Shown: positions 1 to 64,000 of the stretch, in pieces
Layout of the letters: the number at the start of each line of letters is the position of its first letter
How positions within the stretch are numbered: position 1 is the stretch's first letter
Origin: Saccharolobus islandicus REY15A
GTDB lineage: Archaea; Thermoproteota; Thermoprotei_A; Sulfolobales; Sulfolobaceae
Direction: 5' to 3' (one strand)
Assembly (NCBI RefSeq): GCF_000189555.1
Contig: NC_017276.1
Length of the DNA: 64,000 bases
Made by a program: the position numbers and the translations under genes
Notes under the pieces: generated by a model
What the model was told of the DNA's origin: nothing
Seen by the model: only the letters and a program-made list of their open reading frames with translations
Database searches by the model: none

Positions 1-525
1 TATCTCCTTCGTAAAAGCGTAAACTCCAACTAAAGCTAAATCGGAAATTTTCTCCTTAGGCTTTTCAACTAGCTTAACCACTTTACCGTCTTTTATTACA
101 GCTACGCCGAAGCGGTTAGGGTTATCTACTTTGGCTAAAAGTATAGATGCCGAGCCTTTGAAGGAAAGGAAGGACGGAAAACGATCGTAAGGAACTATAT
201 TATCTCCTAAATATACCAAAAATTTATCGTCAGTTATTAGATCTTTCACTTTATATACTGCATCAGCCAATCCCCTAGCCTTACCTTGATAAACGTATGT
301 TATGTTAACTCCGAAACTCGAGCCGTCACCGTAATACTCTACCACCTTATTCGGATTATTATCACCAAGAATTATTATAATATCGTGAATACCGGAATCC
401 CTTAACTGCTCTAAAACCCACTGGGACACAGGCTTTCCTGCAATTTTTATCAACTGCTTAGGCCCGGTATGAGTTAAAGGCCTTAACCTAGTACCCTGAC
501 CACCGTGTAAGATTACTCCCTGCAA
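1..525 (-). CDS. rfbA: Glucose-1-phosphate thymidylyltransferase (RfbA/RmlA), 5' part; runs off the window edge
   Basis: Not in the ORF track. Manual translation from TTG at 525 gives (M)QGVILHGGQGTRLRPLTHTGPKQLIKIAG...VYLGDN...LVEKPK, the nucleotidyltransferase GxGTRL signature. It abuts the rfbD stop. Confidence 0.92.
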   Translation of the reverse strand, partial: MQGVILHGGQGTRLRPLTHTGPKQLIKIAGKPVSQWVLEQLRDSGIHDIIIILGDNNPNKVVEYYGDGSSFGVNITYVYQGKARGLADAVYKVKDLITDDKFLVYLGDNIVPYDRFPSFLSFKGSASILLAKVDNPNRFGVAVIKDGKVVKLVEKPKEKISDLALVGVYAFTKEI

Positions 526-1350
526 TTAAACCACCATATAACGCAAATTCTCATCTAAAGAATAAAAGTCAACTGAAAGGATTTTCTTAGCTTTAGAAAT
601 GTCCAAAGAGGAGTCAAAGGGCCTCTTAGCTACCCAGCCTTTAACGTCATCGACTTCCTTTACGCTACCGCCTAGATTGAACTTCTCCTTAATCTTCATT
701 GCCAAATCCACTCTTGAAATCCTCTCGCCCGCAACGTTCAATATCCCCGTTTTCCTATAATCGATTAATTCAGAAATTGCCTCAGCTAGTTTTCTGGCAG
801 AAATTGGTGAATAGTAACCCTTAAATGCGGAAACCTCCTTGCCTTCTTTCAAAGTCTTATAAACGTAAATGGGAAAACCTTTATGTCTAAATACTCCGGA
901 AGTCCTTAATACGAGGGTATCATCGTAAGATAATGCGTAGGTTTCGCCAAGAAGCTTACTTAGGCCGTAATAATTAATAGGATTAGGCAAGTCATCTTCC
1001 TTGTAAAGCCCCTTTTCGCCGTCAAATACGTAATCAGTACTTATGTGAATGAGGTAAGCCTCAACAACGCGGGAAGCTCTAACAATGTGCTTTACTGCCT
1101 CAGCGTTTACCTTAAAGGCTAAACCCCTCTCTATCCCACACTTATCTACGTCAGTTAGTGAGGCTGTGTTTATTATAACGTCCGGCTTCTTTTTAATAAT
1201 GAAATCCTCGACGGCCGAATAATTGGTTAAATCTAGCTTATAACCGCCCTGCACTTCCTTCGTGTTGTACACCTTGATGAGATCACCTTTTAAGACTTCA
1301 GAAAGCTCAATGCCCAACTGCCCAGACGCACCAGTTATTAATATTCGCAT
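526..1350 (-). CDS. rfbD: dTDP-4-dehydrorhamnose reductase
   Basis: GASGQLG Rossmann motif, HISTDYVFDG, YGLSKLLGE (YxxxK). Confidence 0.93.
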   Translation of the reverse strand: MRILITGASGQLGIELSEVLKGDLIKVYNTKEVQGGYKLDLTNYSAVEDFIIKKKPDVIINTASLTDVDKCGIERGLAFKVNAEAVKHIVRASRVVEAYLIHISTDYVFDGEKGLYKEDDLPNPINYYGLSKLLGETYALSYDDTLVLRTSGVFRHKGFPIYVYKTLKEGKEVSAFKGYYSPISARKLAEAISELIDYRKTGILNVAGERISRVDLAMKIKEKFNLGGSVKEVDDVKGWVAKRPFDSSLDISKAKKILSVDFYSLDENLRYMVV

Positions 1351-1703
1351 GATATAAAATGATACAAAATTAATATAATTAAGGTTTTGGTATCCAATAT
1401 CTCGTTATAACGTTCTCGTAGTACCTGCTTCCATCCCTAGTGAACTTCCTATATGTAATACTTAACTGTCTCTAAACTTTTTGTAAAATTCTGAAAAATT
1501 CATAGAGCAGATATCCAATGCTTTGCGGAATTCCTCAGCTTTTCTCATGGAAAGTACAACTATCTTTTACTCGAGGTTTATTTTTCCTCCTTCCATTCCG
1601 CACTAATTGCTCTACTCCGTTTTACTACTATTAATGTAAAGCACATATCCCTAACATGACCTAACTGAATCAATTGAGGAAAGTGTCAAAGCTTTATGTT
1701 TTA

Positions 1704-2240
1704 TTACCAATCCTCAAATACTTCTGCTTTTTCTAATGGTGGGCATTTTGCATCTTTTTCGCTGATTATTACGCTTTTTATAGGCCAGTCGATCATTGTG
1801 TAATTTATGCACCTCTCGTGAGGTGGTGAATACTCGTTATGCGTTACGAAATATAACACAGTAGACTCTTCTAGTGCTTGGAAGCCGTGTGCAAATCCTG
1901 GTGGTATCCATAACATGTAATGGTTATCCTCACTTAGTTCGGCATAAACGTACTTACCGAAGCTTTTAGATTTCTTCCTTATGTCTACTGCTACGTCTAT
2001 TATTCTTCCCTTCAATACCGTAACTATCTTACCTTGCTCTTTCGGCGGTAATTGATAATGCAAACCCCTTACGACTCCGGCTTTTGAGAAAGAAACGTTT
2101 ACTTGTAATGGTGATGAGATGTTCATTTTCTTAAAGTCGGACTCCTTAAATATTTCCTTGAAATAACCTCTATTATCCGGAAATACTTTTGGCTTTATCA
2201 AAAGCACGCCTAAACCTAGTTCCTCGAATTCAAAAGGCAT
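1704..2240 (-). CDS. rfbC: dTDP-4-dehydrorhamnose 3,5-epimerase
   Basis: DNRGYF, RGLHYQ, VAVDIR and GFAHGF cupin motifs. Confidence 0.94.
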   Translation of the reverse strand: MPFEFEELGLGVLLIKPKVFPDNRGYFKEIFKESDFKKMNISSPLQVNVSFSKAGVVRGLHYQLPPKEQGKIVTVLKGRIIDVAVDIRKKSKSFGKYVYAELSEDNHYMLWIPPGFAHGFQALEESTVLYFVTHNEYSPPHERCINYTMIDWPIKSVIISEKDAKCPPLEKAEVFEDW

Positions 2241-2339
2241 TAAGATTAGAGACAGTAAGTAATTTAAAAACTTTTTAGCTCAGAAAGTCCACACTGAGTG
2301 ATTGAATTTAAAAGTAAGACTTCACACCCTCTCCTCTAA

Positions 2340-3059
2340 TTAACTATTCTCAGCAACTATAAACATGTGAGAAGCTAAAGAAGGAATGCGTGAAAACACC
2401 TTGTCGATTTTAGTTAAAAAGCCGGATAATCCGTCAGCCTCAACGCCTCTGATTTCAACTACATTAAAACCAAAGTACTTTAAATAATCTAACATTGCCT
2501 TCAAAGTAAAAGACTTAATATGTCCGTTGGTTTGATCCTTAAACTTCAACCTCCCAAAACCACCTAAAAATGAAACGTCATGAGAAAATGGTTGATAGCC
2601 TAATAACAGAACTAACCTATTTATCCATGAGGACAAGTTTGGAGTACTTAAGATCAGTATACCACCTTTCTTTAACACTCTTTTTATTTCGCTAATTATT
2701 AAATCGGAGTTGTAAAGGTGTTCTATCACCTCCTCAAAAATTACTACATCAATTGAAGCGTCCCCTAAAGGAATCTTACTGACGTTTACGTCGAGTATAA
2801 ATGGAGTTATGCCTTTCTTTCTAATTTCTGCATCAGCAGAAGAGGCTATTTCCACACAGTAAGCGTTTTTGAAATGAAACTTATTAACGTAATAAGATAA
2901 GTTCTCTCCAGTACCGCAGCCTATTTCTAATATCGACTCTTTATTTTTTGCGAATTTTTCAATCGCCTCCTCCGTTAGTTTTATCCTTCTCAGCATATGT
3001 GAGGTTAGCTCTAACTTAGCGTAGTGGCGCTCATAGAATTCCTTTATTGGGTCTTTCAT
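2340..3059 (-). CDS. Class I SAM-dependent methyltransferase (Methyltransf_11-like)
   Basis: ILEIGCGTG motif I, EVIEHL, RVLKKGGILILSTPN. Confidence 0.85.
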   Translation of the reverse strand: MKDPIKEFYERHYAKLELTSHMLRRIKLTEEAIEKFAKNKESILEIGCGTGENLSYYVNKFHFKNAYCVEIASSADAEIRKKGITPFILDVNVSKIPLGDASIDVVIFEEVIEHLYNSDLIISEIKRVLKKGGILILSTPNLSSWINRLVLLLGYQPFSHDVSFLGGFGRLKFKDQTNGHIKSFTLKAMLDYLKYFGFNVVEIRGVEADGLSGFLTKIDKVFSRIPSLASHMFIVAENS

Positions 3060-3106
3060 TATGCGTAAGTTGAAGTTTTTAATATTTAAAAACCTATTGT
3101 GGAAAT

Positions 3107-3502
3107 GTGGAGCTCATACCCCCTAAACGATTGCTCAAATTAATAAAGCAATATAGTACTACTTTCAAGAACTGGTATTCAGTAATGCTTAGTATTTATC
3201 TTCACAAGAAGAAAATAAAATGTAAGTTAAGAAATGGGCAAGTAGTATATTTAGAACCAAATGAAGTAGTCTTGTTAGCTGGATTGAAAATTGTTGAACT
3301 CAATGAAGATAGTGTGAGATTCCAATTTAATGGAAGGGAAATTTATTTGAAGGGTTGGAGACTAAGTTACCTTGGAGATTCCTTCTCAGATTATTGGAGA
3401 ATAAACGTTAAGGGGAAGAGAGTGTTAGATATAAGGGCTAAGATAGGAGATTGTCCAAGAGTCCCTAGAGTTAATCCACTATGGCTAACTTACAGTGTAT
3501 AA
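3107..3502 (+). pseudogene. FkbM-family methyltransferase, N-terminal fragment
   Basis: Ends just after a degenerate motif I (GKRVLDIRAKIGD), then unrelated sequence. Confidence 0.6.
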
Positions 3503-3643
3503 CTCGTATTAATCTATATCATAACACGTTAAGTGTGCTTTATTAAATATTTATATCGGATATCGGATAATTACGTATGATAGTTGATCTGCAGCCTTTC
3601 GCAAAAGTTCCTGCTAAGGCAATTCTTTTGAGGAGAAGCGATT

Positions 3644-4370
3644 TTGCAGCGTTTTACCAAAGTAATAATAGAAAATATTTACTCTCCTTTACTTTCTAAC
3701 ATTAGAGAAGGAGATATAGTTATCGACGCGGGGGCAAACATAGGCTTATTTTCCATCTTAGCCTCTTTTAAGGTAAAGGATAAAGGGAGGGTTATAGCCA
3801 TAGAGCCAGAGCCTAATAACCTAAAAATCTTAATGCAAAATGTGGAACTAAATAATCTGGACAATGTAATTGTAATTCCTAAAGCACTTTACGACAAACC
3901 GGGTAGAAAAGGTTAGCATGAAGGGTGAAGGTGTCGGTGCTTATGTATTTGAAGACGGTGAAGGTATGGTTGAGACAACCACTCTTGATGAAATAATGGA
4001 AGAAACTGGCCTAAAACCTAGAATACTAAAAATGGATATAGAAGGTGCTGAAGGTAAAGCACTTATCGGTGGCATAAACACAGTAAAGTACCTAGAACTC
4101 ATTGAAATGGAAGTTCATGATGAGGAAAACATGAAAAAGGTTGAGGAAATATTAACCGGATTTAGGAAGAGAGAGCTAGCAATAGAGGATTTAGGGAATG
4201 TATACAAGCAGTTCTTAAAACACCCCTTCAAGATACTTAGGATTGAGATGGCTAACCGTTTTTCTACCACTAAACGCGTGTTGTTATCGAAAATTAAAAA
4301 AGAAAGTAGTGACACAGCTCATTACCCTAAACAGATAGTCTATTACAAGCTAAGGAGTGATTTTTCTTAA
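3644..4370 (+). pseudogene. FkbM-family methyltransferase split by a +1 frameshift near 3907-3912
   Basis: VIDAGANIGLFS and IAIEPEPNN in ORF1; LKMDIEGAE and IEMEVH in ORF2. Removing one base at AAAAGG restores G-R-K-V-S-M-K. Confidence 0.85.
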
Positions 4371-4477
4371 TCTCACGGTGAATATTAACACTGAATTATT
4401 TTAATAGATGAAAAATAAATTAAGTTGTATCTAAAAGGTATATGTACAGTAATTAAAAATGGCTTAACGGACTTTGA

Positions 4478-5400
4478 TTATAACTTTCTCTTTCTTAATA
4501 CGATATATAATATAATACCTAGATCAAGTATGAAATTAATAACTAGTTGTGGTAGTAGGCTGGGATAACTGAGGTTTATACTAGGATATGTAGTAAAAAT
4601 ATAGACATTAGCCGTTCCAAAATAGTAACTGCTCTCGTAAATATAATTTTTAACTTCAACAACGTGTGCATATGGTAAGAATTCAAACCATGGGTTAGCA
4701 AAGACAGAAATCCCGTACGCTGTAGGCGAATAATTGCCAGATTCAACGTTTATAGAGTTATTAACAATAGAAATTTCTTCCCTACTCTTAAGGATTGATA
4801 AAGCTTTATTGAATAAATTGTTATAACTCGAAGACGGGACTAGGGCTATTTTTACTATTCCGAGATTATTGCTGACTACGTGGATTTCGTGGTTTACTAA
4901 GTTTAATTTTCCTGCAAAAACCCAGTTAACATTATATACTGAATTACTTAACGATATGCTTAAAGTGTTTCCAGAATATATTTTAACGTTTCCACTAACT
5001 TCCTCATTAAACGTTGTCCCTACTGGTAAGATAAATACGTAATATTTACCATCCGGTATTTTTAAGGTTAAGTTTAAGGGTACTTCGTTACCTTCACTTA
5101 TCGCATCCATAATGTCTGGCGTCCAGAAAGGTGAGTCGTGAACCCAACCTTTGGTATAATATTGATTTAAATAAACATTCGATGCTGAGATTACATAAGA
5201 GGAATTAGTTATAAGCATAGGTATGAGGTCAATAGGAGAGAGATTATACCCTATGAATCCCTTAACATAAGGTAATATAGTCTGTAAATTATTAACATAA
5301 TAAAACGGAATAATTATAAAAGATGTGTTAAGTTCCGAAGCTTGTTCTAAAATTTCTGGACAAACAAAAGTATTATGTTTTCAAGAAGTTCAAAATAAAT
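4478..5400 (-). pseudogene. C-terminal fragment of a large membrane protein (extracellular domain plus C-terminal TM helix)
   Basis: The frame extends upstream of Met 5218 to ~5385, then is broken. Asn/Ser/Tyr-rich domain with a C-terminal hydrophobic helix, like 23169..25472. Confidence 0.55.
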
Positions 5401-5475
5401 TATTTTACAACTCTTAAGTATCGTTTCTCTTCTGCAATATGCAAGAAGATATATGAGGTTAATAACGTAAAGTTC

Positions 5476-5778
5476 GTGGGCCCGTTCTTCATTGTAAATT
5501 CGTCTTACGTCGAGAATGAAGGCGGCGAGCTATTTGACCCGACGTATATAAACGGAGTGGAAGATTTCGATTTCCTAACAAGAGTCCTACAAAGAGGAAG
5601 AATTCGAACCATAAAGGCAGACATAGAGCATATTGGTGGTGCCACGCTACAAAATACTTCAGTCAGAATGTGGAGAAATTACGCCAATTATGTGTACTTC
5701 AATTACAAGATAGAAAACGGTGACCTTAAAGTACCTAACGTCAGATTAAATGGGTCTGACATTCTAGCAAATATATAG
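5476..5778 (+). pseudogene. GT2 glycosyltransferase C-terminal fragment
   Basis: FDPTYINGVEDFDF and IEHIGGAT are GT2 C-terminal motifs; no N-terminal domain is present. Confidence 0.6.
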
Positions 5779-5852
5779 TCTCCTACAAAACGGAGTTTAA
5801 GATTAAAACCAGTCTTAAAAATATATATGTAGTATATTATGAGTAGTATATT

Positions 5853-6890
5853 ATGAGCAATCCAAAAGTAAGTGTAATCATTACAGCCCATTGGAGAGAC
5901 ACTTACATAGACAAAGCATTCGAGAGCGTTGTATCTCAAGACTTCGACAAGAAAGAAATAGAAGTAGTTTTAGTCCACAGATTTCCCTATAATTATAAGA
6001 TAAGAAAGATAGAAGAAAAAGCAGGAGTCTTTTACAAATTTATAAGTTATGAAACGAAAAGCGACCCCTTAGCATTCAAGATAAAAGAAGGAGTTGAACT
6101 AAGCAAAGGTGACATCATTTGCTTTCTTGAAGACGATGACATGTTCTCAGAGAACAAGTTAAAGTCAGTTGTTACAAAGTTCAATGAGATAGAAAATTTA
6201 GGATATTTTCATAACGATCACTATATAGTAGACGAAGAAGGAAATGTCTTATACAAATCGTTATTAAATAGAGAAAAATCCGTTTTGATTGACAATCAGA
6301 AGATACAAGATTTCGGAGCAAAATTTAGGGAAATATTTCTAGGTAAATCACCTCAATTCAACTCAAGCTCAATCTGTATGAAGAGGGATATCATTGGATT
6401 GGATTGGCTCGGAAAGTTTACGGGTAAACGAGCCGTAGATTTGCTACTTTTTCTCATGGCCTTAGAATCATCATCCATAATTTACCTATCAGACTTGAAG
6501 TTAACGTATTATAGAATTCATTCCCAACAAATGTCTCTTAACTTAGGCGGAAAGTCTAGGTATCAAAGAGCCTTAGAAAGTCTTAAAATCGATGAGGAAG
6601 TACTAAATGAACTTGAAGTCCTAAAAAGCATAGTTTCTTATGATACTAGTAAAAAGATACTAGATTATTATTTTTATTTACCAATTAAAATAAAAAGATA
6701 TGGTTTAATTAATATTTCAAAAAAAGAAAACAATGTGAAGGCTGCATTGACTTATCTTTATGTTTTAGCGAGGTATATAGGTTTAAGAGAAGCGATTCGA
6801 GCTGGGCTCTTTCCTATTTGGTTTCATTATGCGAGAGAACTTTATATAATTTTATCAGAAAAATTTAAGATTAAATATTTCAACAGATAA
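5853..6890 (+). CDS. GT2 glycosyltransferase
   Basis: VSVIITAH, GDIICFLEDDD (DxD region), LTYYRIH. Confidence 0.88.
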   Translation: MSNPKVSVIITAHWRDTYIDKAFESVVSQDFDKKEIEVVLVHRFPYNYKIRKIEEKAGVFYKFISYETKSDPLAFKIKEGVELSKGDIICFLEDDDMFSENKLKSVVTKFNEIENLGYFHNDHYIVDEEGNVLYKSLLNREKSVLIDNQKIQDFGAKFREIFLGKSPQFNSSSICMKRDIIGLDWLGKFTGKRAVDLLLFLMALESSSIIYLSDLKLTYYRIHSQQMSLNLGGKSRYQRALESLKIDEEVLNELEVLKSIVSYDTSKKILDYYFYLPIKIKRYGLINISKKENNVKAALTYLYVLARYIGLREAIRAGLFPIWFHYARELYIILSEKFKIKYFNR

Positions 6891-7029
6891 TTTTCATTAT
6901 TATACTATCTATTATAAAATCTAATTATTTAATAAATGATAGTAAATTAAATTAATAATCACTAAGAAATTTTACCATCTTTTAAATTATAATGAGGGGA
7001 ATTACGTTATATAGACACTGTAAAAAGTC

Positions 7030-7580
7030 AATTTCACTCTAGGCCATACAGATACTTTTTCCTACTTTAATACTAATGCTAAGTACTAAATATAAAACCT
7101 GGCATGTACTGAAAGATAATTACCTGCGTCTATTAACTCCGTGGGTTGATAGAAAATATTTGTAGCATTAACTGGCAAATTGAATGCTTTAATTTCTGGG
7201 TTTCCGATATCTTTCATCACCTGTTTGACAGTAGGATATATAATTCCACAAGTTCTTAAATATTCGAGAAGGAGAAGAAATCATATCAAAGTTCTTTTCA
7301 TTTTAACCGCTTCGCTCTTATCCTTTACTTACATTTACTTCTTTAGAGTAGGATAAATATACCCAGAAAAAGTACTGTATACTATACATTAGGCCTATAG
7401 CGACGAAACCTATTGAAGTCGAATGTAACGAATATAAGGGCAAGACATTTATTATCCCACTTGAAGCTCCTCCTATTACTAACAGTAAAATTTGCTAGTT
7501 TTATTCCTCGTAAAAAGAAGGAAAGAAAACATTAATATGAATAGTAAGATTCCAAGTATTTCGTATCTTTTTGGCGCATA
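7030..7580 (-). pseudogene. Degraded membrane/glycosyltransferase gene remnant
   Basis: Hydrophobic fragments on the minus strand with multiple stops; truncated by the IS6 at 7585. Confidence 0.3.
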
Positions 7581-7584
7581 AAGA

Positions 7585-8425
7585 GAGTGTGGACAACAAT
7601 TTTGTTAATCTAAAATGAATTATTTGTGCTTTATTAATAGAACGTTGATGATAATACCTTTTTAGGGTGAGCACGGGTAGTATTACTTGGGGGTGAGATT
7701 ACGGGAACTAGATGGAAGGTTCCCGTGCTCACCCAAGTAATACTAATATTAATGGAGTATATTAATCTTAAGCCAAGGTTTTACTCTAGGGAGACCGTAG
7801 CCTCTGCCTTGGCTAACTACGTTTCTGGATTATCCTCTTGGAAGGCAGTTTTACCCCATTCTACTCTGCTTTACTATCATAGGAGGTTGAGTTATGTTAA
7901 GTACGCTGTGCCATTGAGCGGGATTCACGCGATTGACGAGACTAAGGTGAGGCTAACTAATGGCCAGTATTATTACGTGTGGATTGTTAGGGATGTCAAA
8001 ACCAAGGGAATACCCTTCTTCATGGTTACTAGCGTTAGGAGTGGGGTACACGTCTTGGTAGTTCTTGTGAACATGAGTAGGGCTGAGGAAGTGGCAAGGA
8101 GAATATTTAAAGTGAGGGTGGATAAGGTAATTTACTTGCATGATGGAGCAGCAGCTTACAACGCCTTCTCATGGTTAAACGTGGAACACGAGAAGGTAAT
8201 GTTCAACGAGAGAGATTATGCAGAACAAGGGTTCAGAAGCTTGAAACATAGGCTTGCATCAATGGACTTCCACTTTCCTTGGAATTCTAACAAGTTTACA
8301 ATAACTAGGTGGTTATCAACATTCTTCCTAATATATAACATCCTTTACACCCCAACGTACTTGTTAGATAAGGGGGTGATAATAAATGTAAATATTTCAA
8401 ATGAATGAAATTGTTGTCCACACTG
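7585..8425 (+). mobile_element. IS6-family element (~841 bp)
   Basis: TIRs GAGTGTGGACAACAATTT / AAATTGTTGTCCACACTG; no matching flanking duplication. Confidence 0.88.
7725..8408 (+). CDS. IS6-family DDE transposase, apparently intact
   Basis: IDETKVR, YLHDG and AEQGFRSLK form the DDE triad. Confidence 0.88.
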   Translation: MLTQVILILMEYINLKPRFYSRETVASALANYVSGLSSWKAVLPHSTLLYYHRRLSYVKYAVPLSGIHAIDETKVRLTNGQYYYVWIVRDVKTKGIPFFMVTSVRSGVHVLVVLVNMSRAEEVARRIFKVRVDKVIYLHDGAAAYNAFSWLNVEHEKVMFNERDYAEQGFRSLKHRLASMDFHFPWNSNKFTITRWLSTFFLIYNILYTPTYLLDKGVIINVNISNE

Positions 8426-8782
8426 CTAAAACAAATACTAAAATATTTGATTCATTAGGCTCCTAGTCCGGTAGCTGCTGATAACCTAGAATCAGAACAA
8501 AAATACTTTATGCCTTTAAGTAATAATTGTTATAATAGTAGAACACATGTAAGATTAATAGAAAATTAATAATCACCATATTTTGTGGATTGTTTCAATT
8601 TTTATCAAAACTAGCGTTAAGCTTACTTTTAAGTCAACTCTTGATTTCGAATCTAAGAAAGTTTTAAGTGAGCTTAACATCTAAGAAAATTGAACTAGTT
8701 CACAAAGCATAACCGATAAAAATTCGCTAAAGTAAGACTATAAATAAACTTGCTTGAAAGAGAGTGAGGGTGATAGTCTTTA

Positions 8783-9691
8783 TTACCGTTTATTTTCACA
8801 GAGATAAAGTTTATCTGAAACTCTCTTACACTCAAATTTTTCGTTAAATTTTCCAAGTATCTTTTCCTTTTCTTTTCCCTTAAAATGCAGCTCGAACAAT
8901 ATATAATGGAAATTTATTAAGTCTTCATAGGAATTCATGATTATGTCTTTCTCGCATCCTTCACAGTCCATTTTTAGAAGATAAGGATCGTTTACGTCTA
9001 TTTCTGATAGGGTTATCATGTCTACCATGCAACCCTCACGCTCTTGAGTTATCTTATATGAGCCACTATTATTAGATCCCAAATTGCAAGGTACTACAAC
9101 CTTTCCTTTTTTACTACCGATTGCGGCGTTTATGAGTTTCACGTTATCTAATTTGTTAAGCTTTACGTTTTCAACAGCTTCTTTATAAACATCTGGTAAT
9201 GGTTCTATACCTATCACCTCCTTAGCACCTTTAAGTGCAAAGAAAATACTTGAATCACCTATGTTAGCTCCTATATCAACTACTCCTTTACCTTTCAAGT
9301 CTATTATGTCATATACGTGATACTCAAAGATTTCAATGGCAGAGTAATTTAACGATTTCAATTTAACTCCATTTTTCTCTACGTAACCTTCATGGATATC
9401 CCAACCGTATATTACACTTAATAATAAAGTGCTATGGTTTAAGTTCCTAGGTTTACCTATGTCTACCTCACGATCATTTACTATTATTTTATCTTTTGAG
9501 ATTTGAAACGATTTTATTCTCCCGCTAGCTAATTCTCTTGCTAATAACGCGAATGCACCCCTATCAACAGTTATACCTCCGCTAAGCTTAATTAACTGAT
9601 AGCCTTTAAAGTACTGTATTGTAGGTCTATAAAAACCAGGTATTAATCTTAAGCCTCTTATAAATGCTATGATCTCGTCTTTTAATTTCAT
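8783..9691 (-). CDS. FkbM-family methyltransferase
   Basis: VVDIGANIGDSSIFFA, IGIEP, LLKMDCEGCE. Confidence 0.88.
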   Translation of the reverse strand: MKLKDEIIAFIRGLRLIPGFYRPTIQYFKGYQLIKLSGGITVDRGAFALLARELASGRIKSFQISKDKIIVNDREVDIGKPRNLNHSTLLLSVIYGWDIHEGYVEKNGVKLKSLNYSAIEIFEYHVYDIIDLKGKGVVDIGANIGDSSIFFALKGAKEVIGIEPLPDVYKEAVENVKLNKLDNVKLINAAIGSKKGKVVVPCNLGSNNSGSYKITQEREGCMVDMITLSEIDVNDPYLLKMDCEGCEKDIIMNSYEDLINFHYILFELHFKGKEKEKILGKFNEKFECKRVSDKLYLCENKR

Positions 9692-9766
9692 ACTATCAGA
9701 TGATTAGATAAACTCTTATAAATTAAACTTTAAGTCTCTTACTATAACTACAAATTATGGTTAAAG

Positions 9767-9807
9767 TTAGTGTTGCTATCCCTACTTACAATAGGAAGGA
9801 AAAGCCA
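9767..9807 (+). pseudogene. First ~13 codons of a GT2 gene, cut off by the IS1 element
   Basis: ATGGTTAAAGTTAGTGTTGCTATCCCTACTTACAATAGGAAG encodes MVKVSVAIPTYNRK, the same peptide as the start of the GT2 at 16816. Confidence 0.75.
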
Positions 9808-10135
9808 TAGTGTCGTCATTAGGGTATAAATTCTTGTATTACTAGTATTACTTATGGGTAGGAAGTCTGTATTTAGGCAAGACATTTCTTGTCCCTCTTG
9901 TGGTTCTCATCATGTTGTTAAGTGTGGTAAGTCTTGGGGTAGGCAGAAGTATTTGTGTAGGGATTGTGGTAAGCGTTTTTTGGGTGATACTTCTAGGCAT
10001 CATTATCATAAGAGGGTTAGGGAGGAGGCTTTAAAGATGTATGCTAATGGTATGAGTATGAGGGCTATTTCTAGGGTTCTTAACGTACCTCTGGGTACTG
10101 TGTTTACTTGGATTAAGCGTTATGGTAGGCAAAGG
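9808..10135 (+). mobile_element. IS1-family (ISC796-like) 5' fragment with zinc-ribbon/HTH N-terminus
   Basis: ORF 9854..: CPSC...CRDC zinc finger plus HTH; cut at 10135 by an IS6-type MITE. Confidence 0.8.
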
Positions 10136-10346
10136 GAGTGTGGTCAACAATTTCATTTATTTGAAATTTATTAAAAATTGCCTTAAAGCCTCCTCCTTTG
10201 AACACTTTAATTTTATAATAAAAATTTTAATTGAAATTGAAATTGTTACTACTTACTTTATTAACTGACAAATCTTGTGATGAATTGAAATTAAATTCAC
10301 ACTTTATATAATTTATACTGAATTAACAAAATTGTTGTCCACACTC
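10136..10346. mobile_element. ~211 bp non-autonomous MITE with IS6-type TIRs, copy 1
   Basis: GAGTGTGGTCAACAATTT ... AAATTGTTGTCCACACTC; AT-rich non-coding interior; near-identical to 31460..31668. Confidence 0.85.
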
Positions 10347-10776
10347 GAAAATATAAAAGTTAACAACTTAGAAAATATTCAAGTCGTTAATATATCGTGA
10401 GGAAAAAATGGATTTGTGAATACTGATAAATCTAGGAGAAGGACTAACTCCGTCGATAAATATGAATAAGGGTTTTAGAATATCCCTCATATTCACTGAA
10501 AATCTCAATACAGAAATTTAATATAAACAAGGGATGCACATCTAAGATAGATTGTGAAGAATGTGAGTATGAATTTCTAATGGACTAAGATCGCTCTGCG
10601 TTAATGAAATTAACCAGATTGTAACGGAATACATTATGGTTACGAACAGTTAAAGAAAAATTGGAGAGAGCTAGATTTAGAGTGAAAGTTATCAGATTGG
10701 TGTTCTGTATTAATTATCTTGGAAAAATGTTAGCCATGGGTAGATTATATGCTCTAAATAAAGAATAATATATTAA

Positions 10777-31668: not shown

Positions 31669-32084
31669 CTGAGCATGGTGTTAAACTTTTTGATAATCTA
31701 GTGCTTTTAATTATCTTCTTGCTCCTAAGGAAATTTAGTGTTAGTTAAGATCGAATAATCTGGTCGAGTCTCTTAATACATTACTTGAGCGTAGACGTTT
31801 TGGTAAGTTCCACTTGCCTTGGAGCATTCTACAAATAGTCAAGACGATTACCTCAGAGACAATTCATTAACCTCTTTTCTCATCTTAGTAATAATATTAT
31901 ACTAATCCTCATTACTCTCAATAACACAATATATAATTAATTATTTCTTCATAGAATTATTCTTATTGAGCGAAATAAAGCGAATTCACAAAGGAAAGCT
32001 GAATCGCCCTTGACTGAGATAAAGTTAATTTAAAATAGATATAGATACCTAAATTACAAGATTGCTTATTATCACTACTATCTT

Positions 32085-33548
32085 TTATTTAGAAGTTAAT
32101 TTAAAATTTCTTAACCTATAGTAGGCTCTTACCAATTTATTAAGCAACTTACTTTTATAAGTATATTGTATTAACTCTTTATGCGATTTATAATACTTTA
32201 CTTGATTTTTAACTTTAGAAGTGCAAATTATAACTCCCCTAGCGGATGATATAAATGAACAGTCAAATTTTCTGTTTAAGAACTCATATATTTCCATCAA
32301 ACTTTGGATATTTTCATAGTTACCAGTTACTATTATTAATGATCTTGAAGAAAGTTTACTTATCAATTGCTTGAATATTTTTTTATTAACATAATAAAAT
32401 GAGTTAAATATTAGACAATCTATAGACATCTCAGAATTTAACAGATCATCGTATTTGTTTATCTTAATTGTTAAATGTTCGTCTGATATATTAGGGTTTA
32501 CATTCAATAAAATCTCTAGGTTACCAAAGTTATTGTCTTCTAGTGCTTTTTTTATAATATTTTCTGTGAAATCTCCGGGTCCAGATAGTATTACACATAA
32601 ATGAGGCTTGAATGATCGTATTAGTGAATATATTAATTCTAAGTTTTCGATTTCAGGAGTTATTGCATTAATACAACTCCACGATTGACTATCTAATATC
32701 TTATCTTTAAAAATTATAGGCTTAAAAATATTAGATAGTTCAGGCTGAATAAGAGGGCTTATACTTAATATACTTTTTCTTTGTGGTTTAATTTTTTTAT
32801 TGTAATATTCTATTCTCCTTAACAATCCTTGATATCCTAAACCCTTTTTTGAGTCATAGTTTTTTTTGTAATATTCTATTCTCCTTAACATCTCATTATA
32901 TGAATGTCCTAAGTTTCGAACTAGATAATATGGAGCCCAAGCTACAACATACCCTAGTCTTAATATGTCCTCTGATAATCTCGCATCGTCTGGAAAAAGA
33001 AATTCTTCGGTTTTAATAGTATGAACTCTCACTCCTTTTTCCCAAATTTCTCTTCTTATAACGCTAGTAGTACCAACATTGCCTAGTGCTTCATATATTA
33101 TTTCCCCCTCTCTATACCATATCCTCCTTATTGGATGTACTACCCAAACTTCATCATCAGTTGGAACTGGGGAGAATAGTGATAGTTGTCCTAATTTATC
33201 GAACGTTTGGAATAGTTTAACTACCTTCGTAGACCAACCTGGTAAATATTCTATATCGTTCTCGCTTATATGAAGGAGTTTTCCTTTTGCTTCGTTTAAC
33301 CCAAGATTTATAGCTTCCCCTCCAATGTTCTTATCTAGTAATATTATCTTATTAATTTTATTTCCGTGCTTAGCTTTAAGCTCTTCGATAATTTTCCTAG
33401 AATTATCGGTAGAACCATTATCAACTATTATTAACTCATATGGAACCTCTACAGTTTTTAAATAACTTTCCACAGTAATTTTAAGCAAATCGGATCTATT
33501 CCAATTTAGAATGACTGTACTTATCACTATATTGTTATCCTCTGCCAT
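32085..33548 (-). CDS. GT2 glycosyltransferase fused to a degenerate class I methyltransferase-like C-terminal domain
   Basis: ILNWNR, VDNGSTD, ISENDIEY; the C-terminal LIYSLIRSFKP...ALEDNNFG resembles a Methyltransf_24 start but motif I is degenerate. Confidence 0.72.
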   Translation of the reverse strand: MAEDNNIVISTVILNWNRSDLLKITVESYLKTVEVPYELIIVDNGSTDNSRKIIEELKAKHGNKINKIILLDKNIGGEAINLGLNEAKGKLLHISENDIEYLPGWSTKVVKLFQTFDKLGQLSLFSPVPTDDEVWVVHPIRRIWYREGEIIYEALGNVGTTSVIRREIWEKGVRVHTIKTEEFLFPDDARLSEDILRLGYVVAWAPYYLVRNLGHSYNEMLRRIEYYKKNYDSKKGLGYQGLLRRIEYYNKKIKPQRKSILSISPLIQPELSNIFKPIIFKDKILDSQSWSCINAITPEIENLELIYSLIRSFKPHLCVILSGPGDFTENIIKKALEDNNFGNLEILLNVNPNISDEHLTIKINKYDDLLNSEMSIDCLIFNSFYYVNKKIFKQLISKLSSRSLIIVTGNYENIQSLMEIYEFLNRKFDCSFISSARGVIICTSKVKNQVKYYKSHKELIQYTYKSKLLNKLVRAYYRLRNFKLTSK

Positions 33549-33571
33549 GTCCTAATAACCTCAAACAATAT

Positions 33572-34243
33572 TTATATGTGTTTAAAATAAAAACACTCAT
33601 AGCTATTAGAGGCAAGTTTCTTAACTTTTTCTTGCATATATGAGATTTGGCTCTTATGCTCTTCCAATGCTTGTTTTTTAAGTTCAATATCATTCACTTT
33701 AAAACAAATATATTTAAAGGAAAGCTTTATTTTCAATTCTAATAGGAGACTCTTAAGGTTAGCAAGATTAAAGATGTTAGAAATATCTGGCTTATGGATA
33801 GTATACATAAATAAGTCTAATCCCTTTAACTTATAACTAGCAGTTGTTCTACTTTTCCTATGTATAATAGAGAGAACTATATTTCCGATTTCGGAATGAT
33901 CAGGATGAATATCAAATGGAGAAGGAAAGTAAATTGCATTTATGTCCGTTTGGAGCAATAGTTTAGACAATTGATTATAAACATTATCCCTATATTTCTT
34001 AACATTACCGTCTTCATTATTAAGAAAGACTATGTTGTCATCTTTTACACCTAATCTATGCAGTGCATTATATGCCTCGCTCATACGTTTTAAAGCTAAT
34101 TTCGGCCCTCGTTCCTCTGGCTTTGGGGAACCTTTGCTCCCATCAGTAACAAATATAATTTTGGTATTCTCGTGATTTTTATGGATTATGCCAGCACAAC
34201 ATAATATATCATCATCAGGATGAGGAGCTATTATCATCATCAT
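33572..34243 (-). CDS. PIG-L/LmbE-family N-acetyl-sugar deacetylase
   Basis: IIAPHPDDD, VTDG, R..E, DIHPDH, K..AL..HKSQ. Confidence 0.88.
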   Translation of the reverse strand: MMMIIAPHPDDDILCCAGIIHKNHENTKIIFVTDGSKGSPKPEERGPKLALKRMSEAYNALHRLGVKDDNIVFLNNEDGNVKKYRDNVYNQLSKLLLQTDINAIYFPSPFDIHPDHSEIGNIVLSIIHRKSRTTASYKLKGLDLFMYTIHKPDISNIFNLANLKSLLLELKIKLSFKYICFKVNDIELKKQALEEHKSQISYMQEKVKKLASNSYECFYFKHI

Positions 34244-34378
34244 ATGTTCGTATTAATTATTTAGTTTAAAAAATCTTTTCATGTAATAGATGACATGTCA
34301 GTTTTAATAATCTAGATTGATAAAAACTATCATGATATTTACTATGAATTCAATGACTAAAAGAATATTAAGATACTC

Positions 34379-35365
34379 TCAATGTTTCTTTTTAGCGAGA
34401 ATCATCCCATAATACTTTCCTTGCTCTTCACCAGGTCTATAGTAAACCTCGATTGTGTAATCCTGTTTTAATTTGTCTATTAATAAATGATGAGAAATCC
34501 CTGTCTCTTTTTCATGATAATGAAAGTTTATTATTTCAAATTGTCTTATTGTATCATAATCTTTTAATATAATATCATATTCGCATCCTTCACAGTCCAT
34601 TTTTAATATATATGGATCGTCTGGAAGGATTTCAGACAACGTAAACGTGGGAATATCTTCTTCCATGGTATACTCTTGGTTTATTAACGAGAAGCTCCCA
34701 GATCCATATAGTGGATAGCATCTCGGGATTTTCATGTATTTTTTAGCTTTATTTGATACTAAAGCTCCTCTTATAAAATTCACACTATTTACATTATTTA
34801 TTTTTAAGTGCGTTTTTGCCAGATTATAAGGTAAACTAAGTGGTTCTACACTAATTACATTTCTCGCTCCATGTAGTTTATAGAATATTGCAGTGTCCCC
34901 TATACTTCCTCCGATATCAACTACGTCTCTACCTTTAATTCCTTCAACATAATAAATATTATAGTTAAACGAATGCATTACCCCAATTAGCATTACAAGA
35001 AATTTAACTTTCCCATTAGTCCATAAACCGTCTTCTATTCTCCATCCTAATTCCTTAGCCTCTTCAGAAAGATTTAGAGCTAAAATTAAATTATCATTAA
35101 AATAATCATTACAGCTAAATATTCTGACTTCATTATTTATTATTATCTGGTTTCCTGATACTTCTATTGATGATATCTTATTACTTAAAATAGAGTAGGC
35201 AAGTTGTTCAAACAATCTTCTACTAACCTTTACGGCTTGTCCGTTTATTTTAAGTTCAATAAACTCTTTCTTTTCAATGTATTGTAGCAACGTGGAATAA
35301 GTGTTGTCAAAAAAATTGCTTAACTTCCTTATATTTCTAAGCTCTTTTATGTACTTTAATTTCAT
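34379..35365 (-). CDS. FkbM-family methyltransferase (real start ATG 35365, TAATG-coupled to the upstream stop)
   Basis: VVDIGGSIGDTA, ISVEP, LKMDCEGCE; MKLKYIKELR start resembles 8783..9691. Confidence 0.86.
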   Translation of the reverse strand: MKLKYIKELRNIRKLSNFFDNTYSTLLQYIEKKEFIELKINGQAVKVSRRLFEQLAYSILSNKISSIEVSGNQIIINNEVRIFSCNDYFNDNLILALNLSEEAKELGWRIEDGLWTNGKVKFLVMLIGVMHSFNYNIYYVEGIKGRDVVDIGGSIGDTAIFYKLHGARNVISVEPLSLPYNLAKTHLKINNVNSVNFIRGALVSNKAKKYMKIPRCYPLYGSGSFSLINQEYTMEEDIPTFTLSEILPDDPYILKMDCEGCEYDIILKDYDTIRQFEIINFHYHEKETGISHHLLIDKLKQDYTIEVYYRPGEEQGKYYGMILAKKKH

Positions 35366-36270
35366 TACATATACCCATGTCTCCTCAGTATCTCCATTAT
35401 GTTCTCCTTGTCTTGTGCTCTTCCGGCTCTTTCTGGAGTGTTTTCTAGGTCTTGTTCCCATGCAGGTTTAGTATCTGTAGGTTTGGTCTCATATTTATCG
35501 TCAATACTCCTAAATCCCTTATAATAAAGTGGATGAATAGGCAATTTGTTTGCTAAAATAAAATCCCAAACGTCTCTCTCAGTGAATAGTAGAATGGGGT
35601 GAACTCTGAAATGTTTTGGATCTTCTCGGATTGAGAAGAAAGTTTCTGTTGAACGTGCAGGATTTTCGTCCCATCTATCTCCGACTACTAAAGCATCTAT
35701 ATTATATTCTATAATTGCTTCTTTAAGTGGAACAGTCTTTAGAAGGTGATTTGCTGCAATATTGTTTAACGCATAAGGGAAAGTATCTTTAGAATATCCT
35801 ATCTTTTCTAACTCTTTTTTATCCTTTTCTGAAAGATCAGTTATTTTTATTATATCTCCATAATTGTGTCCTTTTAGCCTTTCGTTACCTTTGACTATTA
35901 AGTTAACGTTCCAATCTTTCTTTACTTTATCAATAAATTCCCATGTTTCATCGAAATGCATGTAATGGTCGATTATTATTGCTTCTAATGGTTTACCTAA
36001 TCTTTCAGAAACTTTCTTAGCGAAATATAATGACAATGTACTGTCTTTTCCACCGCTCCAAACTACCACAACATTTTTAAAAGTATTGTATGCCGCTTCA
36101 ATAACTAATTCAGCAATCTTTGCCTTATATTCAAGAGGCAAATATTCTACTCTTCTTTTATTTTTATTCTGTAATAATGATATAATGTAACTTTCTGGAG
36201 TTAATCCTGTTGAAGATGCTATCTCATATAATTGCTCTGCTATTTTTCCTCGTAAAGTTATACTTGACAT
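35365..36270 (-). CDS. CysD-like sulfate adenylyltransferase (PAPS_reduct fold) with an N-terminal RHH-like segment
   Basis: WSGGKDS PP-loop, G.RWDE..AR, RVHPI..FTERDVW, ERAGRAQDK..ME...GYM; the protein contains no Cys. Confidence 0.72.
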   Translation of the reverse strand: MSSITLRGKIAEQLYEIASSTGLTPESYIISLLQNKNKRRVEYLPLEYKAKIAELVIEAAYNTFKNVVVVWSGGKDSTLSLYFAKKVSERLGKPLEAIIIDHYMHFDETWEFIDKVKKDWNVNLIVKGNERLKGHNYGDIIKITDLSEKDKKELEKIGYSKDTFPYALNNIAANHLLKTVPLKEAIIEYNIDALVVGDRWDENPARSTETFFSIREDPKHFRVHPILLFTERDVWDFILANKLPIHPLYYKGFRSIDDKYETKPTDTKPAWEQDLENTPERAGRAQDKENIMEILRRHGYM

Positions 36271-36562
36271 TTATAAATATCTACATAGATTGTTAATTTA
36301 AGCTTTTTCTTTCATAATTCTTAGTTTACAGTTTATGATTACAGAAATATGTTATTTGAGTTCAAGTAAAAGCATAAGATAAGGAGTATTATCAATAATT
36401 TTTATAATATAGTTAAAACTGCTATATCTATATTATTCGATTTTATGCATGCAAACCCTTACAAAAGTAAAGAGCATAATAATAAAATGTAATATAACCG
36501 TAACTAATACATACTATTCTGTAGCTTTAGATTTAAAATATTGTATATGTACATTTATTTAG

Positions 36563-37984
36563 ATGAATCCTATAAAGAACGCGTTTAAGAGCCTTAGCGT
36601 CACTACTACTAACGTTATAGTTGCTCTAATCTTCTTTATTATTACAGCTAAAATCACTAACCCGGCATTCTTCGGAAAAGTCGCAATAATCCAACTTATT
36701 GAAGTAGTAACTTCTACCTTCTTTTACATTATCCCCGGCCAAATAATAACTAGGGAAATCTCTTACCTTTACGCTAAGAAAGAGGTTAATAAGAAAGTCA
36801 TAGGAAAATTCCTATCATTCCCTTTCCTCGCCTTACCGTTTTTCTCAGTCCTACTCCTTTTCCCTAATTACGTTAAGTTAGCAATACCTTACCTTTTCCT
36901 TTACCTTCTGAATGGTGACATTGGGACAGTAATGATAGGAATGGACATGTTTACAGAAGGAGCAATAACAGGAAACCTCTTCCTAATAATAAGGTGGGGG
37001 ATCTCAATAATTGCTGTCCTCTCTCACAACATTTACCTCTTCATTGAAATATGGACTTTAGGAGGAATCCTCTCTGTCTCTATGAACTACGCCTTTCTCA
37101 GTAGGAAAGTTGGTTTAATTTTGCCATCTTTTGACTTCGCTTTTCTCTTTAAACACTTCAAGGAAGGCTTACCTCTTTACTTGTCTTCTTCAGCAACTTT
37201 CCTCTCTTCACAAGGTGATAGAGTTACGACTGCCTACTTGTTAGGCTCTTACTACCTGGGTTTATACCAGTTTTCCGCCTTAGTAGCTGGAGTGCCTTCA
37301 ATGGTTTTAGGGGCTTTAGGAGGTGTTCTATTACCTACAGCATCATTTTATAAGGCTTTGGGAAAGGACGAGAGGAGGATGTCGTCAATTTCCTTCCGCG
37401 TGTTGTCCCTAATTACATTTCTCGTCGTCATTATCTCTATACCGATTGCTGTCTTAGTCGTGGAAAAGTTTTTCCCAGATTATACTAAAGGTCTTGAAGC
37501 CCTGATCCTCCTCCTTTTAGCTAATACTTTGCCTTTTCCCATAGGCGCTTTAACCAATTTCATAATAGCAGCTAAGAAGTCGTTAAGGCCATTCCTCTTC
37601 CTTTCCTTGCTTAACGGTAGTCTAGTCTTAATCACCTCTTTCCTCTTAATTCCTAGATTAGGAATTATTGGAGGCGCGATTTCTCAGGTAATAGTCTCTG
37701 CAATTTCCTCTTCTTTCGTCTTATCCTACGCTTTGAGGGAGGGCGTCTTTGTCCCAGCTAAGAGGGAGAAGGTGCTGTTGATATTCATGCCTTTAATAGG
37801 ATTATATGAGGTTTTCGTAGACCCTCCCTATCTAGACTTCTTGTTACTGTTGTTCATCTTTATCCTCTTTAATAAAGTGATTACTTTAGATGACGTGAAA
37901 TTGATTGAATCGTTTTTGCCTTCTAAATTGAAGTTCATAACGTCGTTATTAAAGGTGTTTAGTGGAGGGAGAGAAAGTCAATAA
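36563..37984 (+). CDS. Wzx/MurJ-like polysaccharide flippase
   Basis: About 12-14 TM helices; QGDR...YLLGSYYLGLYQ signature. Confidence 0.85.
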   Translation: MNPIKNAFKSLSVTTTNVIVALIFFIITAKITNPAFFGKVAIIQLIEVVTSTFFYIIPGQIITREISYLYAKKEVNKKVIGKFLSFPFLALPFFSVLLLFPNYVKLAIPYLFLYLLNGDIGTVMIGMDMFTEGAITGNLFLIIRWGISIIAVLSHNIYLFIEIWTLGGILSVSMNYAFLSRKVGLILPSFDFAFLFKHFKEGLPLYLSSSATFLSSQGDRVTTAYLLGSYYLGLYQFSALVAGVPSMVLGALGGVLLPTASFYKALGKDERRMSSISFRVLSLITFLVVIISIPIAVLVVEKFFPDYTKGLEALILLLLANTLPFPIGALTNFIIAAKKSLRPFLFLSLLNGSLVLITSFLLIPRLGIIGGAISQVIVSAISSSFVLSYALREGVFVPAKREKVLLIFMPLIGLYEVFVDPPYLDFLLLLFIFILFNKVITLDDVKLIESFLPSKLKFITSLLKVFSGGRESQ

Positions 37985-38099
37985 GTAATTATTGATAGTT
38001 GACTTAAGCTAATGACTTGCGAGATTAGTTTTTCCGTCTATAGCCTGATACTATTTATTAAATGATGAAGAACAAGTATTTAAAAGGAGAGAGGTCTTC

Positions 38100-38819
38100 A
38101 TGATTTTCACTTACGGCAAAACTAAGCTGAAAATTCCAGAGGGTTACGAATACGTCTATTACGCTACTTTCATAGCAGGTGAATGGGACTTTTTAAAGGT
38201 TAAGGACACTGACACAGTACTTAATGCGGGCGCATTTATAGGGGACTTCACTGTAAAGATTGCTAGGAAAGCTAAGGAAGTAGTAGCTGTGGAACCTTTA
38301 CCTTGGGCTTTTAAACTGTTAAAGGAGAATGTGGAGATAAACAACTTAAAGAACGTAGTGTTAGTGAACAAGGCTTTATACGACGTTGACGGCGTTAGAC
38401 TAAAAATTGTCGATGAGGGGACTGGCTCTAAGATCGGGGAAAACGGGGTTGAGGTTGAGGGCGTTACTGTGGACTCTTTAGGTAAGTTCTCGGTTGTGAA
38501 GATGGACATTGAAGGCGCTGAGGGAAAGGTAATGAAAAACGGGGAGTGGTTAGACCACGTTAAGCAAATAGCTATTGAACTCCACGGTAGGGAGAACATA
38601 GAGGCTATACCGCAGTTGTTAAGGAACAAAGGTTTTGTGATCAGATTCATGACTGGGGATGACCTAGTCAAAAACGCGCTCAAGAACTCCTTCCTCCACC
38701 CCATCTCGTTTATAAAAGCTGAGGCGAGGACTAAAGTGGTCTTGAACTACTTCAAGAGGAAGTACGACGTGCCGGCTTTGAGTAGGGAGGAGTATAAGAT
38801 ACTTTACGGTAGGAAATGA
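38100..38819 (+). CDS. FkbM-family methyltransferase
   Basis: VLNAGAFIGDFT, VAVEP, VKMDIEGAE, IELH. Confidence 0.86.
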   Translation: MIFTYGKTKLKIPEGYEYVYYATFIAGEWDFLKVKDTDTVLNAGAFIGDFTVKIARKAKEVVAVEPLPWAFKLLKENVEINNLKNVVLVNKALYDVDGVRLKIVDEGTGSKIGENGVEVEGVTVDSLGKFSVVKMDIEGAEGKVMKNGEWLDHVKQIAIELHGRENIEAIPQLLRNKGFVIRFMTGDDLVKNALKNSFLHPISFIKAEARTKVVLNYFKRKYDVPALSREEYKILYGRK

Positions 38820-39129
38820 GTTACGGGAAACGTCTTAACATATCATCCCGTTCGAGCAACGAATGTCCTCAACATAATTGAATTAATTATGACCTACACA
38901 CCTTCAAGTTCAGTGGTTGATATAAGTTCTGTAAATATAAAGAGAGATTTTAACTAAAGGATTAAGGAGCTTATGTGCGATGTATCCACAGACTATAAAC
39001 CTAGCTGTAAAACTATAAGCCGTTAAATTTTCAACAACAGTTAATTCTGCTTAATGTCTCATCGCTAACTAAAAATTGATGAGTCAGCAATCACTAAGGT
39101 TTATAATCCTTCACGAAGCTTGTACTACT

Positions 39130-39338
39130 ATGAAGTTACACTTATCTAATCTAGGTCCATAAAACACGGTGAAATCGAGTTAAGTGACATCACGCTTTTC
39201 GTTGGAAAACCTAACACCGGTAAAAGCACTGCGATGAAAGCATTATTCTATTCCCTTTACTGTCCAAGTTATCTTATTGAGCTGAAGCGAAACTCTTTCC
39301 AAGTGGTCTTTTGTGTGTTTGATAAAACTCTAGCGTAA
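39130..39338 (+). pseudogene. AAA_15/OLD-like ATPase N-terminal remnant
   Basis: Not in the ORF track. MKLHLSNLGP (1-nt deletion) IKHGEIELSDITLFVGKPNTGKSTAMKA contains a Walker A motif. Confidence 0.7.
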
Positions 39339-39544
39339 ATTGATACTTTATTGACCCTTCTACTACCAGGCAGCAATCTTTCAACTTCACTACCTCCACC
39401 TACCGTTAATCTCAACAGCCTTTATCTTTCCCTCCCTAATCCACTCCTACTCATGCTAAATATCTCAACAACTTCACCAGATGTTAGATACCTCTCCACA
39501 GTAACTAGAAGTATTTAAAAGTTACGTATAAGTGCTAGACTTCG

Positions 39545-40528
39545 TTATCTCAATAAAAACTTCCACAAAGGCTCTAACTCGATTTTCTTACTGTTATAAT
39601 CCATTATTTCCTCCATGTCCCACGTTACGATTTTAGGTTTGAAACCCAATGATGATGAGGCTTTAGTTAAAGCATTTAACTCCCTCTCCTCCTCATCATA
39701 AGTTACCTGTATTAACTCCCCATTTTTCTCATCTAAAAAGTTTACTTCGTAGTCCTCCCCTTTAACGAAATAAACTCCCTTGTTCTGGTTTTTCCTAAGC
39801 AAATGTATTGCGACTAAATTCTCCATTAATCTCCCCATATCCTTTTTTATAGAGACTTCTTGAATAATACCCATGTCAACTACGTAAACCTTCTTGTTTT
39901 CTGCAATTCTGCTCAACTTTCCGGTATACCTTTCCACGGAGTAAATTAAGTAACTTGAGGTCAGGCCGTAAAACCACTCGTCAACAGTTTTATAATCAAT
40001 TCTGAGCATTCTAGCAATTCTATTTAGAGAAACTTCAGAAGAGTAAAGGGAAATTATTGCTGAGGAAAAGTCCTTGAACCTAGATATCCTCTTTATCTTA
40101 AGCCTCTGTACTACGTCTTTGAACAGTATATCGTTATAAATGCTGTTGACTATTTGCCTACTGTTTAGCAGCAACGCTTCAGGAAAACCCCCTATGCTCA
40201 TGTACTCCCTTAAGTAGTTCTTGATCTCAGCCCTCTCCCTTGTGGTAAGCGGTTCGGAGTAATTAACTCCCTTAAACCTTAGAAACTCCTTGAAGGAAAA
40301 GGGGAAGAGCGTGAAGTCCACATGCCTTCCGGTTAGGCTTGTGGCCAGCTCACCGGAAAGTAACTTAGAATTACTCCCAGTTAATATTATCCTTTTAGTC
40401 TTCCTCAGCCTGCTCACAAAGGGCTCCCAACCTTGAATGTTCTGTATTTCGTCAAACAGGATGTAATCCACGTTACCGTAAAGTTCGTAAATTGCTTGTT
40501 CAACCATATGCAGATCGTCAGATTTTAA
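39545..40528 (-). pseudogene. AAA_14/DUF4143 ATPase lacking its N-terminus (Walker A), cut by the MITE
   Basis: FDEIQ Walker B, LTGSNS, LTGR, GGFPE and KKVYVVD are present; Walker A is missing. Confidence 0.82.
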
Positions 40529-40849
40529 CTTAATTAGGGGTTAAGGGGGCGAAAGTCCCCTTCCGTAAGGTAGGGGATGAATAGCCCCCTTATAGAAACC
40601 TTTTTATTGCAAAAAATAGATAATTCTTAGGCCTCGGCTGTAAGAGCTGGGCCGTACCCTTGGGACTGGGGGAACTTACGCCTGTGGAGAGCAACCCTCC
40701 GTAACCCCTCTTCCACACGGGGCATTACAGAACGGTTCCGTTCGATGGAACCTCCGCTGTGGGTGAAGGGGGATCGAGGTTGCTCTGAGAAGCAGGAAAT
40801 CCCCATCGTGAGGTGGAGATGCCCTGTCCGTAAGGGCGGGGTAGTTCAC
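40529..40849 (+). mobile_element. SMN1-type 321 bp non-autonomous IS200/IS605 derivative
   Basis: Follows TTTAA (40524-40528), ends in TTCAC; both ends match the IS605 element at 43006..45936; length 321 bp. Confidence 0.92.
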
Positions 40850-41575
40850 ACATATCCTATACCAGCAAAGAGCAATGGAAATTGGGAAGATTGAACATAA
40901 ACTAATGAAACCTCAAGTGGCGTAGGAGCATTCTTAACCTTGAGAACGATTTCCTCAGTTTTTCATAACTCCTGCTAACGTTACAATAATTACTATACGC
41001 GGTGACTCAAACTTCACTATACATTACGTTAACAACGGTAGTGCAATTTGCCTTTAACGGTTTATAGGAATTACTGCGCATTCCATACTTCTATCTAGAT
41101 GGAGGGATTATAAAAAATAAATAGAATGCTTTGTGGGATTCTTCAGTTTTTCTCAATAGGAACGTATAGCTAGCTTTTAACTCGACATAAGATTTAGAAT
41201 TTATTTTGCCATATCTAAAAAATTTTAATTAATCCGCAAACAATATAGAGGGGAATCGTCTTCTCGCGTTTTGTCTTCATTTTTAGTGGTAAATCCCTTC
41301 ACGATTAATAAATTACCTTTTACGTAATACATGGTCATAAACGTCGTTGTTGTTAGAATTAAAATCAATTTAAAAGAGATTTATGCCATAAAAATTGATG
41401 GCCAAACCTTCCGTATACTACAAAGGTTTAAATGTAGGATTGGTCAACGTTGTAATTTTTGAATTTTAATATATATATTATACAAAAAATTAAAAAATTT
41501 TCTATTAAATGCCTTAGTTCTCATAAGGCTAAAATTTAATCTGTGGATTTAATATTTACAAATACAAGTAAAAAA

Positions 41576-42940
41576 TTAAGCAGATGACAAGAAATTAACT
41601 ATTTTATCGAAGTAATTACGTAGTTCTCTTTTTACAAAGTCCTCTATTTTATTTTTTGTGACAATCTTACCAGGTGTTATATTGCCATCCTTGTCTACAT
41701 TAGGTTTCATATCTGTTGACAATCCTCCGTGCATCAGTGTATTCCTAAATTCCATGAGACCTGAATACCTTAGCCTTAGATAAGAAGTTACAATTTCATT
41801 ACAGTGTTTGTATTTTTCATTCTTATCATCAAACATCCCACCTCCTACTTTATTTAGGCATATTGCAACCGGTAATTCTCTAGCTAAAGATAAAGCTTTA
41901 TCGTAAATCGACGCTTTAATATAAAGGTCAAGCAAATAATTTAGTTTCTCTAAATCGTTACCCTCAATTAATAAGTCCTTAACCTTCAAAGTTGAGTCCA
42001 AATCTGAGAGAACGAGCAAAGTCTCTCCTTGAAAGTTCTTATGCTCCTCCCAGTTCTTATAAAAAGACTTCAATTTTTCTAAATCTTCTTCTAATTGGTT
42101 AATTATATTCTTTAGTTCGTTCATGGATTTTACTGCGTTAACAGTAAAACCGTTCCTTATATTCCACAGAAAATTTATTACCACGTTAACGTCAGTGCCT
42201 TTAACCCTAGTCAGTACTTTTTTCTCTTCCTCTTCAAAGATGGTTGGGTTAAGTCTACTTAACTTAGCTGAATAATCCTTGAAATACCTCTCGTCCAAAT
42301 TTTCTATGGAGGATCTTATCATTAATGAGTCATTTGTTGCTTGTACGACGTCTGTAAGTTCTACAATATTAACTATTGAGTCCTTCCCCGGCATACCCAT
42401 TACCGGTGCAGAGTAAAACTTTGCGTTAAATAATGCTCCGACGTTCATCCCAATAGATACTAGGACGTTTGTACCATGAGTTAAGTCTACTAAATATTCG
42501 TCGCAAGCCTCGTCCTTAAATATAGCATATATCGCGTTAAAGATGAAAATCGGGCTTCTCTTCTCGTTATAAGGCAACCTTTTAAGGACTTCTCTCCCTT
42601 CTTTATTCTTCTCCTTTTTAGGGGCACCGTTCTCGCACTGAATCGCTGAAGCTATTCCAACGTTAGGTATCTTCCTAATTTCAACTTTATTCATAAATTC
42701 TTCCATTCCTGCAAAGTTAAGCTCTTTAGCCCTATTAATTACTAGGTTCTTATAACACTCCTCATCGCTTACATTGTCTTTTACTAAGCTATCGGGAATT
42801 AATGCAATTACCTTATCTGGTTTAAATAAATTGTATAATGCATGAGCAGCAAAGAATGTATTTTGCGTTTGCCCGTTTAGTTCATAATTTACGATACTAT
42901 AATTACTTACGTCTCCAGCTATGTAAAATAGGCATTTCAT
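41576..42940 (-). CDS. csx1: Csx1 CARF-HEPN ribonuclease (cOA-activated); likely start ATG 42940
   Basis: DLTHG CARF motif and RNTLMH HEPN R-x4-H; matches the SisCsx1 sequence as I recall it. Confidence 0.93.
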   Translation of the reverse strand: MKCLFYIAGDVSNYSIVNYELNGQTQNTFFAAHALYNLFKPDKVIALIPDSLVKDNVSDEECYKNLVINRAKELNFAGMEEFMNKVEIRKIPNVGIASAIQCENGAPKKEKNKEGREVLKRLPYNEKRSPIFIFNAIYAIFKDEACDEYLVDLTHGTNVLVSIGMNVGALFNAKFYSAPVMGMPGKDSIVNIVELTDVVQATNDSLMIRSSIENLDERYFKDYSAKLSRLNPTIFEEEEKKVLTRVKGTDVNVVINFLWNIRNGFTVNAVKSMNELKNIINQLEEDLEKLKSFYKNWEEHKNFQGETLLVLSDLDSTLKVKDLLIEGNDLEKLNYLLDLYIKASIYDKALSLARELPVAICLNKVGGGMFDDKNEKYKHCNEIVTSYLRLRYSGLMEFRNTLMHGGLSTDMKPNVDKDGNITPGKIVTKNKIEDFVKRELRNYFDKIVNFLSSA

Positions 42941-42985
42941 AAAATAAGTGACCAAACAGTTCTATATAAAGTAAGTTAAGCAGAG

Positions 42986-43160
42986 ACATGATTGTTGTAT
43001 GAGATGTGAACAACCCCGCCCTTGCGGACGTGGCATCTCCACCTCACGATGGAGATTTCCTGCTTCTTCCAAGAAACTTACTATACACCCCTTCTGAGAA
43101 GGGAATGTATAGCAGAGGTCCCCTGTCCACAGGCTCTAAGGGCAGTCCCGACCCCGCACG
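42986..43160 (-). ncRNA. Predicted omegaRNA (right-end RNA) overlapping the tnpB 3' end; predicted guide ATCTCATACAACAATCATGT
   Basis: Established TnpB architecture; GCCTGTGGA...GAAGCAGGAA...TTCAC scaffold. Boundaries approximate. Confidence 0.65.
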
Positions 43161-44249
43161 AAGAATATTTAGAGAAGCATTATAGTCACGATCTACAGCC
43201 CAACCGCACTTAGGACATGAGAATATACGGTCAGCCAAAGTCAAATCCTTCTTAACGTAACCGCACCTAGCACACGTCTTAGAAGTATTCCTCGGATCTA
43301 CTTTCACTACCCTCCTACCAGCTCTTTCAGCCTTGTAGGAGAGATAGCTCACAAACTTGGAGAAGTTAGAATGAAGAATATGCTTTCTCAAAACTTTACT
43401 TTCACTATCCTCAACTATATCCTTTACATCAAGATCTTCCACGTATATCTCATCATACTCTTCTACTAACCACGAAGTTACCTTATGAATATAATCACTC
43501 ATCACGTTCTTCACATGCTCGTGAAGCTTAGCTAGTTTTTTCCTAACCTTCTCGTAGTTTCTAGATCCCTTCTTTTTCCTTGACAATGATTGTTGCAAAA
43601 TCTTTATCCTCCTCTCGACCTTATCAAAAACCTTAGGGTTCTCTATTACTACACCGTCAGAGGTGGTTACGAGTTTCTCCACTCCTAGGTCTATTCCAAC
43701 CACTTTCCCAGCCTTTTCAAGAGGCTTCTTTTCAACCTCGACTTGAAAGATAGCATACCATCCAGTTACACTCTTCTTTATTATTACCCCTTTTACCTCG
43801 CCTTCTAATGGTCTGTGAAAAAGCACTTTAATCTCCCCTATCTTTGAGAGGATCAGCTTGTCTCCCTCAACCTTGAAACCAGATTGATTATAGTTGATGA
43901 TCTTCATGATCTTCTTGTACCTCAGTTTCCCCACTTTCTTCCCTTTCTTCCTCAGTTCGTGAAGAGCATTGATGTTGTACCATAATTGGTTGTTAACCAT
44001 TTGAAGGGCTTTAGAGTAAACTAGTTCCTTCCCTTCTATTTTCAAGTCCCTCAACATGTTTTGAGTATCCTTAGGTGTTATCTTTTTCCCTTCTTTCCTC
44101 GCGTTATTCACCACGTCTAACAAGGCATTGTATACTTTAGCCTCAATTTGCATCACTTTGATGAGTTTCTCCTCTACTTCTCTCGTTGGGTAAATCTTGT
44201 ACTTGAATGAGAGTTGGGTCTTGTCATTCTTCTCCTTGGCTCTCCACAT
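43044..44249 (-). CDS. tnpB: TnpB RNA-guided nuclease (401 aa)
   Basis: RuvC GIDLG / VEDL / DRDYNAS intact; CARC...CPKC zinc finger. Confidence 0.93.
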   Translation of the reverse strand: MWRAKEKNDKTQLSFKYKIYPTREVEEKLIKVMQIEAKVYNALLDVVNNARKEGKKITPKDTQNMLRDLKIEGKELVYSKALQMVNNQLWYNINALHELRKKGKKVGKLRYKKIMKIINYNQSGFKVEGDKLILSKIGEIKVLFHRPLEGEVKGVIIKKSVTGWYAIFQVEVEKKPLEKAGKVVGIDLGVEKLVTTSDGVVIENPKVFDKVERRIKILQQSLSRKKKGSRNYEKVRKKLAKLHEHVKNVMSDYIHKVTSWLVEEYDEIYVEDLDVKDIVEDSESKVLRKHILHSNFSKFVSYLSYKAERAGRRVVKVDPRNTSKTCARCGYVKKDLTLADRIFSCPKCGWAVDRDYNASLNILRAGSGLPLEPVDRGPLLYIPFSEGVYSKFLGRSRKSPS

Positions 44250-44631
44250 ATTTTTTCAGTACCTCCAATGTTACTTGTCCGCTCGTAGCTAAGAAGTAAG
44301 AAGGTGACCAGAAGTGCCCTTTCCATAATTTTTCCTTTACTTGTGGAAATTTTCTCTGTATTTCCCTAGACGTGATTGTCTTTATTGTGTTCACGTACCT
44401 GGGTATATTTAGGGTTGGTTTTGCTTTGAATAACATGTGGAAGTGATCCTTATCTACTCCTATGTCTATGACTTCAACCTCGAACGTTTTGCTTATTTCC
44501 TGAATTTGTTCCTTTAGGAAGTTGATTATTTCTTCATTATCGAACACCTTTCTGCGGTACTTCACCACCTGGACATAGTGGTAATAAAGAGCGTAAACCG
44601 AATGCGATCCTCTGTCCAATCTGTACCGCAT
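44224..44631 (-). CDS. tnpA: IS200-family Y1 (HUH) transposase TnpA
   Basis: DKDHFHML HUH motif and FWSPSYF...YVESQ catalytic Tyr. Confidence 0.93.
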   Translation of the reverse strand: MRYRLDRGSHSVYALYYHYVQVVKYRRKVFDNEEIINFLKEQIQEISKTFEVEVIDIGVDKDHFHMLFKAKPTLNIPRYVNTIKTITSREIQRKFPQVKEKLWKGHFWSPSYFLATSGQVTLEVLKKYVESQGEE

Positions 44632-44698
44632 AGTTATATCTATTTTTTAATAACTATAAAAAGGTTTCTATAAGGGGGCTATCCATCCCCTCCCTCAC

Positions 44699-45906
44699 CG
44701 GTAGACCCAAAATCATATTAGAAAAAATATTTCTGGTAGGATAATATCGAATTTATAAAAGATAAAGAAATTTATAAGAGTATAAAGAATTCAATTGAAG
44801 AAAGGGTTTAAGGTGAGGGAGATGGCGTATTACCATGTGAATAACCAAGATGGTAACACCAGGTCTCCCTCACCAAAATTCAACAAATAGGATATAAATT
44901 ACTTTCCATGTTGAACTTCCAAGGGGAAAAGGTAGAGGAGGTAGCGAAAACTCTCATCTCCGCGTGTTTGTGGAACGATTCAGTAGAGAACAAGTCCAGA
45001 GCGTATGACGTATCCCCACAGACCGTGAGGAATTACGTAGAGAAACAAGGGATGGAAGTGACTGAAAAGCTATTGGAAAGAGCTAGGAAAATATCCTTGG
45101 AGATATTAAAGGGAGTGAATGAGATAGATCTTTCAATAGACTGGACAACCAAGACATGGTACGGGAAACCAGTGAAAGGGCTCGGGAGCTCTGAAAAAGG
45201 AAACTCGTGGAACTACGCAACTGCAACAACCAAGTATAAGGGGAAAGTGCTTTTACTTGCCGCAAGTGAACGGTATGACTAAGGACGAGATAGTGAAGGC
45301 TCTTGTTGAACAAGTAATGGCAATGGGATTCAAGATAAGGTTGATAACTCTTGACGCTGGTTTCTATACTGTTGACGTGCTCAACTTCATTTCACAGTTT
45401 AAGTACATAATTGCTGTTCCGGTTGGGGACGTGAAGGTGTACGAGGAGTTTGACGGGGATTACACAACTAATAGTAAGAGGCATAGGAGGGATGAGCAGG
45501 TCAAGTTCAGGCTTCTCGTGTACAGCAAGGAAAAAGTGGGGAGAAAGAAGAAGAGTCTTGTTTACTTCGCTAGGGCTACTAACCTAGACCTATCCAAGAG
45601 GGAAGTGTTGGATTTGTACAATAAGGTAAGAGGTCCCATAGAGACCTCTTATAGGAACATTAAGGCTTTTCTTCCATTTACTAGTTCTACTAAGTTTGTT
45701 TTCCGCACGTTGATCTTCGTGCTGGCCCTTGTACTCTACTCCTTATATACCATATTCAAGGGGGAGGTGGGGAGAGAGGAGTTTAGATTATTATTAATTC
45801 TTTTATTTCCTGATTTATTCAATCCAGAGACTTTTACATTTGATGTAATTGAAACGCTTATTTATACTATAGATTTATTTTTAAGGAGGTGATTTTGGGT
45901 CTACCG
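44699..45906 (+). mobile_element. ISH3-family element (ISC1200/ISC1225-like, 1208 bp); transposase frameshifted by an 8-bp deletion near 45260
   Basis: 17-bp TIR CGGTAGACCCAAAATCA; TCAC duplicated at 44695-44698 and 45907-45910; deletion seen against the copy at 58241. Confidence 0.9.
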
Positions 45907-45953
45907 TCACGGAAGGGGACTTTCGCCCCCTTAACCCCTAATTAAGTTAAATT

Positions 45954-46184
45954 ATGGGCAAAAGCGTGGTAATCTCGGTAAGGATTCCGGAAGAGCTGAA
46001 GGAGGAGTTGGAAAAATATAACATTGATGAGGCAGAAGTAGTAAGAAGAGCTTTAATAAACGAAGTAAAGAAGGCTAAAGCTAAAGAGCTTGAAAAGGAG
46101 GCTAAGGAAATTAAGGAGGTTCTGAGTAAAATACCTATCGAGGACGTAATCAAGGAAATTAGAGAAGACAGGGAGGAGCGTTAA
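45954..46184 (+). CDS. vapB: VapB/RHH antitoxin
   Basis: VISVRIPEELKEELE RHH pattern, upstream of a PIN gene. Confidence 0.8.
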   Translation: MGKSVVISVRIPEELKEELEKYNIDEAEVVRRALINEVKKAKAKELEKEAKEIKEVLSKIPIEDVIKEIREDREER

Positions 46185-46241
46185 ATAAAAAATGGAGATA
46201 ATACTTGAGCCACGCGTTATTTAATCCTAGGTAGATAACGC

Positions 46242-46630
46242 TTGAGTTACGTTTTTGATTCTTCATCAATTTATGCACTGCTAACGAAGGGTAAAATTAA
46301 CTTCTTGGAGGAAATTATACAGTATTTCTGGCGAAGTTAGAGCTGGGGAATATAGTTTGGAAAGAGGCGTTTCTTCACAAGAGGATAAGCAGGGAAGAAG
46401 GGTTAAGATTACTCTCTTTCATTTCCAAAGTGTTGAATACCATGAATCTAGAGGACGTAAACTGCAAGGAGACCGAGGAAATTGCACTGGATTATGGCAT
46501 AACTTTTTACGACGCTTCCTACGTTTGGTTGGCAAGGAAGCTTGATTTGCCTTTAATTACTGAGGATAATAAGCTCAGGAAAGCAGTAGAGAAGGATTTG
46601 AAAGTTTTGTCAACTAAGGATATAAAGTGA
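46242..46630 (+). pseudogene. vapC: VapC PIN toxin frameshifted near 46310
   Basis: TTG 46242 gives YVFDSSSI; the shifted frame gives ELGNIVWK...ITFYDASY...LITED. Confidence 0.8.
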
Positions 46631-46840
46631 GAAATGTAAATATATATAAAGACAAAATCTTTAAGTTAATTAAGATGAAATTAATAGAAATTCTAAGATG
46701 CGAGTCTTTCTAATTAGCTTAAAAAGTATGAAAATTAAATATGCGTTCAAATCTATTGGATTAACTAAGAGAATAGCATGTAGAAAACGTGAATTATCAA
46801 TTAGGGAAAACTTATAATTAATAGTTGTAAATCATTTATT

Positions 46841-47623
46841 GTGACCAAGAGTTATTTAATCCTAGCCTACGCAATAACTCCAGTCCACGTGGGAATGGGT
46901 AGAGCTCCAGGCGTAGTGGATTTACCGTTCCAAAGAGATTCAATAGGTTATCCAATAGTCTATGGCTCTAGCTTTAAGGGAGTTTTAAAGTCAACATTAA
47001 TGAGTAAAAACAATAAGCTTGCAAAGTGCGTATTTGGAGCAGAACCAGAAGATTCTGAGAAGTACATGGGTAGGTTTATAGTTACTGATCTCATACCAGT
47101 TTTTTACCCTATTGCCAGTCTAGATGGATACGTTTATGTTTCTACTGATTACTTGATAAAGAAAGCTGAAGACATCTTAAGTGTGGTTAGAGGTGGTACA
47201 AATAATAATATATATAATAAGAATGACAAAGGAGAGGAAGTAAATATATTGCTTGGCAGATTAAAATCACCTTATACTCTTACTCTCACCGTGAAAGGTA
47301 TAGGTAGTTTAATAAAAGACAAGGTTTATGTATTCGATAACGACGTAGGGTTACAAGTTATTGAATCTTCACTTATAAGAGTTACGAGGAACGTATTAAA
47401 CGATGAAAATAAAACGTCTCAAAATTTGTGGACTGAGGAGTATTTACCGCAAGGAACAGTATTTATAGGAGGAATTATTGACGCCGAAAGAACTAACGAA
47501 TTGTGTAAAGATGTTGGTGACGTTGATAATATGCTTAGGGAAAACTTAGATAATATCTCTGTATTCCTAGGAGGTAAGGAAACTATAGGTAAAGGACTTG
47601 TAAGAATAAAGGTGATTTCATGA
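46841..47623 (+). CDS. cmr4: Cmr4 (Cas7-group backbone RNase)
   Basis: TPVHVG, VVDLPFQRD, GSSFKG, LWTEEY, FLGGKETIGKG. Confidence 0.93.
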   Translation: MTKSYLILAYAITPVHVGMGRAPGVVDLPFQRDSIGYPIVYGSSFKGVLKSTLMSKNNKLAKCVFGAEPEDSEKYMGRFIVTDLIPVFYPIASLDGYVYVSTDYLIKKAEDILSVVRGGTNNNIYNKNDKGEEVNILLGRLKSPYTLTLTVKGIGSLIKDKVYVFDNDVGLQVIESSLIRVTRNVLNDENKTSQNLWTEEYLPQGTVFIGGIIDAERTNELCKDVGDVDNMLRENLDNISVFLGGKETIGKGLVRIKVIS

Positions 47624-48090
47624 GCGAATTTGTTAACTTCGCTGCAAGTATAGGTAAAAGGATTATAACTGCAAATTGCCAAATAGAGAAGGACTCAAGC
47701 AAGCCTGGATTAGTTAGGAGAGCTGTTGATTTTCCTTCACTAATGTTAAGCTTAGGTTTTTCTCCAGCTTTCACGTTCTATATCTCTAAAATAGAGAAAT
47801 ATGAGAACGTGTATAAGGTATATCAGACTTTGAAAGGTAACAATGCCGATAATTCGGTTATATGTGAAGAATTACAAAAGAAAGAAAGTGCAGGCTATTC
47901 AGGTTATGTGGGCATATTACTGGTTACGTTAGAAAAAATAGGCAAGAATATTTCGGTCTCTCCGGATGTAAATAAATTATATTCAGCCTTAATCGACTTA
48001 GCTACTAAAGTAGACTTTAAGGACGAGAGAATTATATTACCTTACTTGAACGAGATAAAGAAGGTTATGGAGGCGTTACCATATGAGTGA
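47620..48090 (+). CDS. cmr5: Cmr5 (Cas11 small subunit)
   Basis: Small helical protein with FPSLM.SLG..P.; operon position. Confidence 0.85.
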   Translation: MSEFVNFAASIGKRIITANCQIEKDSSKPGLVRRAVDFPSLMLSLGFSPAFTFYISKIEKYENVYKVYQTLKGNNADNSVICEELQKKESAGYSGYVGILLVTLEKIGKNISVSPDVNKLYSALIDLATKVDFKDERIILPYLNEIKKVMEALPYE

Positions 48091-49486
48091 GAAAATAAAT
48101 TTAGAAAATTTAGATGCTCAAATTGATAGATTGGTAAAACAAAGATTGATAGCAGAAATAGTATTTAAAGGAATTACTCCATGGTGGGGTGGGGATTATA
48201 ACGGATTTACTTCTAACTATGTTGACGAAGAAGAAATAGTCGGTAGATTAAGATGGTTCTTAAGGACTGTATATAATAGATTTTGCGTAAATAATTTAAG
48301 TGATTATGAAGAGGCAGAAAGAAGAGTTTCTGAGTATTTAGGTTCTACCAATAATAAGTCTATATATACATTTAAGGTAAGAAATGTTAAGGTAAGAAAT
48401 GGAAATTATTCTTATCTTCAACGAGTATCGTTTATACTTCAAGGAAAGCCGCGTGATCTACAAGATAGATTCTTGCCAAAGAACGTTGATGTCTTAGTTC
48501 TAGATATTTATAGTAGAAAAGCAAGTAATTACGATAAGATAATAATAGATGGGCTATTAATAACTTTGGCATTCTTAGGAATAGGTAAAGGAGCAAATAG
48601 AGGTTTCGGGAGATTTATACCAATTAATTGCGATAATTTGCAAAATACTGTATGTAATAATATAATTAAAGGTGATATTATAGGAGCATTCAGTAAATTT
48701 TATGATGAATTTAAAAATGAAGAGAAATGTAATAAAGTTAATAAATGGATAGAATCTGCCGTTCCTTTAGCTCCTTTAACTCAAACTTCTGAAGACTCTA
48801 TATCTAAAACTGGATGCAAAAACAGTGAAATAAATACTCTTCTTGACATAATTCAGACTGCATTATTGAAATCTACGCTAAAGGAAAATTCTTATAATAT
48901 GAATGTTAAAGATCCAGGACCATTTATTCATACATGGATATATGGTTTGCCTAGACACTCAAAAGTTCCACGTAAAATTAATCAATGTTCGATGGATGTC
49001 GAGAAAGACAACCTTAGTGTCAAAGATGAAGAGGTTAAGAAATTACAAAAGATGGGCTATTTTGAATTAAATGGCGATAAATTGGTAGAACCTAGGAGGC
49101 AATCTATGCTCATTATCTCTCCAGTTTTTGATGGAAATACTTACAGTATTTATGTCCTTCCTTTCTTATCTCTTAAGGATAACGAAGAGGAACTAAACAA
49201 GCTCGTTCATAAGGGAATTCATATTACTAGCAATATTATACACTTGGCAAGTGTTAAAAGTATTCTTAAAGGTAATAACTTAATAGGAACTGAGACGCAA
49301 CTTATAAATAAAAGGAGTGATTTGTCAAAAGGAAATTTACAGACCTTAATTGTAAATTATATTAGAGAACTTATATTAAATATCAGTAAACAGTGCAAAG
49401 GAAATACAACTTCTCTAAAGATAGATAAATCTAGAGTAACATCTAGAAGTCAAGGAAAAAGCGGAGGTGGATATTTACGCAAGTGA
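48083..49486 (+). CDS. cmr1: Cmr1 (RAMP)
   Basis: ITPWWGG, GRLRWFLR, GIGKGANRGFG, FGLP-like YGLPR. Confidence 0.88.
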   Translation: MSEKINLENLDAQIDRLVKQRLIAEIVFKGITPWWGGDYNGFTSNYVDEEEIVGRLRWFLRTVYNRFCVNNLSDYEEAERRVSEYLGSTNNKSIYTFKVRNVKVRNGNYSYLQRVSFILQGKPRDLQDRFLPKNVDVLVLDIYSRKASNYDKIIIDGLLITLAFLGIGKGANRGFGRFIPINCDNLQNTVCNNIIKGDIIGAFSKFYDEFKNEEKCNKVNKWIESAVPLAPLTQTSEDSISKTGCKNSEINTLLDIIQTALLKSTLKENSYNMNVKDPGPFIHTWIYGLPRHSKVPRKINQCSMDVEKDNLSVKDEEVKKLQKMGYFELNGDKLVEPRRQSMLIISPVFDGNTYSIYVLPFLSLKDNEEELNKLVHKGIHITSNIIHLASVKSILKGNNLIGTETQLINKRSDLSKGNLQTLIVNYIRELILNISKQCKGNTTSLKIDKSRVTSRSQGKSGGGYLRK

Positions 49487-50223
49487 TGCAAGGTAATCGG
49501 ATTCTTAATGCTATAAAAACTTACATTGAGCATCTAAGAGATGGAGATGTATCCGATATAAAATTGCAAGCTAAGGAAAAAGCGATGAGACAATTATTCT
49601 CGTATAGATTAAACATTAACCTAGTTAATGCTTATATTAACGATGTACGAAATGCTCTAGAGAAGTCCAATATATGCTTTATAGAAATAAAATTCAAGAC
49701 ACTACGTAAGTTTATTTCCGGATGGGGGCCAATATACTTTATAACCGAAGTGCCTATGGCTTGGGACTTAATATTAGACGTGCCTTATATCTCAAGCTCT
49801 TCTATTAAAGGAATAGTAAGAGACTACTTTAAGGAATTAACAAATGACGATAAGAAGACCTCGTGCATATTTGGGGGCACCAATGGAGTAGGAAAAGTAA
49901 TATTTTTTAATGCGTATCCAATATCTTCTGGCAAGATATTAGACTACGATATTATATCTCCACATTATAATGGTGCAGATAACGAATACGATGTAAATCC
50001 AGTTCCGATAAAGTTCTTAACAATAAGCGAAGGAGTAGATTTTGTAACATTCATAGCATTTGATAAGAAGGAATTGGAAGAATGCGGTAAAGATTCGTTA
50101 TCCCAATTATTACAATCCTTCTTATTTTCAATGAAAATGGGTTGGGGAAGAAGGACTAGTAGGGGTTATGGTGATTTAGAAATTATATCTAAGCAGGTGG
50201 AATTAAAATGTCCGAGTTCTTAA
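49483..50223 (+). CDS. cmr6: Cmr6 (RAMP)
   Basis: PYISSSSIKG, DIISPHY, PVPIKFL, GWGRRTSRGYG. Confidence 0.9.
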   Translation: MMQGNRILNAIKTYIEHLRDGDVSDIKLQAKEKAMRQLFSYRLNINLVNAYINDVRNALEKSNICFIEIKFKTLRKFISGWGPIYFITEVPMAWDLILDVPYISSSSIKGIVRDYFKELTNDDKKTSCIFGGTNGVGKVIFFNAYPISSGKILDYDIISPHYNGADNEYDVNPVPIKFLTISEGVDFVTFIAFDKKELEECGKDSLSQLLQSFLFSMKMGWGRRTSRGYGDLEIISKQVELKCPSS

Positions 50224-52856
50224 ATAAGAAAATAATAGCCTATTTCCACGACCCTCCTTGGAAGGCATGGGTAATTACAAGGAATATTAGGGAAGGTCAC
50301 GAAAAGCAGGCAATAGAATTATTAAAAAAGCTAGGAATAGAGATAAACGAAATACCTCCAGAAATTAAAGCTGCAGACAAATTATCTTCAACAATAGATA
50401 GGTGGATTATCAACATATTATACTCTGATAACGCCAAGGGATATCAAGCCGGAGTAAATAAAGTAATGTTCAAGCTAAATATATTCTCTCCATCAAAAAG
50501 ATTTAAATTGTATAGAACCCAAATATCTGAGCAAGAAGTAGAGAATTATGAGAATAAACTTGTAAATATTATAAATAATGAAAAGGAAGAATTAAAATAC
50601 CACTTAATTTATTTCTTATCCCCACTGCTTTGGTATGATTACTTCCCAAATACTCCACCATTAGCAGATACTAGAGTTCCTACTCACACAATATTCGACC
50701 ATGCAACTGCTACTGCTGCAATGTTAAATATAATAGATTGTGAAGGCGACATGTTAAAGTTTAAGGGTTCTGTAGCAGTTTTAGAATTTCCATCTATACA
50801 AGAATTCATATCCATAAGTAGAAAAAGCAGGGATTTATGGGCTTCCAGTTGGCTACCTTCAGCATTATTGTGGAAATCCATAGAAGAATTCATAGAAAAA
50901 TACGGGCCTGATGTAGCTTTAAGGCCGGAATTGAGTTTAAATCACTTCTTTATTGCTTGGCTTTATAATAAAGTTCAAAATAGTAAATCTGAGGTTAAAA
51001 AATATGCAGAAAAGTATGCAGGATTAAAAGATGATCCTAGGATATCAATGATGAGTGAAAAGGTAATATTACTATTGCCGGAAGATGATACAAATAAGAT
51101 AAAGGATAGGCTCAGAGAGAACTTTTACAAGGCGTGGAAAAGCATTGCAGAAGAGGCAATAGGCGAATGGGAAAAATTAGGTGAATATATTAGGAAAGCT
51201 ATTGAAAATCCTCCAGTAAATCCTGTAATTAACGTAGTGAATGTAAATGATATATTTAAAGAATATGCGCAAAAAGTAGGACTTAAAGAAGTAAAGTGTA
51301 AAGAAGGAACATTTCCGTTAGAATATTCCCTATTCTTTGAATATTTGTACAGAAGAGCTATAGAATACAATAAAGTGAAATATTCTTACGGAAGTCTAAT
51401 AAGCGACGTTATTACTAAAGTAACAGCACGACCATATAAGGTGTGCACAGTTTGCGGTATTTTGCCTTCAATACTATATTATCACAGTAACGATAAAATA
51501 GATGATAAAGAAAACGACGCAGAGGATAATTTATGCCCATACTGTGCAATCAAACGCGAATTGAAAGGAGTTAAACTACTTAATGTCCTAGAAAAACTGG
51601 GCATAAAAGTTTCAGGAATAAAATACAGATTTCCTTCAACGTCTGAATTAGCAATGGCCGACTTTGCAGAACATTATGTAAAAACGTTGAAAAGCTTGCC
51701 TGAGGTTGAAGAAGAAGTATTAGGCGGTAATATTGATGCTGTGTTCAAAAACCCTACAGCCGCAGAAAACTATTGCAAGTGTTATGCCGGCGTAAAGTCG
51801 GCCTGTAATATCAGTGACGAAAAATTACTGAAGAACTACGGTAACTTATATTATGCAATTATTAAGGCAGACGGAGACTATATGGGCAAGGGATTTTGGA
51901 GTGGTATATTACCAGGCAAGAAAGATCATATAACAATCAAGGAATACATGGAAGAGATAACGAATTACCTAAAAGAAATAGGGGCAAATAACGATTTAGT
52001 TCAAAGTATAGTTAATAGTTCGTCTAAAGTAGAGGAAACTCTCATTGATATAAGGAAAAAGTTATATCCTAATCAGAAAATATATGATCAAATTCCACTT
52101 ACTTTAGCGTACGCATATACGTTATCGAGATCTTTAACCGTTCAGGCTGTAATTGATAATAAAATATTACGCGATAATAATGCTGTAGCTATATATTTGG
52201 GTGGTGACGACATATTGGCGTTATCGCCTATAAAGTTTAACGAAAAGTACGTAGTTTTAGATTCTGTAACTCAAACTAGAGAATCTTATTGGAGATTCGC
52301 CGATAACTCTAATAATAAATTTGACGGATTTAAGTCATATGCAGGAATGGTGGTAGAGTCTTTAAGAGCTTACGGTAGGAGTTACTCCGTATTTATAGCA
52401 CATTATAAAGATCCACTCTCAATATACATATCAATATCAAATTACTTACTTGAGCTAAAAGACGGAGTTGAAGGAAAAGACGTTATCTTTATATCTTCTG
52501 GCAGGGGAATTTCTAACTTTGACTACAGTATACTAAAATTCAGTAAGAGCGGGGAATATGACGACAGCCAAATAAAAATGGTAGGAAAAATCCTCGAATT
52601 GATGGAGAATAAAAAGAAGATAAGCAATAGTTTCATTTACGATGCCATCAGTATAAGTGAATACAAAGGAGAAAAAGAGGTCTTCAAACGTTTAGTTTAT
52701 AAAGTAATTGATAGGAACACAAGCGATGAGGAAGTCACAAAAGGCCTTTATAATGAGCTAAATAACATGATAGGAAATTGCGTATGTAATGGTGATGCTT
52801 GTGAGAATAAAGAAACGTTCCTTAGTATAATTTACGCAGTATCTTACTTAAGGTGA
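50208..52856 (+). CDS. cas10: Cas10/Cmr2 with HD and Palm (GGDD) domains
   Basis: YFHDPPWK, CTVCG...CPYC zinc finger, KADGD, YLGGDD. Confidence 0.95.
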   Translation: MSEFLNKKIIAYFHDPPWKAWVITRNIREGHEKQAIELLKKLGIEINEIPPEIKAADKLSSTIDRWIINILYSDNAKGYQAGVNKVMFKLNIFSPSKRFKLYRTQISEQEVENYENKLVNIINNEKEELKYHLIYFLSPLLWYDYFPNTPPLADTRVPTHTIFDHATATAAMLNIIDCEGDMLKFKGSVAVLEFPSIQEFISISRKSRDLWASSWLPSALLWKSIEEFIEKYGPDVALRPELSLNHFFIAWLYNKVQNSKSEVKKYAEKYAGLKDDPRISMMSEKVILLLPEDDTNKIKDRLRENFYKAWKSIAEEAIGEWEKLGEYIRKAIENPPVNPVINVVNVNDIFKEYAQKVGLKEVKCKEGTFPLEYSLFFEYLYRRAIEYNKVKYSYGSLISDVITKVTARPYKVCTVCGILPSILYYHSNDKIDDKENDAEDNLCPYCAIKRELKGVKLLNVLEKLGIKVSGIKYRFPSTSELAMADFAEHYVKTLKSLPEVEEEVLGGNIDAVFKNPTAAENYCKCYAGVKSACNISDEKLLKNYGNLYYAIIKADGDYMGKGFWSGILPGKKDHITIKEYMEEITNYLKEIGANNDLVQSIVNSSSKVEETLIDIRKKLYPNQKIYDQIPLTLAYAYTLSRSLTVQAVIDNKILRDNNAVAIYLGGDDILALSPIKFNEKYVVLDSVTQTRESYWRFADNSNNKFDGFKSYAGMVVESLRAYGRSYSVFIAHYKDPLSIYISISNYLLELKDGVEGKDVIFISSGRGISNFDYSILKFSKSGEYDDSQIKMVGKILELMENKKKISNSFIYDAISISEYKGEKEVFKRLVYKVIDRNTSDEEVTKGLYNELNNMIGNCVCNGDACENKETFLSIIYAVSYLR

Positions 52857-52862
52857 GCAAAC

Positions 52863-53681
52863 ATGTATTTGCTAATAAAACCTTTAGGTTCGGTAGTATT
52901 CAAGTGGGGAGGATATAACTCCATATTATTGGGAGGAGCTATAAATAGTGGCTATTTTGAACCATTACCTATGCCATCAACAATTTACGGACTTTTAAAA
53001 TATGCATATATAGTTACCAAATTAGGTAATGAGGCGCCTAAATTCAAAGGACCACTATTATACGCTAAAAGTAAGAAAAAGCAAGCAATCTGCGTTCACG
53101 CATATCCTCTAGGACTAAAGTGCAATATTGAAGGAGAAGAGAAGGATATTAAAGTTGAAGAGGAAGATTTTGAAAGAAGAATAGGAATAGCAATAAATAG
53201 AGAAACTAAGATGACTAAGGAAGGCTATATTTATATGGAGAAAATGCTCGATTTGTATAAATTGTCTAAAAGAATATTGAATGAAAATGGAGAGACGTTT
53301 AAAGAAGAACCAGAGAAATATGGGATTCTAATAGAAACTGATGATGAAAATGCTAAAAAATTAGACGGGCTAGTAGCACCGTTTGGAGGAGAATCAAGGC
53401 CTGCAAAAATAAGTGTTGAGGAAATAAGTTTTAGAAAAATAGGTAAGAAACTGTTAGCTTCGCCCGCAATAATTGATAATGGAGACGATAATCACGTAGA
53501 ATGGGGAAACCAAAAAGCTAGTATTTCGGCTAAGAAAATAATTTATAGGTTAATCTCCTTAGGTTTTGAGTTTGACAAGAGGCTGGAAATCAGACTATCC
53601 CTAATGCCTACTGTAGAAGTCTCAAAGGATTCAATAGGCTATTTCACAGACAAAGGTTGGGGTTCTGTAGTCGAAATTTAA
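52863..53681 (+). CDS. cmr3: Cmr3 (Cas5-group RAMP)
   Basis: PMPSTIYG, RIGIAINRETK, FGGESR, GWG. Confidence 0.9.
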   Translation: MYLLIKPLGSVVFKWGGYNSILLGGAINSGYFEPLPMPSTIYGLLKYAYIVTKLGNEAPKFKGPLLYAKSKKKQAICVHAYPLGLKCNIEGEEKDIKVEEEDFERRIGIAINRETKMTKEGYIYMEKMLDLYKLSKRILNENGETFKEEPEKYGILIETDDENAKKLDGLVAPFGGESRPAKISVEEISFRKIGKKLLASPAIIDNGDDNHVEWGNQKASISAKKIIYRLISLGFEFDKRLEIRLSLMPTVEVSKDSIGYFTDKGWGSVVEI

Positions 53682-53827
53682 CTTACTTGAGATAACATGC
53701 TTTTTCATTAGGCAATCTCATACGTTCATGTTTTTGTATATATTTCTAAAATTTTTGAAAATATTCGTAGTGCTAAGTTATTAAATACAATATACAATAT
53801 TAAATAAAGTTAGCTTAAGGGAGCTTT

Positions 53828-54561
53828 GAGTGTGTCCAACAATTTCATTCACCTTGTTGTAAGAGGTTGTATAAGGTGAAGAACGCCTTAACCCACCTCA
53901 GTATTGTAGCCTTACTGGCATTGTGTGGGAAGTGTTTGTCCATACTTGCAAGCCTTAACTTTAAACTTCTGAACATTTGTTCAACTAGGTTTCTCTTGCC
54001 AAAAGTCTCGTGTTCATGGTTAACGCCGAGTGTTGAAAGTATATTATACCAAGGTCCGCCGTCGTGAAGTATCTCCCTAACCTCTTCCACCCTTATTCCA
54101 CCACCCTCCAGTAAGAGTATAACGTCTAGCCCGCTCCTAGTTTATGAAAGCCTAACTGCAACCACTTTCCCCGTGTTCAAATCCCTCACAACCCACAACC
54201 AGTAAAGTAAACCATTCACTACTCTAATCCTAGTCTCGTCAACTGCATAATAACCGCTACACGAGGGGGGAGAAGAGTAATTAGCTAACTTCCTCCAATA
54301 ATACTGGACAGTATTTCTAGGGACGTGAAACAAGGCTTCAACCCTCCTCAAAGAAAGACCCAAGTAGTAGGCTGATAATGCTTTAGCAACCTCATCAATA
54401 GTGTGAAAACGTGGAGAAAGGTTTAAAGCTGAAAAAACAGAACTTAACATTAGGGCGGTGAGGTGCCTTAATTTGGTCTTGCTAATCATGGTTCCTCAAT
54501 AATACAACCTCACCGCCCTACAAATGTTTTATACAAAAAACAAAAATTGTTGGACACACTC
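53828..54561 (-). mobile_element. IS6-family element, 734 bp, with a nonsense mutation in the transposase
   Basis: TIR pair; GGGAGCTTT duplicated on both sides; TAA at 54142 where the other copy has GAA. Confidence 0.92.
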
Positions 54562-54732
54562 GGGAGCTTTAATAAATTCCAATAAATAGACAAGGTACTG
54601 AGTTTTCTAATTGGATTCAATCCTTTTGGGATGCAACTGGAAATTACCATATACCTTCAATAGAAAGCATTTCAAAATAGCCAAAAAGTAAATAGTTACG
54701 ATTTCCAAATTTGATTTTGAGAGCTATAGTGT

Positions 54733-55926
54733 TCATAATTTAATTAAGAAGAAAGGAATTTCATCTTTATCAAGTATTATTACGTCCTTAGGGTAAGACT
54801 TATGACTTCTCTTCTTTTTTACTTCTATTTTATAATTTTTAGTTACCACGTCAATTTCTTCAGAATTCTTATAGTAAAATACTTCTCCTCCTTCCTTTCT
54901 CATTAAATGCTCTTGTACTACACTCTCTAGGAGAGCGGACTCATCAAACTCCTTATTTACCCAGAGAGACATTGACCTTAAAATGAAAGGGTCTCTGAAG
55001 AATATCTTCTTTTCCTTCCTCTTTATTACTTCTTCTCCTCTTTTTAAATATGCAATACCTATGATGAAGATATCTTTCAAAAACTCCAAGTATTCAGAGA
55101 CCGTATTGTGAGATACTCCTAGATCTGAGGCTATTGAATTAAAAGACATTGCCGAAGGTATTTTATCTACAATGGAATAAATTAAGTTCTGCACGATTTC
55201 GGCACTCATCTTTGCTTTATAAACTTCCGATAGTACTCCTTGTATAAGTGCTTGAGAACTGTCGGGGTTATTATTTATTGACTTTGGAAACCCACCTACT
55301 TTTAAGTAATCCTCAAATAGCGACAATGTAAGTGAAGTATCAAAGAGCAATTCCTCCTTAGTTTTGCCCGATTTAATTTGAGCGAATTCCGGGAAAGACA
55401 AAGGCATTACTTGAACGTCTTTCCCTTTTCCCCTCCTTCCAGGGAACTTTTCCGGAATTTTAGTAAGCCTGAGAGTAGAAGAACCGCTCACAGTAATTAC
55501 GACGTTTTTGAATTCTCCGCTATCTATAAAGTACTTTACAATCCTCCACCATTCGTCTATTGATGTAACCTCATCTAAGAATAAGTAGGCCTTTTCGTTA
55601 TTCCTTTTCTTCATTTCCTTAATTACCTCTTCTACTATTTTTCTAAATTCCTGCAATGAGGCCACGTAATCTAAATCAATGTAATATATTGAAAGTGGGT
55701 CTACACTGCGGTTTATTAATTCTCTTATCAGAAGCTTTAAACCCGTAGTCTTTCCGACCTGCCTTGTTCCGTAAACGAAGTTAAGGCTGAACGGCTCCAA
55801 ACTGAGTTCGTTTATCCAGTTAGGTACCCATTTAATTCCCTGGGAATACCACTCCCTCAAGTGTTTATCTTTACTCTCCCAATTGCTGAAAAACCACCAC
55901 GGATTGATATTATTAAACACTTCCAC
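54733..55926 (-). CDS. AAA_14/DUF4143 ATPase
   Basis: YGTRQVGKTT Walker A, FLDEVT Walker B, SGSS, GGFP, KIFFRDP. Confidence 0.87.
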   Translation of the reverse strand: MEVFNNINPWWFFSNWESKDKHLREWYSQGIKWVPNWINELSLEPFSLNFVYGTRQVGKTTGLKLLIRELINRSVDPLSIYYIDLDYVASLQEFRKIVEEVIKEMKKRNNEKAYLFLDEVTSIDEWWRIVKYFIDSGEFKNVVITVSGSSTLRLTKIPEKFPGRRGKGKDVQVMPLSFPEFAQIKSGKTKEELLFDTSLTLSLFEDYLKVGGFPKSINNNPDSSQALIQGVLSEVYKAKMSAEIVQNLIYSIVDKIPSAMSFNSIASDLGVSHNTVSEYLEFLKDIFIIGIAYLKRGEEVIKRKEKKIFFRDPFILRSMSLWVNKEFDESALLESVVQEHLMRKEGGEVFYYKNSEEIDVVTKNYKIEVKKKRSHKSYPKDVIILDKDEIPFFLIKL

Positions 55927-56104
55927 ATTGATATTCTGCTGACAAGAGATTTATAAGCTTTTGTCAGTTGAATGACAACACTGTAAATTGATAATAAATT
56001 AACAGATTTTTTAACAATGATTCTTTATTATTATTCTCTCCCATTTTATTATTACTAGCTTACTCTTCAGCAACAAGATCCTAGGAGTGTTAAATCCGCT
56101 CGGT

Positions 56105-56361
56105 CTAACGAACTACCTTGTAGAGCGAGTCAATCAAGCTGTACTTATCTTCTTCCTTCCTAACTAATCTAGAATCTACCAATTTTTTCAATGCATTATT
56201 AAATACGGAGTCCTCAATTTTAGTTTTACCTAAGCCCTCTGTAAGTTTCTTTAAGTCGCTCCATTCAATCTCTTCAACTAGGCTCAAGGCCTTTATTATT
56301 CTCCTTTGGGTTTCACTAAGCTGTTTTAACTCTTCCTTAATTACGTTTTTAGCTATATCGA
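56105..56361 (-). pseudogene. C-terminal winged-helix fragment of an archaeal ATPase, cut by IS630
   Basis: LSETQRRIIKAL...WSDLK...NNALKKLVDSRLV; the listed start lies inside the IS. Confidence 0.65.
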
Positions 56362-57394
56362 TAGTATTTCCGAAAAGTTTATAGCCTAGTATTACCAAAT
56401 TGAATTATGCAAGATTTAGTTAAAGCTTACGAGGAAGAGAAGGACGCGAGAATTAAGGAGAGGATTCTTGCAGTAAAGATGCACATAGTTGACGGTATGA
56501 AGGAGATAGAAGTTGCAAGAGTCTTGAATAAGGGATACTCAACAGTGAGACTATGGATAAACAAGTACAAGAAAGAAGGTCTTGACGGACTAAGAGACAA
56601 ACCTAGATCAGGAAGACCGAGAAAAGCTGAGAAAGAAAAAATAAAACAAATACTAGAAGACCAGCCTCAAAAATACGGAATACAAGAAGAGTACTGGACA
56701 ATGAGAACACTAAAAATAGCACTACTACAACAAGGAATAGAGTACAAGAAATCCAGGCTATACGAGATAGTTCACGAACTAGGATACAATCTAGTAAAAC
56801 CTAGGCCTACTAACGTTCAAGCAAGAAAGGACATGTGGGAAGACTTTAAAAAAAATAAAGAAGTTGGAAGAAGAGGCTCTCTTCTTTCCAGACGAGAGTA
56901 GGGCAGTAATTAGCACGTCGATCCGGAAGGTTTTAAGATTGGTAGTAAGCCCGTAATGCACGTCAATATAGGTTTTTCTTCGATCTATGTCATTCTTGCT
57001 GTAAACGCTTGGACTGGTGAAGTAGTTGTTTCTCTTGTTAGGAGGCCTAATTCTGAGTCTGTTAAGTACTTCTTGAGGTACTTTAAGAGACGTTTTGGTA
57101 GTGGAAGGGTCTACATGGTTAATTATTCTCCTCATAAGACTAGGCTTGAGGTTTGTCGTAGGAAGGGCATTCATCCCATATTTACTCCTCCTTATTCGCC
57201 CGAGCTTAACATGGCCGAGGCAGTCTTCAAGTCCCTCAAGGACTACATGAGTAATAAAATATTTTATACGATAGAAGACGTTAAAAACTGTATTAAGCAG
57301 TTCTTTGAGGAAAATAAGTATAAGTTTAATCTTAATGCAATAACATACTTAGAATTAGATAAAATTGAGGTCTAAGAACTTCCCGGAAATACTA
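56362..57394 (+). mobile_element. IS630-family element (ISC1048-like), second copy with small deletions
   Basis: Same ends and ORF1 as 15497..16542; A8 slippery run near 56848. Confidence 0.88.
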
Positions 57395-57653
57395 GTAAAA
57401 AGGCGTTTCTGAGGGTCTGAACTAGGCTGTACTCTATATAAAGAATTATTTAATAAGTTTGTAACTTAATGACGACCTGCCCCCCACATTAAATTTTGGT
57501 AAACATCTGCTACAGCTTACTTAAGAGGGATTAAAAGTGATTAAAAAATAACGAATAGTTACGGTAAAAGAGTTACAAACTAAAGATTTATTACTTAACG
57601 CTTCATCGTATCTGAATTATCGAAATTAATAAATAATACCGAAAATGAAATAG

Positions 57654-58178
57654 ATGTGTGTGGAGAAGGATCTTTATAAAGTTAATAAGGAATACGTTGA
57701 GGCTAGAGTAATTGAAAGTTTATCAGACTTGCTTATTTCTCTCAATTTATGGAAGGAAGGTTATACTAGGAACTCTGCGGGTAAAGCGTTTAGCGCGGTA
57801 AAAGCGTTATTAAGTGCATTAATAGTCACTAATCATGTCAAGTTGTTAGAAATTGCCAAAGACGTCAAAGAGAGAGAATGGCTTAAGAAAAAAGCTCACA
57901 TTGTCCCTACTCATAGTATGTACGCTTTAGCACAGATGCTGAAAGATATAGGAATTGATGTTACAAATGTTGTTAACTATGCCTTAGACCTTCATGACTA
58001 CCAATATAATGGGTTTGAGCCGGGGTTTAGTAAATACAGTAGGAAGGAGGACGTTTTTAGAGATTTAATAACGGTAGTTAAGGAAACTAAGATATTAATT
58101 AGCACATACTTTCCGAGTCTCGAATTGAAGGAAATATCAGAAAAAATTGATGAGATATTTAAGGAATTGATAAAATAA
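57654..58178 (+). CDS. PaREP1-family HEPN-like protein
   Basis: RNSAGKAFSAVKALLSAL and LDLHDYQYNG. Confidence 0.75.
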   Translation: MCVEKDLYKVNKEYVEARVIESLSDLLISLNLWKEGYTRNSAGKAFSAVKALLSALIVTNHVKLLEIAKDVKEREWLKKKAHIVPTHSMYALAQMLKDIGIDVTNVVNYALDLHDYQYNGFEPGFSKYSRKEDVFRDLITVVKETKILISTYFPSLELKEISEKIDEIFKELIK

Positions 58179-58200
58179 TAGGTAGTGTAATTACTGAGCT

Positions 58201-58240
58201 GTGAACTACCACGTCCTAACGGACGTGGCTTCCTGCTTCA
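58201..58240 (-). mobile_element. 40-bp right-end remnant of an IS200/IS605 element
   Basis: Minus strand reads GAAGCAGGAAGCCACGTCCGTTAGGACGTGGTAGTTCAC (hairpin plus TTCAC). Confidence 0.75.
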
Positions 58241-58928
58241 CGGTAGACCCAAAATCATATTAGAAAAAATATTTCTGGTAGGATAATATCGAATTGATAA
58301 AAGATAAAGAAATTTATAAGAGTATAAAGAATTCAATTGAAGAAAGGGTTTAAGGTGAGGGAGATGGCGTATTACCACGTGACATAGGAAGATGGTAACA
58401 CCAGGTCTCCCTCACCAAAATTCAACAAATAGGATATAAATTACTTTCCATGTTGAACTTCCAAGGGGAAAAGGTAGAGGAGGTAGCGAAAACTCTCATC
58501 TCCGCGTGTTTGTGGAACGATTCAGTAGAGAACAAGTCCAGAGCGTATGACGTATCCCCACAGACCGTGAGGAATTACGTAGAGAAACAAGGGATGGAAG
58601 TGACTGAAAAGCTATTGGAAAGAGCTAGGAAAATATCCTTGGAGATATTAAAGGGAGTGAATGAGATAGATCTTTCAATAGACTGGACAACCAAGACATG
58701 GTACGGGAAACCAGTGAAAGGGCTCGGGAGCTCTGAAAAAGGAAACTCGTGGAACTACGCAACTGCAACAACCAAGTATAAGGGGAAAGTGCTTTTACTT
58801 GCCTTTATTCCGCAAGTGAACGGTATGACTAAGGACGAGATAGTGAAGGCTCTTGTTGAACAAGTAATGGCAATGGGATTCAAGATAAGGTTGATAACTC
58901 TTGACGCTGGTTTCTATACTGTTGACGT
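58241..58928 (+). mobile_element. ISH3-family element, 5' half (second copy)
   Basis: Near-identical to 44699 onward; interrupted at ACGT, 3' half lost. Confidence 0.88.
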
Positions 58929-60156
58929 GAGAGTGTCCGGAATGTAAAAAACTGAATTTTAATTTTTGAGAATAAATTGATTCTTAGCATTATCTTGGAT
59001 TAAATTGTAGTAATACTTAAGTTATGGGAGGAGAGAGTAGTACCATGGCACGTACACTAAGACGCATCCCAAACTTAGTGTACTATTCTCTCCCCCCAAG
59101 AGAGGATATGCCGTGGAGGGAAAAATGGTTAACGGATATCAAACCCGTCCTAGACACCCTAGATCTAGAAAGAGTTCTAGGAGAAGGCACTCTGATTTAC
59201 CTGAAGTTACTAATCGTCATGGTACTCTACTCCTGTTCCTATAGAGACGCGGTAAAGATGGTCAACGTGAACGTCGTTGTGGCGTGGTTCGTTGGGAGGA
59301 AAGTGGGCAAGAGCACATTACACGATTTCGTGGGAAGAGTATACGAAGTGAGGAAGAAGTTGCTGGAAATTTCCTTCAAGCTTGAGGAGAAGTGCCTACC
59401 CAGTTACCTCCCTGCCAGTGCCCACTTCCTGGACTTCATTGCGTGGCTCGTTGACTCCTTCCTTCTAGACTTACCTTTTGGGAAGAGGAGCGTGGAGACC
59501 TTCCGAGAGAAGGCAGAGCTGGAGAAGAAGGAAGGTAACTTGAAGAAGGCCAAGAAGCTGCTCTCCTTGGGGAGAACTAAGAGGAGATTCAAGGGGAAGT
59601 GGACCAAGAAGAGGGGAGTCTCTCACTTCGGGCTGAAGGCCCTAATAGTTATCTCCACTTCCCTCTTCGTAAGGTCCATCACGGTGAAACCTGCCAACTT
59701 CTCGGATAAGAGATTTAAGTCCCCGCTCAAGGGGATTAAGATAGCTGATAGGGGTTTCTCGCCCTCCCCAACCCAGCTCATAGCTATGGAGAAACCTTTC
59801 ACGACTCTGAGGGCCCACGTGGAGTTCTTCGGTACCTTCCTGTACAAGTTCTGGAGGCCCTATGGGACCACGGTGTGGAGGAACGAAGCCTTCCTCCACG
59901 TCCTGGGAGTCTTCTACAATATCAGGATGTTCCTAGCCGTCCAACGGAGAACCCCTCCAGGACGTCGAATAGTTCAACTCTAAGAAACGTCATCACGCAC
60001 TCAAGCATCACCATGCATGACAAATAAATCTTCTTAACTTGATATTTTTCCATGATCAAGTTTTTCCAGATTAACCAGGTTTTATACTTCTGATAATATT
60101 AATATTTATCATTCCATTTATATATTCATTCAGATAATTACATTCCGGACATTCTC
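58929..60156 (+). mobile_element. IS5-like element (ISC1234-like, 1228 bp)
   Basis: TIR GAGAGTGTCCGGAATGTAA (18/19 match) with ACGT duplicated. Confidence 0.82.
59024..59983 (+). CDS. DDE transposase of the 1228-bp element
   Basis: LVDS, IADRGF and VEFFG as candidate DDE residues. Confidence 0.78.
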   Translation: MGGESSTMARTLRRIPNLVYYSLPPREDMPWREKWLTDIKPVLDTLDLERVLGEGTLIYLKLLIVMVLYSCSYRDAVKMVNVNVVVAWFVGRKVGKSTLHDFVGRVYEVRKKLLEISFKLEEKCLPSYLPASAHFLDFIAWLVDSFLLDLPFGKRSVETFREKAELEKKEGNLKKAKKLLSLGRTKRRFKGKWTKKRGVSHFGLKALIVISTSLFVRSITVKPANFSDKRFKSPLKGIKIADRGFSPSPTQLIAMEKPFTTLRAHVEFFGTFLYKFWRPYGTTVWRNEAFLHVLGVFYNIRMFLAVQRRTPPGRRIVQL

Positions 60157-60327
60157 ACGTGCTTGGGGATCTTGAGGAAGGTATAAGCATGGAAAAATTT
60201 TTCTCATATTTAATTAATTATCTGTTAACAAGTTTTATCTCACAATAATACAAGCTTTTCTTAACGAAGCCCGTTACAGTTATTATGAAAAAAAGATATA
60301 TGAGTTATATTTCAAATATTTAGCTTA

Positions 60328-60714
60328 ATGAACTATAAAGAATGGATAGAGCAAGCTTTGGAAGATCTCGACACTGCAAAACTTCTTTTAACTAATGGGA
60401 AATATTACGCTTCTGCCTTCTATTCTCAGCAAGCAGTAGAGAAATCATTAAAGTCCCTTATAATTTATCTTGGAAAAGATCCTGGTAAGACGCATTCACT
60501 TACTGAACTTATTGAAATGGTAGAGAAGGAAGGAGTGACTATGCCAATAAATATTAAAGAGAATCTGATGGTTCTTTCACCCCATTTCATAATTTCAAGA
60601 TATCCAGACGCTGCAAACGGAGTTCCCTTTAAGCAGTATAGTAAATCAATTTCTGAGGACCTTTATAATAGAGCAAAAGAGGTGATTGAATGGGTAAAGG
60701 AAAATCTGCAATAG
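60328..60714 (+). CDS. HEPN domain protein (putative toxin)
   Basis: A..DL..A.....G.Y...FYSQQAVEKSLK, KTHSL, SRYPD. Confidence 0.86.
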   Translation: MNYKEWIEQALEDLDTAKLLLTNGKYYASAFYSQQAVEKSLKSLIIYLGKDPGKTHSLTELIEMVEKEGVTMPINIKENLMVLSPHFIISRYPDAANGVPFKQYSKSISEDLYNRAKEVIEWVKENLQ

Positions 60715-61034
60715 AGAGCCAAATGAAGTTAATAAATCTAGTAAAGGAAATAGTGGAAGAAATAGCTAAGGACTTCCAGCAGTTAGACGAAGTTTATATC
60801 TTTGGCTCTAGAGCTAAAGGAAATTATTTAGATACTAGTGATATAGATGTTATCTTCGTTTTCAAGGGCATAAAGGAAATGAACGTATTTGATAGGATGT
60901 ATATGGTAAGTAAATACATAAAAGGAAATATAGATTATATAGTATTAAACGAGGACGAAAAGGATAGAATAAGAGAGAAGAAATTATTTTGGAAGAGGAA
61001 TAAGGGATTTGTAGATATAAAGGAATTTCTATAA
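60690..61034 (+). CDS. Minimal nucleotidyltransferase (MNT; putative antitoxin)
   Basis: FGSRAKG...SDIDV; overlaps the HEPN gene. Confidence 0.86.
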   Translation: MGKGKSAIESQMKLINLVKEIVEEIAKDFQQLDEVYIFGSRAKGNYLDTSDIDVIFVFKGIKEMNVFDRMYMVSKYIKGNIDYIVLNEDEKDRIREKKLFWKRNKGFVDIKEFL

Positions 61035-61044
61035 TTCAACTCTA

Positions 61045-61188
61045 CTTTACTTTCTAACATTAGAGAAGGAGACATAGTTATCGACGCGGGGGCAAACATA
61101 GGCTTATTTTCCATCTTAGCCTCTTTTAAGGATAAAGGGAGGGTTATAGCTATAGAACCAGAACCAAATAATCTTAATGCGAAATGTG
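61045..61188 (+). pseudogene. ~145-bp fragment of the FkbM gene at 3687-3850
   Basis: Near-identical DNA with two small deletions. Confidence 0.85.
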
Positions 61189-61366
61189 GAATTAATAGTG
61201 TTTACCCGTGGCGTAACTTTTCCTTACTTTTAATTACTTCTAATTCCGCCACGGGCACCTATATAAACATAACTTGTCAAAACGATATTTAGAAGCGATT
61301 AAAAATAATCAATGAGTTACGTGTAAATGTCAACTCTAAAGCCCAAACCCTATGGCTATGGCGATA

Positions 61367-64000: not shown

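Follow-up and report, generated by a model that had tools for sequence, protein, structure and literature searches.

What does a CysD-like protein do at a locus that lacks CysN? CysD proper depends on CysN to be usefully active. The window analysed here, a stretch of 64,000 nucleotides from Saccharolobus islandicus REY15A (NC_017276.1), encodes such a protein amid genes for glycan assembly. A preliminary description had proposed a CysN-independent ATP sulfurylase that makes APS for the sulfation of surface glycans and possibly regulates its own operon.

A cysteine-free CysD-like protein at the head of an operon

The gene and its product have the following features:

35365..36270, (-): CysD-like PP-loop adenylyltransferase, 301 aa, no cysteine (35365 counts the stop codon)
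36040..36057, (-): PP-loop SGGKDS, aa 72-77; G-K-D-S invariant in family alignment A1
35368..35433, (-): C-terminal tail ERAGRAQDKENIMEILRRHGYM, aa 280-301; nearly invariant in the family, aligns with the C-terminus of E. coli CysD
36166..36270, (-): RHH-like, putatively beta-alpha-alpha module of about 35 aa, from AF2 topology and sub-threshold Pfam matches
36293..36301, (-): TATA-box-like element TTAAATTAA, located 23-31 nt before the ATG within the divergent intergenic region (36271-36562)

The protein matched Pfam PF01507 (PAPS_reduct) with an E value of 4e-34, its AF2 model had a pLDDT of 90.4 and it has no transmembrane segment. The PP-loop SGGKDS, the absence of cysteine and the CysD-type C-terminus, all described before, were confirmed on this open reading frame. 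No conserved cysteine was present in a 54-sequence alignment of the family, while the PP-loop, the lysine of NHLLKT, the Arg loop and ER.GR were invariant. With a canonical PP-loop and neither ECG[L]H nor Fe-S cysteines the protein is of the adenylyltransferase type and not a reductase, as had been proposed.

The neighbouring genes are:

34379..35365, (-): FkbM-family methyltransferase, PF05050 / TIGR01444
33572..34243, (-): PIG-L family de-N-acetylase, PF02585, E 7e-25
32085..33548, (-): GT2 glycosyltransferase with a C-terminal extension, PF00535, E 1e-17
36563..37984, (+): multi-span membrane protein, strongly hydrophobic and weakly Wzx/Polysacc_synt-like, a flippase candidate (PF01943, E 4e-5, below the cut-off)
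38100..38819, (+): second FkbM-family methyltransferase, TIGR01444, E 8e-24

Going by the predicted gene products, a glycosylation island occupies positions 16.7 to 38.8 kb of the window. The CysD-like gene leads a co-directional set in this island, in agreement with its description as an operon head, and its TAA stop shares letters with the start codon ATG of the FkbM methyltransferase gene (TAATG at 35365). This ATG is most likely the real start of the methyltransferase. A longer FkbM open reading frame that reaches 35461 reads the 3' end of the CysD-like gene in another frame. On the upstream side TTAAATTAA might be the archaeal promoter of a leaderless transcript, and the gene of the multi-span membrane protein diverges from the CysD-like gene in S. 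shibatae too.

Neighbour Pfam searches and a six-frame motif scan yielded no CysN/EF-Tu G1, APS-kinase P-loop, Sat or PAPS-sulfotransferase motif in the window, so the statement that it contains neither cysN nor an APS kinase is correct. Nor was there a GTPase among the neighbours in 11 loci of relatives with called genes.

Relation to CysD, CysH and FAD synthases

The protein is a member of a conserved family, found mainly in archaea, inside the PAPS-reductase superfamily, and by sequence comparison its nearest characterised relative is CysD. CysD models were its best NCBIfam matches (112.7 bits vs 80.5 bits for CysH), and the best PDB sequence match was 1zun_A (CysD) with an E value of 7e-14. 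An hhalign comparison of the family profile with E. coli CysD gave an E value of 1.6e-22 and ran end to end including ER.GR...GY[FM]; that with E. coli CysH gave 7.4e-14 and the alignment ended before the tail. On the other hand, Foldseek searches with the model gave similar E values (1e-11 to 1e-13) for APS/PAPS reductases, for FAD synthase and for CysD. Thus the fold comparison does not separate them, and for CysD vs CysH the profile comparison is the more discriminating method. The resemblance to CysD claimed before is borne out by the profiles, which place the family nearer CysD, but the structure comparison is undiscriminating.

The resemblance does not amount to identity with CysD. The protein missed the curated CysD cut-offs of NF003587 (112.7 vs 195 bits), TIGR02039 (91.2 vs 396.6 bits) and NF009214 (85.7 vs 413 bits), which indicates a sister family rather than CysD. 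The NCBIfam CysD match was broken into three separate stretches.

CysD (E. coli b2752; P. syringae, PDB 1ZUN chain A) has the PAPS-reductase-like fold and the canonical PP-loop S-x-G-K-D-S in common with the protein. It shares with the family the LKT lysine motif, the R-x-D-E Arg loop and ER.GR...ME..[KR]..GY[FM] up to the last residue, at about 34% identity in aligned profile columns. Two CysD insertions, after the SFRD segment and before ER.GR, are missing from the family, which unlike CysD has an insertion of about 22 aa of its own and a CysH-like G[YF]RSID segment. The S. islandicus protein further differs from CysD by its extra RHH-like N-terminus and the lack of an adjoining CysN. CysH (PDB 2GOY, 4BWV, 2OQ2) has the same fold and supplied the best Foldseek matches (E about 1e-13), and the C-terminal halves align continuously including HPL..G[YF].SI[GD] and ER.GR. 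Yet CysH carries the catalytic ECG(L)H cysteine with or without Fe-S cysteines and a degenerate PP-loop, in contrast to the cysteine-free protein with its full ATP-type PP-loop.

The PDB matches to FAD synthases were weaker (E 3e-6 to 5e-4) than that to CysD. FAD synthetase as the main reading was rejected for this reason and because Hfx. volcanii has RibL, which covers FAD synthesis in that organism (PMC8305020).

The N-terminal module

In the AF2 model the N-terminus is extended and followed by helices H8-20 and H24-32 (model number = true residue - 1) with a pLDDT of 80-85; being a monomer model it allows neither a strand nor a dimer to be judged. The pattern conserved across the N-terminal modules includes an invariant Gly. 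The module is kept in Sulfolobales, Thermoproteales and Conexivisphaera and is missing from most family members, i.e. Thermoplasmata, haloarchaea and fusions. A Pfam search with the isolated N-terminus of the window protein gave no match above threshold. With 17 homologous N-termini RHH_1 matched three (best E 0.015, sub-threshold), and the matches to DUF6364, CcdA and RelB were also sub-threshold. A PDB profile search with the module returned helical-repeat noise and no RHH protein. The earlier assignment of the N-terminus to the RHH class was thus not substantiated by these searches, and an RHH nature of aa 1-35 is plausible at most.

DPANN archaea encode the RHH-like module as a small protein of its own, which bears the C-terminal peptide of the CysD-like enzyme itself. 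This makes protein-protein docking at least as likely a role of the module as DNA binding, and the analysis yielded nothing in favour of the autoregulation of the operon suggested before. The same peptide, ...LR.LGY[MF], is common to the CysD-like enzyme, this stand-alone protein and catalytically dead paralogues.

If the protein were a regulator, an RHH transcription factor would be fused to a non-catalytic PAPS-reductase-like sensor of ATP, APS or PAPS and control the island. The putative beta-alpha-alpha topology with its weak RHH-type Pfam matches and the position of the gene at a divergent promoter region would fit. However, all catalytic-type residues are invariant, most family members do without the module, the degenerate paralogues occur as separate proteins and the RHH matches never reached significance, so that we consider a regulator very unlikely. 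Inverted repeats in the divergent intergenic region were only imperfect AT-rich pairs and uninformative as candidate operators.

A sulfatase-like predicted partner with threonine at the nucleophile position

About 4 kb from the CysD-like gene, on the opposite strand and outside its operon, the window contains a further gene:

29939..31249, (+): sulfatase-like protein of the alkaline-phosphatase superfamily, 436 aa, soluble, PF00884, E 5.5e-19

This gene and its link to the CysD-like gene had been overlooked in the preliminary description. Its product, here called the partner, has T45-L-P-S-H49 at the place where sulfatases have C/S-x-P-x-R. In a PDB profile search T45 aligned with the formylglycine Cys/Ser and H49 with the Arg of the motif, the aligned counterparts being C-G-P-S-R and S-S-P-A-R of solved sulfatases and a phosphonate monoester hydrolase. 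D14, T45, H49, D295, H296 and H308 are invariant, and T-L-P-S-H is so in 10 orthologues. A protein with this motif instead of C/S-x-P-x-R cannot be a hydrolytic sulfatase of the canonical kind.

Phosphotransferases and phosphodiesterases of the alkaline-phosphatase superfamily are characterised by a Thr nucleophile. LtaS, EptA/MCR-type enzymes and NPP have the Thr nucleophile position and the D/T/D-H/H metal-ligand pattern in common with the partner, and its N-terminal motif resembles ENPP4 and ENPP7. However, S1 sulfatases and phosphonate monoester hydrolases, not LtaS, EptA or NPP, match the partner best overall, and without a transmembrane segment it is soluble and cytoplasmic, whereas those enzymes are membrane-anchored and extracytoplasmic.

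O-sulfate is frequent on the surface glycans and lipids of archaea. A precedent for a sulfatase-like protein as a transferase is provided by Agl30 and Agl31 of Hbt. salinarum, alkaline-phosphatase-superfamily N-glycan sulfotransferases according to deletion and heterologous expression in Hfx. volcanii (PMC11980604, 2025). Which sugar is sulfated depends on Agl30 or Agl31, respectively, i.e. they behave as transferases; the sulfate donor is not named in that study. Ordinary Halobacterium strains reportedly lack canonical sat, cysNC and cysH and yet have sulfated glycans (PMC12023398), and Haloferax Agl7 (HVO_2046) is said to contribute to sulfation (PMC3892788). Like Agl30 and Agl31 the partner is sulfatase-like and encoded in a glycosylation cluster, and like Agl31 it is soluble; the likeness is one of fold class, cluster setting and solubility. 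In addition, no CysD-like gene is reported in the Hbt. salinarum Agl cluster, and organism, glycan and acceptor differ from those of the window. By this analogy we predict the partner to be a sulfuryl transferase that works with the CysD-like enzyme, and the CysD-like family could be the donor-supplying enzyme of the Agl30/Agl31 system.

Adjacency and fusion of the two genes in other archaea

Genomes of at least 579 archaeal species contain a member of the family. The CysD-like gene adjoins a gene for a sulfatase- or phosphodiesterase-like protein of the alkaline-phosphatase superfamily in Thermoproteota, Nitrososphaeria and Thermoplasmata, as well as in 17 haloarchaeal loci. A PF00884 gene lies 0-10 nt downstream in Vulcanisaeta, Conexivisphaera/Nitrososphaeria and Thermoplasmata, and in the 17 haloarchaeal loci the neighbour is a PF01663 gene. 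Altogether an alkaline-phosphatase-superfamily gene was found within 300 nt in 29 of 92 loci, and both domains were fused into a single polypeptide in about 24 of 150 cluster representatives. The partner orthologue itself is elsewhere directly downstream of the CysD-like gene or fused to it. One protein (P0308, from a single contig) is a triple fusion of an alkaline-phosphatase-like domain, an EF-Tu-type GTPase and a CysD-like domain. Among distant relatives retrieved with the family profile were fusions of GTP_EFTU with PAPS_reduct (P0318 with 9 cluster members, and P0368), of APS_kinase with PAPS_reduct (P0364) and of CysH with CysD (P0332). Through adjacency and fusion to Agl30/Agl31-type proteins the proposed link to glycan sulfation is better supported than it was originally.

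The threonine could also indicate transfer of a phospho-group. The CysD-like enzyme would then adenylylate a phosphorylated compound (ATP + R-O-PO3 -> ADP-R + PPi) like a eukaryote-type FMN adenylyltransferase, and the partner would transfer phospho-R, e.g. phosphoglycerol or phosphoethanolamine, to a glycan via a covalent Thr-phosphate as in LtaS and EptA. Consistent with this, FMN adenylyltransferases are members of the superfamily and fit the model roughly as closely as reductases and CysD do, the partner has Thr at the nucleophile position and an N-terminal motif matching ENPP4 and ENPP7, and the PF01663 phosphodiesterase type accounts for half of the partners that are fused or adjacent. 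Yet the sequence profiles are nearer CysD than FAD synthases, the fusions of the distant relatives involve sulfate-pathway domains (EF-Tu-type GTPase, APS kinase, CysH), all archaeal proteins of the partner's kind that have been characterised transfer sulfate (PMC11980604), and FAD synthesis in Hfx. volcanii is already covered by RibL (PMC8305020). We regard a phospho-group pathway as unlikely.

The distribution of the family bears on whether its function is confined to glycans. Thermoproteota and Thermoplasmata have glycosyltransferases as neighbours of the CysD-like gene. In many haloarchaea, by clustering of neighbourhoods with a GC3 filter against long antisense ORFs in GC-rich genomes, it resides not in glycan clusters but in housekeeping synteny with glutaredoxin, DUF7110 and Dph6-like genes. 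Between haloarchaeal genera the protein keeps about 80% identity, which is suggestive of a core function that goes beyond the decoration of glycans. Two family members are encoded in tandem by Hfx. volcanii; no Halobacterium protein was among the best 120 matches to a Halarchaeum query, with Halarchaeum and Salarchaeum present. In S. acidocaldarius the CysD-like gene is intact from residue 2 by tblastn and the partner is a pseudogene; thus the enzyme is useful without that partner.

Wide distribution, high conservation, housekeeping synteny and the decayed partner in S. acidocaldarius, together with the classification of the partner as PF00884 Sulfatase, would also suit a general ATP sulfurylase that makes APS for assimilation or any APS-using pathway, where the "sulfatase" frees sulfate from esters or hydrolyses PPi or nucleotides. 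On the other hand, the partner is cytoplasmic and lacks the C/S-x-P-x-R motif needed for sulfatase activity, neither APS kinase nor APS/PAPS reductase nor sulfite reductase was found near the CysD-like gene in the window or the inspected loci, its neighbours in Thermoproteota and Thermoplasmata are glycosyltransferases, and Agl30 and Agl31 each determine the sulfated sugar in the manner of transferases (PMC11980604). General sulfate activation or scavenging is in our estimate rather unlikely.

A proposed PAPS-independent sulfation of glycans

Taken together, we favor the view, with a probability of about one half, that the CysD-like protein is a CysN-independent sulfate adenylyltransferase that feeds APS to an alkaline-phosphatase-superfamily transferase within the glycosylation island. 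As a stand-alone, minimal CysD-type enzyme it would convert ATP and sulfate to APS and PPi without the CysN GTPase; we infer sulfate and APS as substrate and product. The soluble partner would use APS directly, with no need for APS kinase or PAPS. This protein, whose Thr occupies the formylglycine position, would by analogy with Agl30/Agl31 pass the sulfuryl group on to a cytoplasmic glycan or exopolysaccharide precursor, probably lipid-linked. The presumed acceptor would be built by the glycosyltransferases, FkbM methyltransferases, PIG-L deacetylase and flippase candidate of the island. By consuming APS, the partner, in many relatives part of one polypeptide with the enzyme, might pull the unfavourable activation step.

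Several observations count against this explanation: the low CysD scores, the undiscriminating fold comparison, the distance of 4 kb to the partner, the situation in S. acidocaldarius, the haloarchaeal conservation, the lack of a Halobacterium protein among the best 120 matches and the origin of P0308 from a single contig. Furthermore, a coupling partner in the place of CysN is not evident for the enzyme here, and the known Sulfolobales N-glycans contain sulfoquinovose with its C-S bond and not O-sulfate.

A broader proposal, which we make tentatively and with the odds somewhat against it, is a widespread PAPS-independent sulfation in which CysD-type enzymes supply APS to Thr-nucleophile sulfotransferases of the alkaline-phosphatase superfamily, often as fusions and once with an EF-Tu-type GTPase between them; LR.LGY[MF] would be a docking signal for assembly of the complex. 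In the literature searched we found no description of the CysD-like/sulfatase-like pair or of a CysN-independent archaeal CysD.

The sulfotransferases known from other systems depend on PAPS, and an APS donor, to which the CysD-like/partner pairing points, would depart from them. If the proposal is true, such a pathway would explain the sulfation of glycoproteins, glycolipids and exopolysaccharides in archaea without PAPS synthesis. The CysD-like enzyme, which repeatedly adjoins or is fused to Agl30/Agl31-type proteins, is a concrete and testable candidate for the activation step. The widespread labels "PAPS reductase family protein" and "sulfate adenylyltransferase subunit 2" would be corrected, and a CysN-independent form of CysD would become available for mechanistic study. 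If instead a phospho-group were transferred, the pair would still be a new two-enzyme route for glycan decoration.

A cysteine-free relative of CysD

The gene under study encodes a protein of the PP-loop type:

35365-36270 (-), CysD-like ORF, 301 aa, starting MSSITLRGK and ending RRHGYM
36040-36057 (-), PP-loop SGGKDS, residues 72-77 of the CysD-like protein

Pfam placed a PAPS_reduct domain (PF01507) at residues 66-262 with an E of 4e-34, and the 301 residues contained no cysteine. The ORF, Pfam and profile comparisons confirmed the preliminary description of a cysteine-free protein with SGGKDS and a CysD-type C-terminus. A thiol or Fe-S reductase was ruled out because the protein has no cysteine, none is conserved in its relatives, and the family has a canonical ATP-type PP-loop, while that of CysH is degenerate. 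The sequence points to an adenylyltransferase. The region is syntenic with the Saccharolobus shibatae genome at a nucleotide identity of 70-77%; the orthologue of S. shibatae B12 is 88% identical to the protein.

Three CysD models of NCBIfam scored highest (112.7, 91.2 and 85.7 bits vs 80.5 bits for CysH), all of these CysD matches being far under the curated cut-offs and split over three stretches. By sequence the best solved structure was CysD 1zun_A with an E of 7e-14; PAPS/APS reductases ranked next and FAD synthases after them. A family profile of 54 sequences aligned with E. coli CysD over the whole length including the final GY[FM] (E 1.6e-22), whereas the alignment with E. coli CysH stopped short of the tail (E 7.4e-14). 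The AF2 model was confident with a pLDDT of 90.4. With it Foldseek scored APS/PAPS reductases, FAD synthase and CysD alike, at E 1e-11 to 1e-13. The profiles favored CysD over CysH; the fold comparison was neutral. In alignments with the CysD and CysH profiles the family lacked two insertions of CysD, had an insertion of about 22 residues of its own and contained the CysH-like segment G[YF]RSID. On this evidence we place the protein in a family sister to CysD, a 'minimal CysD' that falls outside CysD as curated. Of the ATP sulfurylase proposed earlier, the adenylyltransferase type and CysD as nearest relative by NCBIfam, PDB and profile stood, while assignment to CysD fell short of the curated cut-offs.

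A first homologue search returned 643 proteins at E <= 0.001, and a pattern scan with one genome per species found relatives in at least 579 archaeal genomes, including Nitrososphaeria, Thermoplasmata, DPANN lineages and very many Halobacteria. In alignment A1, which like the AF2 model is numbered one below the true residue number because the reference lacks the first Met, invariant residues include (true numbering) G74-K75-D76-S77, H102 and H105, N174-H175-x-L177-K178-T179, G197-x-R199-x-D201-E202...R206, H220-x-R222, G252-x-R254-S255, P269-A270-W271 and the tail E280-R281-x-G283-R284-x-Q286-x-K288-E289..M292..L295-R296..G299-Y300. The haloarchaeal form of 322/323 aa is about 80% identical between genera. 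Hfx. volcanii has two tandem paralogues (locus L092, 7897-8874 and 9001-9954) in a conserved haloarchaeal block of monothiol glutaredoxin, DUF7110, paralogue 1, paralogue 2 and a Dph6-like PP-loop protein. Two CysD-type relatives, P0357 and P0367, carry apparent large interrupting insertions that look like inteins.

A predicted alkaline-phosphatase-superfamily partner

The window holds a sulfatase-like gene of the alkaline-phosphatase (AP) superfamily:

29939-31249 (+), AP-superfamily partner orthologue, 4 kb from the CysD-like gene on the opposite strand

The two genes are separated in the same way in S. shibatae, with IS debris between them. No TM segments were found in the partner protein, and the superfamily metal ligands D14, D295-H296 and H308 are conserved. 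Comparison with solved sulfatases and phosphonate monoester hydrolase put T45-L-P-S-H49 at the exact position of the formylglycine motif C/S-x-P-x-R; therefore the partner is not a canonical sulfatase. Thr at the nucleophile position is typical of AP-superfamily transferases and phosphodiesterases, and ENPP4 and ENPP7 also match the N-terminal motif.

In S. acidocaldarius (locus L004) the CysD-like gene at 9842-10741 is intact from residue 2; the gene call misplaces its start by about 55 codons in the downstream direction. It is immediately followed by a sulfatase-like pseudogene (10806-11486) that has three in-frame stops, carries Tyr in place of Asp14 and lacks the C-terminal half. In our window, the 835 bp between the partner and a GT2 gene (31250-32084) lack an ORF of >= 60 aa and include, especially at 31799-32011, a fragment resembling S. 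shibatae mutator-type transposase genes.

An intact CysD-like gene beside a decayed partner, together with the strong conservation of the family, would fit an ATP sulfurylase of general purpose, or a scavenging module, whose partner is a hydrolase. We consider this doubtful, since the partner lacks the formylglycine motif and the genes lie among those of glycosyltransferases.

In other genomes the two genes are often neighbors. A PF00884 'Sulfatase' gene follows the CysD-like gene after 0-10 nt in Vulcanisaeta, Conexivisphaera/Nitrososphaeria and several Thermoplasmata, and a PF01663 phosphodiesterase-type gene adjoins it in 17 haloarchaeal loci. Altogether an AP-superfamily gene lay within 300 nt in 29 of 92 loci, some of which are near-duplicates. 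One Thermoplasmata locus (L032) encodes a fusion of both domains of 759 aa. Among the 150 best relatives from a profile search against 1.84 billion cluster representatives, about 24 have an AP-superfamily domain fused N-terminally to the CysD-like one; in a sample of fusions Pfam found PF00884 in P0242 and P0281 and PF01663 in P0255 and P0273. Several fusions occur on independent contigs. More distant relatives combine GTP_EFTU with the CysD-like domain (P0318, nine cluster members, and P0368), APS_kinase with CysD (P0364) and CysH with CysD (P0332); AP-like, GTP_EFTU and CysD-like domains are joined in P0308, on one contig only. Fusion to a CysN-type GTPase, to APS kinase or to CysH ties this superfamily branch to sulfate activation, and fusion to AP domains ties it to an AP-superfamily enzyme as the next step.

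An enzyme that activates a phosphorylated group rather than sulfate would match the Thr nucleophile and partners of the PF01663 type, but agrees less well with the CysD-like sequence and the sulfate-pathway fusions, and appears unlikely.

The N-terminal module and the terminal peptide

Residues 1-35 show a conserved pattern of hydrophobic strand, helix, G-x-[ST/D]-P turn and helix, and the AF2 model has an extended N-terminus followed by two helices. Pfam gave no match for the N-terminus of the window's protein and only sub-threshold matches (RHH_1, CcdA, RelB, DUF6364) for homologous ones, and a PDB profile search with the module found no RHH protein. The N-terminal module described earlier is probably RHH-like.

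In DPANN the module is a separate protein of 70-73 aa encoded immediately upstream of the CysD-like gene (locus L025, 9743-9964; also L022, L023 and L026-L028). Unexpectedly it ends in ...LEDKLRKLGYM, the extreme C-terminal peptide of the enzyme (...LR.LGYM). A TrpRS-like gene lies near this gene pair, on one or the other side, in two DPANN lineages. In relatives P0250, P0253, P0260, P0261, P0268, P0274, P0277 and P0280 both the PP-loop and the ER.GR loop are gone but the terminal ...L[RK].LGY[x] is retained; these proteins may be catalytically dead paralogues. The retained peptide suggests that the tail serves for docking. For the N-terminal module, complex assembly is at least as likely a role as the autoregulation considered earlier. 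That the protein is an RHH regulator carrying a sensor domain is very improbable given the invariant catalytic residues and the absence of the module from most members.

Operon and genomic surroundings

The stop codon of the CysD-like gene overlaps the ATG of an FkbM methyltransferase gene (TAATG), followed by PIG-L after 135 nt and GT2 after another 23 nt. The CysD-like start codon is preceded, at 23-31 nt, by a TTAAATTAA element, a spacing that would fit a leaderless archaeal transcript. A mechanically called ORF of 360 aa (34379-35461, -) overlaps the CysD-like 3' end by 97 nt, its first 32 codons being an alternative frame of that gene; the likeliest FkbM start is the ATG at 35365. The S. 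shibatae counterpart of FkbM is broken into pieces of 52, 99 and 181 aa.

A GC-poor glycosylation island littered with IS elements occupies 16.7-38.8 kb of the window. Within it, the 767-aa ORF 23169-25472 (+) had no Pfam match at E <= 0.001, and a Ser/Thr/Pro/Phe-rich ORF of 181 aa (38159-38704, -), antisense inside a second FkbM gene, is almost certainly spurious. Other features of the window are:

27016-27702, IS110-family transposase
41576-42955 (-), Csx1 CARF-domain protein
43044-44249, IS605 OrfB/TnpB

Co-directional ORFs after Csx1 (46841-52856, +) may form a type III CRISPR effector module.

Proposed mechanism

Taken together we favor the view that the feature is a CysD-type adenylyltransferase working without CysN and coupled to an AP-superfamily transferase. 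In this scheme sulfate would be adenylylated to APS by the CysD-like enzyme. The partner would then move the sulfuryl group of APS to a cytoplasmic glycan intermediate, plausibly with sulfo-Thr as a stage on the way or in one direct in-line step at the metal centre. A partner fused to the enzyme or closely bound to it would, by using up APS, supply the thermodynamic pull that comes elsewhere from GTP hydrolysis by CysN or from APS kinase. We put the probability of this mechanism at about 0.5 and infer its substrate, product and acceptor from the observed sequence-level and context facts. The initial idea of APS made for surface-glycan sulfation is partly supported, and the partner gene sharpens it.

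Zaretsky et al. (PMC11980604) identified the sulfatase-like proteins Agl30 and Agl31 as N-glycan sulfotransferases of Hbt. salinarum by deletion and by expression in Hfx. volcanii; the words donor, PAPS and APS are absent from the paper. A comparative genomics study (PMC12023398) reports canonical PAPSS, sat, cysNC and cysH from strain AD88 and a lack of full-length homologues in other Halobacterium species. The literature searched contained no published link between a CysD-like protein and AP-superfamily sulfotransferases. The CysD-like gene is of interest mainly because it allows a direct test of what the archaeal sulfate donor is.
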